Source: an uncultured Actinomycetes bacterium (lineage in GTDB: Bacteria; Actinomycetota; JAICYB01). Taken from it: a stretch of DNA of 64,000 nucleotides. Within the stretch, counting starts at the first letter, position 1. Every line of letters starts with the position of its first letter. The stretch spans positions 30,061 to 94,060 of the forward strand of contig CAZLKN010000001.1 of the NCBI GenBank assembly GCA_964560135.1, given 5' to 3'. The notes beneath the pieces are model-generated. The model saw nothing but the letters and a program-made list of their open reading frames with translations. It made no database searches and was not told the DNA's origin. Of this stretch, positions 1-64,000 are shown piece by piece. A program made the translations under genes and the position numbers.

Positions 1-1610
1 GCTTCTTTCGTGCGGGCACGGTCGGCGAGGTCCCGCTCGACCTCGGAGGGGTCGAGCCACCCGAGACGTTGTCTGAGCCTGATGTCGTCCCCCGACCAGA
101 ACGCGGCGAAGGGCGGCATGTCGTGGGTGTTGAGGCTGGCGAAGGCCATCTTCGGGACCGGGGTCACGGGAGGGTCCTCGTCTGGTGTGACCTCGTACTG
201 GAGCACGTAGGTCCGGTGCAGGCCGTGGCGGCGCATCGCCGAGCGCACGCCGCGCGGAACGGTCCCCAGATCCTCGCCGACGATCGCCGTTCCCGCCCGG
301 TGGGCTTCGAGGCACAGGATCGCGTACAGCTCGTCGGAGGGATAGCGGACGTACACGCCGTCGGTGGGTGTGTGCCCCGCCGGGATCCAGTACAGGCGGT
401 GGAGGCCCATGACGTGGTCGATCCGCACCACGCCGGCGTACCGGACCAGCCGGGCGATCACTGTGCGGAGATGATCGTAGCCCTCCTCACGCAGGTGACG
501 GGGATGCAGGGGCATGAACCCCCAGTCCTGCCCGCCGGTGAAGAACCTGTCCGGAGGCGCCCCTGCGGAGGCTCCCATGGCGAAGCAGGAACGGTGCCGC
601 CAGACGTCGTAGCCGTTGGGGTCGGAGCCCACCGGGAGGTCCAGGTAGAGGTCGCCCCGGTCGCGCCGTCCGATGGCCTCCAACTGTTCGGCGACGACCC
701 ACTGGGCGTAGAGGTGGTACCGCACGCGCGGGTCGCGGTCGTCCACGGTGATGCGGCCGTCTCGGGCTCCGGCGGGCCAGTCGGGCCACGGCGCCCGGTG
801 CGCTTCGGTGGCCGCTCGGAAGCCCGCGTAGTCGCGCACCTCCGGCGTGCCGGCGACGAAGTTCGCGAGGGCGCCCCGACGGGCGCCGTCCGTCCGGTCG
901 AAGACGTGCCGCGCGAGCATCTCCAGGACGCGCCGCTTCAGCGCCGCCACGCCACGGTGATCCACCAGCGCGGTGGAACGCAGCGCATCCGTCTCCGCGC
1001 GAAACCCCGGGGAAGCCATGAGCTCCCGTGCTTCCGGGCAGTCGGCCAGATCCGGGATGCGCTCCGGGTCGACGAGGGTCTCATCGAAGAACAGCCGGCT
1101 CGCCGGGGAGTAGGGGCTGGGCTCGAACGGATGCTCGCCCGTGAACCGCGCCAGCAGGGGCAGCGTGGCCACCACGTCGCCGCCGAGTCCGGCGACCCGG
1201 TCCAGGAGGGCTTCCATCTCGGTGAGATCGCCGATCCCAGTGTCGCGTCGCGACCGCAGCGCGTAGAGGGGAGCGAAGATTCCCCACGTCCGGCCGATAC
1301 TCGGGGCCCGCCGGGGGGCCGAGATCACGAGGGATTCGGCGGTGCGGCTCCCGGACTCGGCGTGCAGGCGGTGGTAGCCGAGTGGCAGCGGCTCGGGGAG
1401 GCGCGTGGACGGTGGCTCTCCGTGCCAGGAGCGGTCCTCACCGTGTTCCAGCCGCAGATGGAGCTCGGCGGGGGCCCGGAGCGGTATGACCACATCGCGA
1501 CCCTCCCACGCCACGAGCACGGGCTCCAGGAGCCGCTCCTCCAGCTCGGCCTGCCGCGCCCGCAGCGCCTCGGACGCGCCCCGGGGGTCCTCCAGTGGTG
1601 CTCCGAGCAC
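1..1610 (-). CDS. malQ: 4-alpha-glucanotransferase (amylomaltase, MalQ). The 3' end runs off the window. The 5' end is set at the first canonical in-frame start, GTG at 1610. Conserved N-terminal homology continues upstream to about 1735 with no ATG/GTG/TTG in frame.
   Basis: The minus-strand translation contains RIDHVMGLHRLYWIP and GEDLGTVP, which are hallmark MalQ motifs. An N-terminal segment TDALRSLARSYGVQVSFTDVGG matches the actinobacterial MalQ N-terminus (compare C. glutamicum LNELADLYGVATSYTDYKG). The ORF is absent from the six-frame track because its stop codon lies beyond position 1. Confidence 0.8.
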   Translation of the reverse strand, partial: MLGAPLEDPRGASEALRARQAELEERLLEPVLVAWEGRDVVIPLRAPAELHLRLEHGEDRSWHGEPPSTRLPEPLPLGYHRLHAESGSRTAESLVISAPRRAPSIGRTWGIFAPLYALRSRRDTGIGDLTEMEALLDRVAGLGGDVVATLPLLARFTGEHPFEPSPYSPASRLFFDETLVDPERIPDLADCPEARELMASPGFRAETDALRSTALVDHRGVAALKRRVLEMLARHVFDRTDGARRGALANFVAGTPEVRDYAGFRAATEAHRAPWPDWPAGARDGRITVDDRDPRVRYHLYAQWVVAEQLEAIGRRDRGDLYLDLPVGSDPNGYDVWRHRSCFAMGASAGAPPDRFFTGGQDWGFMPLHPRHLREEGYDHLRTVIARLVRYAGVVRIDHVMGLHRLYWIPAGHTPTDGVYVRYPSDELYAILCLEAHRAGTAIVGEDLGTVPRGVRSAMRRHGLHRTYVLQYEVTPDEDPPVTPVPKMAFASLNTHDMPPFAAFWSGDDIRLRQRLGWLDPSEVERDLADRARTKE

Positions 1611-1729
1611 CCGGAGCGCGCCGGCGATCGCGCGGTTCGACGCCCGCCGGCGGCGGCCCCCGACGTCGGTGAAGGAGACCTGGACGCCGTAGCTGCGGGC
1701 CAGGGACCGGAGGGCGTCGGTGCTCTGGG

Positions 1730-4700
1730 TCAGCTCCGGTCCTCCAGGAGTTGGAGGATGCCCTGGATCGGGATCTTCAGCCAGTCCGGTCTGTTGTTGG
1801 CCTCGTAGGAGATCTCGTACACGGCCTTCTCGATCAGGAAGGTTTCCAGGAGCACCTCGATGTGCCGCGGGTCCTCCGGGATGAAGCGCGATCCGGCGGC
1901 GGTTTCCAGGTAGGTCCCGAGGAAGGAGGCCGAGGTCCACAGGTACCAGAGCCGCGCCCAGGGATCGAGCACGGACGGGTCGTCCGGGAGCAGGCCGCCC
2001 TCCACGTCCTCGGACACGAGCGGGGTGTAGGCGGCGTAGTGGAAGGACCGGAGCATCCCCGCCACGTCGCGCAGGGGAGAGCGCTTGATGCGCCGTTCGC
2101 TCAACGGCCTGGCGGGTTCCCCCTCGAAGTCGATGATAACGAAGTCCTTCCCGGTATAGAGGACCTGGCCCAGGTGGTAGTCACCGTGGCACCGGATCCG
2201 GTCCGTCGTGATCTTCTCCCGGGTGAGCTGGTGGAAGCGCTGCGTGATCTCCTCTTCGAGGTCCAGGACCTGGGCTGCCTCCGGCAGGTGCTTCGCTCGC
2301 TGCCGCAGGAGGTGGAAGGTCCGCTCGGTGAGTGCGCGCATCGACTGGTACAAGGATCGCTGGTAGAGCGTACTGAAGGCCTCGGGAGCGAACGCCGCGT
2401 CCTCGGCCTGGGAGCACAGCGCCAGGTGCAACTCGGCGGTCCGTTGTCCGAGGAGCCGCGCGGAGCCCAGATACGGTCCGATGGCCTCGATGGCCTCGGC
2501 CGGTGGGGTCTGCCCGGCCAGCCGGAGCACGCCGGTCTCCCGCGGGAGGACCACTTCGTCTCGCTCCTCGGCCGGCACGGTCAGCGCCCGCTCGTAGAAC
2601 CGTCCCAGCTCGTCCAGCGTGTATCTCCATGCGTCGCCCTGGTTCGGGACGTACTCCTGGAGGATGGCCAGGGTCCTGGGGCGGCTCCGTCCGCGGCGGT
2701 ACTCGATCGCACCGGCGACCTTCGGCACGTGGGGGAAGGCGGCCCGCTCGGTCAGGAAGCGGCCGATCTCCAGGTCCGGATTGACGCCGGGATCGGGACG
2801 GCGGAAGAGCTTGAGGATGAAACGGTCTCCGTACGCGATGGAGGTGTTGCTCTGCTCGGCCCCCATGACGGACGGCTGCAGCTCCTCGTTGGCGCGCCGC
2901 CGGAGCTTGCTGAACGCGCCCGTGGTGGACGTCGTGAGCTTGCCGTGCTCCCCGGACAGGCTCCGCCGGCGGCCGATCAGCGAGAAGAGCATCTCGGCGA
3001 CGGGCTGCTCCCAGGTGGCGTCGACCAGCAGCTGCTCGCCGTCGCGGGTACGCAGCTTGGCGACCCCCGACCCCGGGTACCACTCGCTGAGCTCCTCGGC
3101 ACGGTCGCCCGACACCACGGTGAGCGGGAGCAGGTAAGTCTCCGCGTCCCCTTCCGTGTACTCCACGGAGACGAAAGCCAGCATCGCCAGCGGCTTGGAG
3201 GACCGGGACGGCTTCCCGCCCTTGGGGCCCTCGACCCGCGCGGGGAGCGGGACCGCCTCCTCCAGTTCGACGGACTTGATCTTCCGTGCCTTGCCACCGA
3301 ACCACCGGCGTCCACGGATCCAGGCGGGCAGGATCTCCTCGAGCTCCGAGCGCCCGCGCTTCGAGAACAGCTGCGTCCACGCTCCCACCTCGATGGTGCG
3401 CAGACGGGGTGTGGGGACGTCCGCCTCCTGGCGGGGCGCCTCCAGGGAGAACCAGTAGAAGGCGTGGGGGCCGAGGGTCAGGAAGTACGGGAGTTCGCCG
3501 ACCGGGGGGAACTCGTGGTGGCCGAACACCTCGACGGGAACCGCGCCGCGGTGGGCAGAGAGGTCGAGCTCGACGTACTGCACGAACCGCGAGAGGTTCG
3601 CGACCACGAGGATGTGTTCGTCCTCGTGGGATCGGAGGAACACGAGCACCTTGCGATTTTCCGGATACAAGAACTCGATCGATCCCCGTCCGAAGGCCTG
3701 ATAGCGCTTCCGGAGAGCGATCAGGCGCTTCGTCCACCACAGCAGCGAGTGGGGGTTGTTCTGCTGAGCCTCCACGTTCACGGCCTCGGCGTGGTACTCG
3801 GGGTCGATGATCACGGGGAGGAACAGCCGCTGCGGGTTGGCGCGGGAGAACCCTGCGTTGCGGTCGGAGGACCACTGCATGGGGGTACGGACGGCGTTAC
3901 GGTCGCCCAGGTAGATGTTGTCGCCCATGCCGATCTCGTCGCCGTAATAGACGATCGGCGTGCCTGGGAGCGAGAAGAGCAGCCCGTTCATGAGCTCGAT
4001 CTTCTTGCGGTCCCCCTGTAGGAGCGGAGCGAGCCGCCGCCGGATGCCGAGGTTGACCCGTGCCTGCGGATCCTCCGCGTAGGCCCGGTACATGTAGTCC
4101 CGCTCCTCGTCGGTCACCATCTCGAGCGTCAGCTCGTCATGGTTGCGGAGGAACATCGCCCACTGCGCGTTGGGCGGTATCGCCGGCGTCTGCTTGAGGA
4201 TGTCGATGATCGGGAACCGGTCCTCCATCCGGATCGCCATGAACATCCGTGGCATCACCGGGAAGTGGAAGGCCATGTTGCATTCGTCGCCGTCGCCGAA
4301 GTAGGTCACGGCGTCCTCGGGCCACTGGTTGGCTTCGGCCAGCAGCATCCGGCTGCCGAACCGCTCGTCGACGTGGGCCCGCAGCTTCTTCAGGAACGCG
4401 TGGGTCTGGGGGAGGTTCTCGCAGTTCGTCCCTTCCTGCTCGTACAGGTAGGGAACGGCGTCGAGGCGCATGCCGTCCACCCCCATGGCGAACCAGAAGT
4501 CCACGACCTCCAGCAGGGCGCGGTGCACCACGGGGTTCTCGAAGTTGAGGTCCGGCTGGTGGGAGTAGAAGCGGTGCCAGTAGTAGGCCTGCGCCTCGTG
4601 ATCCCAGGTCCAATTCGAGACCTCGAAGTCCTGGAAGATGATCCGGGCGTCCTGGTAGCGCTCCGGGGTGTCGCTCCACACGTAGAAGTCGCGCTCGGGC

Positions 4701-5077
4701 GAACCCGCGGGGGCCCGCCTGGCCCGCTGGAACCAGGGGTGCTGATCGGAGGTGTGGTTCAGCACGAGCTCGGTGATCACCCGCAGGCCCTGCCGGCGGG
4801 CCTCGCGCATGAACAACCGGAAGTCGCGCAGTGTGCCGTAGTTGGCGTGGATGTTGGTGTAGTCGGCGGTGTCGTACCCGTCGTCACGCAACGGGGAGGG
4901 GTAGAAGGGGAGGATCCAGATGGCCGTGACGCCGAGATCCTGGAGGTAGTCGAGTTTCTGCGTCAGGCCGCGGAAGTCGCCGATGCCGTCGGAGTCGGAG
5001 TCGTGGAAGGCACGGATGTGCGTCTGGTAGATGACGGCATCCTTGTACCAGAGCGGATCCTCGTTTGATCCGGTCAC
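1730..5077 (-). CDS. treS: Fusion of trehalose synthase (TreS) and maltokinase (Pep2/Mak).
   Basis: The N-terminal roughly 600 aa is a GH13 trehalose synthase (EDPLWYKDAVIYQ, GIGDFRGL, GVDGMRLDAVPYL, NHDELTLEM). The C-terminal roughly 450 aa is maltokinase-like (DFEGEP...RSPLRDVAGMLRSFHYAAY). The start was chosen as GTG at 5077 because of the upstream GAGGGG RBS and because it lies 10 nt downstream of the glgE stop. Confidence 0.85.
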   Translation of the reverse strand: MTGSNEDPLWYKDAVIYQTHIRAFHDSDSDGIGDFRGLTQKLDYLQDLGVTAIWILPFYPSPLRDDGYDTADYTNIHANYGTLRDFRLFMREARRQGLRVITELVLNHTSDQHPWFQRARRAPAGSPERDFYVWSDTPERYQDARIIFQDFEVSNWTWDHEAQAYYWHRFYSHQPDLNFENPVVHRALLEVVDFWFAMGVDGMRLDAVPYLYEQEGTNCENLPQTHAFLKKLRAHVDERFGSRMLLAEANQWPEDAVTYFGDGDECNMAFHFPVMPRMFMAIRMEDRFPIIDILKQTPAIPPNAQWAMFLRNHDELTLEMVTDEERDYMYRAYAEDPQARVNLGIRRRLAPLLQGDRKKIELMNGLLFSLPGTPIVYYGDEIGMGDNIYLGDRNAVRTPMQWSSDRNAGFSRANPQRLFLPVIIDPEYHAEAVNVEAQQNNPHSLLWWTKRLIALRKRYQAFGRGSIEFLYPENRKVLVFLRSHEDEHILVVANLSRFVQYVELDLSAHRGAVPVEVFGHHEFPPVGELPYFLTLGPHAFYWFSLEAPRQEADVPTPRLRTIEVGAWTQLFSKRGRSELEEILPAWIRGRRWFGGKARKIKSVELEEAVPLPARVEGPKGGKPSRSSKPLAMLAFVSVEYTEGDAETYLLPLTVVSGDRAEELSEWYPGSGVAKLRTRDGEQLLVDATWEQPVAEMLFSLIGRRRSLSGEHGKLTTSTTGAFSKLRRRANEELQPSVMGAEQSNTSIAYGDRFILKLFRRPDPGVNPDLEIGRFLTERAAFPHVPKVAGAIEYRRGRSRPRTLAILQEYVPNQGDAWRYTLDELGRFYERALTVPAEERDEVVLPRETGVLRLAGQTPPAEAIEAIGPYLGSARLLGQRTAELHLALCSQAEDAAFAPEAFSTLYQRSLYQSMRALTERTFHLLRQRAKHLPEAAQVLDLEEEITQRFHQLTREKITTDRIRCHGDYHLGQVLYTGKDFVIIDFEGEPARPLSERRIKRSPLRDVAGMLRSFHYAAYTPLVSEDVEGGLLPDDPSVLDPWARLWYLWTSASFLGTYLETAAGSRFIPEDPRHIEVLLETFLIEKAVYEISYEANNRPDWLKIPIQGILQLLEDRS

Positions 5078-5087
5078 GCGCAGCCCC

Positions 5088-7064
5088 TCACATGAAGTAG
5101 TCGAAGTCGTGTTCGGTCCGGACCCGATGCCGGAGCCGGAAGATGTGGGCCGGCATCGAATGGGGATCGATCTCCACGTAGTTGTGCGGCCCATGCCAGA
5201 GGTACCTTGCGTCGGTGAGCAGGTCGTGGACCTGGTACGGGTGCTCCTCGGAGATGCCGAGTTCCGCCAGCGGCAGGCTGACCCAGCCCGACCGGGCATG
5301 GCTCGGATCGAGGTTCACGACCGTCAGGATCGCGTTCTCGCCGTCGTCGCTCACCTTCGAGTACGCGATCAGCTCCTCGTTGTCGATGGGGTGGAATTGC
5401 AGGGTGCGGTCGGTCTGCAGCGCCGGGTTCTCACGCCGGATCCGGTTGATCCGTCCGATCAGATCGGCGAGGCTGCCCGGATCGTCCAGGTTCCAGGACC
5501 GGATCTCGAATTTCTCGGAGTGCAGGTACTCCTCCCTCCCCGGGGCCACCGGCTCGCTCACGCAGAGCTCGAAGGCCGGTCCGTAGATGCCGTAGTTGGC
5601 GCTGAGCGTTGCCGCGAGGATGAGCCTGGACATGAAGGCCGGACGCCCGCCCCACTGGAGCAGCTCCGGCAGGATGTCCGGCGTGTTCGGCCAGAGGTTG
5701 GGACGGAAGAACTCTCCGACCACGGCCATATCGGCGAAGTACGATTCCAGCTCCCACTTGGCGTTCCGCCAGGTGAAGTAGGTGTACGACTGCGTGAACC
5801 CGAGCTTCGCCAGGGCGTACATCACCCGCGGACGCGTGAAGGCTTCGGACAGGAAGATCACCTCGGGATGCCGGGCTTTCACCTCGGCGATCATCCACTC
5901 CCAGAACGGGAAGGCCTTCGTGTGTGGGTTGTCCACGCGGAAGATCGTGATCCCACGGTCGATCCAGAACTCGACGACCCCACGCAAAGCCTCCCACAGC
6001 TCCTGCCACGCCTCGGTCTCGAAGTCGAGCGGATAGATGTCCTCGTAGCGTTTCGGCGGGTTCTCCGCATACCGGATCGTGCCGTCGGGCAGGCGCCGGA
6101 ACCACTCGGGATGCTCCTTCGTCCACGGATGATCGGGTGAGCACTGATAGGCGACGTCCATGGCGACCTCGAGGCCGTGCCGCCGCGCGGCGGCGACGAA
6201 CCGGTCGAAGTCCTCGAGCGTCCCGAGGTCGGGATGGACGGCAGTGTGGCCACCGTCCTCGGAGCCGATCGCCCACGGGCTTCCGACGTCCCCCGGCTCA
6301 CCTCGGGGTGCGTTGTTCTTTCCCTTGCGGTTGGTGGTGCCGATGGGATGGATCGGTGGCAGGTACACGATGTCGAAGCCCATGCGCGCGACGTAGGGGA
6401 GCACGCGCTCGGCGTCCTCGAGGATGCCGTGATTCTCGCCGGAGCCGAAGGACCGCGGGAAGAACTCGTACCACGAGGAGAAGCCCGCCCGCGGCGGGTC
6501 CACGACCACCTCGAGCTCCCGTGGATAGGTGGTGGCGAGGCTGCGATCGGGGTGGGCCTCCATGAGGGCGCGCAGCTCGGGGTCGAAGGCCATCTCCGGG
6601 CCCTCGGCCTCCTCGAGGCGCTTGGCCCAGCTCCGCAGTCGGGTTCGCTGGGGACCCTTGGCGCGCTTGGCGGCGGCGGCGGCGAGCTCGGCCCCCACGA
6701 GCAGGTCCACGGAGACGTCGACGCCGGCGTCCACCTTCTTGCGCAGGTCCCGGTACCAGGTGCGGAACCGGTCCACCCAGCCGACCACGGTGTAGCGGTA
6801 CCGTCCGAGCTCGCCGACACGGAACGAGCCGGACCAGCGGTCGTTCCAGCCGAGCTCCATGGGTGTCTCGTGCCAGTCGCCGGCCTCACCGTCGGCGCGC
6901 CAGCACAGAACGACGGACACGGCATCGTGGCCGTCGGCGAAGGCGTCCGCCTCGACGGCCACCTCCTCCCCGGGCACCCGCTTGATCGGGAACCGGCCGG
7001 CGTCGATCTCGGGGTACACCCCTTCGATCAACACCCGCCGGCGCTCGGCTCCCGCCGTGCTCAC
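5088..7064 (-). CDS. glgE: Alpha-1,4-glucan:maltose-1-phosphate maltosyltransferase (GlgE).
   Basis: The 658-aa protein has an N-terminus VLIEGVYPEIDAGRFPIKRVPGEEVAVEADAFADGHDAV that is typical of GlgE, and a GH13 core. Its GTG start overlaps the upstream mscS stop as GTGA. Confidence 0.85.
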   Translation of the reverse strand: MSTAGAERRRVLIEGVYPEIDAGRFPIKRVPGEEVAVEADAFADGHDAVSVVLCWRADGEAGDWHETPMELGWNDRWSGSFRVGELGRYRYTVVGWVDRFRTWYRDLRKKVDAGVDVSVDLLVGAELAAAAAKRAKGPQRTRLRSWAKRLEEAEGPEMAFDPELRALMEAHPDRSLATTYPRELEVVVDPPRAGFSSWYEFFPRSFGSGENHGILEDAERVLPYVARMGFDIVYLPPIHPIGTTNRKGKNNAPRGEPGDVGSPWAIGSEDGGHTAVHPDLGTLEDFDRFVAAARRHGLEVAMDVAYQCSPDHPWTKEHPEWFRRLPDGTIRYAENPPKRYEDIYPLDFETEAWQELWEALRGVVEFWIDRGITIFRVDNPHTKAFPFWEWMIAEVKARHPEVIFLSEAFTRPRVMYALAKLGFTQSYTYFTWRNAKWELESYFADMAVVGEFFRPNLWPNTPDILPELLQWGGRPAFMSRLILAATLSANYGIYGPAFELCVSEPVAPGREEYLHSEKFEIRSWNLDDPGSLADLIGRINRIRRENPALQTDRTLQFHPIDNEELIAYSKVSDDGENAILTVVNLDPSHARSGWVSLPLAELGISEEHPYQVHDLLTDARYLWHGPHNYVEIDPHSMPAHIFRLRHRVRTEHDFDYFM

Positions 7065-8002
7065 CGCTTCTGGTCCTTCCTCTCGGGGGGCTTCTCACCC
7101 ATGCCGGCCTGACGGATCGCGTCGTCCTCGTAGCGGACGATGATCTGCCGGTGGGGGTAGGGGATCGAGATCCCCGCGTCGTCGTACGCGAGCTTGATCC
7201 GCCGGCGGAACTCGCGACCCGTTTCCCACTGCTTACCCGGCATGGTCTCGATGTACATCTTCACGCTGACCTGGGAGTCGGCGTAGTCGTCGACGCCGAG
7301 TACCGTCAGCGGCCCCAACATCACCCCCGCGAAGTCCGGCTCCTTGCGCATGTCATCGGCCACCGCCCGGACGATCCCGATGGCGCGGTCGACGTCCTCC
7401 TCGTAGGGCACCGGGAGGTCGAACAGGTAGCGGGAGAAGCCGCTCGTGAAGTTCGAGCTGACCGTGACCTCCCCGTTCGGGATCACATGACGCTGCCCGT
7501 TGAGGTCTCGTACGACGGTCGTGCGCAGGGTGATCTTCTCCACGAGCCCCGAGACGCCGGCCAGCTCGACGATGTCGCCGACGTGGTACTGGTCCTCCAG
7601 CAGGATGAAGAACCCCGAGATCACGTCGCGGACGAGGGATTGGGCACCGAACCCGATCGCCACCCCGCCGATCCCGGCCGCGGCCAGCAGGGGGCCGAGG
7701 TCGATCCCGGGGATCTGCCCCAGGATGAGCAGCACGGCCAGGCCCCAGATCAGGGCCGTGGAGGCCGTGCGCAGCACGCCGGCGATGGTCTGGGTGCGCT
7801 TCTGCTCGATGGCGCGCGCGGCGTCCATCCCCTCGACACCGAGCTTCCGCACGAAGCGACGGATCGACAACCGGATGATCCACTGGAGCAGCAGCGCGAT
7901 CCCGATGACCGCGCCGATGCGGATCAGGATGAAGATGTACCCGGGGATGTCCTCGGCTCCGGGGAGGTCCGGGAGCTCCTGGAGGAGTTCAGCCGCGTTC
8001 AT
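7061..8002 (-). CDS. Mechanosensitive ion channel, MscS family.
   Basis: The protein has an N-terminal transmembrane region and a conserved MS_channel core (GIGGVAIGFGAQSLVRDVISGFFILLEDQYHVGDIVEL...RTTVVRDLNGQRHVIPNG). A strong RBS (AGGAGGGGAGG) precedes the ATG. The stop overlaps the glgE start. Confidence 0.85.
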   Translation of the reverse strand: MNAAELLQELPDLPGAEDIPGYIFILIRIGAVIGIALLLQWIIRLSIRRFVRKLGVEGMDAARAIEQKRTQTIAGVLRTASTALIWGLAVLLILGQIPGIDLGPLLAAAGIGGVAIGFGAQSLVRDVISGFFILLEDQYHVGDIVELAGVSGLVEKITLRTTVVRDLNGQRHVIPNGEVTVSSNFTSGFSRYLFDLPVPYEEDVDRAIGIVRAVADDMRKEPDFAGVMLGPLTVLGVDDYADSQVSVKMYIETMPGKQWETGREFRRRIKLAYDDAGISIPYPHRQIIVRYEDDAIRQAGMGEKPPERKDQKR

Positions 8003-8049
8003 CGCCTCCCCTCCTGTCCGCCTGTTCCGTGTTCGGCTACCCGACGAGA

Positions 8050-9027
8050 CTATCGTGCCGCGTCATCGGAAGGCCGTCCGGGGGCGCCTCCCTCGGGGGC
8101 GAGGGTCGCGTCGGGTGCAGGGGGAGCGGCGCGTGTGCCGGGGCGGCGCTCGTCCGGCCACAGCCGCTCGATCTCGGCGTTGAGCTCGGCCCCCACGAGG
8201 ATGGCCACGGCGGTCAGGAACAGCCACAGGAGGATCGCGATCGGGGTGGCCAGCGGGCCGTAGACGGTGTCGCCCTGGATGGTCCACGCCACGTAGAGAC
8301 GGAGCGCGCCGGCCCCCGCGAGCCAGATGGCCGCCGCGACCATCGCGCCGGGAAGGTCCCGGATCCAGCGGGTCCCCCGCGGAGGCGCCGCATGGTAGAA
8401 GGTCGCGAGCATCCCGATCCCGAGCATCCCGACCACGGGCCAGTACAGAACCCGCCACGCCGTGGCCATCGCGGCATCGAGCCCGAGCGGCCGCACGAGC
8501 GCCTCTCCCAACCGGGGTCCGGCGATGAGCACGGGCATCAGGACAGCGATGGCGAGCACCGCCCCGAAGGTCATCCCCAGGGCCACGATGCGTCGCCGGA
8601 CCGCCGAGCGGGTATCAGGTTCGTTGTAGGCCATGGCGACGGCGTCGTTCAGAACCCGGACGGCGCGGGAGGAGGACCACAACGCGATGACGGCACCGAT
8701 CGACACCACGTCGGCCCGGCCCTCGAACAGCAGCTCGTCGATGGTGGGCTCGAGCCACTGCTCACGTGTCTGGGGGGTGAGGAACGAGCCGGCCCCACCC
8801 AGGATCTGCTCGCGGAGCGCATCGAGCGTGTCGGGACCCAGCGCTTCTCCGACGAACCCGAGGGTGCCGAGGATCGCGAGCAGGAACGGCGGCAGTGACA
8901 GGAGGGTGAAGAACGCGACCTCCGCCCCGAGCCCGATCACCCGGTCGCCGTTCGCAGCCCCCACCGTACGGGTGACGAGCGTCAGGGCCGCTTGGGCGCC
9001 GCTCGGCCGATCAGGGTTCGTGCCCAC
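8050..9027 (-). CDS. YihY/BrkB (virulence factor BrkB / RNase BN-like) family membrane protein.
   Basis: The sequence shows the YihY signature (GAEVAFFTLLSLPPFLLAILG) and has multiple transmembrane segments. The start is GTG. Confidence 0.75.
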   Translation of the reverse strand: MGTNPDRPSGAQAALTLVTRTVGAANGDRVIGLGAEVAFFTLLSLPPFLLAILGTLGFVGEALGPDTLDALREQILGGAGSFLTPQTREQWLEPTIDELLFEGRADVVSIGAVIALWSSSRAVRVLNDAVAMAYNEPDTRSAVRRRIVALGMTFGAVLAIAVLMPVLIAGPRLGEALVRPLGLDAAMATAWRVLYWPVVGMLGIGMLATFYHAAPPRGTRWIRDLPGAMVAAAIWLAGAGALRLYVAWTIQGDTVYGPLATPIAILLWLFLTAVAILVGAELNAEIERLWPDERRPGTRAAPPAPDATLAPEGGAPGRPSDDAAR

Positions 9028-9095
9028 GGTCCGAGTCTACGCCGGGGCGTCGAGCGCCTTGCCCGCTTCTCGTGTGGGACGGTAGCGTCGTGGAC

Positions 9096-10271
9096 ATGCG
9101 GCTCGACAACGACACGATCCTCGAGCTGTGCCGGCTCCAGGATCCGGTCGGGGTCATCTCGATCTACGTCGGCACGACCCCGGAGCGACAGACCGGCTAT
9201 CAGCCCCAGTGGGTTCTGGCGATTCGCAACCAGATCCGCGAGCTCCGCGCCCGCGTCAAGGAAGAGGGCCCTCGGGAACGGTGGGTGGCGGTCCACGAGC
9301 GTCTCGACGGGTTGAACTCGGAGCTCGAAGGCCTCCTGGACCCCAAGCTGCGTGGTCGGGGACGCGCGCTGTTCATCCCCGTGTCCTCCGCGGACGTCTA
9401 CAGCATCGTCCTGCAGATGCCGCTGCCCGACACCGTCGTTCTGGAGAAGCGCGCGTTCGTCCGTCCGTTGGTGGTCGCGATGGACGAAGGGCGCGCGGCG
9501 GGCGTGGTCTTCGTGGACCGCTCCGGTCTGCGCCTGCTCGAATGGCGGTTCGGCGAGGTCGAGGAGATCTCGGAGCATCCCTTCGTGGACGAGTCCAGCG
9601 AGTGGCGCGAGATGAAGGGCCCGGCACAGACCAATCCCGCCCTGGACCAGCAGGCATCCGTGCAGCGGGACACCTTCGAGGACCGCCTCGACGAGCACCG
9701 GGCGAAGTTCGTCAAGCAGGTCGCGGTGGAGGTGCAGAAGGAGGTATCCGCGCGATCGTGGGACCGGCTGGTGGTCGCCGGTGAGGCACGCCTCGCGCAG
9801 CCGTTCGCGGACGTGGTCCGGGTCAACGGGTTGGAGATCCTGCGGACGGATCATGATCTGCGGCATGCCGGTTCCCACGAGGTGGACGAAGCCGTCGCGC
9901 CGTTGCTGACCGAGTCCCAGCGTCGCCTCGAGCTGTCCCTCGTGGAGCGGGCGAAGGAGCTGGGTCTGTCCGGACGGCAGGGCGCCCTCGGGCTGTCCGA
10001 CACGCTGGGGGCGCTCGGCGAGGGCCGCGTGCAGCACCTGCTCTACGACGACAGCCGGGATTTCACCGGGTTCCATACCTCCGACGGACGTCTGTTCCAC
10101 GACGCCGACGGGAACGCACCCTCGCGTGCGGAGCTGGAGCCCGAACCGCACCTGACCGAGCGGATGATCGAGCGCACGTTGGAAACGGGGGGGCGTGTGA
10201 CGCCCGTCGAGGGACCGGCGGCGGAGGCGCTGGAACCGCACGGCGGGGTCGCCGCGATCCTGCGGTGGTGA
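9096..10271 (+). CDS. Bacterial eRF1/Pelota/Vms1-like protein (putative Vms1/Ankzf1-family peptidyl-tRNA hydrolase or baeRF-type rescue factor).
   Basis: The N-terminus (LDNDTILELCRLQDPVGVISIYV) resembles that of Vms1-like bacterial proteins. There is a central RNaseH-like block (AAGVVFVDRSGLRLLEW) followed by a GxxQ-type loop (KGPAQTN, nt 9618-9629). The C-terminal GALGLSDTLGALGEGRVQHLLYD matches the eRF1/Pelota domain-3 pattern. Alternative in-frame starts are GTG at 9072 and 9090. Confidence 0.5.
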   Translation: MRLDNDTILELCRLQDPVGVISIYVGTTPERQTGYQPQWVLAIRNQIRELRARVKEEGPRERWVAVHERLDGLNSELEGLLDPKLRGRGRALFIPVSSADVYSIVLQMPLPDTVVLEKRAFVRPLVVAMDEGRAAGVVFVDRSGLRLLEWRFGEVEEISEHPFVDESSEWREMKGPAQTNPALDQQASVQRDTFEDRLDEHRAKFVKQVAVEVQKEVSARSWDRLVVAGEARLAQPFADVVRVNGLEILRTDHDLRHAGSHEVDEAVAPLLTESQRRLELSLVERAKELGLSGRQGALGLSDTLGALGEGRVQHLLYDDSRDFTGFHTSDGRLFHDADGNAPSRAELEPEPHLTERMIERTLETGGRVTPVEGPAAEALEPHGGVAAILRW

Positions 10272-10747
10272 CCAACGGTTCACCCGGGGCTCCACGTCGG
10301 CTGCTGCGGAGCCGTTCCGACCGGCTCATCGCGGGGGTCTGCGGGGGTCTCGGCCACTACCTCGGGATCGACCCGGTCTGGGTCCGCGTAGCCACGATCC
10401 TCATCATCCTCCTGCCCGGCATCGGCATCGTCGCCGTGGGCATCGCCTACCTCGTGGGGGTCGTGGTGGTTCCGGAGGAGCAGGCACCCGAACCACTCCC
10501 GCAGGGCGGGACGGCGTCCGCGGCGGCGGCACACCACACGCAGGCCCCTCCGCCACCGTCCCCGTCGCGGCCACCCGATGACGGACGCGACCAGGGCCGG
10601 CTCCTCGTCGGCGGGTTCCTGGTCGCCCTGGGAACGGTGTTGCTGGCCCGGATCTACCTGCCCGAGATCTTCACCGTCGCGGTGATCGGCCCCATCGTGT
10701 TGATCGCGCTGGGGGTGCTGGTCGTCGCGCAGGGGCTCCGGCGATGA
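10265..10747 (+). CDS. PspC-domain membrane protein (phage-shock / envelope-stress family).
   Basis: The PspC domain motif is RLLRSRSDRLIAGVCGGLGHYLGIDPVWVRV, followed by a transmembrane helix and a Pro-rich tail. The GTG start overlaps the stop of the upstream eRF1-like gene. Confidence 0.8.
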   Translation: MVTNGSPGAPRRLLRSRSDRLIAGVCGGLGHYLGIDPVWVRVATILIILLPGIGIVAVGIAYLVGVVVVPEEQAPEPLPQGGTASAAAAHHTQAPPPPSPSRPPDDGRDQGRLLVGGFLVALGTVLLARIYLPEIFTVAVIGPIVLIALGVLVVAQGLRR

Positions 10748-11436
10748 GATCGGGACGGCTGATCGTCGGATCGTTCCTCGTGGTCGCCGGCGTCGCCTGG
10801 CTCATGGATTCGCTGGGGCTCGTCGCACTCTCCGCCGGTATGGTGCTTTCGGTCGGGTTGATCCTCGTCGGGGTGGCGTTGCTCGTCACATCCGCCCGGC
10901 CCGGCGGCCACGGAGGGTTGATCATCCTCGGCGTGATCCTGACCCTGGTGCTCGGTCTGGGCACGACGGTGCGTGACCGGGCTGATGCCGCGCTGTTCCG
11001 CGGTGGGATCGGTGACCGGGTGGAGCGGCCCAGCACCCGCGCGGAGGCGCAACGCACCTTCGAGCTCGGCGCAGGCAACCTCAGACTCGACTTGACGGCT
11101 CTGGGCGCGACCCGCTCGCCGATCCGCGTCCGGGCCCGCGTGGGCACCGGCGAGCTGACGGTTGTCGTGCCCTCGCATGCGGCCGTCCGGATCACCTCGC
11201 ACGTGCAGGTGGGCCGCATCACGGTGTTCGGGCAGGAGCGTGGGTCGGGGCTCGACGTGACCGACACCTTCAGGGGAGGTGACGGCGGTCCCGTGCGGCT
11301 CAACCTCGACCTGCGCGCCGGCGCTGGTCGCATCGTGGTCGACGGCCGGCCGACACCGGACGCTCCGCCGGAGCCCTACAGGCGGGCACCGTCAGAACCC
11401 CGGGTCGGGCCGATCGAGGAGCCCTCCGATGCCTGA
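10744..11436 (+). CDS. LiaF-like / DUF2154-type 'toast-rack' membrane protein (cell-envelope stress module).
   Basis: The protein has two N-terminal transmembrane helices, then a beta-rich C-terminal domain (GAGNLRLDLTALG...VRARVGTGELTVVVPSHAAVRITSHVQVGRITVFG). It overlaps pspC as ATGA. Confidence 0.65.
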   Translation: MRSGRLIVGSFLVVAGVAWLMDSLGLVALSAGMVLSVGLILVGVALLVTSARPGGHGGLIILGVILTLVLGLGTTVRDRADAALFRGGIGDRVERPSTRAEAQRTFELGAGNLRLDLTALGATRSPIRVRARVGTGELTVVVPSHAAVRITSHVQVGRITVFGQERGSGLDVTDTFRGGDGGPVRLNLDLRAGAGRIVVDGRPTPDAPPEPYRRAPSEPRVGPIEEPSDA

Positions 11437-11671
11437 GCACGGCGTAGACGTGACCGCCGCGGTCTCCGGGGCGTTGTTCGTGGTCCTGGGCGGGCTGTTC
11501 CTCCTCGACCAGCTCGACGTGATCGTGGTGGCTCCGAGGCTCGTCTGGCCGCTGCTGCTGATCGGACTCGGAATCGCCGTCCTCGCCGGAAGCCGGCGCT
11601 CCCGCGGCGACGCCCCGGCGGAGGACGGCGACTCCCCAGCCGGGACCGACGACCCGCCGCTCGCCCCGTAG
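11429..11671 (+). CDS. Small two-TM membrane protein (80 aa), third gene of the PspC module.
   Basis: The sequence is MPEHGVDVTAAVSGALFVVLGGLFLLDQ...LLIGLGIAVLAG. It overlaps the upstream gene by 8 nt and is immediately followed by the next ATG. Confidence 0.5.
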   Translation: MPEHGVDVTAAVSGALFVVLGGLFLLDQLDVIVVAPRLVWPLLLIGLGIAVLAGSRRSRGDAPAEDGDSPAGTDDPPLAP

Positions 11672-12718
11672 ATGCTGCGCGTCGGGCTGGCGGGGTGCGG
11701 GTTCATCGGACGCGTGCACGCATGGGCGCTGTGGGCGCTGCGCCGGTCGAGCCTCGTGGACGCCGCCCTGGTGGCGGTGTTCGACCACGACCCCGAGCGC
11801 GCGGATCAGCTCGCGGCTCCACACGAGGCACGGACGGTCTCCAGCTCTGAGGCCCTGTGCGACGCGGTCGATGTCGTGTACGTGTGCACCCCCACGGCAG
11901 AGCACGCCGCGATCGTGGACGTTGCGGTCTCGCGGGGACTGGCGATCTTCTGCGAGAAGCCGTTGGCGACCGACCTCGCGGGGGCCGAACGGATCGCTAC
12001 GGCGCTCCGGCGGGTTCCGCACCAGGTCGGACTCGTGCTCAGGGCCGCTCCCGTCTTCCGGCGCCTGAACGAGGTGCTGGCCTCCGGTGTGTACGGCCGG
12101 GTGATGACGCTGCACCTGCGGGACGACCAGTTCTTCCCGACCCAGGGCCACTACGCCTCGTCGTGGCGGGCACAGGTGGACGTCGCCGGCGGCGGAACGC
12201 TGATCGAGCATTCGATCCACGACCTCGACCTGTTCCGCTGGCTGCTCGGCGATCCCGAGGAGATCTCTTGCCGTACGGCCTCCTTCTTCGGGCATCCGGG
12301 CATCGAGGATCTCGCTGTGGCCACGCTCACCTACCCTGGTGGCGTCATCGCCGGCCTCACCAGCGTCTGGCACCAGGTCCTCACGCGCCCGTCGACCCGG
12401 CGGCTCGAGGTGTTCTCCGAGCAGGCCCTGATCTGGACGGACGACGACTACACGGGACCGCTGCACATCGAAACCTCGGACGGGAGCGAGACGCTGGCGT
12501 GCCCGCCGGAGCCCTGGGTGGACCAGCTTCCCGTTCCCGAAGGTGTCCGCCGGCCACTCGGTCACTACGCGCAGGCCACCAAGGCCTTCCTGGAACGCAT
12601 CCACGGGACGGCGTCCTCGGCGTCGCTCGCGGGGGCCGAGGACGCCCTAGCCGCGCACCGGCTGGTGGCCGAGGCGTACCGGTCCGCGCTGGATGGTGGC
12701 CGGCCGCTGCGCCTGTAG
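11672..12718 (+). CDS. Gfo/Idh/MocA family NAD(P)-dependent oxidoreductase.
   Basis: The N-terminal Rossmann motif is MLRVGLAGCGFIGRVHA, and EKPLA is present. The protein is 348 aa. Confidence 0.8.
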   Translation: MLRVGLAGCGFIGRVHAWALWALRRSSLVDAALVAVFDHDPERADQLAAPHEARTVSSSEALCDAVDVVYVCTPTAEHAAIVDVAVSRGLAIFCEKPLATDLAGAERIATALRRVPHQVGLVLRAAPVFRRLNEVLASGVYGRVMTLHLRDDQFFPTQGHYASSWRAQVDVAGGGTLIEHSIHDLDLFRWLLGDPEEISCRTASFFGHPGIEDLAVATLTYPGGVIAGLTSVWHQVLTRPSTRRLEVFSEQALIWTDDDYTGPLHIETSDGSETLACPPEPWVDQLPVPEGVRRPLGHYAQATKAFLERIHGTASSASLAGAEDALAAHRLVAEAYRSALDGGRPLRL

Positions 12719-15250
12719 CTCCGCGTGTGGGCTGCGCTGCGATATGCCGATCCCCCAGGGGCAGCGGTCGAGCCACTCCATGAACTCTTCGGCGGGAAGC
12801 GGCCGGCAGATGTGGAATCCCTGGGCGAGATCGCAGCTCGTGAGCTCCATCAGACGGTCCAGCGTCTCTCGGGTCTCGACGCCTTCGACGACCGTCCGCA
12901 GCCCGAGGTTGTGACTGAGGTCCACGATCGATCGCACGATGGTGGCGTCGTTCTCGTCGTCGGCCATCCCGGCAACGAACGACCGGTCGATCTTGATCTC
13001 GTGGATGGGCATCCTCCGGAGGTGGGAGAGCGATGAGTATCCCGTACCGAAGTCGTCCACGCTCAGTCTGACGCCGGTCTCACCCAGCCGGTCCAGGAGC
13101 TCGACGGTCTCCCGGCGCCCGTCCATGAGCTCCGTCTCGGTGATCTCGAGTGTCAGGCGGTCGACGGGGAGGTTCGTCCCATCGAGTTGTTCCTGGACCC
13201 AGACGGGGAAGTTCGGATCGGAGAAGCTCGCTGCAGACACGTTCACGGCCATCGACAGATCCAGACCGCTTGCGCGCCAGGCTGCGCACTGCTCGAGCGC
13301 GCGACGGATCACCCATGTCGTCAGCGGATGGATCAGTCCCGATGTGACGGCGAGCGGAAGGAACTCGCCTGGCGCCAGCAGGCCGTGCTGGGGGTGGTTC
13401 CAGCGGACGAGCGCCTCGACCCCCACGACCTGGCCCGACCGGAAGTCGATCTTGGGCTGGTAGTGGAGCGTGAGCTCGTTGCCGTTGATCGCGCGCCTGA
13501 GCTCGGACACCTCGGCCAGGCGTCTCCTGCTGTTCGGATCATCGTCGGCCGACCAGAACGCCCACCGCGTCTGCATGCGCTTCGCTGCGTACATCGCGAC
13601 GTCCGCCCGGTGCACCAGGGTCTCCGGGTCCGCAGCGTGTTCGGGGTACAGCGCGATCCCCATGCTGATCGTGGCCTGTACCTTCCGTCCGTCGATGGAG
13701 AAGGGCTGCTCGAGAACCGCCCGGATCCGGCTTGCTACGCGGATCATCTCCCCGCGGTCACCGGCGCCCGGGAGCAGGATCGCGAACTCGTCGCCGCCCA
13801 GTCTGGCCACCGTGTCCGTCTCCCGCAGCAGCTTCACCAGCCGTGCCCCCAGGTCCCGCAGGAGCTGGTCACCACCGCTGTGGCCGAGGGTGTCGTTGAC
13901 GTCCTTGAACCGGTCGACGTCGAGGATGAAGATGGCTAGGCGGCTGCCGTCACGGCGTGCAAGCGCCAGACCGTGCTCCATGCGTTCGTAGAGCAGCGTC
14001 CGGTTGGCCAGACCGGTCAGCGGGTCGTGTAGCGCTTGGTGGCGGAGCGTCGCCTCGGCCTGCTTGCGGTCGGTCACGTCGTCGAAGGCGAGGCCGACGC
14101 ACCGGTCGGGCAGGGGAAACAGCTTCACGGAGAACCGACGCGCGTTGCCCGCGGCATCGTCGAGCCGGACATCGTCCACGTGGATGCAGCTGTTCGACCT
14201 CACGACACGGGACCCGATGGACGGCAACCCGCGACGGCAGAGGTCCTCGAAGATCTCGTGGACACGGCGCCCGACGACGTCGGCCGGGGCCCTTCCGCTC
14301 AACTCCGACGCCGCCGGGTTGAGTGCGACGAGCCGGAAGCTCTCCTGATCGTCGGGATCGTCCAACTGCCAGACGTGCAGGCCCACCTGCATGTTCTCGA
14401 AGATGTCGGCGTACTGACGGATCCTCTCCTGCGCCTGCTTGCGGGCCGTGACATCGACCATCTCGCCGCGCAGCCAGATCACGGAGCCGTCGGGTGCGAG
14501 ATCCACCTTCATGCTGTCCTCGAGCCACAGAACGGACCCGTCGGCGGCGATCATCCGGTACTCCACGGTCTGGTCGTACCCCTGCTCCATGGCGTCGAGG
14601 AACGCCTGGGCGGTGGGGACCAGGTCGCTGGGATGGATCTGGTCGAGCCAGAACCGGGGGTCTCCGAGCCAGGCCTCGGGAGGATGCCCGAGCAGCGACT
14701 CGATCTGCCGGCTCACGAAGGTGATGTGACGGGTCGCGGGATCAGCTTCCCAGACCACGGCGTCAAGGCCGTCGACGAGGTTTGCGTAGCGCCGCCGGAC
14801 GGAACGCTCGCGTTCGGCGATGGCGCCGATCGTGACGATGACCGTCGGAGCGCAGATCAGATACGCCACGATGCCCGGCAGGGCGCTGTCCTGTCCCTGG
14901 ATGACGGCGGCGAGAGCGAACCCCTGCACGGCAGCGACGGCGGTGGCGGCGACGGTCCGCCGGTCGATCAGGACGGTCATCAGCGCGAGATCGGCGAGGG
15001 ACGCGAGGAGGACCGGCGTCCAGACGGCAGGGAAGAGCACGACCACGCCGATCGCCATCGCTTGGTCGATGAAGGCTGTGACCGCCGGGAGCCGTCCGAG
15101 GCGCCTGGCCCACAGGTGCATCAGGAGGTCGACGGGAAGGATGACGAAGAGGCACACGGCCGCGAGCCAGCCCCGGTTCGGTCCGACCTGCGGGATCAGC
15201 CCCGCCGCCGCTCCGAGCGCGACGATCGAGATGTGGCGGCATCCGAACAC
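12647..15250 (-). CDS. Membrane-anchored PAS-PAS-GGDEF-EAL protein (diguanylate cyclase/phosphodiesterase).
   Basis: The sequence contains GGDEF (ARLGGDEF with an RETD I-site) and an EAL domain (GVEALVRW, DDFGTGYSSLSHL), preceded by PAS repeats and an N-terminal multi-TM region. The 5' end is uncertain. GTG at 15250 was chosen as the first start downstream of the neighbouring gene's stop. The longest ORF extends to 15526. Confidence 0.75.
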   Translation of the reverse strand: MFGCRHISIVALGAAAGLIPQVGPNRGWLAAVCLFVILPVDLLMHLWARRLGRLPAVTAFIDQAMAIGVVVLFPAVWTPVLLASLADLALMTVLIDRRTVAATAVAAVQGFALAAVIQGQDSALPGIVAYLICAPTVIVTIGAIAERERSVRRRYANLVDGLDAVVWEADPATRHITFVSRQIESLLGHPPEAWLGDPRFWLDQIHPSDLVPTAQAFLDAMEQGYDQTVEYRMIAADGSVLWLEDSMKVDLAPDGSVIWLRGEMVDVTARKQAQERIRQYADIFENMQVGLHVWQLDDPDDQESFRLVALNPAASELSGRAPADVVGRRVHEIFEDLCRRGLPSIGSRVVRSNSCIHVDDVRLDDAAGNARRFSVKLFPLPDRCVGLAFDDVTDRKQAEATLRHQALHDPLTGLANRTLLYERMEHGLALARRDGSRLAIFILDVDRFKDVNDTLGHSGGDQLLRDLGARLVKLLRETDTVARLGGDEFAILLPGAGDRGEMIRVASRIRAVLEQPFSIDGRKVQATISMGIALYPEHAADPETLVHRADVAMYAAKRMQTRWAFWSADDDPNSRRRLAEVSELRRAINGNELTLHYQPKIDFRSGQVVGVEALVRWNHPQHGLLAPGEFLPLAVTSGLIHPLTTWVIRRALEQCAAWRASGLDLSMAVNVSAASFSDPNFPVWVQEQLDGTNLPVDRLTLEITETELMDGRRETVELLDRLGETGVRLSVDDFGTGYSSLSHLRRMPIHEIKIDRSFVAGMADDENDATIVRSIVDLSHNLGLRTVVEGVETRETLDRLMELTSCDLAQGFHICRPLPAEEFMEWLDRCPWGIGISQRSPHAELQAQRPATIQRGPVRLGHQPVRG

Positions 15251-15435
15251 GCGTGCCCACAGATGATCGGATCCCGCTTCCCGCGGCGAACCGTTGGCGT
15301 GCAGCGGCGAACGCAGACCCACCCTGACTGTTCTCCTTCCTGCCCCCACCAGGCCGTTCGTCGGTGCACCACGGGTATCGGCACGGGCAGGCCGGACCTT
15401 TAGGGCATCGAGGACATGGCGCTCCGAAGAAGGGT

Positions 15436-17829
15436 TCAGGCCACGGTGTCGCTGTGCGTCAGCAGGCTGTCGACCTCGCTGGCCGGCAGCGGTCGGAACA
15501 GGTGGAAGCCCTGGACCACGTCGCACCCGATGCGGCGCAGGTACTGGAGCTGATCCATGGTCTCGACACCCTCGGCCACCACCTCGATACCGAGGTCCTG
15601 GGAGAGGTTGATGACGGAGCGGACGATCGCCATGTCCTCGGCGCTGTGCGTGAGGCCGGACACGAACGAGCGGTCGATCTTCAGGATGGAGAAGGGGAAG
15701 CGCTTCAGGTAGCTGAGGGACGAGTATCCGAGGCCGAAATCATCGATCGCCAGGCGCACCCCCAGCGCGTGGATCTGCTCCGTCAGCTCGAGCATCGCCA
15801 GGTCGTCCCGCATCACCACGCTCTCCGTGACCTCCAGCACCAGCGGCTGGCGCGGGCCCCCGTCGTTGAGGACGGCGGTCAGGTGGGCCATGAAGTCGTG
15901 TTGGCGCAGTTCCTTGGCCGACAGGTTCACGCAGATCGCCAGCGGCTCGTCGCCTTGTCCGTTCCAGATCTGGACCTGCCGGTAAGCCTGCTCCAGGACC
16001 CATCGACCCAGCGGGACGATCAGGCCTGTCTCCTCGGCCAGCGGGATGAACTCCGCGGGGAGCAGCCGCCCGCGTGCCGGATGTTCCCAGCGAACCAGCG
16101 CCTCGAGCCCTGCCATCCGCCCGGTCCGCAACGAGACCAGGGGCTGATACAGGAGCTCGAGTTCCCCGCCCCGGATGGCGCGTCGTAGTTCGGTCTCCAT
16201 CTCCAGACGCCGCCGGGCTCGCGCGGTCATCTCCGAGCGGTACAGCTCCACCCGGCTCCCACCGAGCTCCTTGGCCCGGTACATGGCCAGATCGGCGTCC
16301 TGGATGAAGTCCCGGTCGCGATCCGAGGCGGGACCGTAGGCGATGCCGATCGACGCCGAGACGAACACGTCCCGGCCGTCGATCGAGAAGCGGTCCTGGA
16401 GCTCCTCGCACAGCCGCATGGCTGCCAGCACCGCGCCCTGTTCGCCGTCGACGCCCTCGACGAGCACGGTGAACTCGTCGCCGCCGAAGCGGGCGATCGT
16501 GTCCGCCGGGCGCAGGCACGCGGTGAGCCGGTCCGCCACCGCTCGCAGGAGCTCGTCCCCGACGTCGTGCCCGAGGCTGTCGTTGACCTTCTTGAAGTGG
16601 TCGAGGTCGAGGAAGAGCACGGCGATAGCGCCCGGGCTCCGGGCTTTGCGCTCCAGGCAGTGGTTGAGGCGGTCGAGGAAAAGGGCGCGGTTCGGAAGCC
16701 CGGTCAGCGCGTCGTGGAAGGCCTGGTGGGTGAGCGTCTCCTCGAAGGCCCGGCGCTCGGTGAACCTGCGGGCCACGGTGAGCGCCGCGCCCGCCTGGAG
16801 GGCGAGCAGCTCGAGACACTCCACCTCGTCGGCCGAGACGATCCGGTCGTTCCGGGTCCCTGCGACCAGAACCGCCACCAGCTCACCCGCGGACCAGATC
16901 GGGGTCGCGATGACCGTCCGGTAGCCGAGCTCGCGGATCGCCGGGATGCCCTTGTGCCATGCCGCATAGTCACCGACCACCACCGTCATCTGCCGTCGGT
17001 AGGCGAGGCCCGCGATCCCCGTGTCGAACGGATGATCGGCGGCATAGCCTTCAGGGAGGCCGCGGGGATGCATCACGCGATACCTGGCGCTGCGCTCGTC
17101 GAACAGACAGATCTCGGTGCCGTCGAAGCCGATCGCCACCGTCGCCTCGGCCACCGAGTCGAGGACCTTGCCCACCTCCGGACTGGTCATGCTGCGGCTC
17201 GCCGCGGCGACGATGCCGAGGAGTTCGGCCCGGCGCTCTGAACCTTCGACGACGACGCCGTAGGCGTCCACCTGCTTGCGGAGGTTACGGGCCAGATAGC
17301 CGCTCGCGAGGGCGACGATCAGGATGATCCCGAGGCGGTAGGACACTGATTCGGGACGGAGGGTGACCGCGTCGTGGACCTGTGAGGCGGCGAACTCACG
17401 GACCGGATACAGGAACGCGATCGCGCCCCAGGTGAGCATCGCTCCGCGCAGGCCACCGCGTAGCGCGCCCTCGAGTGGCGGTATCACCAGAAGCGCCCAG
17501 AGTGCGCCGGTCGGGTCGAAGGCGAAGATCCAGGTGATCGCGAAGATGATGAGGACGTCGGCCACGAGTTCGAGGCTGCCGATCCGCTGGAGGGTCTTCG
17601 GGTCGCGGAACCGCCGCCCGTACAACGAGAGGACGTTGACGGCCGTCAGGGCGGCGGCGACGCCCAGCGCGGTCGCGAGCTTCGGGAAGGGCACCGAGAT
17701 CCCGGCGGGAGGACGGTAGAAGGTGAACTGGACGATGGCGAAGGGAACCGCCAGCCAGCGGACGCGGCGCATCGCGGCATCCGTCGACAGGAGCTCGTCT
17801 CTCAGACGGGTTCCATGTGGCGACCTCAC
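15436..17829 (-). CDS. Membrane-anchored GAF-GGDEF-EAL protein (diguanylate cyclase/phosphodiesterase).
   Basis: The protein has an N-terminal transmembrane region, a GAF-like region, GGDEF (ARFGGDEF with an RPAD I-site) and EAL ([21 protein letters not shown]). An alternative start is the Met at 17772. Confidence 0.8.
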
Positions 17830-17961
17830 CGGCTCCCCCGTTCCTGGTCGACGTCGACTTGTCCGGATATCCCATCGGAACGTCCGGATCCGGATCGCCG
17901 GTTGCTCCCCTGAACGGACATAACGGACGAACCGGGTCGCATCCCCCGGAGGCGCCTCGGA

Positions 17962-18366
17962 TCACTCGTCCTCGCCGCGCTCGAACCCGAGCGCGAGCGA
18001 GTTGATGCACCAGCGCTGACCCGTCGGTTGCGGGCCGTCGTCGAAGACGTGCCCGAGGTGCGATCCGCATCTGCGACACAGCACCTCTTTGCGGATCATC
18101 CCGTGGCTGGTGTCCTGCCGGAGCTCCACGGTCTCCTCGGAGGCGGGGGACCAGAAGCTCGGCCAGCCCGACCCCGAATCGAACTTGGCGTCCGAGGCGA
18201 AGAGCTCCGCCCCGCACGCGGCGCAGTGGTAGGTGCCCTGCTCGTGGTTGTGCAGCAGTTCGCCGCTGAACGCGGGTTCGGTGCCGTGACCGCGCAGGAT
18301 CGCGTAGCGGTCGGGCGGGAGGGTCTCCCGCCACTCCTCCTCGCTTCGTTCCACCTCGCGTGTCAT
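17962..18366 (-). CDS. msrB: Peptide-methionine (R)-S-oxide reductase MsrB.
   Basis: The 134-aa protein has the SelR motifs (CAACGAELF, GWPSFW, CRRCGSHLGHVF) and the two CxxC Zn sites. Confidence 0.9.
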   Translation of the reverse strand: MTREVERSEEEWRETLPPDRYAILRGHGTEPAFSGELLHNHEQGTYHCAACGAELFASDAKFDSGSGWPSFWSPASEETVELRQDTSHGMIRKEVLCRRCGSHLGHVFDDGPQPTGQRWCINSLALGFERGEDE

Positions 18367-18474
18367 CGCTCCTCAGCCTACCGGCCGCGCGGCGCCCAGG
18401 CGCCCTCTTGTTCGAAGATGTCCCCACGGGTATCGTTTTCCTCCGGGAGATCGGCCGAAGGGGAAGGATCCGAG

Positions 18475-19491
18475 GTGGCCACAGGCGACATCCACGACGC
18501 CGAAGACGTCGCACGCCACGACGTCGAAGACGTCGCACGCCAGACGCGCACGTATTCGCAGTGGTCCTCCACCAAGGGGCTGCGTACCGACATCCTCCCT
18601 TGGCGCCTCTGGGAGAAGGCCAAGCGGCTCCCATGGGACCCGGCGCAGATCGACTTCTCGCAGGACGCGAAGGACTGGGACACGCTCGACGAGGAACAGC
18701 GCGTCACCGTGGCCGGGCTCGCGCGTGGCTTCATGGTCGGTGAAGAGGGGGTCACGCTCGACATCCTCCCGCTCATCCTGGCCACCGCCGACGAGGGACG
18801 CTGTGAGGAGACGATGTTCCTCACCACCTTCGCCATGGAGGAGGCCACGCACGTCGACTTCTTCCACCGCTGGTTCAAGGCCGTCGACGTCGACCCCGTC
18901 GGGATGGAGCACCTCGCACGGCGGCGGATGGTCGAACGGGGGGTGGAGCCCCCGGACTGGGAGCGCCCGAACGGACTGTTCGAGTTCGGGCTCCCGCGCG
19001 TGATGCGACGTCTGCTCGTGGACCGTTCCCCGGAGGCCTTCCTCGACGCAGGCGTCACGTACAACCAGTTCGTGGAGGGCTGCCTGGCCATCGCCGGGTA
19101 CCGGATGTGGGCGCAGATGTTCTCCTCCTTCGGCGTCTTCCCCGGCCTCCAGGAGGGTCTGCGGTACGTGCAGCGCGATGAACGGCGGCACATCGCCTAC
19201 GGCACCTACCTGTGCCGGCGCATCATCGCCGCCCATCCCGAGACCTTCGAGTTCGGTCGGGACCGTCTGTACCGGCTCCGGGACGGCTACATCGAGAGCG
19301 TCCCCGGGGGCGCCGGCGACGCCCTGAACGGGGACAGCCCGCCGAACCCGTTCGCCCCGTTCATCCAGACCGTCATCAAGCAGGTGGACCGGCGTGTGCA
19401 GGTGCTCGAGCGCGCCAAAGGGCTGACATCCGAGGAGGCAGAACGCGGGGCGGGGGCCGAGGAGGCCGAGGTCGAACTGGAGGCGGTGTAG
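18475..19491 (+). CDS. R2-like ligand-binding oxidase (ferritin-like di-metal carboxylate protein, RNR-R2 superfamily).
   Basis: The ferritin-like metal ligands are EEATHVDFF, EGCLAIAGYRMW and DERRHIAYG. The GTG start follows a GGAAGGA RBS. The longer ORF from 18028 is antisense to msrB. Confidence 0.7.
   Translation: MATGDIHDAEDVARHDVEDVARQTRTYSQWSSTKGLRTDILPWRLWEKAKRLPWDPAQIDFSQDAKDWDTLDEEQRVTVAGLARGFMVGEEGVTLDILPLILATADEGRCEETMFLTTFAMEEATHVDFFHRWFKAVDVDPVGMEHLARRRMVERGVEPPDWERPNGLFEFGLPRVMRRLLVDRSPEAFLDAGVTYNQFVEGCLAIAGYRMWAQMFSSFGVFPGLQEGLRYVQRDERRHIAYGTYLCRRIIAAHPETFEFGRDRLYRLRDGYIESVPGGAGDALNGDSPPNPFAPFIQTVIKQVDRRVQVLERAKGLTSEEAERGAGAEEAEVELEAV
18490..18546. repeat. Imperfect tandem direct repeat (about 25 nt x2) inside the 5' end of the R2lox-like gene.
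   Basis: The sequence cacgacgccgaagacgtcgcacgcca / cgacgtcgaagacgtcgcacgccag encodes DAEDVARH / DVEDVARQ. Confidence 0.6.
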
Positions 19492-19534
19492 CTTTCGTGT
19501 CGCGCCGGACGGCGATCCGGTCCATCATCGAGGG

Positions 19535-20389
19535 ATGACCGATGCGCTGTGTCTGCTCACCGTCCACGCCCATCCCGACGACGAAGCGTCGAAGGGTGCG
19601 GGCACGGTCGCCAGGTACGCCGCCGAGGGCGTGCGCACCGTTCTCGTCTGCTGCACCGGTGGGGAGGCCGGGGACATCCTGAACCCGGCCATGGATCGGC
19701 CCGATGTCCGGGCCTGCCTGCCGCAGATCCGGCGTGAGGAGCTGAAGCACGCCGCGGCGATCATCGGATACTCGAACATCGTGACCCTCGACTACAAGGA
19801 CTCGGGCATGCCGGGGACCCCGCACAACGACGACCCCGAGTGCTTCGCGCAGGCCGACTTCCGGGAGGCGGTCGGACGGCTGGTGACCGCGATCCGGCGT
19901 GAGCGGCCGCAGGTGATCGTGACCTACTCCGACGACCAGCGCGGGTACCCGCATCCTGACCACCTGCGGGTGCACGACATCTCGATGCACGCCTTCGACG
20001 TGGCCGGGGATCCCGATGCCTACACCTGGGCGGGTCCCCCGTGGCAGCCGGCGAAGCTCTACTACATCGTGTGGTCGCGGGCGCGCATGCTCGCTACGCA
20101 CGAGAAGTTCAACGAGCTCGGCCTGGAGAGCCCGTTCGACGAGCGCTGGTTCGACCGGCCAGACCAGGATGGCCGGATCTCCACCCGCGTCGACGTCGGC
20201 GAATGGATGCACGTCCGCAGCGAGGCGCTGCGGGCACACGCCACCCAGATCGACCCCGCGTCACCCTTCTGGTTCGGGCTCCCGCCCGAAGCCGCCCGCG
20301 AGGCCTACCCCTACGACGACTACATCCTTGCCCGAGGGCTCGTGGACGCACCCAACCCGGAGGACGACCTGTTCGCAGGACTCCGCTGA
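19535..20389 (+). CDS. mca: Mycothiol S-conjugate amidase (Mca; LmbE-like Zn hydrolase).
   Basis: The protein aligns end to end with known Mca sequences (HAHPDDE, GGEAGDILNPAMDRPDV, YPHPDH, LRAHATQIDP, EDDLFAGL). Confidence 0.8.
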   Translation: MTDALCLLTVHAHPDDEASKGAGTVARYAAEGVRTVLVCCTGGEAGDILNPAMDRPDVRACLPQIRREELKHAAAIIGYSNIVTLDYKDSGMPGTPHNDDPECFAQADFREAVGRLVTAIRRERPQVIVTYSDDQRGYPHPDHLRVHDISMHAFDVAGDPDAYTWAGPPWQPAKLYYIVWSRARMLATHEKFNELGLESPFDERWFDRPDQDGRISTRVDVGEWMHVRSEALRAHATQIDPASPFWFGLPPEAAREAYPYDDYILARGLVDAPNPEDDLFAGLR

Positions 20390-20474
20390 GGAGCAGCCGC
20401 GTCCGCCCCGCGCGCGGTGACCGGCCGGGTGTTTGAAGGTCGCCCGATCGTGGTACGGAGAGGGGACCGGAAGT

Positions 20475-20549
20475 CGGGGATCGCGGTTCGCCGAAGCGCC
20501 TGCCTCGTAGCACCCCCCCGCGGCGCTCACGATCGGACCGCGATCCCCG
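20475..20549. terminator. Nested GC-rich stem-loop between two convergent 3' ends. It is a candidate bidirectional terminator or structured element.
   Basis: A 13-bp outer stem (20475-20487 pairing with 20537-20549) encloses a 7-bp inner stem (20494-20500 pairing with 20522-20528). It lies between the mca stop and the stop of the minus-strand amidinotransferase gene. Confidence 0.35.
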
Positions 20550-20556
20550 CTCCGTC

Positions 20557-21387
20557 TCAAGGGCCCCCGAGCCGGACGTCGAGGGCCAGGGTGAGGCAGC
20601 GCACCCCGCCCCCGGCTTTCAGGAACTGGTCCACCGGTGACACGACGGTCTCGAAGCCCGCGCGGCGCAGCTCGGCGTCCAGGCGCGCCGTGCATGCCGG
20701 CATCACCACGGTCCGTCCGACCACGACCGAGTTCGCGCAGAAGGCCTCGGCCTCCCCGGCCTCGAGCACGATCGGCTCCGGGACGAGGCTGCGGACGACG
20801 TCGCGGCCATAACGGTCCCAGGCATCGGGGACGACGAGAGCCCGCCGCTCGTCGAGGGGGCAGAAGGTGAGATCGAGGTGGTAGTAACGGGGATCCACCA
20901 GCTCGACGGACAGCACTTCTACGCCGAGCGTGGCCGCCAGGGAGGTGTGGGCGTCGAAGTCCGACCGGATCCGGTAGCCGGCCACCACGCGATCGCCGAA
21001 GGGCAGGGCATCGCCGGCCCCCTCGAAGAACGGACCGCTCGGCAGCTCCTCGATGCGCGAGGCTCGTTCGCGGAACCACTCGGTGAAGTGTTTCTCCTCG
21101 CCGGTACGCTCGGGATGACGGAAGCGGCTGGGCACGAAGATCTCGCCGTCGACCATCCCGGCGTTGGCGGTGAAGACCATGTCCGGCAGGCCGTCGACCG
21201 GATCCACGACCTCGATCTCGGCCCCCGCGCCCCGGAGGGTGTCGACGAGCGCCGTCCACTGGCGCATCGACTCGTCGGGGTCGGCCTGGACCTCCCGGTG
21301 CATCCACGGGTTGATCTCGTACAGCACCCCGAAGTGCCGCGCGGGGCACATCAGGTACCGGCGTCCCCAGGGCAGCGCGTCGGTCAT
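20557..21387 (-). CDS. Amidinotransferase/DDAH/arginine-dihydrolase-fold enzyme (guanidino-group modifying enzyme superfamily).
   Basis: The 276-aa protein ends in the catalytic GGGVRCLTLAL Cys motif. The start was chosen at MTDALPWGRRYLM, which overlaps the upstream gene as ATGA. Confidence 0.65.
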   Translation of the reverse strand: MTDALPWGRRYLMCPARHFGVLYEINPWMHREVQADPDESMRQWTALVDTLRGAGAEIEVVDPVDGLPDMVFTANAGMVDGEIFVPSRFRHPERTGEEKHFTEWFRERASRIEELPSGPFFEGAGDALPFGDRVVAGYRIRSDFDAHTSLAATLGVEVLSVELVDPRYYHLDLTFCPLDERRALVVPDAWDRYGRDVVRSLVPEPIVLEAGEAEAFCANSVVVGRTVVMPACTARLDAELRRAGFETVVSPVDQFLKAGGGVRCLTLALDVRLGGP

Positions 21388-22634
21388 CGTCCGACGCACA
21401 GGTGCTGCGCCAGGCCCTGGCAGAACAGGCCGGCGTCGGTGACGATCCCGAGCACCTGGTGGCTCCCGCGGTCCGCGAGCTTGGTGACCACGGCCTGGTT
21501 GATGTCGACGCAGTAGGTCTCCACCGCGGCGGGCAGGATGTTGCCGGTGGCGATCGCGTGGAGGGTGGAGGCCAGCATCAGTGCGACGCTGACCCCCGGG
21601 ACGAGGGAGCGCATCGCGTCCTGGGCTTCGACGACGTCGGTGAGGACGTCCGGCAGGGGGCCGTCGTCGCGGACGGATCCACCGAGCACGAAGGGCACGC
21701 CGCGGCGCACGCACTCGTACATCACCCCGGAGGTGACGATGCCCTGCTCGACGGCGGCGGCGATCGAGCCGACGCGCCGGATCTCGTTGATGGCGCGCAG
21801 ATGGTTGGCGTGGCCTCCCTCGGTGGGGGTGCCCTCGCGGATCGAGACCCCGAGGGAGGTGCCGAGCAGCGCCGACTCGATGTCATGGACGGCGAAACCG
21901 TTGCCCGCGAACAGCACGTCGATCCAGCCCTCCCGCACCAGTCTGGCGACGTCGGCTCCGGCTCCCGTGTGCACCACCGCCGGACCGCAGACGGCCAGCA
22001 GCTTGCCGCCGTCGCCCTTGGCCCGCTCGATGCGGCGTGCCACCTCCGCCACGATCAGGCCCTTGGGTTTCTCGCTCGACACCTCCGAGGACATGAACTC
22101 GAAGGCGGGCTTGGCCCCGGCGATCTTCCCCGCCTCCGGCCCCCGGGGGCGCTCCAGCGGACGCACCCGTACCCCGGCCGAGCCGACAACCACCAGGTCG
22201 CCGGCGCGGATCCGGTGCATGGGCACCGTCCGGGCGGATCCGAGGTCGGGGGCCACCACCAGCGCGCAGTCCATCTCGGGGTTGCCGACGTCGAGCCAGC
22301 GGGAGTCCACCCGGACCTGTGTGGGCAGGTTGGTCGTGGAGTAGAAGTTCCGGGGAAGCGCACCGTCGCGATCCGCGTCCTCGAGGGTCGCGTCGGGCTC
22401 GTCCACCGGATGGGCGCCGTGGGGATGCAGCTCTTCCAACAGCGCCTTGAGCTCACCGGCGGTGGGGGCCGTGACCTCGATGCGCGCGTACGAGGGATCG
22501 GTGTGGCCCTTGCCGACCTCCATCTCCAGGAGCCTGTAGTCGGCACCCGCGTCCACGATCACGTCGAGGATCTTCGCGAGGATCAGCGAGTCGATGATGT
22601 GCCCGCGGACCTCGACCATCGCGCTCGCGCCCAT
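21384..22634 (-). CDS. LOR/SDH bifunctional-enzyme conserved-domain protein (TIGR00300 family; archaeal-type ornithine cyclodeaminase-like).
   Basis: The N-terminus MVEVRGHIIDSLILAKILDVIVDAGADYRLLEM is typical of TIGR00300. The protein is 416 aa. The longer ORF up to 22868 has no support. Confidence 0.65.
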   Translation of the reverse strand: MGASAMVEVRGHIIDSLILAKILDVIVDAGADYRLLEMEVGKGHTDPSYARIEVTAPTAGELKALLEELHPHGAHPVDEPDATLEDADRDGALPRNFYSTTNLPTQVRVDSRWLDVGNPEMDCALVVAPDLGSARTVPMHRIRAGDLVVVGSAGVRVRPLERPRGPEAGKIAGAKPAFEFMSSEVSSEKPKGLIVAEVARRIERAKGDGGKLLAVCGPAVVHTGAGADVARLVREGWIDVLFAGNGFAVHDIESALLGTSLGVSIREGTPTEGGHANHLRAINEIRRVGSIAAAVEQGIVTSGVMYECVRRGVPFVLGGSVRDDGPLPDVLTDVVEAQDAMRSLVPGVSVALMLASTLHAIATGNILPAAVETYCVDINQAVVTKLADRGSHQVLGIVTDAGLFCQGLAQHLCVGR

Positions 22635-22712
22635 CGGCCCAGTGTGGCAGGTGGCGCGGAAAGGGTGCACGCTCTCAGGGGGACCCCGACCGGGCAGTCG
22701 AAGGGAGGAGCG

Positions 22713-23087
22713 ATGGCGAAGCGGGACCAGCGCGGGGGAGTGCTCCGAGCCCTGTGGCAGAACGTCACCGTCGATCTGGAGCCGACGAGCCGGTTCGGTT
22801 CCGGCAGGGCCGACGAGGCCGATGTGAAGACCACGATCGCGCTGACCGAGGAGCCGGATGAGCGCCATCGGCGCATCTTCGAGCGACTGGAGAAGCGGGA
22901 GCTCGTCACCGTCGACAACGATAGCCGCCTGGTGCGCTTCTACGAGCGGTTCGTCTTGGAGCCCGACACCGACGGGGTGTACACCTTCTCCATCACCGCT
23001 CCCCGGTTCGCCGAACTCGTGGGAGGTGGGGACGGTTCTCCTCCCACAGGCGCGTGGACCCTTCGATGTCGGTCAAAACGAACGTGA
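22713..23087 (+). CDS. Hypothetical small protein (124 aa).
   Basis: The ORF is the C-terminal part of a long shadow ORF, but it has its own GGGAGGAG RBS before the ATG and a non-repetitive composition (MAKRDQRGG...YERFVLEPDTDGVYTFSI). Confidence 0.4.
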   Translation: MAKRDQRGGVLRALWQNVTVDLEPTSRFGSGRADEADVKTTIALTEEPDERHRRIFERLEKRELVTVDNDSRLVRFYERFVLEPDTDGVYTFSITAPRFAELVGGGDGSPPTGAWTLRCRSKRT

Positions 23088-23214
23088 CCGTCCCCGTGGG
23101 CAATGACGGCTTGCGGGATCGTCGTCGCTTGGTCTCGGGCATCAGGGGTCCCCTCCCCCGACGGTACGCCGGGCACATCGGCCGCACAAGGCCGGGCACC
23201 GGGGATAATGGGGT

Positions 23215-24222
23215 GTGTCCGACTCCTCCGAGACGATCGAGGTCGCCGGACGGCGGGTGAGGGTCTCGAACCCGGACAAGGTCTACTTCCCTGCCACCGG
23301 GGCCACGAAGATGGACCTCGTCCGCTACTACCTGGCCGTCGGAGATGGCGCGCTCCGCGGTTGCCGCGACCGGCCGACGATGCTGCACCGGTTCCCCGAC
23401 GGCGTCGAGGGCAAGGAGATCTACCAGAAGCGGGTGCCCCACCCACCGGAGTGGATCGAGACCGTCACGGTGCGGTTCCCGTCCGGACGTGAGGCGCGCT
23501 TCCTCGCCCCCCAGGAGCTCTCCGACGTGATCTGGGCGGTGAACCTCGGGTGCCTGGAGATGAATCCGTGGAACGTGCGTCGCGCGGACGTGGACCACCC
23601 CGACGAACTGCGCGTCGACCTCGACCCGACCCCCGGGGTTCCGTTCGCCGACGTCCGGCTCGTCGCCGCCGAGGTCCGCACGGTGCTCGCGGAGCACGGT
23701 TTCTCCGGCTATCCGAAGACGTCGGGGAAGCGGGGGATCCACGTGTACGTGCGCATCGAGCCGAGGTGGCCGTTCACCGAGGTCCGCCGGGCGGCGCTCG
23801 CGCTGGCCCGCGAGGTTGAGCGCCGGATGCCCGAGGTGGCGACGACGGCGTGGTGGAAGGAGGAGCGCCGCGGCGTGTTCCTCGACTTCAACCAGAACGC
23901 CCGCGACCGGACGATCGCGTCGGCGTACTCGGTGCGGCCCACTCCCGGGGGCCGGGTCTCGTGTCCGTTGGACTGGGACGAGGTCGCCGATGTCGAGCCC
24001 GACGATCTGGTTCTCGCCACCGTCCCGGCCCGGTGCGCGGAGCGCGGGGACCCCCACGCGTCCATCGACGACGCCGCGTTCGGCCTCGAGCCGCTCCTGG
24101 AGCTCGCGGCCCGCGACGAGCATGAGGGACTGGGTGACGCTCCGTGGCCCCCGCACTTCCCGAAGGCTCCGGGAGAGGCGCGACGGGCGCCGCCGTCACG
24201 CCGGACTCAGCGCGAGACCTGA
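23215..24222 (+). CDS. LigD-type polymerase/primase domain protein (Prim-PolC-like; stand-alone NHEJ/BER polymerase).
   Basis: The sequence VSNPDKVYFPATGATKMDLVRYY...HRFPDG...GKRGIHVYVRIEP...FLDFNQNARDRTIASAYSVRP matches the LigD Pol/AEP primase domain. The start is GTG. Confidence 0.8.
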   Translation: MSDSSETIEVAGRRVRVSNPDKVYFPATGATKMDLVRYYLAVGDGALRGCRDRPTMLHRFPDGVEGKEIYQKRVPHPPEWIETVTVRFPSGREARFLAPQELSDVIWAVNLGCLEMNPWNVRRADVDHPDELRVDLDPTPGVPFADVRLVAAEVRTVLAEHGFSGYPKTSGKRGIHVYVRIEPRWPFTEVRRAALALAREVERRMPEVATTAWWKEERRGVFLDFNQNARDRTIASAYSVRPTPGGRVSCPLDWDEVADVEPDDLVLATVPARCAERGDPHASIDDAAFGLEPLLELAARDEHEGLGDAPWPPHFPKAPGEARRAPPSRRTQRET

Positions 24223-25235
24223 TCGAAGGTGCATTCGGCCGGCGACTTGTCCTCGCGCCAGCGCAGGAAGGTGGCGGCGTGGCGGAACCGCGGTCCCTGC
24301 ATGTGGTCGTAGGCGACCTCGCAGACCAGCCGGGGCTCCACGGCGACGTAGGTGGGGTCTTTGCCCGCGGACCAGCGGCTCGCCTCCCCGGGGGCCCGTC
24401 CCCCCTCGAAACCTCCGTCGCGCTCCAGCGGACGGAGCAGCTCCAGCAGCTCCCGGCGCTCGCGCGCCTTGAACGACGAGGTGTGGCCCACGAAGTGCAG
24501 CGCGCCGCCGGGGTCGTGGAGGCCGAGGAGCAGGGAGCCGACGCCCTCGCCGTCCTTGTGGATGCGATACCCGCCGACGACGCAGTCGGCCGTGCGGCGG
24601 TGCTTGATCTTGTGCATCACGCGCTCGCCCGGCGCGTAGGGGAGGTCGCGGTGCTTGGCAATGACGCCGTCGAGCCCGAAACGCTCCAGGTCCCGCAGCC
24701 AGGCCTCCGCCTGCTCCGGATCGGTGGTGCGGTCGGTGAGCCAGACACGGGGGCCGGGGGCCAAGGCAGGCTCCTCCGGGGTGGTGGCTGCCGGGCCCGT
24801 GAGGACCCCGGTCAGGCGATCCCAGCGGCCGGACAACGGCGTGGAGCGGAGGTCCTCGTCGTCGACGGCCACGAGATCGAAGGCAACGAAGGAGGCGGGG
24901 GTTTCCGCCGCCAGCTTCGCGACGCGTGAGGCCGCCGGGTGCAGACGCATCTGGAGCGCGTCGAAGTCCAGGCCCGCGTCGGTGGGCATGATGATCTCAC
25001 CGTCGACGACACAGCGCCGGGACAGCGCATCTGCGAGCGCTTGTTCGACCTCCGGGAAGTAGCGGTTCATCGGACGGTCGTTGCGGCTGCGCAGTTCGAT
25101 CCGCTGCCCGTCACCGAACACCACGGCGCGGAACCCGTCCCACTTGGGTTCGTAGATCAGGCCTTCGCCGCGCGGGATCCCGGAGGTGAGCTTAGCGAGC
25201 ATCGGCTTGAGGGGCGGGACGACCGGTTGGACCAT
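24207..25235 (-). CDS. ATP-dependent DNA ligase (LigC/LigD ligase-domain type).
   Basis: The sequence has the adenylation KxDG motif (YEPKWDGFRAV), DGEII, the GLDGVIAK motif, and a C-terminal OB fold. The start is uncertain: ATG at 25235, or TTG at 25283. Confidence 0.8.
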   Translation of the reverse strand: MVQPVVPPLKPMLAKLTSGIPRGEGLIYEPKWDGFRAVVFGDGQRIELRSRNDRPMNRYFPEVEQALADALSRRCVVDGEIIMPTDAGLDFDALQMRLHPAASRVAKLAAETPASFVAFDLVAVDDEDLRSTPLSGRWDRLTGVLTGPAATTPEEPALAPGPRVWLTDRTTDPEQAEAWLRDLERFGLDGVIAKHRDLPYAPGERVMHKIKHRRTADCVVGGYRIHKDGEGVGSLLLGLHDPGGALHFVGHTSSFKARERRELLELLRPLERDGGFEGGRAPGEASRWSAGKDPTYVAVEPRLVCEVAYDHMQGPRFRHAATFLRWREDKSPAECTFDQVSR

Positions 25236-25303
25236 GCCTCCATGGTGCACCGTCGGGCACCGGTTAGGCTCGGGGGAGGGCAACGGATGAGGGAGGGCTG
25301 CTC

Positions 25304-25525
25304 GTGGCGGGTATCCAGCGCGGCCGGCTGTACCGGTCCAGAACCAACAGGATGATCAGCGGGGTCTGCGGCGGTGTTGCCGAGTGGGTGGGTATGGACG
25401 TCTCGCTTGTTCGCGTCCTCTGGGCGGTGATCACCCTGATCGGCGGGATCGTCCCAGGCGTCCTGCTCTACATCGTCCTGATGCTCGTACTCCCGGAGGC
25501 CGATGAGCCGGCGAGCGACACCTAG
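25304..25525 (+). CDS. Minimal PspC-domain membrane protein (73 aa).
   Basis: The PspC motif is LYRSRTNRMISGVCGGVAEWVGMDVSLVRVLWAV, followed by one transmembrane helix. Confidence 0.7.
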   Translation: MAGIQRGRLYRSRTNRMISGVCGGVAEWVGMDVSLVRVLWAVITLIGGIVPGVLLYIVLMLVLPEADEPASDT

Positions 25526-25914
25526 CCCATCGTCGTGACGTGGTCCGGACGTACCTTCACCACGAGGCGCTCCTCCTCGGGCGACGACCAGGGATAGCGC
25601 TCCTTGTCCAGGTACTTCTGCGCCATCTTGTCGATGAACGCCTTCTCCGGGTCCTTCTCGACCACTTCCACCTCACCGCGGATCTCGATGTACCGGTAGG
25701 GGTTGTCCGGATCGGTGATCGAAACGGCGACGCGGGGGGTCCGCTCGATGTTGCGGATCTTCTGCCGGGTGGTGGTCTGGCTGAACTTCAGGTGCGAACC
25801 GTCCCACTCGTACCAGACGGGGTTCGACTGCGGCGCGCCGTCGGGCCCGATCGTGGCCACGTGCGCGAAGCCGGGCTTCTCGAGGATGTCCTTGTGGGTT
25901 TCAGGCACCGTCAT
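25522..25914 (-). CDS. Pyridoxamine 5'-phosphate oxidase (PPOX) family / F420-dependent split-barrel protein.
   Basis: The 130-aa protein has the FMN-binding split-barrel pattern (FAHVATIGPDGAPQSNPVWYEWDG...PRVAVSITD). Confidence 0.65.
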   Translation of the reverse strand: MTVPETHKDILEKPGFAHVATIGPDGAPQSNPVWYEWDGSHLKFSQTTTRQKIRNIERTPRVAVSITDPDNPYRYIEIRGEVEVVEKDPEKAFIDKMAQKYLDKERYPWSSPEEERLVVKVRPDHVTTMG

Positions 25915-26043
25915 CGTTGCCTCCTTCCTCGTCTCGCTTCGTCTCGCTTCGGGATCAACCTTCCCCCGAGGTTAGGATATTCCCGCGCGGACGGACTTCT
26001 ATCCGTCGCCGGCAGGTGGGCCGGGGGCCGAGGGAGGTGAGCC

Positions 26044-27243
26044 ATGGACGATGTCGCGGCGACGCCCCGGGCGTTCGATCCGCTGGCCCCCGAGTTCCTC
26101 GCCGACCCCTATCCCGTGTACCGGTCGCTGCGGGAAGCCGACCCCGTCCACTGGAACGAGGCCATCGGTGCGTGGATCTGCACCCGCCATGCCGACTGCA
26201 CGGCGGTGCTGCGCGATGACCGTTTCTCGGCGGACCGCACCCGCAGCGACAACTTCAAGCAACTCGACCTGACCCGGGACGTCCCCCGCTCGATGCTGAG
26301 CGCCGACCCGCCCGACCACACGCGTCTGCGGACGCTCGTCAACAAGGCATTCACGGCCCGTACGGTGGAGCGGCTCCGTCCCAGGATCCACGAGATCACC
26401 GACCGGCTCCTCGACGAGGCATCGGAGAAGGGTCGGATCGACGTGATCGCGGATCTCGCCTATCCGCTGCCGATCACGGTGATCGCCGAGATGCTCGGCG
26501 TGCCGTCCTCCGACCGCGACACCTTCCGCGACCGGTCGAGCGCGATCGCATTGTCGCTCGGCCCCCTCACGCCCCCCGAGGTCCAGGAGCGCGCGATCGC
26601 CGCCCGGGACGAGCTGGTCGCCTACTTCTCCGAGGTGCTGGAACGCCGCCGGAACGATCCCGGTGAGGATCTCATCACCGCGCTGCTGCAGGCCGAGGAG
26701 GAGGGCGACGTGCTGAGCCTCGGCGAGCTGCTCGCGATGCTGCTCCTGCTGCTGATCGCCGGACACGAGACCACGGTGAACCTGATCGGGAACGGCCTCT
26801 ACGCGCTGCTGCGGCACCCCGACCAGATGCAGCGGATGCGCGAGGACCCGTCGCTGGTCCGCAGCGGCGTCGAGGAGCTCCTCCGGTTCGACTCACCCGT
26901 GCAGCTCACGGGCCGGGTGGCGAACGAGGAGCTCGACCTCGCCGGTCGGCGTGTGCGCCCCCGGCAGTCGGTGATCACGTTGCTGGCCGCCGCGAACCGC
27001 GACCCAGAGGTGTTCGCCGACCCCGACCGCCTCGACCTCGCCCGGGCCCCCAACCCGCACCTGTCCTTCGGGGCCGGGATCCATTTCTGCCTCGGCGCGC
27101 CGCTGGCTCGGCTGGAGGGTGGGATCGCGCTGACGTCGCTGATCCGGCGCTTCCCGGGGATCGGGTTGGCCGGTGAGGCGCCGGCCTACCGGCCGGCGAT
27201 CGTGCTGCGGGGACTCGAGCGCCTCCCCGTGACGCTCGGCTGA
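26044..27243 (+). CDS. Cytochrome P450.
   Basis: The heme-binding loop [17 protein letters not shown] is present, with an ETTVN I-helix region and the EELLRF ExxR motif. A GAGGGAGG RBS precedes the ATG. Confidence 0.85.
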
Positions 27244-27355
27244 GCTCAGGCGGGAACGTCGATACACTGGCGCCATGCCGGCCCAGACGTACGCAGGCAA
27301 GGAATGCATCTGCCAGTTCCAGCGCGGGATCTGCGATCAGACCTGCGTGCAGGAC

Positions 27356-28030
27356 ATGCTGTCCACGACCTTCTACATCGCGTGCATCAAGCTCACGGGA
27401 CGGCGGTGTGTGGTCGTCGGCGGGGGCCCGGTGGGCCTGGAGAAGGTGGAAGGCCTGCTCGCCTGTGACGCGAGGGTGACGCTGATCGCGCCGGAGGCCG
27501 TCCGGGCGCTGCGCGACTTCGCCGGCGAGGAATCGATCACCTGGCTGCGGCGTGACTACGAGGGCCCGCAGGATCTCGAGGGAGCCTTCGTCGCGATCGC
27601 GGCCACCGACGACACCGACATCAACGTCCGCGTCTACGAGGACGCCGAGGCGCGCGCGATGCTGGTGAACGTCGTCGACGTGCCGCCGCTGTGCAACTTC
27701 ATCCTTCCGGCCATCCTCCGCACCGGTCCTCTGGCGATCGCGATCTCGACCGCCGGGGCGAGTCCGGCCCTCGCCAAGCGGATCCGGACCGAGATCTCGG
27801 AGCGCTTCGGCGACGCCTACGCCCGCTTGGCCGAGATCCTGAACGACTACCGGGGATGGGCCAAGGCGACGCTGCCCACCTACCAGGACCGCAAGCGGTT
27901 CTTCGAGTCGATCGTCTACGCCGACCCCGACCCCGTCGACATGCTGCGGACGGGGGACGAGGCGCAGGTTCACGAGTTGATCGCCGCCGCGCAGCGCGAA
28001 GCCATGGCCCGCGCCGGCGCCACCGCCTGA
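27356..28030 (+). CDS. Precorrin-2 dehydrogenase / sirohydrochlorin ferrochelatase (SirC/CysG N-terminal-domain-like).
   Basis: The sequence [21 protein letters not shown] is an NAD-binding motif of the siroheme synthase N-terminal domain. The Met at 27356 was chosen over the longer ORF that starts at 27275. Confidence 0.6.
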
Positions 28031-28063
28031 CGCCGCCGGGGATACCGCCGAGCCCCCTCGGGT

Positions 28064-28930
28064 ATGGTGATGGGGATGGAGATCGTCGTCGGGATTCTCG
28101 CCATCGTGGTCGTTCTCGGCCTCATCTATCTGGTCGTGCAGCGACTCAAGCCGTCCGAAGACCGGCCGGCGGCACGGCGGGAGGAGGGCCGGCCGGCCGT
28201 CGGGCCCGTCGTGACCCTCGACATCGACACCTCCGAGCCGGACAACCCGATCGTCCAGCGGCTCGTCCGCGATGCTGCGGCCCAGTACTTCGCCACCCAC
28301 GCCGACGCGAAGAAGGTGGAAGTACGGGACCGGACGGGACGGGAACTCGACGTGGTGACACGGGAGCGGGTCGAGGAGGAGGCGCCGTCGGCGACGCTGC
28401 CGGAGCACCTCTACGAGCCACGGGCCCGCCGCCATGCGCCGGGCCCGGGCGGCGGAGCCGACCAGGGGCCGGGCGCCGTGGCCCATTTCGACACCTCAGC
28501 CGATGCGGCCCCCCACAGGACGTTGGCGGAGCTGTTCGATCTCCCCGAGGCGGTGCATGCGAAGCTGCAGAAGCCCAACGACCCGGTCGATCTGTGCAGG
28601 GCGATCCTGGAGGCGGCGGGTCTCGAGGTCCGCGTGGACGGTGACGTGCTCGTCTCCGGGGACGAGGCCTTGGTCGTCGTGGACACGACGATCGGATCAC
28701 CGGTACGCCCCGACGACCTGAGCCAGGCCTTCCTGCGATTCCAGGAGACCAAGGCCCGGTCGGGGGTGGTTGTGAGCCCCGGATTGATGTATCCCGAGGA
28801 GCTCAAGCGCCGGCAGGCGATGGCGCCGAACCTGCTCCACGCGGGCCCCGAGGGCATCCAGCGGATGGCGGATGCGGTCGCCCTGGGGGCGAACCCCCTG
28901 CGGTTCGTCACCGGACCCCCGGTGGGCTGA
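28064..28930 (+). CDS. Hypothetical membrane-anchored protein (N-terminal TM helix plus cytoplasmic domain).
   Basis: The N-terminus is MVMGMEIVVGILAIVVVLGLIYLVV. There are no recognisable motifs. The composition looks protein-like, and a hairpin follows the stop. Confidence 0.45.
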   Translation: MVMGMEIVVGILAIVVVLGLIYLVVQRLKPSEDRPAARREEGRPAVGPVVTLDIDTSEPDNPIVQRLVRDAAAQYFATHADAKKVEVRDRTGRELDVVTRERVEEEAPSATLPEHLYEPRARRHAPGPGGGADQGPGAVAHFDTSADAAPHRTLAELFDLPEAVHAKLQKPNDPVDLCRAILEAAGLEVRVDGDVLVSGDEALVVVDTTIGSPVRPDDLSQAFLRFQETKARSGVVVSPGLMYPEELKRRQAMAPNLLHAGPEGIQRMADAVALGANPLRFVTGPPVG

Positions 28931-29061
28931 GCCTCGCAATCCCCGGCCCACCTGGGCGCTCCTGATAGACTGAAGGAGCCACCTGGCCGCGGCCTCCGCC
29001 GCGCGAGGCCCTGTGATCGCATGGGATACGGGCCCGAACGTATGTGGATAAGGAGTCTTTC

Positions 29062-30330
29062 GTGGAAAGCACCGACCTGACCATGGAGCGCACCGACCTG
29101 TCCTTCGCCGACCTCGGCGTCGCAGAGCCGATCCTCCGCCGCCTCGAGTCCCGCGGTATCGACAACCCCTTCGAGATCCAGGCGCTCGTCCTACGCGACG
29201 CTCTCGAGGGCCGCGATGTGCTCGGCAAAGCCAAGACCGGATCCGGCAAGACCCTCGCCTTCGGGATCCCCCTCATCCAGCGGATGAAGGAGGGGATCAA
29301 CGGGACCCAGGCCGTCGTGCTCGTTCCGACCCGCGAGTTGTGCGCGCAGGTCGCCGAGGAGCTCCGCCGGATCGCGCCCTCCAAGGCGCGGATCCTCGCA
29401 GCCTACGGAGGCGTCGGGATGGGGATGAACCTCCGGGAGGCCCCGGGGGCCCACATCATCGTGGCCACACCCGGACGGCTGATCGATCTGCTGGAGCGCC
29501 GGACGGCCAACCTGGAAAACGTCCACCTGCTCGTGATCGACGAAGCGGACCGGATGGCCGACATGGGATTCCTGCCGCAGGTCGCCACCATCCTCCGGTA
29601 CGTCCCGACCGAACGGCAGACGATGCTGTTCTCCGCCACCCTCGACCACGCGATCTCCGGGCTCGTGGCCCAGACCCGTGACGCCGTCCGCCACGAGGTC
29701 ATCGACGACGTCCCGACCGTGGAGAACGTCCAGCACCACTTCTTCGAGGCCCACCAGATGGACAAGGAAGCCGTCCTCGCCTCACTCCTGAAAGCGGCGA
29801 CCGGTCTCACGCTCGTCTTCACCCGCACGAAGCGCTCCTGTGACAAGCTCGCGCAGCGCCTCAAGGACGACGGGGTGAAGGCCGTCGCCATCCACGGCGA
29901 CCTCAACCAGGTCGCTCGCGAGCGGGCCCTCGACGATTTCGAGACCGGCAAGGTCAACGTGCTCGTCGCCACCGACGTGGCCGCGCGGGGCCTCGACATC
30001 GAAGGCATCGAGATGGTCGTGAACTACGATCCGCCGGACGATCACAAGAACTACCTGCACCGGGTGGGGCGGACCGCTCGCGCCGGAAAGTCCGGGGTCG
30101 GTGTGACCCTCTCCAACTGGGAGCAGCGCACCGAGGTCGAGAGGATGGCCCGGCGTCTTCGGCTGGAACCGAAGATCGAGGAGGTCTTCTCGAGCGACCC
30201 GCGGCTCGCGCGCGTGCCGAGCGGCGAGCTCGAAGGCGCCCCCATGGGCGACACGCCTCCACCGGAGGAGCTCGCCACAGCGGTGGGGGCCTACTCGGCC
30301 CTCAAGCGCCGCGGACGCCGCCGCCGCTAG
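29062..30330 (+). CDS. DEAD-box ATP-dependent RNA helicase.
   Basis: The sequence has a Q-motif region, AKTGSGKTLAF (motif I), VIDEADRM (DEAD), SAT, and HRVGRTARAG (motif VI). GTG at 29062 follows an AAGGAG RBS. In-frame alternatives are GTG at 29044 and ATG at 29083. Confidence 0.85.
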   Translation: MESTDLTMERTDLSFADLGVAEPILRRLESRGIDNPFEIQALVLRDALEGRDVLGKAKTGSGKTLAFGIPLIQRMKEGINGTQAVVLVPTRELCAQVAEELRRIAPSKARILAAYGGVGMGMNLREAPGAHIIVATPGRLIDLLERRTANLENVHLLVIDEADRMADMGFLPQVATILRYVPTERQTMLFSATLDHAISGLVAQTRDAVRHEVIDDVPTVENVQHHFFEAHQMDKEAVLASLLKAATGLTLVFTRTKRSCDKLAQRLKDDGVKAVAIHGDLNQVARERALDDFETGKVNVLVATDVAARGLDIEGIEMVVNYDPPDDHKNYLHRVGRTARAGKSGVGVTLSNWEQRTEVERMARRLRLEPKIEEVFSSDPRLARVPSGELEGAPMGDTPPPEELATAVGAYSALKRRGRRRR

Positions 30331-30353
30331 CCGGCCCGGCGCCCGCGGGCCGG
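30331..30353. terminator. GC hairpin (8-bp stem, 7-nt loop) between the convergent helicase and hydrolase genes.
   Basis: ccggcccg-gcgcccg-cgggccgg begins immediately after the helicase stop and ends immediately before the stop of the minus-strand hydrolase gene. Confidence 0.35.
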
Positions 30354-30360
30354 TGATCCG

Positions 30361-32835
30361 TCAGGGTTGGATCTGGATGTGGTGTTTCCCGGGATGTACG
30401 GTGACGCTTCCCGTGAAGGCTCCGATGTCCTCGCCGTCCATGATCACGCGGCCCCCGACGAGCCCGTCGAGATGGATCTTCACCCGGCGGTCGGTGTCGA
30501 TGTTCGCGAACAGGGGAGGCGTCACGGGGAGTTCGGCCCGGGCCATGTCGATCCGGAAGGACGACACGTTGCCGATCAGGGCGTCGAACCGGTTGCGGGT
30601 CGCCCCCGGAGCCGCCGGCCGGTCGTAGCCCGTGGTGACTGCGGCGCCCGAGTGCTCGGGCGGCCCGTCGACGGTGGCCACCGGCCCGGCTGCCGTGGGG
30701 GACGTGGTTGCGCGATCGAGCGTGACGTCCACCGTTCCGGTCCACCAGAGATCGCCGAGCGGCGTGTCCCGGCTCGTGCACGCCGCGGCCGAAGGCTCGT
30801 CGTATACGCGGATCCCGCTCACCCAGTAGGCGGCATCGGCTCGCTCCGCGTACAGCGGGCTCCAGTGGACGGGATCCAGGCACGGCATCCGGGCGTAGCT
30901 GACGCGGGCGGGTGAGAAGGGCAGTTTCCGGTTCGCGAGCCAGGAGGCGCCGAGGTGCCATTCGTCGAGGATCGGGAACGTGTAGTGCTCGTAGCCCGCG
31001 AACAGATGCAGCCGGTGCGGCTGCTGGCGGTCGAGGTACCCGCGCGCCTGGGCGGCCACGCCGCTCGCCGGGACCAGCGGATCATTGGTGCCGTGGAGGA
31101 TGACCGTGGGGACGTGGCGGGCGTTGCCGATCAACGGATGTGTCGTGTAGAGGGGACGGTCGTTCTGCGGGGATCCGGGTGCCAGGGGATAGTTCCACTG
31201 CCCGAGAACCGGGGGCGCGGCGACGGCCATCGCGCCTGCGAAGCGGTCCGGGTACAGCATCGATAGGAGATAGGCGCCCCAGCCGCCCATCGAGTGTCCG
31301 GCGACGGAGAGGCGGTCCGGGTCGAGGTGGAGGAACGCGTGGGCGTCGGCGACGGCGTCCAGGACGTCGATCTGGGAATCGCCCACGTACCATCCCGACG
31401 AGCCGCGCCCGCGCGGGGAGATCAGCACGTTCCGGCGATCCTCGCCGAGCTCCCGCACCATGTTCGGTACGTAGTAGGCGGCCTGATGCTCCCCCGGCCC
31501 CCGCCAGTGCAGCCACAACGTCGACGGGTTCGGCAGGATCGGCTCGTAGGTCGTCGGCACGTAGAGGCCGTAGGGCTGGCGGCGGCTCACCGGTCCGGCC
31601 TCGGCGACGGGATGCGGACGGCCGTTGCGCTGCCCGTCGGTCACCCGCGACTCGAAGATCCGGACGTGGTGGCCGGGCCGGATCCGCCAGGTCTCGTGAG
31701 CGCCGGAGGCCAGGGACACCAGGTCGACGACCGTCGAGAACCGGTTCGACAGCCGGGCCACCCCGTCGCCGGACGCGTCGTGGGTCCGGCGCAGCTCGAA
31801 GGCCTGAGTCTCGTCCATCCACGGGCGCAGCGGTTCGACGCCGCCCCGGAAGGCCAGGTTCATCACCCGGGGGCCGGGCTCCGGGGTGACCGGCGCACGC
31901 CATGCCCCGGCCCCCGGCTCCCACAGCCCGGCCCCCGCCCACAGGCGCCAGCGGGTGACCGGCACGTCATCTCGCGTGCGCTCGAGGAGCGCCCGCGGCA
32001 CGGAAGCCTCGACCACACCCCCGAACCCGTCCGGGTTGTCCGGGCCCCCGGCCCCCAGGTCGTCGGTGGCCACGAGGGCGCCGGGCGCGGCCGCACCGTC
32101 GAGCAGCACGCCGTGGCGGGTCAGGGTGAGCACATGGTCCGCTCCCGGGGTGGCCACCCCCGAGGACAGATCCCATCGGCCGGACCCCGTGGCGAGGTCG
32201 TTGTCGGCATCGACGGCGACGGCGACCACCGGTTCGTCGTCGGGGGTGAGGGCGTTCAGCCGGACGAGGAAGAGCACGTCCTCGATGTCGGCGGCCATCC
32301 GCAGCTCGAGGATGTCGGCGGAGCCCTCCGTGGCCCCATCCGGGTAGCGGGAGGCGCCGTAGCGCTCGACACCCTGTTCGCACTCGGTCTCCGGGTGCGA
32401 GAACACTCCGGCGACGTCCACCGCCGGGATGAACTCGCGGCCGAGGGCGGAGTGGAGGGCCTGGTACCTCGGCCAGCCCGCCGCCGACTCGGCCTCGGCG
32501 TTGCGGTCGCGTCGCTCGACCACGCAGGACCGCGCCGTGCCGGTGTCGTCGAGGATGAAGTCCTGGTGGACGAGCTGACCGGCCTGGACGGTGGTCGTGC
32601 CCCCGAGTCCCGTGACGGCTACCCCCTCGTCCCAGTCCGACGGATCGCCGTCGACGGTCTTCGCGGTGGGAGCCAGGAATGGCGCGGGCAGACGTTCGAT
32701 CGAGCCGAGGGGGATGTTCGGTCCGAAGGCCGCGCGGGGGACCTGATCGAGGGTCGAGCGTGTTGTCCCCGCCTGGGCCGGCAGGGTGATCGTCAGTGCG
32801 AGGACACCGACGACGGCGAATGTGCTTCGCTGCAA
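30361..32835 (-). CDS. Secreted multidomain serine hydrolase (alpha/beta-hydrolase / esterase-like core), paralogue A.
   Basis: The protein has a signal peptide (MQRSTFAVVGVLALTITLPAQA), an N-terminal domain containing the HQDFILDDTG motif, an alpha/beta-hydrolase nucleophile elbow (SVAGHSMGGWGAYLL), and a C-terminal beta-rich domain. The start is TTG. The gene is paralogous to 53083-55242. Confidence 0.6.
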   Translation of the reverse strand: MQRSTFAVVGVLALTITLPAQAGTTRSTLDQVPRAAFGPNIPLGSIERLPAPFLAPTAKTVDGDPSDWDEGVAVTGLGGTTTVQAGQLVHQDFILDDTGTARSCVVERRDRNAEAESAAGWPRYQALHSALGREFIPAVDVAGVFSHPETECEQGVERYGASRYPDGATEGSADILELRMAADIEDVLFLVRLNALTPDDEPVVAVAVDADNDLATGSGRWDLSSGVATPGADHVLTLTRHGVLLDGAAAPGALVATDDLGAGGPDNPDGFGGVVEASVPRALLERTRDDVPVTRWRLWAGAGLWEPGAGAWRAPVTPEPGPRVMNLAFRGGVEPLRPWMDETQAFELRRTHDASGDGVARLSNRFSTVVDLVSLASGAHETWRIRPGHHVRIFESRVTDGQRNGRPHPVAEAGPVSRRQPYGLYVPTTYEPILPNPSTLWLHWRGPGEHQAAYYVPNMVRELGEDRRNVLISPRGRGSSGWYVGDSQIDVLDAVADAHAFLHLDPDRLSVAGHSMGGWGAYLLSMLYPDRFAGAMAVAAPPVLGQWNYPLAPGSPQNDRPLYTTHPLIGNARHVPTVILHGTNDPLVPASGVAAQARGYLDRQQPHRLHLFAGYEHYTFPILDEWHLGASWLANRKLPFSPARVSYARMPCLDPVHWSPLYAERADAAYWVSGIRVYDEPSAAACTSRDTPLGDLWWTGTVDVTLDRATTSPTAAGPVATVDGPPEHSGAAVTTGYDRPAAPGATRNRFDALIGNVSSFRIDMARAELPVTPPLFANIDTDRRVKIHLDGLVGGRVIMDGEDIGAFTGSVTVHPGKHHIQIQP

Positions 32836-33254
32836 ACGTTCCCCCCGGTGGGATCCGTGGCCTCCGCTCTCCGCATGGACGGATTCGCCATCCGGGGAGC
32901 GATCCCCTGCCGGAGGTGGTGCGCGACCGACGCGAGCAGCCGCTGGGGGTCCAGGGGACGCACGAGCCGGTCGGGGCTATCGGGGACGGCCCCCGGCGGC
33001 GCCACGAGGATGAGGGGTGTCTCGGCGAGCGAAGGGTGGTCGGTGACCCCCGGCAGCGGCCCGGCTCCGTTGGACGACGCAAGGCGCGTGTCGAGCACGA
33101 TCAGATCGGGGCGCCGCAGATGCGCAACCTCCGCCGCTTCGGATCTCGTCGAGGCCTCGCGGACGTCGTACCCCTCGTCGGCGAGGACGATCCGGTAGAG
33201 CGCCCGGTGGTTGTCGTCGCCGTCGACGAGCAGGATGCGCAGGGGCTCGCTCAT
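32793..33254 (-). CDS. Stand-alone response-regulator receiver protein (CheY-like, no output domain).
   Basis: The sequence MSEPLRILLVDGDDNHRALYRIVLADEGYDV...PDLIVLD carries the receiver domain's acidic pocket and phospho-acceptor Asp. The 3' end overlaps the start of the downstream hydrolase gene by 43 nt. Confidence 0.7.
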   Translation of the reverse strand: MSEPLRILLVDGDDNHRALYRIVLADEGYDVREASTRSEAAEVAHLRRPDLIVLDTRLASSNGAGPLPGVTDHPSLAETPLILVAPPGAVPDSPDRLVRPLDPQRLLASVAHHLRQGIAPRMANPSMRRAEATDPTGGNVCSEAHSPSSVSSH

Positions 33255-33345
33255 GAATCCTTTCCGGTGTCCGTTTGGCCGTCGCATACGCTCCCTTGTT
33301 TCCCGGCGAGAAGCGTGATAAACAGATTGGCTTCGTCCGGCGGGA

Positions 33346-33999
33346 TCAGACGGTCTCGAGGTCGAGGCTGCGCCACAGGTACCAGGCTGCGGCCGACCTG
33401 AAGGGACGCCAGGGTTCGGCGATCCGCGCGAGTGCCGGGGGTGTCGGTTCGATGCCGTAGGCACGGGCGACCGCATTACGGACTCCGAGGTCGCCCACCG
33501 GCCAGACGTCGGCGCGCCCGAGCTTGAACATCAGGAACATCTCCGCGGTCCAGCGTCCGATGCCGCGGACCCGGACCAGTTCGGCGATCACGTCCTCGTC
33601 GGCGAGCCGGGCGATGCGCTGGAGCCGCAGGTCGCCGGAGGCCACCCGGGTGCCGAGATCGCGGATCGAGGCGGCCTTGGCGGTGGAGATCCCCACGGCG
33701 CGCAGTTCGTCCTCGCCGAGGGCCAGGATGTCCTCGGGACGGACGCGCCGCCCGTCGGTGTAGGCGCTGAGGAACCGCTGCCAGATCGTCTCCGCGGCCT
33801 TGCCCGACAGCTGCTGCCCGACGATCGCCCGGACGAGTGTCGTGAGATGGTCGCCGCGGGCACCGGGCTTCAGCCCGCACCGCCCGACGGCGCCCACGAT
33901 CGTGCGCATCACGGGGTCGGCGGTGCGCAGATGCCGGGCGGCGGCGGCGCGGTCCAAGCGGAGCGGCGTCCCGACAGGGCGCCCGGGCGTCGCGGCCAT
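33346..33999 (-). CDS. DNA-3-methyladenine glycosylase II-like (AlkA / HhH-GPD family).
   Basis: The sequence has the HhH-GPD motif (LVRVRGIGRWTAEMFLMFKLGRADVWPVGDLGVRNA) and the catalytic Asp region. Confidence 0.75.
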   Translation of the reverse strand: MAATPGRPVGTPLRLDRAAAARHLRTADPVMRTIVGAVGRCGLKPGARGDHLTTLVRAIVGQQLSGKAAETIWQRFLSAYTDGRRVRPEDILALGEDELRAVGISTAKAASIRDLGTRVASGDLRLQRIARLADEDVIAELVRVRGIGRWTAEMFLMFKLGRADVWPVGDLGVRNAVARAYGIEPTPPALARIAEPWRPFRSAAAWYLWRSLDLETV

Positions 34000-34143
34000 G
34001 GGCTCACTCTACCGCCGTTGGCGACGCGGCCACCCCTCCTGCGTAGAACGGGCCGGTAGCCGGTCACCCGAACGGGCTATGGCCCCGGCGGAGGTTCTGT
34101 CCGAAGGTTGAACCGGCGGGCCGATACGAGGCGGGAGACGCGC

Positions 34144-35001
34144 ATGGCTTCGAACAGCTCCAATGGGAGCGCGACAGGGACACCACCGGCGACGACGCAG
34201 GCCCTCATGGTCCTGGACGGACGGCGCATCGAGGGGACCCTGCATCTCGACCCGGACAAGCGGCGCTTCTCCGATGCCTGGGAGGCGCTCCTGAACACCC
34301 AGCGATCCTTCGTGCCCGTCACCAACGCCACGATCAACTCGACGGCCTCGCCACGGACCGAGGCTGCAGACTTTCTGCTCGTCGACAAGAAGGAAGTGAG
34401 GGCGGTGGGCCCGCTCGGGGAGCGTGTCGATGCGTCCTCCGGGCCGATCCGGCGGACCGAGCTCGAGCGGGTACCGGTGGTGCTGATGCTGGAGGGTCTC
34501 CGCGTGGCGGGCGTGGCGCACCTGGATCCGAACCGCGGACGGTTCTCCGACACCTGGGAGGCGCTGCAGCGGGACCGGCGGCCGTTCGTGATCCTGACGG
34601 ATGCCACGGCGACCTACCACGACGAATCTCAGACCGTGGCGATGCAGGTCATGATGATCGGGAAGGACGAGATCCAGGCCGTCTACCCGTTGGAGGTATC
34701 CGACGGCGTCACGCCTGCTCGCCGTCTCCAGCGCGAGTCGATGCAGGCCAGATTGATACTCGACGGACTCCAGGTTGAGGGAACACTGCACGTCGAGCAG
34801 CATCCTGTGGCCCGCTACGCGCGATTCTCGGATCTCTGGGAGGCGCTGATGCGGGACCGGCGGAGCTTCCTGCCGGTCACGGACGCCACGATGTGGACGG
34901 GGGATGGAGGCTCGAAGCTCGCCGTCGCCCCTCTGCTGGTCGTGGAGAAGGGCGACATCCGCGCGGCCCTGCCTGTTGGAGTGAGCTCGACGACGTCGTA
35001 G
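34144..35001 (+). CDS. Hypothetical protein made of three tandem copies of an approximately 90-aa domain of unknown function.
   Basis: Each internal repeat has the pattern hhLDG-h-EGT-H-h-(D)-RFSD-WEAL-R-F-PVTDAT...K-I-A-PL. The ATG at 34144 follows a GGGAG RBS. The longer ORF begins with TTG at 34108. Confidence 0.6.
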   Translation: MASNSSNGSATGTPPATTQALMVLDGRRIEGTLHLDPDKRRFSDAWEALLNTQRSFVPVTNATINSTASPRTEAADFLLVDKKEVRAVGPLGERVDASSGPIRRTELERVPVVLMLEGLRVAGVAHLDPNRGRFSDTWEALQRDRRPFVILTDATATYHDESQTVAMQVMMIGKDEIQAVYPLEVSDGVTPARRLQRESMQARLILDGLQVEGTLHVEQHPVARYARFSDLWEALMRDRRSFLPVTDATMWTGDGGSKLAVAPLLVVEKGDIRAALPVGVSSTTS

Positions 35002-35100
35002 TCACGAAAGCGTGCTCCCCGGATCCTCCTCGTGTTTTTGCTTGCCACCGGAGCGGGTAGGCACCGACCCAGACGGGTCGAACAAGGAGGAGGATCCGAC

Positions 35101-35382
35101 ATGGCCAGAGACCGTGAGGTTATCCGCGAGGAACGTGTGGATCGTGGTGGTCCGCCCGGGTGGGGGCCGGGGCCCATCATCGGGGCGGTCCTGGCGGCGA
35201 TCCTGGTCGTCGTGCTGCTCCTGTTCGTGTTCGGTGCTCTGGGCACCGGGACGGGCGGCGGAGACGGGGACACGCAGATCGACACCCCGGACCAGATCGA
35301 GATCGATCCGGGCGGCGGCGGAGACGGGGGTGGGACCGACGGCGGCGGGACCGACGGCGGTGGGACCGACGGGGGTGGCTAG
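35101..35382 (+). CDS. Small single-TM protein with an acidic Gly-rich C-terminal repeat tail (GGGTD x3).
   Basis: A very strong RBS (AAGGAGGAGGA, then 6 nt, then ATG) precedes the gene. The N-terminus is basic, one transmembrane helix follows (IIGAVLAAILVVVLLLFVFGAL), and the tail is GTGTGGGDGDTQIDTPDQIEIDPGGGGDGGGTDGGGTDGGGTDGGG. Confidence 0.55.
   Translation: MARDREVIREERVDRGGPPGWGPGPIIGAVLAAILVVVLLLFVFGALGTGTGGGDGDTQIDTPDQIEIDPGGGGDGGGTDGGGTDGGGTDGGG
35329..35379. repeat. 15-nt tandem repeat (ggtgggaccgacggc x3) encoding the GGGTD repeats.
   Basis: The repeat is directly visible at the 3' end of the small membrane-protein gene. Confidence 0.7.
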
Positions 35383-35471
35383 CCTGACATGAACACCCGA
35401 CCTGCGTAGCGGCAGGAGATGTGCCCTCCCGGGGCGAAGGGTGGCCCACGGAGTCACACGGGAGGGCACGC

Positions 35472-37268
35472 ATGCGGACGCTGCGCACGGTCGGGGTCGT
35501 CGTCGGGCTGGGGGCGTTGCTCCTGGGGCTCGGCCCGGCCCCCGCGTCAACGGCCGCCGACGACCAGCTCGAGGCAGGCTTCGCGGTGCGTTCCATCCTG
35601 CCGGACCCCGAGATCTACGACGAGGTCTGGCACACGGGCCGCCGGCGGCCGACGGGCGTGCTGGACGGGAACTGGGCTCGGGCGGTGGTGCTCGAGCAGG
35701 GCGATCGGCGGCTCGGGATCGTGGCCCTGGATCTGCTCGGCCTGTTCTACGACGACGTGGTCGAGATCCGAGAAGCCGTGCGCGCCGAGCTCGGCGCCGG
35801 CACCCAGGTGATCGTGGCATCGACCCATTCGCATGCCACCGTGGACACCCTCGGGATCTACGGCCCCGACGAGGTCACCTCGGGACTGCACGAGGAATAT
35901 CAGGAATTTGTCCGGACGCAGGCGGCGGAGGCGGTGATCGCCGCCGCGGACGCCGTCGAGCCCGTGCGCGCGCGCTTCGCGTCGCGTCAGGCCCCCGACG
36001 GCCTGAACGAGTACGACATCAACCGGTACCCGGGCTCCTTCGACGACGGGGTGAACGCGATCTCCTTCGAACGCACCGACGGGAGCGCGGTGGGTACCCT
36101 CGTGAACTGGGCCAGCCATCCGGAGCTGGTCGACCCACGGTCCTCGTCGGATCCCGACATCCCGGAGGGGATCCGCGGCGCGATCCTGTCCAGCGACTAC
36201 GTCCACACCCTGCGCGAGACCGTCGAGGGTGGCGGGGGCGGGACGGCGGTGTTCGTCAACGGACCCGTGGGGGCCGTGACGGGGCTCGCGATGCAGCCGA
36301 CCGACCCGGCTACCGGTGAGGTGTTCACGGAGCGCCGGTCGGTGGCCAAGGCCTACCACGTGGGCCGGACGGTGGGGGCAACGGCCCTCGAGGCGCTGGG
36401 GGACGGGTTCGTCGTGGACAACCCGCAGCTCGAGGTGGATTCGGTCGTCTTCGACCTGCGCATCGACAATCCGTTCCTGCTCGCCCTCAAGGCCACGGGA
36501 GTCGTGGGACGCGCGACCTACGAGGCGGGCGTGGAGGTGCCACTCGGCCGCCACGTGCGAACCGAGATGGTGCGTGTGGGCTTGGGTCCGGCGGAGTTCC
36601 TCACGGTCCCTGGCGAGCTGCACCCGGACGTGTACACCGGCGGCTACCTGCCGCGCTCCGAGCGCGCGAACCCCGACGTGCCGAGGGAGCGGGCGATCCG
36701 TCCCCAGATGTCGGGGGAGATCAGGTTCCTCATCGGTCTGGGACAGGACGAGCTCGGGTACTTCGTGTCGGCCACCGACTTCGTCGGGCCCTCCACCGTC
36801 TTCCCCGTCTACGGCCGGGGCGTCGACCGGAACGGACGCAGCCACTACCAGGAGACGCTCTCGCTCGGACGCGACACCGCCCGCACCATCGGACAGTTCG
36901 CGTCGCTCCTGCTCGGCCAGGAACCGGAGGCCGACTACGTGGCGTACCCCGGCGGTTTCCTCGACGCCGACGGCGTGCCCTCCTACCGGGGTGACCACTC
37001 GGGTGACGTCCGGGGGATCTGGATCGACACCTCGGGCAGCGGACGCTACGAGTTCGGCGGCGACGCCCAGGTGGTCACGCCGCTGCCCGCCGGTGTTCCC
37101 GCCGCCTACGGGTTCCTGGACGCCCGGGGTCGGGATATGGGGGCCTCACCGTCCACGGCCGCCCGCGGGGTGTGGGCGGACGGCGACGGCGATGGCGCCT
37201 TCGATCCGCTCCGCGACCCCCACCTGTTCTTCGACAGCTACCACGTGGGCAAGGGCGAGATCCCGTAG
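35472..37268 (+). CDS. Secreted neutral/alkaline ceramidase-family hydrolase.
   Basis: There is a signal peptide (MRTLRTVGVVVGLGALLLGLGPAPASTAA). The sequence IVALDLLGLF...VIVASTHSHATVDTLGIYG resembles the neutral ceramidase N-terminal catalytic region. A GGGAGGG RBS precedes the ATG. Confidence 0.55.
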   Translation: MRTLRTVGVVVGLGALLLGLGPAPASTAADDQLEAGFAVRSILPDPEIYDEVWHTGRRRPTGVLDGNWARAVVLEQGDRRLGIVALDLLGLFYDDVVEIREAVRAELGAGTQVIVASTHSHATVDTLGIYGPDEVTSGLHEEYQEFVRTQAAEAVIAAADAVEPVRARFASRQAPDGLNEYDINRYPGSFDDGVNAISFERTDGSAVGTLVNWASHPELVDPRSSSDPDIPEGIRGAILSSDYVHTLRETVEGGGGGTAVFVNGPVGAVTGLAMQPTDPATGEVFTERRSVAKAYHVGRTVGATALEALGDGFVVDNPQLEVDSVVFDLRIDNPFLLALKATGVVGRATYEAGVEVPLGRHVRTEMVRVGLGPAEFLTVPGELHPDVYTGGYLPRSERANPDVPRERAIRPQMSGEIRFLIGLGQDELGYFVSATDFVGPSTVFPVYGRGVDRNGRSHYQETLSLGRDTARTIGQFASLLLGQEPEADYVAYPGGFLDADGVPSYRGDHSGDVRGIWIDTSGSGRYEFGGDAQVVTPLPAGVPAAYGFLDARGRDMGASPSTAARGVWADGDGDGAFDPLRDPHLFFDSYHVGKGEIP

Positions 37269-37272
37269 CGGG

Positions 37273-38244
37273 CTACCAGGCGTAGGCTTCGGGGGCCGGG
37301 CCCCCGGGCCCGGGGAAGATCTCGTCGAGCCTGCCGAGCACCGCCTCGCCGAGGGTGATCTGAAGCGCCCGCAGCGAGCCGTCGAGCTGCTCGAGCGTGC
37401 GGGGGCCGATGATCGGCGCCGTCACCGCCTGGCGGGTGAGGAGCCATGCGAGGGCGACGTCCGCGGGGGTCTCGCCGATCTCGGCGCACAGCTTCTCGTA
37501 GGCCTCGATCCGGTCGCGATGCTTTTCGAGCGTCTCCTGGATCCGGTCGGACGCGCGCCGTCCCTCGGCCTGCTTGCCGATCACGCCGCCCAGCAGTCCG
37601 CCGGCCAGCGGACTCCACGGGATCACGCCGAGGCCGTAGCGCTCGCAGGCGGGGAGCACCTCGAGCTCGACGGTGCGGGCGTTGAGGTTGTACAGGCTCT
37701 GCTCGCTCACGAGGCCGAGGAAGTGCCGGGCCTTCGCGGCCTCGCAGGCCTGCGCGATGTGCCAGCCGGCGAAGTTGGACGACCCGGCGTAGATCACCTT
37801 CCCCTGCGCGACGAGGGTCTCGCAGGCCTCCCAGATCTCCTCCCACGATGTGGACCGGTCGACGTGGTGGAACTGGTAGAGGTCGATGTGGTCGGTCTTC
37901 AGACGCTTCAGGCTCTCCTCACAGGCGCGCCGGATGTTGAGCCCCGACAGTCGCGAGTGGTTGGGCCATTCCGCCATGCGTCCGAAGACCTTCGTGGCCA
38001 GGACGGTCTTCTCCCGGCGCCCGCCGCCTTTGGCGAACCAGCCTCCGATGATCTGCTCGGTGACGCCCTCGCCGAGCTTGGCGCCGTAGACATTCGCGGT
38101 GTCGAAGAAGTTGATCCCGTGCTCGTGGGCCCGGTCCATGATCGCGTGTGCGTCTTCTTCGGTGGTCTGGGGGCCGAAGTTCATCGTGCCGAGGCACAGG
38201 CGGCTGACCTTGAGGCCGGAACGGCCGAGGTGGGCGTAGTCCAT
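37273..38244 (-). CDS. Aldo/keto reductase.
   Basis: The sequence LGRSGLKVSRLCLGTMNFG...INFFDTANVYG has the AKR catalytic tetrad context. Confidence 0.85.
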   Translation of the reverse strand: MDYAHLGRSGLKVSRLCLGTMNFGPQTTEEDAHAIMDRAHEHGINFFDTANVYGAKLGEGVTEQIIGGWFAKGGGRREKTVLATKVFGRMAEWPNHSRLSGLNIRRACEESLKRLKTDHIDLYQFHHVDRSTSWEEIWEACETLVAQGKVIYAGSSNFAGWHIAQACEAAKARHFLGLVSEQSLYNLNARTVELEVLPACERYGLGVIPWSPLAGGLLGGVIGKQAEGRRASDRIQETLEKHRDRIEAYEKLCAEIGETPADVALAWLLTRQAVTAPIIGPRTLEQLDGSLRALQITLGEAVLGRLDEIFPGPGGPAPEAYAW

Positions 38245-38373
38245 GCGTCCCTCCTTGCGCGCGGACGGTCAGTGTATCGCCCCGTCGTGGGGGCCGGTTT
38301 TTGTCACTACCAGAACGTATGATCGTGTTGTCTTTTCCGTTCGGTCGAGCCCCTTTCGAGGTGAGGAGTCCTG

Positions 38374-39651
38374 GTGGATAGGAAGGCGTTGTCGGCGCTG
38401 CCGTCGGCGGTATTGACGGAGATGGTGGATCAGCTCTACGCGCTGATCTGCCGCCTGGTCGTGCTGCTGATCACGGTGGCCGATGTGTGCCGGGAGCGCG
38501 GTGTGCATCTGGAGGATCAGGTGCCGTCGATGGAGGACTGGCTGCGGATCCGTCTTGGGGTGCGGCGGTCGACGGCGCGGGAGTACGTGCGGATGGGTCG
38601 GGCGGCTTCCGGGTTGCCGGCGACGTCTGCGGCGTTGGCCGGCGGCCTGCTGTCGGTCGACCAGTTCAGTGCCGTGTCCCGGTATGCGACGCCGGAGACC
38701 GATGAGGAGCTGGCGCGTACGTCGGTTGGGGTGCCCGTGACGGTCCTGGACCGGCGGGCCCGCCGTGCGCGGGACCTCTCGGCAGAGGACGCGGACGCGT
38801 CGCATCGGGCGCGCCGGGTACGGATCCGTGAGGATCGTGAGCGTGGCGAGTACCACCTTTGGGCGAGGTTGCCGGGAGCCGAGGGTGCGGTGGTGAGGAA
38901 GGCTCTCGAGCTGGAGGCCGACCGGATGGAGCCTGATCCGGTGACGGGTGTGTTCGCACCGTACGAGATGCGGTTGGCGGATGCCCTGGTGGGGATGGCC
39001 CGGGACCGGTTGGGTGGGCAGGCGAAGAGCTCCCCGGAGCGGGCGACGGTGGTCGTGCACGTGGATGCCGCCGCTCTCGCGTCGGGTCAGGGGTATGCGG
39101 AGGTCCAAGGCGGTCCCCCGATCGCGATCGAGACCGCGAAGCGTCTGTTGTGTGATGCGAACGTCCGCACCCTCTTGGAGTCGGAGGGTCGGGCGGTGGG
39201 GATCGGCCGGCGGAGCCGGAGCGTGCCACCGGCGATTGAGCAGATCATCTGGCATCGGGATGGGGGCTGCGTGTTCCTGGGCTGCGGGCGGAGGCTGTGG
39301 GTGCAGGTGCACCACCTGAAGGAATGGGGGTGCGGGGGTCCCACGGATGCCCACAATCTGGTGCTGGTCTGCCCGCTGTGTCACCAGCTCGTGCACGAGG
39401 GCGGGTGGCGGATCGAGGGCAACCCGTACGAGGAGTTGATCTTCCGGGCGCCGGACGGCCGCGAATGGCGGACGGGTCCGGCGGGCCTTCATGCCGAAAC
39501 CCGTGCCCGGTTCTTCGAGGAAGATCCGATCTCCGAAAGCCCTGAGGCGGAGCCGGCTGAGCTCCCACCTGCGGCTCGGGGGCCGGCCGAAGACTCGGGA
39601 ACGATGGAACTCCCGGATGAGCCTGCGCCCCCCTACGACGACACCTCCTGA
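38374..39651 (+). CDS. HNH endonuclease with an N-terminal DUF222 domain (actinobacterial '13E12-repeat' family; putative selfish element).
   Basis: The HNH region is WHRDGGCVFLGCGRRLWVQVHHLKEW...HNLVLVCPLCHQLVHEGGW. The N-terminus has a DUF222-like architecture. The start is GTG. Confidence 0.75.
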   Translation: MDRKALSALPSAVLTEMVDQLYALICRLVVLLITVADVCRERGVHLEDQVPSMEDWLRIRLGVRRSTAREYVRMGRAASGLPATSAALAGGLLSVDQFSAVSRYATPETDEELARTSVGVPVTVLDRRARRARDLSAEDADASHRARRVRIREDRERGEYHLWARLPGAEGAVVRKALELEADRMEPDPVTGVFAPYEMRLADALVGMARDRLGGQAKSSPERATVVVHVDAAALASGQGYAEVQGGPPIAIETAKRLLCDANVRTLLESEGRAVGIGRRSRSVPPAIEQIIWHRDGGCVFLGCGRRLWVQVHHLKEWGCGGPTDAHNLVLVCPLCHQLVHEGGWRIEGNPYEELIFRAPDGREWRTGPAGLHAETRARFFEEDPISESPEAEPAELPPAARGPAEDSGTMELPDEPAPPYDDTS

Positions 39652-39798
39652 ACAGGAGTCTGGCGCTGAGGACGACGCCATCTCGCCGGATACACTCCGG
39701 ACATGCCGCACTGGTAGGAGTCGCGGCCGAACACGGTCTGCCGGCAGCCGAGGTGACTCGTGGATCCGTCGAGCGAAGGACAGATGAATGGCGCCTCG

Positions 39799-40248
39799 AT
39801 GACCGAGGTCCGGTCCGCGCGTTCGGACGAGGCTGCGCGGTTGACCCAGATCGCCTTCGCGGCGAAGCGGCACTGGGGCTACGGGGACGCGCTGATCGAC
39901 CTCTGGGCCGATGAGCTCACGGTCTCGCGCGAGCTCGTCGCCGAGCATCCCGTCTACTGCGCGGAGCGGAATGCCGAGATCGTCGGGTTCTACGCTCTGA
40001 GCGAACAGGACGCCGGCTTCGAGCTCGAACACATGTGGGTCGACCCCCAGCACATCGGCTCCGGCGTCGGCACCCTCCTGTTCGAACACGCCGTCCGGAC
40101 GGTGGTCTCCCTCGGTGGATCGGAGCTGGTCATCGTCGCCGATCCGAACGCCGAGGGCTTCTACCGGAAGATGGGCGCGGCCCCCGCGGGCACGGTCCCG
40201 TCTCGCCCCGAGGGCCGAAGGCTGCCACTCCTCAGGTTGGTGGTTTGA
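39799..40248 (+). CDS. GNAT family N-acetyltransferase.
   Basis: The acetyl-CoA motif region is HIGSGVGTLLFEHAV, with ...VADPNAEGFYRKMG. Upstream in-frame alternative starts lie at 39760 and 39784. Confidence 0.65.
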   Translation: MTEVRSARSDEAARLTQIAFAAKRHWGYGDALIDLWADELTVSRELVAEHPVYCAERNAEIVGFYALSEQDAGFELEHMWVDPQHIGSGVGTLLFEHAVRTVVSLGGSELVIVADPNAEGFYRKMGAAPAGTVPSRPEGRRLPLLRLVV

Positions 40249-40265
40249 GCGAACCGTACTTGCCT

Positions 40266-41099
40266 TCAGCGCACGATGCGTGACATGCGACGGTCGGCCA
40301 GGACCTTGCCCCCGGTCTGACACCGTGGACAGTACGTGACCTCGTAGCTCTCGTAGGACACCCGCCGCAGGTCCTCGCCGCAGGCCGGGCACGGGTGCCC
40401 CCACCGGCGGTGGACGGTGAAGTGGTCGCCGATCTTCGTGGGCAGGCCCCCGGAGCGTTTCCGCTCGGCCTCCAGCGCCTCGTCCAGGACGCGCCGGGTC
40501 TCGGCCAGCAGCCGCTCCCGATCCTCCGGGCCCAGCGACTTCAGGGTCGCGTACGGGGAGATCGCGGCGGCGTGGAGGATGTCGTCGACGTAACCGCGGC
40601 CGATACCGGCGACGGTGCGCTGGTCGCGCAGGATCGTGTGGACGCGACGGGTGTCCTCCCCGTCGCGCACCAGCGCTGCGAAGGCCTCCGAGTCCGGCTC
40701 CGGGCCGAGCTTGGTCAGCGGCCCATCGTCGCCGGAGGCCAGCACCCACCAGCCGGCCTTACGCTCCGTGCCGAACTCCTTCACGAGCACCGAGGGCCTG
40801 CCGGCGAAGCGCAGACGCACCACGCCGAACTTCGGGCGGGTGCGCTTGGGTGGGTCCTCGACATCGATCCGGCCCCCTTGCGAGAGATGGACGAGCAGCC
40901 GCGGCCCGGAGAAGTCCCAGACCAGGTACTTGCCGCGCCGACCCACACCGGCGAGCTCGCGTCCGTGCAGCGACTCCGGCGCCGGATCGTAGGTCTTGAG
41001 GGCGGAGAACTGGAGGGGGTCGCTCCCTGCGAACACGGCTCCGCGCAGGAGCGCGTCGAGCCGTTCGGCCAGGGCCTGCACCTCGGGGAGCTCGGGCAC
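40266..41099 (-). CDS. Formamidopyrimidine-DNA glycosylase / endonuclease VIII family (Fpg/Nei).
   Basis: The canonical N-terminus MPELPEV is present, with the catalytic Pro2 and Glu3, an H2TH region, and a C-terminal zinc finger (CPACGEDL...CPRCQ). Confidence 0.85.
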
Positions 41100-41108
41100 G
41101 ACACCATT

Positions 41109-41636
41109 CTACGTACCGATGATCAGCGGCAGGGTCCGGTAGGACACCTCCTCGGAGAGCGCGATCACCGTGGTGGTCCGGTCGATGCCGCGGACCTCGA
41201 GGATCCGGTCCAGCACCTCCTGGAGGTGCTCGTGGGTGTGGGCCACGACCCGCAGGTGCAGGTCGCTCTCGCCGGTGATCGTGTGGACCTCGAGCACCTC
41301 CGGGATCGAGCGGAGATGGTCGACGATGGCCGCCCGGCGCCCCTGGGCGAAGGCGATGGAGCAGAAAGCCAGCACCGGGTAGCCGGCGGCGGCGGGGTCG
41401 ATCTGGAGGTCGAGCGCCCCGAGGACACCGCGGGCCCGCAGCTTCTCGAGACGCGACTGCACCGTCCCCCGCGCGACCCCCAGCGTGCGGGCCAGCTCCA
41501 TCACGGGAACCCGGGGGTCGTCGGCCAGGGCCGCGATGAGGCGGCGATCCACACCGTCCAGGGTGCCTGACAGATCGATCACCTCCGTCGCATTTTTCGC
41601 AAGAACACTGTACAGATCGTCCAGTCGCGGGGCCAT
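41109..41636 (-). CDS. Lrp/AsnC family transcriptional regulator.
   Basis: The protein has an HTH (LDGVDRRLIAALADDPRVPVMELARTLGVARGTVQSRL) and a RAM domain. The gene is divergent from hppD. Confidence 0.8.
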   Translation of the reverse strand: MAPRLDDLYSVLAKNATEVIDLSGTLDGVDRRLIAALADDPRVPVMELARTLGVARGTVQSRLEKLRARGVLGALDLQIDPAAAGYPVLAFCSIAFAQGRRAAIVDHLRSIPEVLEVHTITGESDLHLRVVAHTHEHLQEVLDRILEVRGIDRTTTVIALSEEVSYRTLPLIIGT

Positions 41637-41709
41637 CGCTTGACGGTGTGCTGCCCTGCTGGGGATGTTGTGTGCACGATCCGTCCTGTGCGAGGAGGAG
41701 GCGACCACG

Positions 41710-42813
41710 ATGGACACGAAGCAGCAGCAACGGACGCTCGGCCTGGAGGGGGTCGACCATCTCGAGTTCTGGGTGGGTAATGCCCGTGCCTACGCCGGAT
41801 TCCTCGCCGCCAACTTCGGGTTCTCGATCCTCGCCTACGCGGGGCAGGAAACCGGCCTGCGCGACCGCGCGTCCTACGTGCTCCAGCAGGGGGAGATCCG
41901 GTTCGTCGTCACCGGGAGCCTGCTCCCCGACACCGCGATCGCCGACCATGTCCGGCTCCACGGCGACGGGGTCCGGTGCGTGGCGTTGCGGGTGCGTGAC
42001 TGCAAGGACGCCTACGCGCAGGCTCTCGAGCGCGGCGCTCGGGGCATCGCCGAGCCCGAGGAGCAGAGCGACGAGCACGGCAGCATCGTCACCGCCTCGA
42101 TCGCCGCCTATGGGGACACCATCCACACCTTCGTGGAGCGCTCCGACTACCGCGGCATCTTCGCCCCCGGCTACGGGCCCCCGCGGCAGCGTGACCCCGA
42201 GGGGGCCCCGGTGGACCTGGAGGCCATCGACCACGTGGTCGCCAACGTGCCGGAGATGGAGCCCTGGGTGCGCTACTACGAGCAGATCATGGGCTTCTCG
42301 CAGCTCACCCACTTCACCGACGAGGACGTGTCCACCGAGTACTCGGCGCTCATGTCCAAGGTCGTCGAGGACGGCGGCGGCAAGATCGTGCTGCCGATCA
42401 ACGAGCCCGCCACCGGCAAGCGCAAGTCGCAGATCGAAGAGTACCTCGAGTACTACCGGGGGCCGGGGGTGCAGCACATCGCGATGCGCACCGACGACAT
42501 CGTGTCCGCGGTGCGGTCGCTGCGGGCGCGCGGGGTGCGGTTCCTGCGCGTGCCGAAGACCTACTACGACGAGGCCCGCGAACGGATGACCGGGGTCGAT
42601 CTGCCCTGGGAGGACCTCGCCGAGCTCGGGATCCTCGTGGACCGCGACCACGACGGCCATCTGCTCCAGATCTTCACCGAGAACGTCTGCGACCGGCCCA
42701 CCGTGTTCTTCGAGATCATCCAGCGGGAGGGGTCGCGGGGCTTCGGCGTGGGCAACTTCAAGGCGCTGTTCCAGGCCATCGAGCGCGAGCAGGCCGACCG
42801 CGGCAACCTGTAG
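41710..42813 (+). CDS. hppD: 4-hydroxyphenylpyruvate dioxygenase.
   Basis: The protein has the VOC fold and the HPPD C-terminal iron-site motifs (QHIAMRTDDI, FFEIIQR). A GAGGAGGAGG RBS precedes the ATG. Confidence 0.85.
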   Translation: MDTKQQQRTLGLEGVDHLEFWVGNARAYAGFLAANFGFSILAYAGQETGLRDRASYVLQQGEIRFVVTGSLLPDTAIADHVRLHGDGVRCVALRVRDCKDAYAQALERGARGIAEPEEQSDEHGSIVTASIAAYGDTIHTFVERSDYRGIFAPGYGPPRQRDPEGAPVDLEAIDHVVANVPEMEPWVRYYEQIMGFSQLTHFTDEDVSTEYSALMSKVVEDGGGKIVLPINEPATGKRKSQIEEYLEYYRGPGVQHIAMRTDDIVSAVRSLRARGVRFLRVPKTYYDEARERMTGVDLPWEDLAELGILVDRDHDGHLLQIFTENVCDRPTVFFEIIQREGSRGFGVGNFKALFQAIEREQADRGNL

Positions 42814-42844
42814 TGGAGCCCGCGAGCCGCCAGGAGGAGGGGAC

Positions 42845-43948
42845 ATGAAGGGACTGCCGCAGTGGATCAAGGGGAAGACGAGCCGGCAGGCGCACGTCGC
42901 CCTCCCCGAGGGCACCTGCGAGGAGGAGCATGGCCGGCTCGGGTTCTTCGGCGCCGCCAGCCACCTGTACCGTCTGCACCCGCCCACGGGCTGGACGAAG
43001 GTCGAGGGCCCGGCCGCCCACCATGCGATGGACCTCGGCAAGCTCGACATCGGCGACGAGCTGTGGGCCACCGAGATCCTCTACAACGACGACGTCTCGA
43101 TCGCCTACCACCGCTACCGGGAGGGCCGTCCGGAGTTCCTGCGGGACGCCGACGGCGACCTGCTGTACTTCGTCCACAACGGCGCCGGCCGGCTGCAGAC
43201 CGAGTACGGGCCGCTGGGCTACCGTCCCGGCGATTACCTGTACCTGCCCCGAGGCACCACCTTCCGTTTCGAGCCCGCCGAGCCCACCGACCTGCTGGTG
43301 CTCGAGAGCCGCACCGGCCCCCTCGAGCTCCCCGACCGCGGGATCCTCGGCCGCCACGCGCTGTTCGACCCGGCGGTGCTCGAGGTGCCCGAGCCTGACC
43401 CGGTGGACGAGGAGGGTGAGTTCGTCATCGTCGTGAAGCGGCTCGGCGTCGAGACCCGCGTCACCTATCCCCACCATCCGTGCGACGTGGTCGGCTGGAA
43501 GGGCGACCTCGCGCCGATGCGGCTGAACGTAGAGGACTTCCGTCCGGTGTCCTCGGCCCGGTACCACCTGCCGCCGTCGGCGCACTCCACCTTCACCGGT
43601 GAGGGCTTCGTGGTGGCGACCTTCGCGCCCCGTCCGGGCGAGGAGGACCCCGAGGCGCTGAAGCTCCCCTTCTACCACCGCAACATCGACTTCGACGAGG
43701 TGATCTTCTACCACCGGGGCGACTTCATGTCACGGTCCGGGATCGACGCGGGGATGCTGACCTTCCACGGCGCCGGGTTGCACCACGGGCCCCAACCGAA
43801 GGCTGTGGAGCGCGCCGCCGAGGCGCCGCCCGGTCCCCGGCAGCTCCAGGAGTACGCGGTGATGATCGACACCCGCGGCCCACTGTCCGTCGCCGACCCA
43901 GGCCTCAAGGTGGACATCTCCGGCTACGCGATGAGCTGGACGCAGTGA
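42845..43948 (+). CDS. hmgA: Homogentisate 1,2-dioxygenase.
   Basis: The cupin core contains His ligands (HRNIDFDEVIFYHRGDF ... FHGAGLHHGP). The N-terminus is MKGLPQWIKGK. A GGAGGAGG RBS is present. Confidence 0.8.
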   Translation: MKGLPQWIKGKTSRQAHVALPEGTCEEEHGRLGFFGAASHLYRLHPPTGWTKVEGPAAHHAMDLGKLDIGDELWATEILYNDDVSIAYHRYREGRPEFLRDADGDLLYFVHNGAGRLQTEYGPLGYRPGDYLYLPRGTTFRFEPAEPTDLLVLESRTGPLELPDRGILGRHALFDPAVLEVPEPDPVDEEGEFVIVVKRLGVETRVTYPHHPCDVVGWKGDLAPMRLNVEDFRPVSSARYHLPPSAHSTFTGEGFVVATFAPRPGEEDPEALKLPFYHRNIDFDEVIFYHRGDFMSRSGIDAGMLTFHGAGLHHGPQPKAVERAAEAPPGPRQLQEYAVMIDTRGPLSVADPGLKVDISGYAMSWTQ

Positions 43949-43954
43949 CGAGGC

Positions 43955-44503
43955 TCAGCGGCGGAACAGGTGGTTGAGGTCGATCGCTATTCCCCGCGGC
44001 TGCAGCGGTGAGGCGCTTTCGGGGGCCCGGATAGTCTGCGGCGCTGCATACCGTCCGTCTTCGAGGCGGTAGATCTCGACCCGGTCGGCGTCGGGGTCGG
44101 TGATCCAGTACTCGGGGATGCCGAAGCGCTCGTACCGGGAAAGCTTGAGCTTCCGGTCCCGGCGGGGGTCGGACAGGATCTCGATCACCCACGACGGAGT
44201 TCCCCAGATGTTGGCGTCCGTGAGCACGTCGATCCGCTCGTCGGTGACGAACACGATGTCGGGCTGAACCACGTCTCCGCTCGAATCGAGGACGACGTCG
44301 AACGGCGCTACGTACGCCTCGCCTCCGCCGTGCCGATCGAGGTGGTCGGCGATGAGGATGTAGAGGCGACCAAGGATCTGCTGGTGACGCCTGTTCGGGC
44401 TCGGAACCACGTAGGCCTCCCCGTCGATCAGCTCCCATCGCTGACCCTCGGGGAAGTGGACGTAATCGTCGTAGGTCAGCCTTCGTTCAGGCCTGGTCGC
44501 CAT
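43955..44503 (-). CDS. Uma2-family (DUF820) PD-(D/E)xK endonuclease-like protein.
   Basis: The sequence YERFGIPEYWITDPDADRVEIYRL and the QPDIVFV...E block match the Uma2 restriction-endonuclease-like fold. The start is at MATRPERRL, with a GGGAGCGAGG RBS. The longer ORF is antisense to the FAH gene. Confidence 0.7.
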   Translation of the reverse strand: MATRPERRLTYDDYVHFPEGQRWELIDGEAYVVPSPNRRHQQILGRLYILIADHLDRHGGGEAYVAPFDVVLDSSGDVVQPDIVFVTDERIDVLTDANIWGTPSWVIEILSDPRRDRKLKLSRYERFGIPEYWITDPDADRVEIYRLEDGRYAAPQTIRAPESASPLQPRGIAIDLNHLFRR

Positions 44504-44596
44504 AACCTCGCTCCCACATCGGCCCTGCTTCGGGGAAGGCATTTCCAACGCTAGCACGGGATGCCGACGGTCAATCGGAGAGGTATCCTTCCCTCC

Positions 44597-45505
44597 ATGA
44601 AGCTTGTGCGGTTTCGGGCCCCCGACGAGCGGGTGTGGGCGGGCACCATCGAGGACGATCACGTCACGGTGGTGCTGCCCGGCGACGGCAACGCCGGACG
44701 CGGGGCGCTGATCGACCTGGCGATGGCGCAGCGTCACCGGGAGGGCGCCGTCCTGAAGGACGGCCCGTCCTATGGTCTGGATGAGGTCAGGATCCTGTCG
44801 CCGGTGCCCGATCCCCCGTCGGTCCGCGACTTCTACGCCTTCGAGGAGCACGTGGCCACCGCCCGGCGGATGCGGGGCATGGAGATGGACCCCGACTGGT
44901 ACGAGCTGCCGGTCTTCTACTTCACCAATCCCCACGTGATCTACGGGGACGCCGACGAGGTCCCGGTGCCGCGGTCCAGCTCCGCGGTCGACTACGAGCT
45001 CGAGGTCGCCGCGGTGGTGGGCCGGGACGCCTCGGACGTGAGCGCCGAGGAGGCCGCCGAGATGATCGCCGGCTACACGATCTTCAACGACTTCTCGGCC
45101 CGCGATCTCCAGGTGCGCGAGATGGCCCAGAGTCTCGGCCCGGCCAAGGGCAAGGACTTCGCGAACGCCTTCGGCCCGGTGCTCGTGACCCCCGACGAGC
45201 TGCCCGGGGGCCCGGAGGGCCGGCCCCGCGGCACGATGACGGCGCGCGTGAACGGCACAGAGTACTCGCGGGGGGAACTCGGCGACTGCCACTGGAGCTT
45301 CGCGGACATGATCGCCTACGCCTCCCGCGACTCGCGGGTGCGCCGGGGTGATCTGATCGGCTCCGGGACCGTCGGGACGGGCTGCGTTCTGGAGCTCCAG
45401 GCCGTCCACGGTGCCGAGCGGTACCCGTGGCTGCAGCCGGGCGACACCGTGGAGCTCGAGGTGGACGGCATCGGCGTGCTCCGCAACACGCTCCGCGGCG
45501 GATAG
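44597..45505 (+). CDS. Fumarylacetoacetate hydrolase (FAH) family protein.
   Basis: The FAH-fold metal-site motifs are present (YELEVAAVVGRD, GYTIFNDFSARDLQ, GDLIGSGTVG). Confidence 0.75.
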   Translation: MKLVRFRAPDERVWAGTIEDDHVTVVLPGDGNAGRGALIDLAMAQRHREGAVLKDGPSYGLDEVRILSPVPDPPSVRDFYAFEEHVATARRMRGMEMDPDWYELPVFYFTNPHVIYGDADEVPVPRSSSAVDYELEVAAVVGRDASDVSAEEAAEMIAGYTIFNDFSARDLQVREMAQSLGPAKGKDFANAFGPVLVTPDELPGGPEGRPRGTMTARVNGTEYSRGELGDCHWSFADMIAYASRDSRVRRGDLIGSGTVGTGCVLELQAVHGAERYPWLQPGDTVELEVDGIGVLRNTLRGG

Positions 45506-45534
45506 CGCCGAGGGGCTGGTACCGTGGCGCCCCG

Positions 45535-46719
45535 ATGGCCGACCAGCGCATCCTGACGCCCTCGTTCCTCCGGCTCGCCGCCGCGACCGGGGCGTTCTTC
45601 ATCGGGTTCGCGATGCTGATCCCGATCCTGCCCCGGTATCTCGTGGCCACGGGCAAGAACGAGGTCCAGGTGGGGCTGCTGCTGGGCGCATTCTCCGTGA
45701 CGGCGCTGGTGTTGCGTCCGGTCGTCGGACGCGAGATCGACAGCCGCGGGCGGCGCGTGTTCCTCGTCATCGGACTGGGTGTCTCGGCGATCGCCTGCGC
45801 GGGCTACGTCCTCGCGGAGGGGTTCGTCGCGCTTCTGGCGCTGCGCCTGCTCCACGGGGCGGCCATCGCCTGCTTCTATCCGTCCGCGGCGTCGATCGCC
45901 GCCGACCTCGCGCCTCCGGCCCGGCGGGCCGAGGTGATGTCGTACTTCTCGATGTTTCTGTACGCCGGACTCGCCATCGGGCCGGTGATCGGCGAGTCGA
46001 TGGCGCCACCGAACCCCGATGTCGAGCCGTCGTACTTCACCGGCGCGCTCCTGCTCGCGGCGGGGATCTCGGTTGTCGGGTTCCTCGCCGGCACGCGGAT
46101 GCCCAGCGACCGTCTCACGCCCGAACCCGGCGCGCTCCGGGCGCCGCTCGTCAGCCGGGCCGCACTGTTCCCCGCGATGGTGCTGAGCCTCGCCGCCGTG
46201 GCGTGGGCGGCCACCGCCTACATCCCCTTGTACGCACAGGCCGCGGGGGCCGAGACGCGCCTGTTCTTCTTCGTGCTCGCCGCGACGGTCATCGTGCTGC
46301 GTGCCTTCGTCGGGAAGGCCGCCGACGTCTACGGGCGCTCGGCGGTGATCGTGCCTGGTCTGCTCCTCGCCGGAGCGGGGATGCTCGTGCTCACCTCGAC
46401 CCCGTCGGTGCGGGTCCTGGTGGTCACCGCGCTGGTGTTCGGGATTGGCTGGGGCGCGCTGTTCCCGGCACTGATGACGCTCGCGATCGACCGCGTGTCG
46501 CCCCGGGGCCGGGGCTCGGCCCTCGGCACCTTCACCGCCGCCTTCGACCTCGCCTTCGGCGGGGGCCAGGCGCTGCTCGGCGCGATCTGGGGGGCGGCGG
46601 GATTCCGGGTGCTGTTCATGGTGGCCGGAACGTTCTGTTTCCTGTCCTGCGCCACCTACGTGGCCGGCTACCGACGCTCCGCCGGACGCTGGCCCGCTCT
46701 TGATCATGCCGAGGGGTAG
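45535..46719 (+). CDS. MFS transporter.
   Basis: The protein has 12 predicted transmembrane segments and the MFS loop motif (GREIDSRGRRVFL). Confidence 0.8.
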   Translation: MADQRILTPSFLRLAAATGAFFIGFAMLIPILPRYLVATGKNEVQVGLLLGAFSVTALVLRPVVGREIDSRGRRVFLVIGLGVSAIACAGYVLAEGFVALLALRLLHGAAIACFYPSAASIAADLAPPARRAEVMSYFSMFLYAGLAIGPVIGESMAPPNPDVEPSYFTGALLLAAGISVVGFLAGTRMPSDRLTPEPGALRAPLVSRAALFPAMVLSLAAVAWAATAYIPLYAQAAGAETRLFFFVLAATVIVLRAFVGKAADVYGRSAVIVPGLLLAGAGMLVLTSTPSVRVLVVTALVFGIGWGALFPALMTLAIDRVSPRGRGSALGTFTAAFDLAFGGGQALLGAIWGAAGFRVLFMVAGTFCFLSCATYVAGYRRSAGRWPALDHAEG

Positions 46720-46759
46720 GGTGGAGGACGCCGACCCACCCGATGCGAAGGAGAGCCAG

Positions 46760-47269
46760 ATGGCGCTGCACGCGACGCTCGCGACCTCGATGGGGGACAT
46801 CCGTGTCCGGTTGCTGTCCGAGACCGCCCCGAAGACCGTGGAGAACTTCGTCGGTCTGGCCACCGGTCAGAGGACGTGGACCGACCCGAAGACCGGTGAG
46901 GAGCGGTCGGACTCCCTCTACAACGGGACGGTCTTCCACCGCGTGATCCCCGACTTCATGATCCAGGGAGGCGACCCGCTGGGGACCGGCACCGGCGGCC
47001 CCGGTTACCAGTTCGAAGACGAGGTGCAGGGTGGACCGTCCTTCGACAAGCCCGGCTACCTGGCGATGGCCAACGCGGGACCGAACACCAACGGCAGCCA
47101 GTTCTTCGTGACGGTGGCCGCGACGCCGTGGCTGGACGGAAAGCACACGATCTTCGGTGAGGTCGTGGACGGCCAGGATGTGGCCGACGCCATCTCGAAG
47201 ACCTCCGCCACGCGGGACCGTCCGGACACCGAAGTGGTCCTCAACGAGGTCCGCATCGAGGAGGGCTAG
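46760..47269 (+). CDS. Peptidyl-prolyl cis-trans isomerase, cyclophilin type.
   Basis: The sequence contains FHRVIPDFMIQGGDP and GYLAMANAGPNTNGSQFFVT. An AAGGAGAG RBS is present. Confidence 0.9.
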   Translation: MALHATLATSMGDIRVRLLSETAPKTVENFVGLATGQRTWTDPKTGEERSDSLYNGTVFHRVIPDFMIQGGDPLGTGTGGPGYQFEDEVQGGPSFDKPGYLAMANAGPNTNGSQFFVTVAATPWLDGKHTIFGEVVDGQDVADAISKTSATRDRPDTEVVLNEVRIEEG

Positions 47270-48210
47270 CGCGACGTGGCGGCCTCACGCATCTCGCGGT
47301 AGAGGCGCTCGGTATCCTCCCGCCGGCAGAGCTCGGTCCCCGGCGTCATGACCGCCGCGACTCCGGCGGCGACGCCGAACCGGACCGCCTCCACCAGGTC
47401 CTCGCCCCGGGCCAGGGCGAGAGCGGTGCCGCCGACCATCGAGTCGCCGGCGCCGATCCGGCTGCGCACCTCGGTGGACGGGGTCGGGAAGCGTTCGGAT
47501 CCGTCCGCGGTCACGAGCATCGCCCCCTCGGCCCCCAGGGAGACGACGATGGTCTGCGTCGGGGTGCCGGCGATCAGGGAGCGGGCGGCGTCCTCGGCCT
47601 CGCCGGAGGTCCGCAGCTCGCGTCCGCAGGCTTGGCCGAGCTCCCGGATGTTCGGCTTCACGAGGAACACCCCCGCCTGGATCGCGTGCTGCAGTGCCTC
47701 GCCGCTGGTGTCCACCACGAGTCGTCCGCCGCGGTCGTTGACCGTCGAGGCGAGGCGGGTGTGGAAGTCGTCCGGCGCGCCCGGCGGCAGGCTCCCGCTG
47801 GCCACCACGATCTCCGGCTCGGGAGCCAGTCCGGCCACCTCGTCGAGGCACGCCCGCCACTCCTGCTCGGACAGATGGGGGCCGGGCATCGTGAAGCGGA
47901 ACTGGTCCCCCGTCGATCGTTCGGCGACGTGGAAGCTCTCGTTGGTCGTCCCCGCGATCTCGATCGGGGCGGCCTCCACGCCCTCGGCGTCGAGCAGCTG
48001 GCGCAGGGCCCGGCCGGTCTGGCCCCCCGCCGTGTAGACGGCGACCGACGTGCCACCGAGCAGGGCGATCGCGCGGGAGGCGTTGATCCCGCCGCCGCCC
48101 GGTTCGTAGCGGGGACGGGAACACCGCAGCTTCTGGTTGGCGACGAGCTCGTCGGTCTCGGTGCTCATGTCGAGCGCCGGGTTCATCGTCAGGGTGGCGA
48201 TCCGCTTCAC
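47266..48210 (-). CDS. PfkB-family sugar kinase (1-phosphofructokinase / tagatose-6-P kinase type).
   Basis: The PfkB motifs are NPALDMS and the C-terminal GAGDSMVGG. GTG at 48210 follows a GAGAGGG RBS. The 3' end overlaps the ppi gene by 4 nt. Confidence 0.75.
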   Translation of the reverse strand: MKRIATLTMNPALDMSTETDELVANQKLRCSRPRYEPGGGGINASRAIALLGGTSVAVYTAGGQTGRALRQLLDAEGVEAAPIEIAGTTNESFHVAERSTGDQFRFTMPGPHLSEQEWRACLDEVAGLAPEPEIVVASGSLPPGAPDDFHTRLASTVNDRGGRLVVDTSGEALQHAIQAGVFLVKPNIRELGQACGRELRTSGEAEDAARSLIAGTPTQTIVVSLGAEGAMLVTADGSERFPTPSTEVRSRIGAGDSMVGGTALALARGEDLVEAVRFGVAAGVAAVMTPGTELCRREDTERLYREMREAATSR

Positions 48211-48284
48211 GTGCGCCCTCTCGGCTCGCGGACGGGTGACCCTGATAGGTTTCCCCTGATGGCCGGTCGAGCGCACATCCGGGC

Positions 48285-48647
48285 GTGGGGATGAGGTACT
48301 GGACCCCCGAGGAAGCCAACGAGGCGTTGGGGTGGGTCTCGGAGCGGGTCGAGCGTGTCCGGCGGACCTTCGAGGCCACCCAGGGACGGCTCCAGCGCAT
48401 CCGGGGCAACGGCGAGCGCACCGAAGAGGCGCAGCCCGGCTCGATCCGGGAGCCCGTCGAGGAGCTCGAACGCGAAGGCATCGTCGTCCGTGACCTCGCC
48501 CGCGGGTTGATCGACTTCCCGGCGCGGACGGCGTCCGGGCGCCCCTACTGGCTGTGCTGGGTGGCCGGGGAGAGCGAGGTTGCCTGGTGGCACTGGCCCG
48601 AGGAAGGCTTCGCCGGCCGCCGTCCCCTGAGCGATCCGCCCGTCTAG
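48285..48647 (+). CDS. DUF2203-family small protein.
   Basis: The 120-aa protein is MRYWTPEEANEALGWVSERVERV...WLCWVAGESEVAWWH. Confidence 0.5.
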   Translation: MGMRYWTPEEANEALGWVSERVERVRRTFEATQGRLQRIRGNGERTEEAQPGSIREPVEELEREGIVVRDLARGLIDFPARTASGRPYWLCWVAGESEVAWWHWPEEGFAGRRPLSDPPV

Positions 48648-50032
48648 ATCGGCGCGCCCGAGACCGTGAGCGGCCAGGGACGGATCCGTTCCGCGGCCAG
48701 GGCCACGTCCAGCAACAGCGGCTCGGCGTAGCGGCGTCCGTAGACCTGGAGGCCCACGGGCAGACCGTTGCCGGTGAGCCCGGCGGGGATGCTCACCGCC
48801 GGATACCCGGAGATGTTCCCCGGGATCGTGAGCGCCCCCGTCTCGAAGGGCGCGACGCCGACCCCTTCCACCTCCTGCGGCGGGGGACCGTCGGCGTCGA
48901 AGGCCTCGTAGGGGTTCGTGGCGCAGAAGACGAGGTCGACATCGGCGAAGATGTCGGCCATCGCCTCGTTGGTGTCCACGCGGAAGGATTCCGCCATCGC
49001 CGCGGCGGCGATCGTGTAGTGCTCGAAGAAGCCGCACCCGAACTGCACCGGCTCGGACATCTCCTCGGCCCGGTTCGGCCAGTGGTCACCGAAGGTCTCG
49101 TAGAGCTCCGGGAGTCCGGCGGCCCCCCAGGCGAGCAGGTTCGCCGGCAGCGCGACCTCACGCTTCACACGCGTGAGACGGAGCTCGGTGATCAGGTCCT
49201 CGGCCAGGTCGGTCACGATGCGCCGGACCTCGGAGGTGATCCTGGTGGTGCCGAGGTCGGGTGCAACCACCGCGTGCAGGCCGGCCAGGTCGTGGGATCC
49301 GAGACCCGCCTCCCAGCCGTCCACGCGTGGCAGGGAGAACGGGTCGCGCGGGTCGTAGCCGTTGCAGACGTCGAACCAGCGTGCGGTGTCCCGAACCGAC
49401 CGGGACACACAGCCGAGGCAGACGTTCAGGAAGCCGATGGGGCCCCGGGGGCCGAGCGGGATCCGTCCGAAGGTGGACTTGAGGCCGAGCAGCCCCGAGT
49501 ACCCGGCGGGGATGCGGATCGAGCCGCCCCCGTCGCCGGCCGTGGCGATCGGGACGAGGCCCGCGGCCACCGCCGCCGCTGAGCCGCCCGACGACCCGCC
49601 GGGGGTCCGCTCGAGGTCCCAGGGGTTGCGGGTCGTTCCGTTGAGCGGGGTGGAGGTCCAGTTCACGAAGCCGATCTCGCTGGAGGTGGTGAGCCCCACG
49701 GGCACGGCGCCGGCGTCCAGCAGCCGCTGTACGAAGGTGCTCGTGTAGGCGGCCTTGCGGTCGCGGTAGATGAGGGAGGCCTGCGTGTCCGGCCAGCTTT
49801 CCAGGTAGTCGAGCTCCTTGATCCCGATCGGGACGCCGCCCAGCGGCAGCGAGACGTCGGCGTCCGCAGCGGCCCGCCGGGCCCGGTCGGGATCAAGGAA
49901 GGCGAAGGCATTGACCCCGGAGCGCCCGATCGCATCCAGCGAGGCCTCGAGGGCCTCGAGGGGCGACAGCTCGGACGCGCGGAAGGCGTCGACGAGCGCG
50001 ACGGCGTCGGCGAGCCACGGTTCGGGAGCCAT
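48644..50032 (-). CDS. Amidase (amidase-signature family).
   Basis: The AS motif is GGSSGGSAAAVAAGLVPIATAGDGGGSIRIPA. Confidence 0.85.
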   Translation of the reverse strand: MAPEPWLADAVALVDAFRASELSPLEALEASLDAIGRSGVNAFAFLDPDRARRAAADADVSLPLGGVPIGIKELDYLESWPDTQASLIYRDRKAAYTSTFVQRLLDAGAVPVGLTTSSEIGFVNWTSTPLNGTTRNPWDLERTPGGSSGGSAAAVAAGLVPIATAGDGGGSIRIPAGYSGLLGLKSTFGRIPLGPRGPIGFLNVCLGCVSRSVRDTARWFDVCNGYDPRDPFSLPRVDGWEAGLGSHDLAGLHAVVAPDLGTTRITSEVRRIVTDLAEDLITELRLTRVKREVALPANLLAWGAAGLPELYETFGDHWPNRAEEMSEPVQFGCGFFEHYTIAAAAMAESFRVDTNEAMADIFADVDLVFCATNPYEAFDADGPPPQEVEGVGVAPFETGALTIPGNISGYPAVSIPAGLTGNGLPVGLQVYGRRYAEPLLLDVALAAERIRPWPLTVSGAPI

Positions 50033-50064
50033 TCCCGCGGATCGTACCCGACCGGCCCCGTAGG

Positions 50065-50664
50065 ATGACCGGTATGGAGTTCCGGGAGGTCGTGCGGCGG
50101 CGCAGGATGGTGCGCAACTTCGCCGACCGTCCGCTCCCCGACGGGGCTCTCGACCGCATCCTCGACGTCGGGCTGCGGGCCCCCTCGGCGGGGTTCACGC
50201 AGGGCTGGGCGTTCCTCGTGTGCGAGGGGGCCGACCAGACCCGGCGGTTCTGGGACGCGGTGTTCCCCGCCGAGCGGCGGGACGGGTTCCGGTGGCCGGG
50301 GCTGTTCCGAGCCCCCGCGATCGTCGTGCCGCTGTCCCACATGGACGCCTACCTCGATCGCTACGCGGAGCCCGACAAGGGCTGGACCGACCGCGATCCG
50401 GAACGCTGGCCGGTGCCCTACTGGCATGTCGACACCGGCTTCGCTGCGCTGCTGATGCTCCTCGCCGCCGTGGACGAGGGTCTGGGGGCGCTGTTCTTCG
50501 GGGTCTGGGACCAGGACGCCTTCAAGGCCGCCTTCGGCGTGCCCGAGGCCTACACCCCGATCGGTGCGATCGCCATCGGGCACCCGGCCCCCGACGAACC
50601 GTCGTCCTCGCTGCGGCGGGGCCGCCGCGGGATCGAGGACGTCGTCCACCGCGGCCGCTGGTGA
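50065..50664 (+). CDS. Nitroreductase family protein.
   Basis: The sequence RRMVRNF...RAPSAGFTQGW matches the nitroreductase fold motif. Confidence 0.75.
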   Translation: MTGMEFREVVRRRRMVRNFADRPLPDGALDRILDVGLRAPSAGFTQGWAFLVCEGADQTRRFWDAVFPAERRDGFRWPGLFRAPAIVVPLSHMDAYLDRYAEPDKGWTDRDPERWPVPYWHVDTGFAALLMLLAAVDEGLGALFFGVWDQDAFKAAFGVPEAYTPIGAIAIGHPAPDEPSSSLRRGRRGIEDVVHRGRW

Positions 50665-50674
50665 CGGCTACCCG

Positions 50675-50711
50675 TTGACCGTTACCTCGAGTAACTGTTA
50701 CCGTTGGTAAC
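50675..50711. promoter_or_regulatory. Putative TetR operator and promoter: a TTGACC -35-like hexamer followed by two tandem palindromes, GTTAC-N5-GTAAC and GTTACC-N3-GGTAAC, ending at the tetR start codon.
   Basis: The sequence is ttgaccGTTACctcgaGTAACtGTTACCgttGGTAACatg. The inverted repeats sit directly upstream of the TetR ATG at 50712. Confidence 0.55.
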
Positions 50712-51383
50712 ATGAAGGCGAGACGTGGACGCAGGCCCGATCCCGAACGTGCCGCGCGGCGAGCGCGCCGACGCGACGAGCTGCTGGACGCCGCCGCTGC
50801 GGTGATCCGCCGTGAGGGGCCCACGGCGTCGATGGACGCCCTGGCTGCCGAGGCCGGCGTCACCAAGCCCATCCTCTACCGCCACTTCGGCGACCGCGCG
50901 GGTCTGATCCGTGAGCTCGCCGACCGTTTCGGCGGGGAGCTGCGGGCCGAGCTGGCGGCAGCGCTCACCGCCGACGGCGGCCCGCAGGAGACCCTGGTTC
51001 GGGCGATCGACGGCTACGTCCGGTTCGTCGAGCGCAACCCGCAGATCTACCGCTTCCTCACCCAGCAGGCGCTGGCCGAGCATCCCGAGGAGACCGTGGG
51101 ACTGATCCGCGACGTCGGGCGGGAGGTCGCGCTCGTGATCGGGGAGCGGCTGCGCGAGGCGGGCGCCGACTCGGGGGCCGCGGAGCCCTGGGGCTACGGG
51201 ATGGTCGGCATGGTGCACCTCGCCACCGACCGGTGGCTGGCCGAACCGACGATGCCCCGGGAACGGCTCGTGGCCTATCTCGCCGACCTGCTGTGGGCCG
51301 GCATGCGCGGGATGGGTATACCCGACGCAGAGACGCAGACCGCCGGTGCGATCCCCATCGAGGGACGGAGGAAGGCCCGATGA
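50712..51383 (+). CDS. TetR/AcrR family transcriptional regulator.
   Basis: The HTH is LAAEAGVTKPILYRHFGDRAGL. The stop overlaps the next gene as ATGA. Confidence 0.85.
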   Translation: MKARRGRRPDPERAARRARRRDELLDAAAAVIRREGPTASMDALAAEAGVTKPILYRHFGDRAGLIRELADRFGGELRAELAAALTADGGPQETLVRAIDGYVRFVERNPQIYRFLTQQALAEHPEETVGLIRDVGREVALVIGERLREAGADSGAAEPWGYGMVGMVHLATDRWLAEPTMPRERLVAYLADLLWAGMRGMGIPDAETQTAGAIPIEGRRKAR

Positions 51384-53143
51384 CCACGATCCTGCTCGCA
51401 CACGGGGGCGGTAGCGGAGGCACGAGCCTGGCGAGCTGGCGCCCGTTGATCGCCCTGCTCGTGGTCTACGCCGGGATCGTCGTCGCTCTCACCGTGTTCG
51501 GACGGCACGGCGACCATCCATGGCGCCTCGGACGGTTCCTGCTCCGCATCCCCCATGGTCTCGAGCGGTTCACGGGGATCCCGGGGTGGGCTGCGGCGAC
51601 GGTGGGTACGGCGCTATTCGGCCTGCTGGTGGCGGGGATGGGCTTCTACACCGACGTCGCGTGGCACGTGGCTCTCGGCCGGGACGAGGAGCTGTTCACC
51701 GCGCCGCACGCCGCGATCGTCCTCGGACTCCTGCTGATCGCCGGTGCCGCGATGATCGGCGTGCTGTTCGCGACGTTGCAGCGCGTGCCGACCGGGGCGC
51801 GTATCGGGCCGGTGCGGGTGCCGTGGTCGGTCGTCCCCTTGGGGATCCTCGGTTTCTCGGCTCTCATGGGCTTCCCTCTCGACGAGGTCTGGCACGGGAT
51901 CTACGGCATCGACGTCACGATGTGGAGCCCGACCCACATGCTGATGATCCTCGGTGCCGCGCTGTCGCCACTGGCGGCGTGGCTCGTGCTCGCCGAGGCG
52001 GGCGTGTCCGCCCGGGGTGCCTGGGGGCGCGGGGTGCACGCCGTGACGGCGTGGCTCGTCCTCCAGGGGCTCGCGGCCCCGATGGGGGAGTTCGTGTTCG
52101 GTGTCCCGCAGTTCCAGCAGCTCTTCCACCCGCTGCTCACGATCCTGGCCGGGGGCTTCGCGCTCGTCGTCGTCCGGCTCGTGCTCGGCCGCGGCTGGGC
52201 TCTCGGGATCGCGGTGTTCACGTTCGTCTTCGACCTGGGAGGGATCCCGGGGATGCCCGACAGCCCGGTGAACATGCGCGCCGGCGGGTTCTACCTCGTC
52301 TCCGCGGCGGCCGTCGAGGCCGCCGGATGGCTGTTCGGCACGGACCGGCGGCTGCGGTTCGCGATCGCATCCGGACTCGGCGTGGGCACGCTCGGCATGG
52401 CCGGGGAGTTCTGGTGGAACGCCGGGGCCCACCAGCCGTGGACGACGGCACTCCTGCCCGACGCCGCGATCCTCGGACTCGTCGCGGCGGTCGCCGTGGC
52501 CGTCCTCGGTGCGGCCTACGGCGGATCGGTGGCGCTCCGTGGGGCGGGGATCCGGCCTGCCGCGATTGCGGTGGCCGTCCTCGTGGCGGTGGCTGCGATC
52601 CTGTGGCCCATGCCTCGGCGCGTCGGCGACGTGCACGCGGACCTGCGACTGACCGAGGCCGCACCGGGCGAGGTGACCGTTCACGTGACCCTCGATCCGC
52701 CGGACGCCGCCGCCGACGCGCGCTGGTTCCAGGTGATCGCCTGGCAGGGCGGCGACCTGCACGTGGCGGAGCTCCGTCCTCTGGGAGACGGGCGCTACGT
52801 GGCGACCGGACCGATGCCGGTCACCGGCTCCAGCAAGACGCTCGTCCGGTTGCAGCGCGGGGCCGAGCTGATGGCCGCCCCCGTGTATCTGCCGGCCGAC
52901 CCGGAGATCGACGCTCCCGAGATCCCCGCGGTGGACCGCTCGGTCGCGTTCGCCGGCGAGCAGCGCTTCCTGCTGCGCGAAACCCGGCCCGGCCCTCCCG
53001 CGTTCTCGATCGCCGTCCACGGCCTGCTGGCCCTGGCCTCGCTGGCCTGGGTGCTCTCGCTGGCGTGGGCCGCCTCCCGCGTCTACGCGGACGAGACCGT
53101 GAGCGTCGCGGTCCCCGCCGGGACCGTCACCTCCAGGCCCTGA
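51380..53143 (+). CDS. Polytopic integral membrane protein (587 aa) of unknown function, TetR-coupled.
   Basis: The protein has at least 10 hydrophobic segments (MTTILLAHGG...), then a C-terminal soluble region and a final transmembrane segment. The huge 51520-56460 ORF in another frame is rejected. Confidence 0.6.
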   Translation: MTTILLAHGGGSGGTSLASWRPLIALLVVYAGIVVALTVFGRHGDHPWRLGRFLLRIPHGLERFTGIPGWAAATVGTALFGLLVAGMGFYTDVAWHVALGRDEELFTAPHAAIVLGLLLIAGAAMIGVLFATLQRVPTGARIGPVRVPWSVVPLGILGFSALMGFPLDEVWHGIYGIDVTMWSPTHMLMILGAALSPLAAWLVLAEAGVSARGAWGRGVHAVTAWLVLQGLAAPMGEFVFGVPQFQQLFHPLLTILAGGFALVVVRLVLGRGWALGIAVFTFVFDLGGIPGMPDSPVNMRAGGFYLVSAAAVEAAGWLFGTDRRLRFAIASGLGVGTLGMAGEFWWNAGAHQPWTTALLPDAAILGLVAAVAVAVLGAAYGGSVALRGAGIRPAAIAVAVLVAVAAILWPMPRRVGDVHADLRLTEAAPGEVTVHVTLDPPDAAADARWFQVIAWQGGDLHVAELRPLGDGRYVATGPMPVTGSSKTLVRLQRGAELMAAPVYLPADPEIDAPEIPAVDRSVAFAGEQRFLLRETRPGPPAFSIAVHGLLALASLAWVLSLAWAASRVYADETVSVAVPAGTVTSRP

Positions 53144-55242
53144 GCGGTGACGGAGCTCGGCACGGTGTTGCCGTCGCCGTCCACCACGACCGCACCCGCC
53201 GCGAAATCCCCGGCGAGCAGGATCACCGTCGCCTCGTCGGCGTCGGTGGTGAGCTCGATGTCGCTCGCCGTCGAGATCGCCGCCTCGGCCAGCACGATGG
53301 TCGCCCCGGCCACACCGCGCAGGCGCAGGCTGAGCGCATTGGCGGTGGCGTCGTCGCCCAGGGTGCGGTCGAGACCGTTGGTGATGTGCGGCGTCGGGGG
53401 GCCGAGCGCCACGCCCGACATATCCGTGGTCTGGGGGACGCGGGCGGCGATCGCCGCCGACACCGCTTCGACCTCCGCCATCTCCAGGGCGTTCTGCACG
53501 TCGCGGACCCAGTAGGAGGATCGCAGGTCGTAGCCGAGGGCCTCGACGTGGCCGAGGATCACATCCCGCTCCGCGTCGTCCTTGTCCGTGGTCCACATCG
53601 ACGGCCGCACCTTGAAATGGACGCGGGCCGGATCGGTGACGCGCTCGCGTCCGGCGATCCACGCCGACTCGCGACTCCACTCGTCGACCCAGACGAACGT
53701 CAGGTGGTCCATCCCCGGGTGCTCGTGAAAGCGGTACTCGTACCCGAGCTCGTGGAAGCGTGCCGCCTGCTCCCGGACGCCGGTGATCGGGACGAGCTCG
53801 TCGTTGGTGCCGTGGACGATCATCGTCGGGATGTGCTGCATGTTCTCGAGCCGGTCGAAGTCGGTGGGGACACCGGCCCACGACACCGCGGACGAGAACA
53901 GCTCGGGGAACAGCGTCCCCAGCCGGTAGGTGCCGTAGCCGCCCATCGAGTATCCGCCGAGCGTGATGCGGTCGGGATCGATGAGGAACCGGCTCTGGAC
54001 GTCGTTGAACACCTCCAGGGTGTCCACGAATGCTTCGTTGCGGTACCAGCCGTCCGGCCCCCGGGCCAGCGGTGTGGCGACGATCGCGCCGCGCGCGTCC
54101 CCGATCTGCTCGTACATCGTGAAGTAGCTCGTGGCGTTCTCACCGCCCCGGTACTGGTTGTGGTGGACCGAGAGCGAGTGCAGGAGCAGGAACAGCGGCG
54201 TCGGCTCCTGCGGGTCGTAGTCCTGCGGGATCCAGAGCCCGTATGGCTGCAGCTCGCTGCGGTACTGCGGGAAGCTGTCGCCGGCGCCCGCGCCGAGGTC
54301 CTGGCGGGAGCGGAAGATCGCGTTGTAGAAGCCGGGCTCGAGCTCGAAGGTCTCGCTCGCGCCGGCATGCAGCTTGCCGAGGTCGACGTCGTGGCCGAAG
54401 TCGGCGACGTCGCCGATGAGGAGCGCTTGCGCCTGGGCGTCCTCCTGCCAGGCGCCACCGCGGGGCTCGAGCTCGCGGGCGTTGAAGGCGAGGTCGAACA
54501 CGCGGGTGAGGCTCGGGCCGCCGGAGTTGAAGGTGCCGGGGACCACGCCGCCGGGGAGGCCCACCATCCACTGGGGGCCGACGGGGCAGGCCGACGGGAG
54601 GTCCGAGCAGGGCTGCTGCAGCCCCGCTCCCACGTTCAGCCGCAGCGTGTCGCCGGTGGCGACTCCGGGGATCCGGAGGTCGATGGTGTTGGCGTCCACG
54701 TCCACGTGCGCCCCGTAGCCCGCCGCCGAGCCGTCGGCGCGGTCGAGGTACACGGAGCCGCCGGAGACGGTGGCGAACACATCCCAGGGGGAGCGCACGC
54801 CCGCGTCGTAGGGCCACAGCCGCACGTCGGCGTCGCCGGTGTCCACCGCGACGCCGATGATCGGCACGGCCGGATCGACCAGGGTGTTGAGGGTCACGCG
54901 CACGTCGAGATCGTCGCCGTCGGCACGCACCCGGACCTCGGCGATGTCCGCGGCGTTGCCGGCGTAGGCGTCCCCGGCCGGGTAGCGGAAGTCGCCGCGG
55001 GTCGCGGCCAGCGTCACCCGCTGGGCGGCGCCGGCGGGGGTGGTGTCGGCACCGTAGTCGTCGAAGATGAAGTCCTGCCAGATCCACTCGCCGGTGTCGT
55101 GGATGCCCGTGCCGCCGAACATCGTGGCATCGCCCACCCACGGTTCCGGTACCGGTGGCCCGATGATGACCTCATCGGCCCCCACGGGCGCACCCGTCAC
55201 GACCAGCGCGACGATCAGAGCCAGCACGCTACGGCGTCGCAT
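53083..55242 (-). CDS. Secreted multidomain serine hydrolase (alpha/beta-hydrolase core), paralogue B.
   Basis: The protein has a signal peptide (MRRRSVLALIVALVVTGAPVGA), a WQDFIFDDYG N-domain motif (compare HQDFILDDTG in paralogue A), a GxSxG elbow (ITLGGYSMGGYGTYRL), the sequence MIVHGTNDELVP, and a C-terminal beta-rich Thr/Ala-rich domain. A GAGGGGG RBS is present. Confidence 0.65.
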   Translation of the reverse strand: MRRRSVLALIVALVVTGAPVGADEVIIGPPVPEPWVGDATMFGGTGIHDTGEWIWQDFIFDDYGADTTPAGAAQRVTLAATRGDFRYPAGDAYAGNAADIAEVRVRADGDDLDVRVTLNTLVDPAVPIIGVAVDTGDADVRLWPYDAGVRSPWDVFATVSGGSVYLDRADGSAAGYGAHVDVDANTIDLRIPGVATGDTLRLNVGAGLQQPCSDLPSACPVGPQWMVGLPGGVVPGTFNSGGPSLTRVFDLAFNARELEPRGGAWQEDAQAQALLIGDVADFGHDVDLGKLHAGASETFELEPGFYNAIFRSRQDLGAGAGDSFPQYRSELQPYGLWIPQDYDPQEPTPLFLLLHSLSVHHNQYRGGENATSYFTMYEQIGDARGAIVATPLARGPDGWYRNEAFVDTLEVFNDVQSRFLIDPDRITLGGYSMGGYGTYRLGTLFPELFSSAVSWAGVPTDFDRLENMQHIPTMIVHGTNDELVPITGVREQAARFHELGYEYRFHEHPGMDHLTFVWVDEWSRESAWIAGRERVTDPARVHFKVRPSMWTTDKDDAERDVILGHVEALGYDLRSSYWVRDVQNALEMAEVEAVSAAIAARVPQTTDMSGVALGPPTPHITNGLDRTLGDDATANALSLRLRGVAGATIVLAEAAISTASDIELTTDADEATVILLAGDFAAGAVVVDGDGNTVPSSVTAQGLEVTVPAGTATLTVSSA

Positions 55243-55339
55243 GGTGCACTACCCCCTCGCTTGACTACCCGGTCAAGGAAATTGATTCGACGTCGGCGGC
55301 CCGCCTCCTGCTCCGCGCGAACGTGTACCCTCGGGACGC

Positions 55340-56566
55340 ATGACCGTCGACACGAGCCCCGAGCAGCTCCCGTGGCGGATGGTCGTCGAGCCCGACGACC
55401 TCGCCGAGCTGTGTACGGACCTCCGGGCCGCGGGGCGTTTCGGCATCGACATGGAGTTCAGCCGGGAGCGGACCTACTACGCGACCCTGGAGCTCGTCCA
55501 GGTTGCGTCCCCCGACCAGCTTGCGATCGTGGATCCGCTGCGGATCGAGGACCTGTCCCCGCTGTTCGACCTCGTCGCCGACCCGGACGTGGAGTGCGTC
55601 TTCCACGCCGGCTCCCAGGACCTCGAGATCATGTACCAGGCCGCCGAACGGGAGCCCCGTCGCGTTTTCGACACGCAGATCGCCGCCGCGCTCGTCGGCT
55701 TCGGCGATCAGACCCGCTACGACATCCTCGTCCGCAAGATGCTGAACCGGAAGCTCTCCAAGCATCAGTCGACCACGGACTGGGCCAAGCGTCCCCTGAG
55801 CGAGGAGCAGGTCGCCTACGCGCTGGACGACGTCCGCTACCTGCTGCCGCTGCGCGACGCGCTGGCCGAGCGGCTGGACAAGGAGGGTCGAAGCGGCTGG
55901 GTGGCCGAGGAGATGCAGCACCTCGAGCAGGCCGCTACCTACATCAAGGATCCGGAGTCGCTGCTGCGCGGCATCAAGGGTTTCGGCAAGCTGGACGGCG
56001 AGCAGCTCGCGATCCTGCGCGAGCTCGCCGTGTGGCGCACCGAGCTCGCCCAGCGGCGCAACCAGCCGATCCGTTGGGTCGTGCCGGACGACGTCCTGCT
56101 TGCGATCGCCCGGCGCAAGCCGAGCAAGATCGAGCAGTTGACGGAGCTGCGCCGCCTTTCGCAGAAGGTCGCCGAGCGCGAGGGGGCCGAGATCCTGGAG
56201 CGGGTGAAGCGGGCCCGCTCGCTGCCGTCCGACGATCGGCCGCAGGTGAGGGCCTTCGAGGCCGAGGACCGCGTGATCGACGCCGTCGTGGAGCTGCTGG
56301 ACGTGTGGGTGCGCCAGCGCGCACACGACACCGGCGTCGCCGCCTCCTACCTGGGTACGCGCAAGCACATCACCGAGCTCGTCCGGGCGGTGCGCGCCGG
56401 CACCCACGAGAGCGACCCGCCGGAGCTGCTGCGGGGCTGGCGGCGGGAGCTCGTCGGTGACGAGCTCGTGGACCTCGCCGAGGGCCGGACGGGCATCGCG
56501 GTGGATCCATCCACGGGCCGGGTGCATCCTGTTGCTCATCCTGGTGAGGCGAGAGGTGGTGCATAG
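55340..56566 (+). CDS. rnd: Ribonuclease D.
   Basis: The protein has a DEDDy 3'-5' exonuclease domain (GIDMEFSRERTYYATLELVQVAS...VFHAGSQDLEIM...YALDDVRYLL) and an HRDC domain. Confidence 0.8.
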   Translation: MTVDTSPEQLPWRMVVEPDDLAELCTDLRAAGRFGIDMEFSRERTYYATLELVQVASPDQLAIVDPLRIEDLSPLFDLVADPDVECVFHAGSQDLEIMYQAAEREPRRVFDTQIAAALVGFGDQTRYDILVRKMLNRKLSKHQSTTDWAKRPLSEEQVAYALDDVRYLLPLRDALAERLDKEGRSGWVAEEMQHLEQAATYIKDPESLLRGIKGFGKLDGEQLAILRELAVWRTELAQRRNQPIRWVVPDDVLLAIARRKPSKIEQLTELRRLSQKVAEREGAEILERVKRARSLPSDDRPQVRAFEAEDRVIDAVVELLDVWVRQRAHDTGVAASYLGTRKHITELVRAVRAGTHESDPPELLRGWRRELVGDELVDLAEGRTGIAVDPSTGRVHPVAHPGEARGGA

Positions 56567-56568
56567 GA

Positions 56569-57045
56569 ATGAGATGGTCTTCCCTCGATGGGCTGCTCCG
56601 GGGCTCTCTGTTGGTGTTGCTCGTCGTGCTACTCGGGGTCATGGGGTGGTTGACGGTCGGTGCCGACCCCGGGACTCAAGCCGAAGCTTCCTATCCTCCG
56701 TCCCCGGAACCCCAGGAGCCGTTTCCGACGGGGATCTTTGACGATCCCTCTCACCCTGGGGGCGCCCGTGCCGCTGATTACATGTTCAGTAACCGGTGGA
56801 ACGGTGTTGCGGGTTCGAGGCTGTTGATCGTCCACGCCGGTGCATTTCGTGACGCTTCAGAACAAGGGTTGTTGTTCATGCTCGAGTTCGACGAGGAACG
56901 GTTGCTTGTCGACGGAGACGTTCACCTCGTCCCAGGGCAGACAGGGATGGCCCGGATCGAGGCGGACGCGGGAACGCTCCTGACGATTTCGACGAGTGGG
57001 GGCGGGACCTACACATTCGATGCGTCCGATGGGACGTGGCAATGA
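56569..57045 (+). CDS. Hypothetical membrane-anchored protein.
   Basis: The ATG lies 2 nt after the rnd stop. There is an N-terminal transmembrane helix (LLVLLVVLLGVMGWLTV). Confidence 0.45.
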   Translation: MRWSSLDGLLRGSLLVLLVVLLGVMGWLTVGADPGTQAEASYPPSPEPQEPFPTGIFDDPSHPGGARAADYMFSNRWNGVAGSRLLIVHAGAFRDASEQGLLFMLEFDEERLLVDGDVHLVPGQTGMARIEADAGTLLTISTSGGGTYTFDASDGTWQ

Positions 57046-57093
57046 AGGGGTTCGCTCCGCGCAGGGGAAGATGGCTCGTTCCCCGATAGCCGT

Positions 57094-57996
57094 TCAGGCC
57101 CCCAGGTGTTCTCCGAACCAGGCCGTGGCGTGCTCGACGGCCGGGCCTACGTAGGTCTCCACGTCGTAGAGGTCGACGTGGTTGGTGGTGTCCAGCCACA
57201 CGATCTCCTTTGGGCCCGCCATCCGGTCGTGGGCTTCCTGCGCGAGGCTGGGTGCGCAGTAGGCGTCGGTGCGTCCGTGGACGATCAGTGCCGGGGTGGG
57301 TGAGATGAAGTCGGCCCCGCACAGGGCGTCGAAGGTCAGCAGCTCGTGGATCGACAGCGTGGTCACCCGGTTCTCCCAGTCCGGCGCCGCGCCGCGCTCG
57401 GTGCCGTAGTAGTCGAAGGGCTCCTGGCCCCCCATCGCCGCCGGCTCGCCTTCGGGGGCCACCGCCGCCATGTACGCGACCTCGCCGGTGCGGTGCTGCT
57501 CCTGCGCGACGGTGGCGAAGTTCGCCATCTGTGACCGGTAGCCCTCCTCGCCCATGCCCTCGCGCATCTTGTACGGCGAGTTGTAGCCGCCGGCGACGAG
57601 CACCGCGGCTTTGACGCGGGGGTCGAAGCCCGCGAAGCGCAGCGCGTAGCCGCCTCCGAGGCAGATGCCGCAGACGCCGATGCGCTCGGCGTCGACCTCG
57701 GGCCGGGAGGCGAGAAGGCTGACGGCGTCCCGCAGGTCGGCCAGCTTCCCGGGGGCGTCCTCGTGCTGGCGGGGCTCGCCCTCGCTGGCGCCGAAGTTGC
57801 GGTGGTCGAAGGCGAGGGTGACGAAGCCGGCCTCGGCGATCCGCCGCGCGTAGTGTCCGGTCACCTGTCCCTTGACGCCGGTGAAGGGTCCGGTGAACAC
57901 GATCGCGGGTGCGGACCCGCCGGGCCCGGAGGGCAGATACAGGTCGCCCGCGAGCGTGCGGCCGTCGGATCGAAACTCGGTACGGACCGGCTCCAT
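57094..57996 (-). CDS. Alpha/beta hydrolase (dienelactone-hydrolase-like).
   Basis: A nucleophile elbow is present ([16 protein letters not shown]). The start is at MEPVRTEF, with an AAGGGAGG RBS. Confidence 0.7.
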
Positions 57997-58115
57997 CGCA
58001 ACCTCCCTTGCTCGTGGCGCCCAGTGTATGCCGCACGAAGAGCCGATCACGCATACACTCGGGGACCGCCCTCGACGGCTCGTGTCGAGGCGCGTCCTAC
58101 CGGGAAGAGGGAACC

Positions 58116-58418
58116 ATGGGATCAACGCTCAGAGCCGTCCTTGTCCGGGGTGCGATCGGTGCGCTCTTCTTCGCCGTGGGATGCGGCGACCCGCCGGTTC
58201 TGCCGACGCCCACCCCGACGACGTCCCCGACGCCGTCGCCCACGGCATCTCCGGCCCCGACCCCATCGCCGACCCCCGCGCCGACTCCGTCCCCGACCCC
58301 CGCACCGACTCCGTCCCCGACGGTGCCCCCGGACCCGACCCCGACCCCGACGGTGCCCCCGGACCCGACCCCGACCCCGACGGTGCCCCCGGACGCGACC
58401 CCTACACCGCGGGGGTAG
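58116..58418 (+). CDS. Small lipoprotein with a Pro/Thr-rich low-complexity repeat tail.
   Basis: A lipobox is present (LFFAVGCGD), followed by (PTPSPT / PTPTVPPD) repeats encoded by 24-30 nt tandem DNA repeats. A GGGAAGAGGGAA RBS is present. Confidence 0.55.
58270..58400. repeat. Tandem 24-30 nt repeats encoding the Pro/Thr-rich tail of the lipoprotein.
   Basis: ccgaccccgacggtgcccccggacccgacc occurs 3 times, preceded by ccgactccgtccccgacccccgca x2. Confidence 0.7.
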
Positions 58419-58437
58419 GACGCTGCGTGCTCGTCGG

Positions 58438-59247
58438 CTAGCCCGGCGTTCCTCCGTCGGAGGCGACGTGGTGGCGGAGCCAGTCTTCCCAGCGCACCCG
58501 GCCGAGCTCACCCTCGGCGACGAGGTTGGCCCCCTCGCGGAAGGCGCGTGAGGCGGCCCCGGGGATGTAGAGGGAGAAGACCGGCTTCCGTTCCCCCGCG
58601 GCGATCAGGTACGAGATCACGAGATCCAGCGCGCCGTGGACCTCGGGGCCCCCGAGGTCGGGGAGGCGTCCGCGGGCGCCGGTGTCCACACAGGCTGCGA
58701 GGCGGTCGGCGACCTCGCCCACATCCACCGGCTGGAAGCGGATGTGCTTCGGGACGATCACTCCGGGCAGTCGCCGCTGGCGCTCGGCGAGGGCCACGAT
58801 GAACTCGTGGAACTGGGTGGTGCGCAGAACCGTGGAGGCGAACCCGGAGGCCTCGATCACCTTCTCGGTCTGCAGCTTCGCGCGGTAGTAGCCGAGCGGG
58901 ATCCGGTCGACGCCCACGATCGAGATGTAGACGAGATGCGGACTGCCCACACCGGCGCGGGCGGCTTCGATCAGGCGGCTCGTGCCCTCCACGTCGACGC
59001 GACGGGCCCGTCCGTACAGCGGCAGGCGCGTGGAGCTGGCGCAGTGCACGATCGCGGTCGTCCCTGCGGTGGCTTCCTCGAGCCCAGCCCCGGTGCGGAG
59101 ATCACCCTGGACCGCGGCGACGCCCTCGGGGACGCGCGGGCGCTCGCGGCGGGAGAGCACCCGCACCTCGTGGCCCGCGTCGAGCAGCCGCGTCACCACG
59201 GCGCGGCCGCAGATCCCTGTGCCCCCGGTGACCAGAACCCGCGCCAT
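58438..59247 (-). CDS. NAD(P)H-binding NmrA-like / atypical SDR family protein.
   Basis: The N-terminus MARVLVTGGTGICGRAVVTRLLDAGHEVRVLSR is a Rossmann GxxGxxG motif. The ATG overlaps the tricorn stop as TGATG. Confidence 0.75.
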   Translation of the reverse strand: MARVLVTGGTGICGRAVVTRLLDAGHEVRVLSRRERPRVPEGVAAVQGDLRTGAGLEEATAGTTAIVHCASSTRLPLYGRARRVDVEGTSRLIEAARAGVGSPHLVYISIVGVDRIPLGYYRAKLQTEKVIEASGFASTVLRTTQFHEFIVALAERQRRLPGVIVPKHIRFQPVDVGEVADRLAACVDTGARGRLPDLGGPEVHGALDLVISYLIAAGERKPVFSLYIPGAASRAFREGANLVAEGELGRVRWEDWLRHHVASDGGTPG

Positions 59248-62200
59248 CACCTGCGCCGTTTCTTCGGACCTTCGCGCGGCGGCAGCTTCGGTGCGGTCAG
59301 CACGGGCCGGGCCTCGAGGTCGGGCTCTACCGGACGGTGCCGGCGCAGCGCCCGCATCACGAGCTTGAGCGCGGTGTCCATCTGGGGATCGCGTCCGGCG
59401 GCGTGGTCCTGGGGCTTGATGTCCACGTCGTGGTCGGGGTCGGTCCCGTAGTTCTCGACCTGCCAGCGGACGTCTTTGAACCAGAAGGAGAACTCGGGCT
59501 GGGTGGTGATGCCGTTGTCCACCAGCACGTGGCGCATCGTGATCCCGATCACCCCGCCCCAGGTGCGCTTGCCGACGACGGGGCCCAGGCGAGCCAGCTT
59601 GAACACGTGGGTGAAGATGTCGCCGTCGGATCCGGCCTGTTCGTTGGTGATGCACACCAGGGGGCCGGACGGGGAGTCCTCGGGATAGGGATGCGGAGCC
59701 CCCCAACGCGTCACCGCGTACCCGAAGCGCTGCCGAGCGAGCTTCTCGAGCAGGAGCTCCGAGACGAAGCCGCCGCTGTTGAAACGGACATCGACGATCA
59801 GCGCTTCCCGGTCGAGCTCGGACTTGTAGGCGCGGTGGAACTCCGAGTAGCCGGCGGCGCCCATGTCGGGGATGTGCACGTAGCCCACACGCCCGTCGGT
59901 CTGCTCGTGGATCCGGGCGCGGTTGGTCTCCACCCACTCGCGGTACCGTGCGGGTTCCTCGGTGCGCAGCGTCCTCACCACCACGGTCCGGGGGTTGCGT
60001 CCCCGGCGGTCGCCGACCGTCAGCTCGACGTTCACGCCGGCCTGGTGCACGAGCAGCATCTGCGGTGAGACATCCGGTCCGACCGCCTGCCCGTTTACCG
60101 CCAGGATCGTGTCGCCTTCCCGGACTCCCACCCCGGGTGCGGTCAGTGGAGATGTGCGTTCGGGATCCCAGGAGTCGCCGCGGACGATCGGTGCGACGCT
60201 CCACCGTCCCGCCCGCGGGGCGAAGGCGTAGTCGCAGCCGAGGTGGCCGAGCGGCCAAGGCGGCGGCGGTTTCACGTCGCCGCCGATCTCGTAGGCGTGG
60301 GACGTCCCGAGCTCCCCGAGCATCTCCCACATCAGGTCCGAGAACTCGAGGCGGGTGGCGACCTTGTCGGTCAGCGGCAGGTAGCGCTCGTGGATCGCGT
60401 CCCAGTCCACCCCGGACATGTCCGCAACCCAGAAGTGGTCACGCTGGAAGCGCCAGGCCTCCCGGAACATCTGCCGCCACTCCGCCGGCGGATCCACCGA
60501 TACGCGGACACGTCCGAGGTCGATCCACCCGCTGCGGCGTCCCGCCCCCTCGTGCTCGGCCCCCTTGTCCGGCTTGTCGCCCGCCTTCAGCGCGCGCAGG
60601 CGGCGCCCGGCCCGGTACAGCAGCGTGCCGCCGTCCTGCGAGACCCGGAACGACGAGATGCCCTGCACGAGGACGTCGTGCTTCAGCTCGTTCAGGTCGT
60701 AGACCTCGAGCTTCCCCTTGGGCTCCTCCTCGGTGTCGAAGAGGCTCTCCCCCAGCGATCCGGTCACCGGATGGTTGGTGAACAGCACCTTGCCGCCGAT
60801 CCCCCACACCTGCGTGTAGCGACCCTCGGCCATCGGGAAAGCGACCACGCGATCCCCGATCCCCTCGAGGTCGATCCGTAGCTGCGGTCGATCGTCCTTC
60901 TTGGCGTCGTCCTTCTTCTCGCCGAATCCCTTCGGCTTCGGGACGAACGGGGACGGTTCGTCGGCTCGCAGCGTCACGAGGTGAGGGCGCACCGGACGCG
61001 GGAAGCCGAGATCGAAGGACACGTAGTCGAAGACCGGATCCAGCACCCGGTAGGACAGGAAATAGAGGTAGCGCCCGTCAGGATCGAACGAGGGACGCAG
61101 GTCGTTGAACTCGGGCCTGGTCACGAGGTGGGTGTCGCCCGAGGACGTCTCCCAGAGCTTGATCGAGGTGGTGTTTGTGGTCGTGGAACAGGCGTAGGCG
61201 AGGAAGCGTCCGTCGGGGGCCCAGGCGAGCCCGGAGATCGGGTGGTAGGGGCTGCGGTCGAGGATCCTCGCGGTGCCGGCGTCGAGGTCGACGAGGAGGA
61301 GCTCCATGCGGTGGTTGGCGACGGCGACCTCGTTGCCCGCCGGTGAGGGTACGAGCTCGATCGCGCGGCCGAGGTCGACGTCGTCGAGGCGTCGCGGCGT
61401 GGACGGATCGTCGGCGGGGTAGACCTCCAAGGCTTCCTCGCCGCCCTGGTCGGAGACGGCCACGAGGGCTCCGGCGTCGTGGGTCCAGCGGGGGAGGCGG
61501 TAGCGGACGCCGTCCCGGACGCCGTACTGGCGCACCGCCTGCTCCCACAGCGGCATCGTGTACAGCTTCCCGCGGGCGGACAGAGCCAGCGAGTGACCCT
61601 CCGGGTGCAGCGCCACGTCGTGGACGAACTTCGCGGCCCCCACGAACTTCCGGTTGCGCTGGACGCGGGGACTGCCGAGATCCACGTCGACCCGGCGGGT
61701 GCTGTCGTCGTCGGGGTCGTACAGCCAGATCTCGGCGGCGAGCTGGTAGACGATGCGGGTGCCGTCGGTCTTCGCCCAGCGCGCGTAGAACTCATCGTGG
61801 TCGGTGTGGCGGCGGACGTCGCGCCCATCGGCACGGCACGAATACAGGTTCCCGATCCCTTCGTGATCCGACAGGAAGTAGATCCGCCGGCCGAGCCACA
61901 TCGGCGAGGCCAGATTGCCGTCGAGGGAGGCCAGGCGGCGGAAGGTGCCGTCGCCGCGACGGTCCACCCAGGCCTCCCCGCGCGTCCCGCCGCGGTAGCG
62001 CTTCCACCGGGCCGGGTCGGCGGTGTGCCGTCCGATCACGACCCCGTCGCCGGATGGAGCGAAGGACGCCTCTGTGGCCGGGCCGAAGGGAAGCTGCTCC
62101 GGCACACCCCCCTCGGGCGCGGTCAGGTAGAGGTGACGGTGGCCGGCGAAGGGCTGCGCGGCGTCGCTCGCGAACAAGACCCGTCCGTCGGGGGCCCACC

Positions 62201-62474
62201 CCTCCACCGAGGACCTCGCTCCCAGATAGGTGAGACGCCGGGCCGGACCGCCGCCGGCGGGCATCACGAAGATCTCGGCGTGGTGCTCCTCGGTGCCGGT
62301 GAACGCGATCCAGGTGCCGTCCGGCGAGATGGCGGCGCGGCCCACCGGGCCGAGATTGGATGTGAGCCGGCGGGCCGTTCCGCCCTCGGTGTTCACCGTC
62401 CACAGGTCGTCCTCGGTGACGAACACGATCGTGTCACCCCGGATGCTCGGTGTTCGCAGGTATCCCTCGTTCAC
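59247..62474 (-). CDS. Tricorn protease homologue (beta-propeller plus S41 C-terminal-processing-protease domain).
   Basis: The N-terminus YLRTPSIRGDTIVFVTEDDLWTV..GGTARRLTS...ISPDGTWIAFT is typical of tricorn. There are multiple WD/beta-propeller-like repeats and a C-terminal S41 region (GDTILAVNG... FNSGG... GPLVCITNEQAGSDGDIFT). GTG at 62474 follows an AGGGAGG RBS. The longer ORF up to 63854 has no support. Confidence 0.7.
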   Translation of the reverse strand: MNEGYLRTPSIRGDTIVFVTEDDLWTVNTEGGTARRLTSNLGPVGRAAISPDGTWIAFTGTEEHHAEIFVMPAGGGPARRLTYLGARSSVEGWAPDGRVLFASDAAQPFAGHRHLYLTAPEGGVPEQLPFGPATEASFAPSGDGVVIGRHTADPARWKRYRGGTRGEAWVDRRGDGTFRRLASLDGNLASPMWLGRRIYFLSDHEGIGNLYSCRADGRDVRRHTDHDEFYARWAKTDGTRIVYQLAAEIWLYDPDDDSTRRVDVDLGSPRVQRNRKFVGAAKFVHDVALHPEGHSLALSARGKLYTMPLWEQAVRQYGVRDGVRYRLPRWTHDAGALVAVSDQGGEEALEVYPADDPSTPRRLDDVDLGRAIELVPSPAGNEVAVANHRMELLLVDLDAGTARILDRSPYHPISGLAWAPDGRFLAYACSTTTNTTSIKLWETSSGDTHLVTRPEFNDLRPSFDPDGRYLYFLSYRVLDPVFDYVSFDLGFPRPVRPHLVTLRADEPSPFVPKPKGFGEKKDDAKKDDRPQLRIDLEGIGDRVVAFPMAEGRYTQVWGIGGKVLFTNHPVTGSLGESLFDTEEEPKGKLEVYDLNELKHDVLVQGISSFRVSQDGGTLLYRAGRRLRALKAGDKPDKGAEHEGAGRRSGWIDLGRVRVSVDPPAEWRQMFREAWRFQRDHFWVADMSGVDWDAIHERYLPLTDKVATRLEFSDLMWEMLGELGTSHAYEIGGDVKPPPPWPLGHLGCDYAFAPRAGRWSVAPIVRGDSWDPERTSPLTAPGVGVREGDTILAVNGQAVGPDVSPQMLLVHQAGVNVELTVGDRRGRNPRTVVVRTLRTEEPARYREWVETNRARIHEQTDGRVGYVHIPDMGAAGYSEFHRAYKSELDREALIVDVRFNSGGFVSELLLEKLARQRFGYAVTRWGAPHPYPEDSPSGPLVCITNEQAGSDGDIFTHVFKLARLGPVVGKRTWGGVIGITMRHVLVDNGITTQPEFSFWFKDVRWQVENYGTDPDHDVDIKPQDHAAGRDPQMDTALKLVMRALRRHRPVEPDLEARPVLTAPKLPPREGPKKRRR

Positions 62475-62546
62475 CCCGGCCTCCCTTCGACGCGTCCCAC
62501 CGGCGGCCCATGATAGGAGACCGGGGACCGACACAGAGGAGTCGAC

Positions 62547-63374
62547 GTGGCGCTGTACCACCGGTATGCGAACCTCCGCGGCTGGCATTGGGGCGCGGCG
62601 AAGCTGGGCGTCGTGCTGCTGCTGCTCGCACTCGGACGCGGCCATGCCCTGTACTCGAACCTCGTGGTCACCGTCGCGCTCGTCGACGCGTACGTGAAGC
62701 GTCCCGTCCGGGACGGTTGTCGGTTGGCAGACGTGGGGCTCGACCCCCGGGGCGCGGTGCGCGGGACCCTGGGCGGGTTCGTGCTCGGGGCGGTGATGAT
62801 CTCGGCCGGGATCGGGATCTTGGCGGCCTTCGGTTTCTACCGGGTGGGGTCGGTGGTGTTCGCACCGGGGGCGTTGGCGTGGGCGGTGGTGTTCTTCCTG
62901 AGCGTCTCGGTGCTCGAGGAGGTGATCGCCCGGGGGATGGTGCTGCGATGGCTGGAGCCGCGGACGGGATCCTGGCTCGCGCTGGGACTGAGCTCGCTCG
63001 CCTTCGGGGTGCTGCACGCGGCCAATCCCAACGCGACCCTGCTGGCCACGCTGGCGATCGCGCTGGAGGCCGGCGTGCTGCTGGGGGCCGCCTACCTCGC
63101 CACCCGGGGTCTGTGGTGGCCGATCGGCATCCACTGGTCGTGGAACCTGTTCCAGGGTCCCGTCTACGGGGCTCACGTCTCGGGCATGGAGATGGAGGGG
63201 ATCGTGCGCGGGGAGCTCGTCGGGCCACAGCTCTGGACGGGTGGATCCTTCGGCCCGGAGGCGGGCCTGGTCATGATCGTGATCGGCACGGCCGGGGGCC
63301 TGGGCTTCGTGGACCTGGCAGTGCGGCGGGGGCGCATGAGGTCGGCACGGCACGCGGGGACCGGGCAGGAATAG
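62547..63374 (+). CDS. CPBP family intramembrane glutamic endopeptidase (CAAX protease-like).
   Basis: The EExxxR motif (LEEVIARG) and the FxxxH motif (FGVLHAAN) are present, within a multi-TM protein. Confidence 0.7.
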   Translation: MALYHRYANLRGWHWGAAKLGVVLLLLALGRGHALYSNLVVTVALVDAYVKRPVRDGCRLADVGLDPRGAVRGTLGGFVLGAVMISAGIGILAAFGFYRVGSVVFAPGALAWAVVFFLSVSVLEEVIARGMVLRWLEPRTGSWLALGLSSLAFGVLHAANPNATLLATLAIALEAGVLLGAAYLATRGLWWPIGIHWSWNLFQGPVYGAHVSGMEMEGIVRGELVGPQLWTGGSFGPEAGLVMIVIGTAGGLGFVDLAVRRGRMRSARHAGTGQE

Positions 63375-63395
63375 GTCACGGAGGAGGCAGGGATA

Positions 63396-63923
63396 TTGGA
63401 GTATCGCGTCGCAGGTCCAGCCGACACGGAGCTGATCGCCGGACTGCATACCGAAAGCTGGCGCCGCACGTACCGGGGTATGTACCGTGACGAATTCCTG
63501 GACGGTGACCTGGACGGCAACCGGCGGGAGGTCTGGCGGGGGCGACTGGAGCGTCCGGAGGACAACCAGCTCGTGTACATCGCACTCGAGGACGGCCGGA
63601 CCGCGGGTTTCGTCTGCGCCTACGGGGCCGAGGACGCTCGGTGGGGATCGCTCGTCGACAACCTGCACGTCGCTGATGGATTCCGGCGTCGCGGGATCGC
63701 CTCGGCACTCATGCGGGAGGCGGGAGCCTGGCTGGACGCCAGATACGGTGACTGCGGCGTGTACCTCTGGGTGCTGGAGGCCAATGAGAGCGCGCGTCGC
63801 TTCTATGAAGCCCTTGGAGCGACGGACGCGGAGACGGTGCACATGGAGGTCCATCCCGGAGGCTGGGCGAGGACATGCCGCTATGTCTGGCCGCGCCCGG
63901 GCCTCCTTGCCGGCGTGGAGTGA
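63396..63923 (+). CDS. GNAT family N-acetyltransferase.
   Basis: The acetyl-CoA binding segment is FRRRGIASALMREAGAWL. The start is TTG, after a GGAGGAGG RBS. Confidence 0.7.
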   Translation: MEYRVAGPADTELIAGLHTESWRRTYRGMYRDEFLDGDLDGNRREVWRGRLERPEDNQLVYIALEDGRTAGFVCAYGAEDARWGSLVDNLHVADGFRRRGIASALMREAGAWLDARYGDCGVYLWVLEANESARRFYEALGATDAETVHMEVHPGGWARTCRYVWPRPGLLAGVE

Positions 63924-64000
63924 TCGTCGTTGGCTACCGGCGCCCCCGGCCCCCGAGCAGCGGCACCAGCATCTCGTCGGGCGTGAGGCTGCCGTGCCCG

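Follow-up and report, generated by a model that had tools for sequence, protein, structure and literature searches.

A receiver-less protein of three tandem DUF6812 domains with a predicted Sm-like fold in an uncultured actinomycete

Sm-fold proteins join edge-to-edge into rings, and in Sm proteins the nucleotide pocket is formed by the L3 and b4-b5 loops. How one domain, present in varying copies per chain, can make up rings of the same size is known from the sliding clamps: PCNA is built from three chains of two domains each and the bacterial beta-clamp from two chains of three, so that either ring contains six domains. The closest known system to the protein described here is the DUF6812 family, seen mostly as REC-DUF6812 "CheY-like" regulators, the C-terminal domains of which share the pattern G...RFSDxWE...R.F.PVTDA...K...P with its repeats. 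In contrast to these regulators, the protein, which is encoded in a 64-kb stretch of DNA from an uncultured Actinomycetes bacterium (the window, 64,000 nt), has no receiver and carries three copies of the domain per chain, an architecture found in 6 of 301 representative clusters. Compared to the ring-forming, RNA-binding Sm, LSm and Hfq proteins, it is a tandem fusion of three domains that lack the N-terminal helix, possess an extra helix of 9-10 residues in L3 and display no significant sequence or profile similarity to these proteins; ring formation and RNA binding are hypothetical here. The likeness to the sliding clamps is an architectural analogy only, i.e., one domain in varying copies per chain, all fitting one six-domain ring: the clamps are unrelated to DUF6812 in fold and function, and the DUF6812 ring is hypothetical.

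The triple-DUF6812 gene and its relatives

The open frame of the triple-DUF6812 gene extends from 34108 or 34144 to 35001 on the forward strand (Table 1), and its likely start is ATG 34144, which was also chosen by gene callers on three metagenome contigs (L001-L003) near-identical to the window (0-2 mismatches). The G+C content at its codon positions, 0.68/0.48/0.85, fits that typical of coding DNA in this window (70% G+C), and the encoded protein is soluble, without signal peptide or transmembrane segment. The sequence-only reading of this region had described three tandem repeats of about 90 aa, which the alignment bore out: the repeats follow each other with a period of ~91 aa at pairwise identities of 38-43%, the positions L, G, G, H, RFSD, WEAL, R, F, T, AT, K, A and P are invariant across all three, and the motif stands essentially as it had been written. 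That reading had, on the other hand, considered the repeat not assignable to any named family, which was not the case: the model of Pfam family DUF6812 (PF20660) matched three separate stretches of the protein at E 7.9e-25, its score of 87.1 bits exceeding the cut-off of 27.1, and the triplication is therefore far beyond chance. Judged by this match, the repeat is a catalogued Pfam family without described function. The novelty claimed for it, which was to be given up if a single repeat matched a well-characterized family, is thus lost at the level of the fold (see below) but kept at the level of the family. Pfam detected DUF6812 only, and a receiver domain (REC, PF00072) with its phospho-acceptor Asp is absent from the protein. 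Moreover, searches of NCBIfam, PADLOC and PHROGs returned zero matches for it and hence no link to a defense system or phage, and no second DUF6812 gene was found elsewhere in the 64-kb window.

Table 1. Features of the triple-DUF6812 region. Positions are nucleotides of the window unless residues are indicated.
Feature	Position	Strand	Basis and remarks
Stand-alone receiver protein, 153 aa	32793-33254	-	Pfam PF00072, E 8e-09, profile positions 1-76 of 111 only
HhH-GPD DNA glycosylase	33346-33999	-	Pfam PF00730, E 2.6e-15; divergent, 144 nt from triple gene
Shine-Dalgarno-like GGGAG of triple-DUF6812 gene	34133-34137	+	Sequence reading; 6 nt ahead of ATG 34144
Triple-DUF6812 gene, 285 aa	34144-35001	+	ORF list, Pfam PF20660, same gene call on L001-L003
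Repeat 1, residues 14-93	34183-34422	+	Repeat alignment
Repeat 2, residues 106-184	34459-34695	+	Repeat alignment
Repeat 3, residues 195-279	34726-34980	+	Repeat alignment; 4-5-residue insertion before RFSD
Repeat 1, predicted secondary structure	Residues: strands 16-24, 27-35, 56-66, 72-81, 87-90; helix 42-50		AlphaFold2 model
Repeat 2, predicted secondary structure	Residues: strands 108-116, 119-127, 148-158, 164-173, 177-182; helix 134-143		AlphaFold2 model
Repeat 3, predicted secondary structure	Residues: strands 197-206, 209-218, 242-252, 258-268, 272-277; helix 228-237		AlphaFold2 model
Ribosome-binding site AAGGAGGAGGA of mini ORF	35084-35094	+	Sequence reading; 6-7 nt ahead of ATG
Orphan mini ORF, 93 aa	35101-35382	+	ORF list, gene call
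Predicted transmembrane helix of mini ORF, residues ~25-47	35173-35241	+	Hydropathy; one strongly hydrophobic segment
15-nt tandem DNA repeat, 3.7 copies, encoding (GGGTD)n	35323-35378	+	Tandem Repeats Finder, 90% matches, score 91
Secreted-type protein, 598 aa, distant member of the neutral/alkaline ceramidase superfamily	35472-37268	+	Profile against PDB
Fpg/Nei DNA glycosylase	40266-41099	-	ORF; Pfam assignments on L001

An exhaustive HMMER search with a single-repeat profile against 1.84 billion representative proteins (E<=1e-3) retrieved only 301 representatives of DUF6812, which makes it a small family, and nearly all of its members come from metagenomes. The triple architecture occurs in six of these clusters, all of which were known already from a word-indexed search; that search had found the window protein itself and six orthologues (35-47% identity), the latter all on short metagenome contigs. 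Beyond the triples, the word-indexed search yielded a further 27 proteins, ~200-250 aa long and almost all composed of an N-terminal receiver and one DUF6812 domain. Most relatives are thus response regulators of ~200-230 aa from uncultured Actinomycetota that end in one DUF6812 domain. Many of the members retrieved by HMMER are likewise REC fusions, and many others stand alone, with lengths of 80-120 aa; among the latter are low-G+C-looking sequences with the looser motif R[LV]SDxxN...F[IL]P[VL]T[DE]A...NK. Besides the fusions, the family thus comprises single domains that stand alone (~85-120 aa) and tandem doubles (~170-220 aa); two DUF6812 stretches were present in about 15 of the 150 matches listed, and those inspected were full tandem doubles. 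A search of the genome collection with an alignment of three sequences brought no further triple, and all that it detected were single-domain genes with a REC fusion, in nine Actinomycetota MAGs; the frames that were readable at these nine single-domain loci were REC-DUF6812. Metagenome contigs searched with a degenerate DNA pattern of repeat 3 gave chance matches, and an HMM screen of the loci listed left one weak fragment. The insertion of 4-5 residues just before RFSD in repeat 3 is common to all seven triple proteins; therefore, the triplication is older than their divergence and the repeat positions are orthologous across the proteins.

Predicted fold of the DUF6812 repeat

The AlphaFold2 model computed from the seven orthologues reached a mean pLDDT of 83.8 and a pTM of 0.81, with poorly predicted parts only at the termini and in the two inter-repeat linkers. 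In the model, this pTM would imply a defined packing of the three domains despite flexible linkers. Each repeat follows the order b1-b2-helix-b3-b4-b5, and the five-stranded, strongly bent antiparallel beta-sheet by which the Sm fold is recognized is found in the predicted repeat. Each DUF6812 domain is thus predicted to form a small bent beta-barrel of the Sm/LSm type, in line with the earlier guess of a small beta-barrel; sensing of a small molecule by the repeat, which had been suggested along with it, found no support, as there were no family matches to that effect. Taken together, we regard the membership in DUF6812 and the Sm-like fold as very probable.

The predicted domain departs from known Sm proteins in its helices. 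DSSP analysis of the model revealed that the helix before b1 is absent in all three repeats and that the sole helix of each repeat, 9-10 residues long, sits in loop L3 between b2 and b3. This L3 helix bears the most conserved residues of the family, the near-invariant R-F-S-D-x-W-E...R, and by topology the near-invariant Lys of DUF6812 falls into the b4-b5 loop (L5). At the position of this Lys the Sm2 motif has Arg-Gly. Furthermore, the invariant Gly in b2 of DUF6812 has its counterpart in a hallmark residue of Sm profiles (PMC3710371). LSm-fold matches include Edc3, NAA38, Gemin6/7 and LSm14. At the level of sequence, a Pfam scan of the window protein gave no LSM or Hfq match and profile searches of PDB sequences returned no Sm protein at E<=10. 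When a profile of 30 repeats was aligned by hhalign with three manually entered archaeal SmAP sequences, the probability was 0.7%, and the sole local alignment to these sequences covered the equivalent b3-b5 segment. The model therefore reads best as an Sm-like fold with a remodeled L3, a predicted resemblance at the level of the fold and not by demonstrable sequence homology.

Genes neighboring the triple-DUF6812 gene

Directly upstream of the triple gene, on the other strand, lies an HhH-GPD DNA glycosylase; the orphan receiver protein that had been noted on that strand is present, but one gene further away. This receiver was considered as the "missing" REC of a split REC-DUF6812 protein and rejected, as it shares only generic identity of 26-28% with the fused receivers. 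A weak PADLOC match of the receiver to SduA/DUF4263 (E 6.6e-05) was also observed. The Fpg/Nei glycosylase of the window is a clear orthologue of that at the homologue locus L005, with a near-identical N-terminus. The region was also scanned for Rfam families, promoters of the sigma-70 type and intrinsic terminators, all with negative results.

The mini ORF downstream of the triple gene is probably a real gene, because it has a strong ribosome-binding site, a gene call and a predicted transmembrane helix; its G+C at the codon positions is 0.79/0.56/0.82. The earlier description of a 93-aa protein with a strong ribosome-binding site, one transmembrane helix and a Gly-rich tail encoded by 15-nt repeats was accurate except for the N-terminus, which is not net basic but of mixed charge (5 Arg and 5 Asp/Glu). 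Its 45 C-terminal residues include 21 Gly, 9 Asp and 7 Thr, and zero Lys or Arg. The suggestion that this tail binds Ca2+ was not upheld: the RTX Ca2+-binding repeat (GGxGxDxUx, PF00353) was rejected since there was no Pfam or NCBIfam match and the period of the tail is 5 residues and not 9. The copy number of the 15-nt repeat encoding GGGTD was identical in the window and L001-L003. No homologue was detected for the mini ORF without its repeat tail, a negative result that is weak because the exact protein is missing from the protein collection, and Pfam, NCBIfam, PADLOC and PHROGs contained no match. The mini ORF is best treated as a lineage-specific orphan and not as a conserved partner of the triple gene.

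The gene that follows encodes a 598-aa protein, the most likely start of which is ATG 35472 with GGGAGGG 5 nt upstream. As a single sequence it gave no Pfam, NCBIfam or PDB match, i.e., it falls below every Pfam and NCBIfam threshold. The family profile built from 15 sequences, however, matched the neutral/alkaline ceramidase structures 2zws_A (E 3.7e-19) and 4wgk_A (E 3.3e-16) over the catalytic N-terminal domain, with the invariant His, Glu and Tyr present, and distant homologues of the protein carry the ceramidase family PF04734. The view of this gene as ceramidase-like therefore holds at the level of the superfamily, and secretion of its product, proposed at the same time, agrees with the signal-peptide-like N-terminus MRTLRTVGVVVGLGALLLGLGPAPASTA. 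In contrast to its position in the window, the family has no linkage to DUF6812 elsewhere: its three orthologues (59-67% identity), located on three other contigs, have unrelated neighbors.

REC-DUF6812 genes are found in heterogeneous housekeeping neighborhoods, which include genes for a UvrD-like helicase, UvrC/RapZ, RimM, ClpXP, a thiolase, FhaA, a methyltransferase and ABC transporters. In the loci examined, no histidine kinase adjoins a REC-DUF6812 gene, while one locus has a PAS kinase four genes away; therefore, REC-DUF6812 proteins look like orphan regulators.

Possible function of the triple-DUF6812 protein

Based on the predicted fold and the domain architectures, we propose that DUF6812 might act as an effector module in oligomeric form. 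Chains of one, two and three domains would all be compatible with a six-domain, Hfq-like ring (6x1, 3x2 and 2x3, respectively), to which the window protein, lacking a receiver, would contribute a half-ring that is assembled constitutively and dimerizes. The conserved polar and aromatic residues of L3, together with the conserved Lys of the b4-b5 loop, would constitute a putative ligand site. Since the conserved residues fall into the two loops that form the pocket in Sm proteins, binding of single-stranded RNA would be the most likely activity; single-stranded RNA would thus come first among the candidate ligands, with single-stranded DNA or a nucleotide-like ligand being less likely, and the role might be in post-transcriptional control. 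We favor this reading only tentatively and give it slightly less than an even chance: the protein would be a triple, single-chain form of an Sm-like effector without receiver, probably as part of a six-domain ring binding RNA or another ligand. RNA binding specifically is doubtful: the helix inserted into L3 remodels precisely the RNA-binding loop of Sm proteins, several LSm-fold domains (Edc3, NAA38, Gemin6/7) make protein-protein contacts instead, the DUF6812 domains are mildly acidic (pI mostly 4.5-6.2), and the gene neighborhoods of REC-DUF6812 contain no RNA-related signal. The most far-reaching version, in which the DUF6812 proteins of Actinomycetota would form an unrecognized bacterial Sm-like branch that binds RNA, phosphorylation would switch ring assembly or RNA binding in the REC forms, and the triple protein would be a dimerizing half-ring of a constitutive, pseudo-hexameric RNA chaperone, appears improbable.

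Part of the same evidence would also suit a module that does not bind nucleic acids at all. DUF6812 might be an Sm-fold domain for protein-protein contacts or for sensing of a small ligand, which in the REC form docks in a phosphorylation-dependent manner, and the triple protein a scaffold or decoy with three docking sites. The altered canonical RNA pocket and the acidic domains are in line with this explanation, as are the many protein-binding proteins among the LSm-fold matches (Edc3, NAA38, Gemin7, LSm14) and the heterogeneous neighborhoods, which are typical for orphan regulators acting on proteins. However, a conserved candidate partner is found beside none of the family members, the residues conserved in the domain (Arg, Phe, Trp, Ser and Asp) are typical of nucleotide pockets, and the occurrence of single, double and triple forms suggests self-assembly over hetero-docking, so that we consider such a docking role rather unlikely.

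The neighbors of the triple gene suggest two further explanations, both of which are less probable still. The triple protein might be an accessory of base-excision repair or of the oxidative-stress response that binds damaged or single-stranded nucleic acid or regulates the divergent glycosylase genes. Indeed, glycosylases of base-excision repair recur beside triple genes: Fpg/Nei is directly upstream and divergent in L004 (P0005; Fpg/Nei, triple, convergent glyoxalase-family gene, nitroreductase) and in L005 (P0003; HhH-GPD, Fpg/Nei, triple, glyoxalase-family gene) and one gene off in L025 (P0006; Fpg/Nei, nitroreductase, triple, convergent gene of unknown function), HhH-GPD is near the triple gene in L005 and directly upstream of it in the window, and the Fpg orthologue of the window is located 5 kb from the triple gene. 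Genes of the nitroreductase and glyoxalase families recur there as well, the nitroreductase of L025 overlapping the start of the triple gene by 4 nt. These are, however, only four or five loci on contigs of 3-4 kb from related uncultured lineages, for which inherited synteny explains the pattern equally well as, and is not separable from, a functional linkage. Moreover, L023 (P0002; unknown gene, triple, ferrochelatase) has neither a glycosylase nor a glyoxalase-family gene, the aligned intergenic regions of five triple-gene loci share no regulatory motif beyond a -10 element, which belongs to the upstream gene, and REC-DUF6812 genes lack such an association overall, save for one beside UvrC and one beside a UvrD-like helicase. 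A repair function is thus very unlikely. Even less can be said for a single operon in which the triple protein would function together with the Gly-rich mini membrane protein and the ceramidase-like secreted enzyme, e.g., as sensor, anchor and hydrolase, as the earlier reading had implied. The co-orientation of the three genes with gaps of 99 nt (triple gene to mini ORF) and 89 nt (mini ORF to ceramidase-like gene), the Shine-Dalgarno-like site of each gene and the lack of a detected terminator-like site between the genes would agree with it. In none of the four informative homologue loci does a small ORF or a ceramidase-like gene lie downstream of the triple gene; the homologues precede convergent genes instead (glyoxalase-family, ferrochelatase or unknown), no homologue of the mini ORF was detected and the loci examined lack it, and the ceramidase-like orthologues are found in other surroundings. 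The three-gene unit is hence extremely unlikely, and the mini ORF and the ceramidase-like gene are neighbors of the triple gene by lineage-specific accident and not parts of one system.

Literature searches found no paper on DUF6812 or PF20660 and nothing on Sm-like outputs of response regulators. Three aspects appear to be undescribed in the searchable literature: DUF6812 as an Sm-like domain with a helix insertion in L3, DUF6812 as an output domain of response regulators in uncultured Actinomycetota, and its single, double and triple forms, of which the triple is very rare (6/301 clusters). The present gain is smaller than what the proposed effector ring would entail: a protein regarded as unassignable now has a Pfam family and a predicted class of fold, and an apparent operon is accidental. 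If the Sm-like fold, the ring and the RNA binding proposed here were true, REC-DUF6812 proteins would represent a new type of response-regulator output, namely an Sm-type RNA-binding module under phosphorylation control, and the chains of one, two and three DUF6812 domains would be a clean natural example of the fusion of ring subunits. To our knowledge, no recognizable Hfq is present in Actinomycetota, and DUF6812 would then be a candidate for the role that Hfq has elsewhere.

Base-excision-repair glycosylase genes beside the triple-DUF6812 gene

Genes for HhH-GPD or Fpg/Nei glycosylases of base-excision repair repeatedly adjoin triple-DUF6812 genes, the window and three of the four related metagenome contigs all showing this arrangement, and nitroreductase or glyoxalase-family genes are likewise frequent neighbors in these loci. 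The window's Fpg orthologue lies shifted 5 kb downstream, and the intervening block includes a DUF222-HNH gene, which may mark the rearrangement that parted Fpg from the triple-DUF6812 gene. Genes of the DUF222-HNH type are commonly present in multiple copies in actinobacterial genomes.

The divergent HhH-GPD gene directly upstream is preceded by a TANNNT hexamer, the position of which is kept at equivalent sites in L004 and L005. This conserved position and the proximity to the ATG suggest that the glycosylase gene is transcribed as a leaderless mRNA.

Features of the window and of related contigs
Feature	Location	Strand	Remark
S9/esterase-like hydrolase gene	window 30361-32835		824 aa
Stand-alone receiver protein gene	window 32793-33254	-	partial REC profile match
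HhH-GPD glycosylase gene	window 33346-33999	-	base-excision repair
TANNNT hexamer (TAGAGT)	window 34006-34011	-	6 nt before the ATG start codon of the HhH-GPD gene
Ceramidase-like gene	window 35472-37268	+	598 aa, secreted-type
DUF222 + HNH endonuclease gene	window 38374-39651	+	between aldo-keto reductase and GNAT/Fpg genes
Fpg/Nei glycosylase gene (Fpg orthologue)	window 40266-41099	-	base-excision repair
HhH-GPD, Fpg/Nei glycosylase genes	L004:1-657; L005:3-1399; L025:93-926		base-excision repair
Truncated gene upstream of triple homologue P0002	L023:3-86	-	product's N-terminus MDPAPRPGGLGRRRSAGVGRAPRILLLE
887-aa frame adjoining a REC-DUF6812 gene	L008:320-2980	-	crude ORF call

Truncated and merged frames in related contigs

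The last residues of the sequence listed for the truncated L023 product look like the beginning of a receiver domain, the fragment being too short for assignment. The L008 frame, as crudely called, comprises UvrC domains together with the N- and C-terminal domains of RapZ, and represents either a UvrC-RapZ fusion or two neighboring genes joined by the ORF finder.

Flanking receiver and ceramidase-like proteins

The match of the stand-alone receiver protein to the 111-position REC profile extends over positions 1-76 only and, as judged by eye, Ala and Arg replace the usual conserved Thr/Ser and Lys (LILVAPP, LVRPLDP). The 3' end of its gene overlaps the start of the hydrolase gene by 43 nt, and PADLOC returned a weak match of the receiver protein to SduA/DUF4263 (E 6.6e-05).

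The ceramidase-like protein belongs to a clade of about 25 actinobacterial proteins without a Pfam match of its own, which a family profile connects with the neutral ceramidase structures 2zws and 4wgk. The invariance of His119/His121/His216/Glu218 and Tyr430/459 suggests that a metal site is retained.
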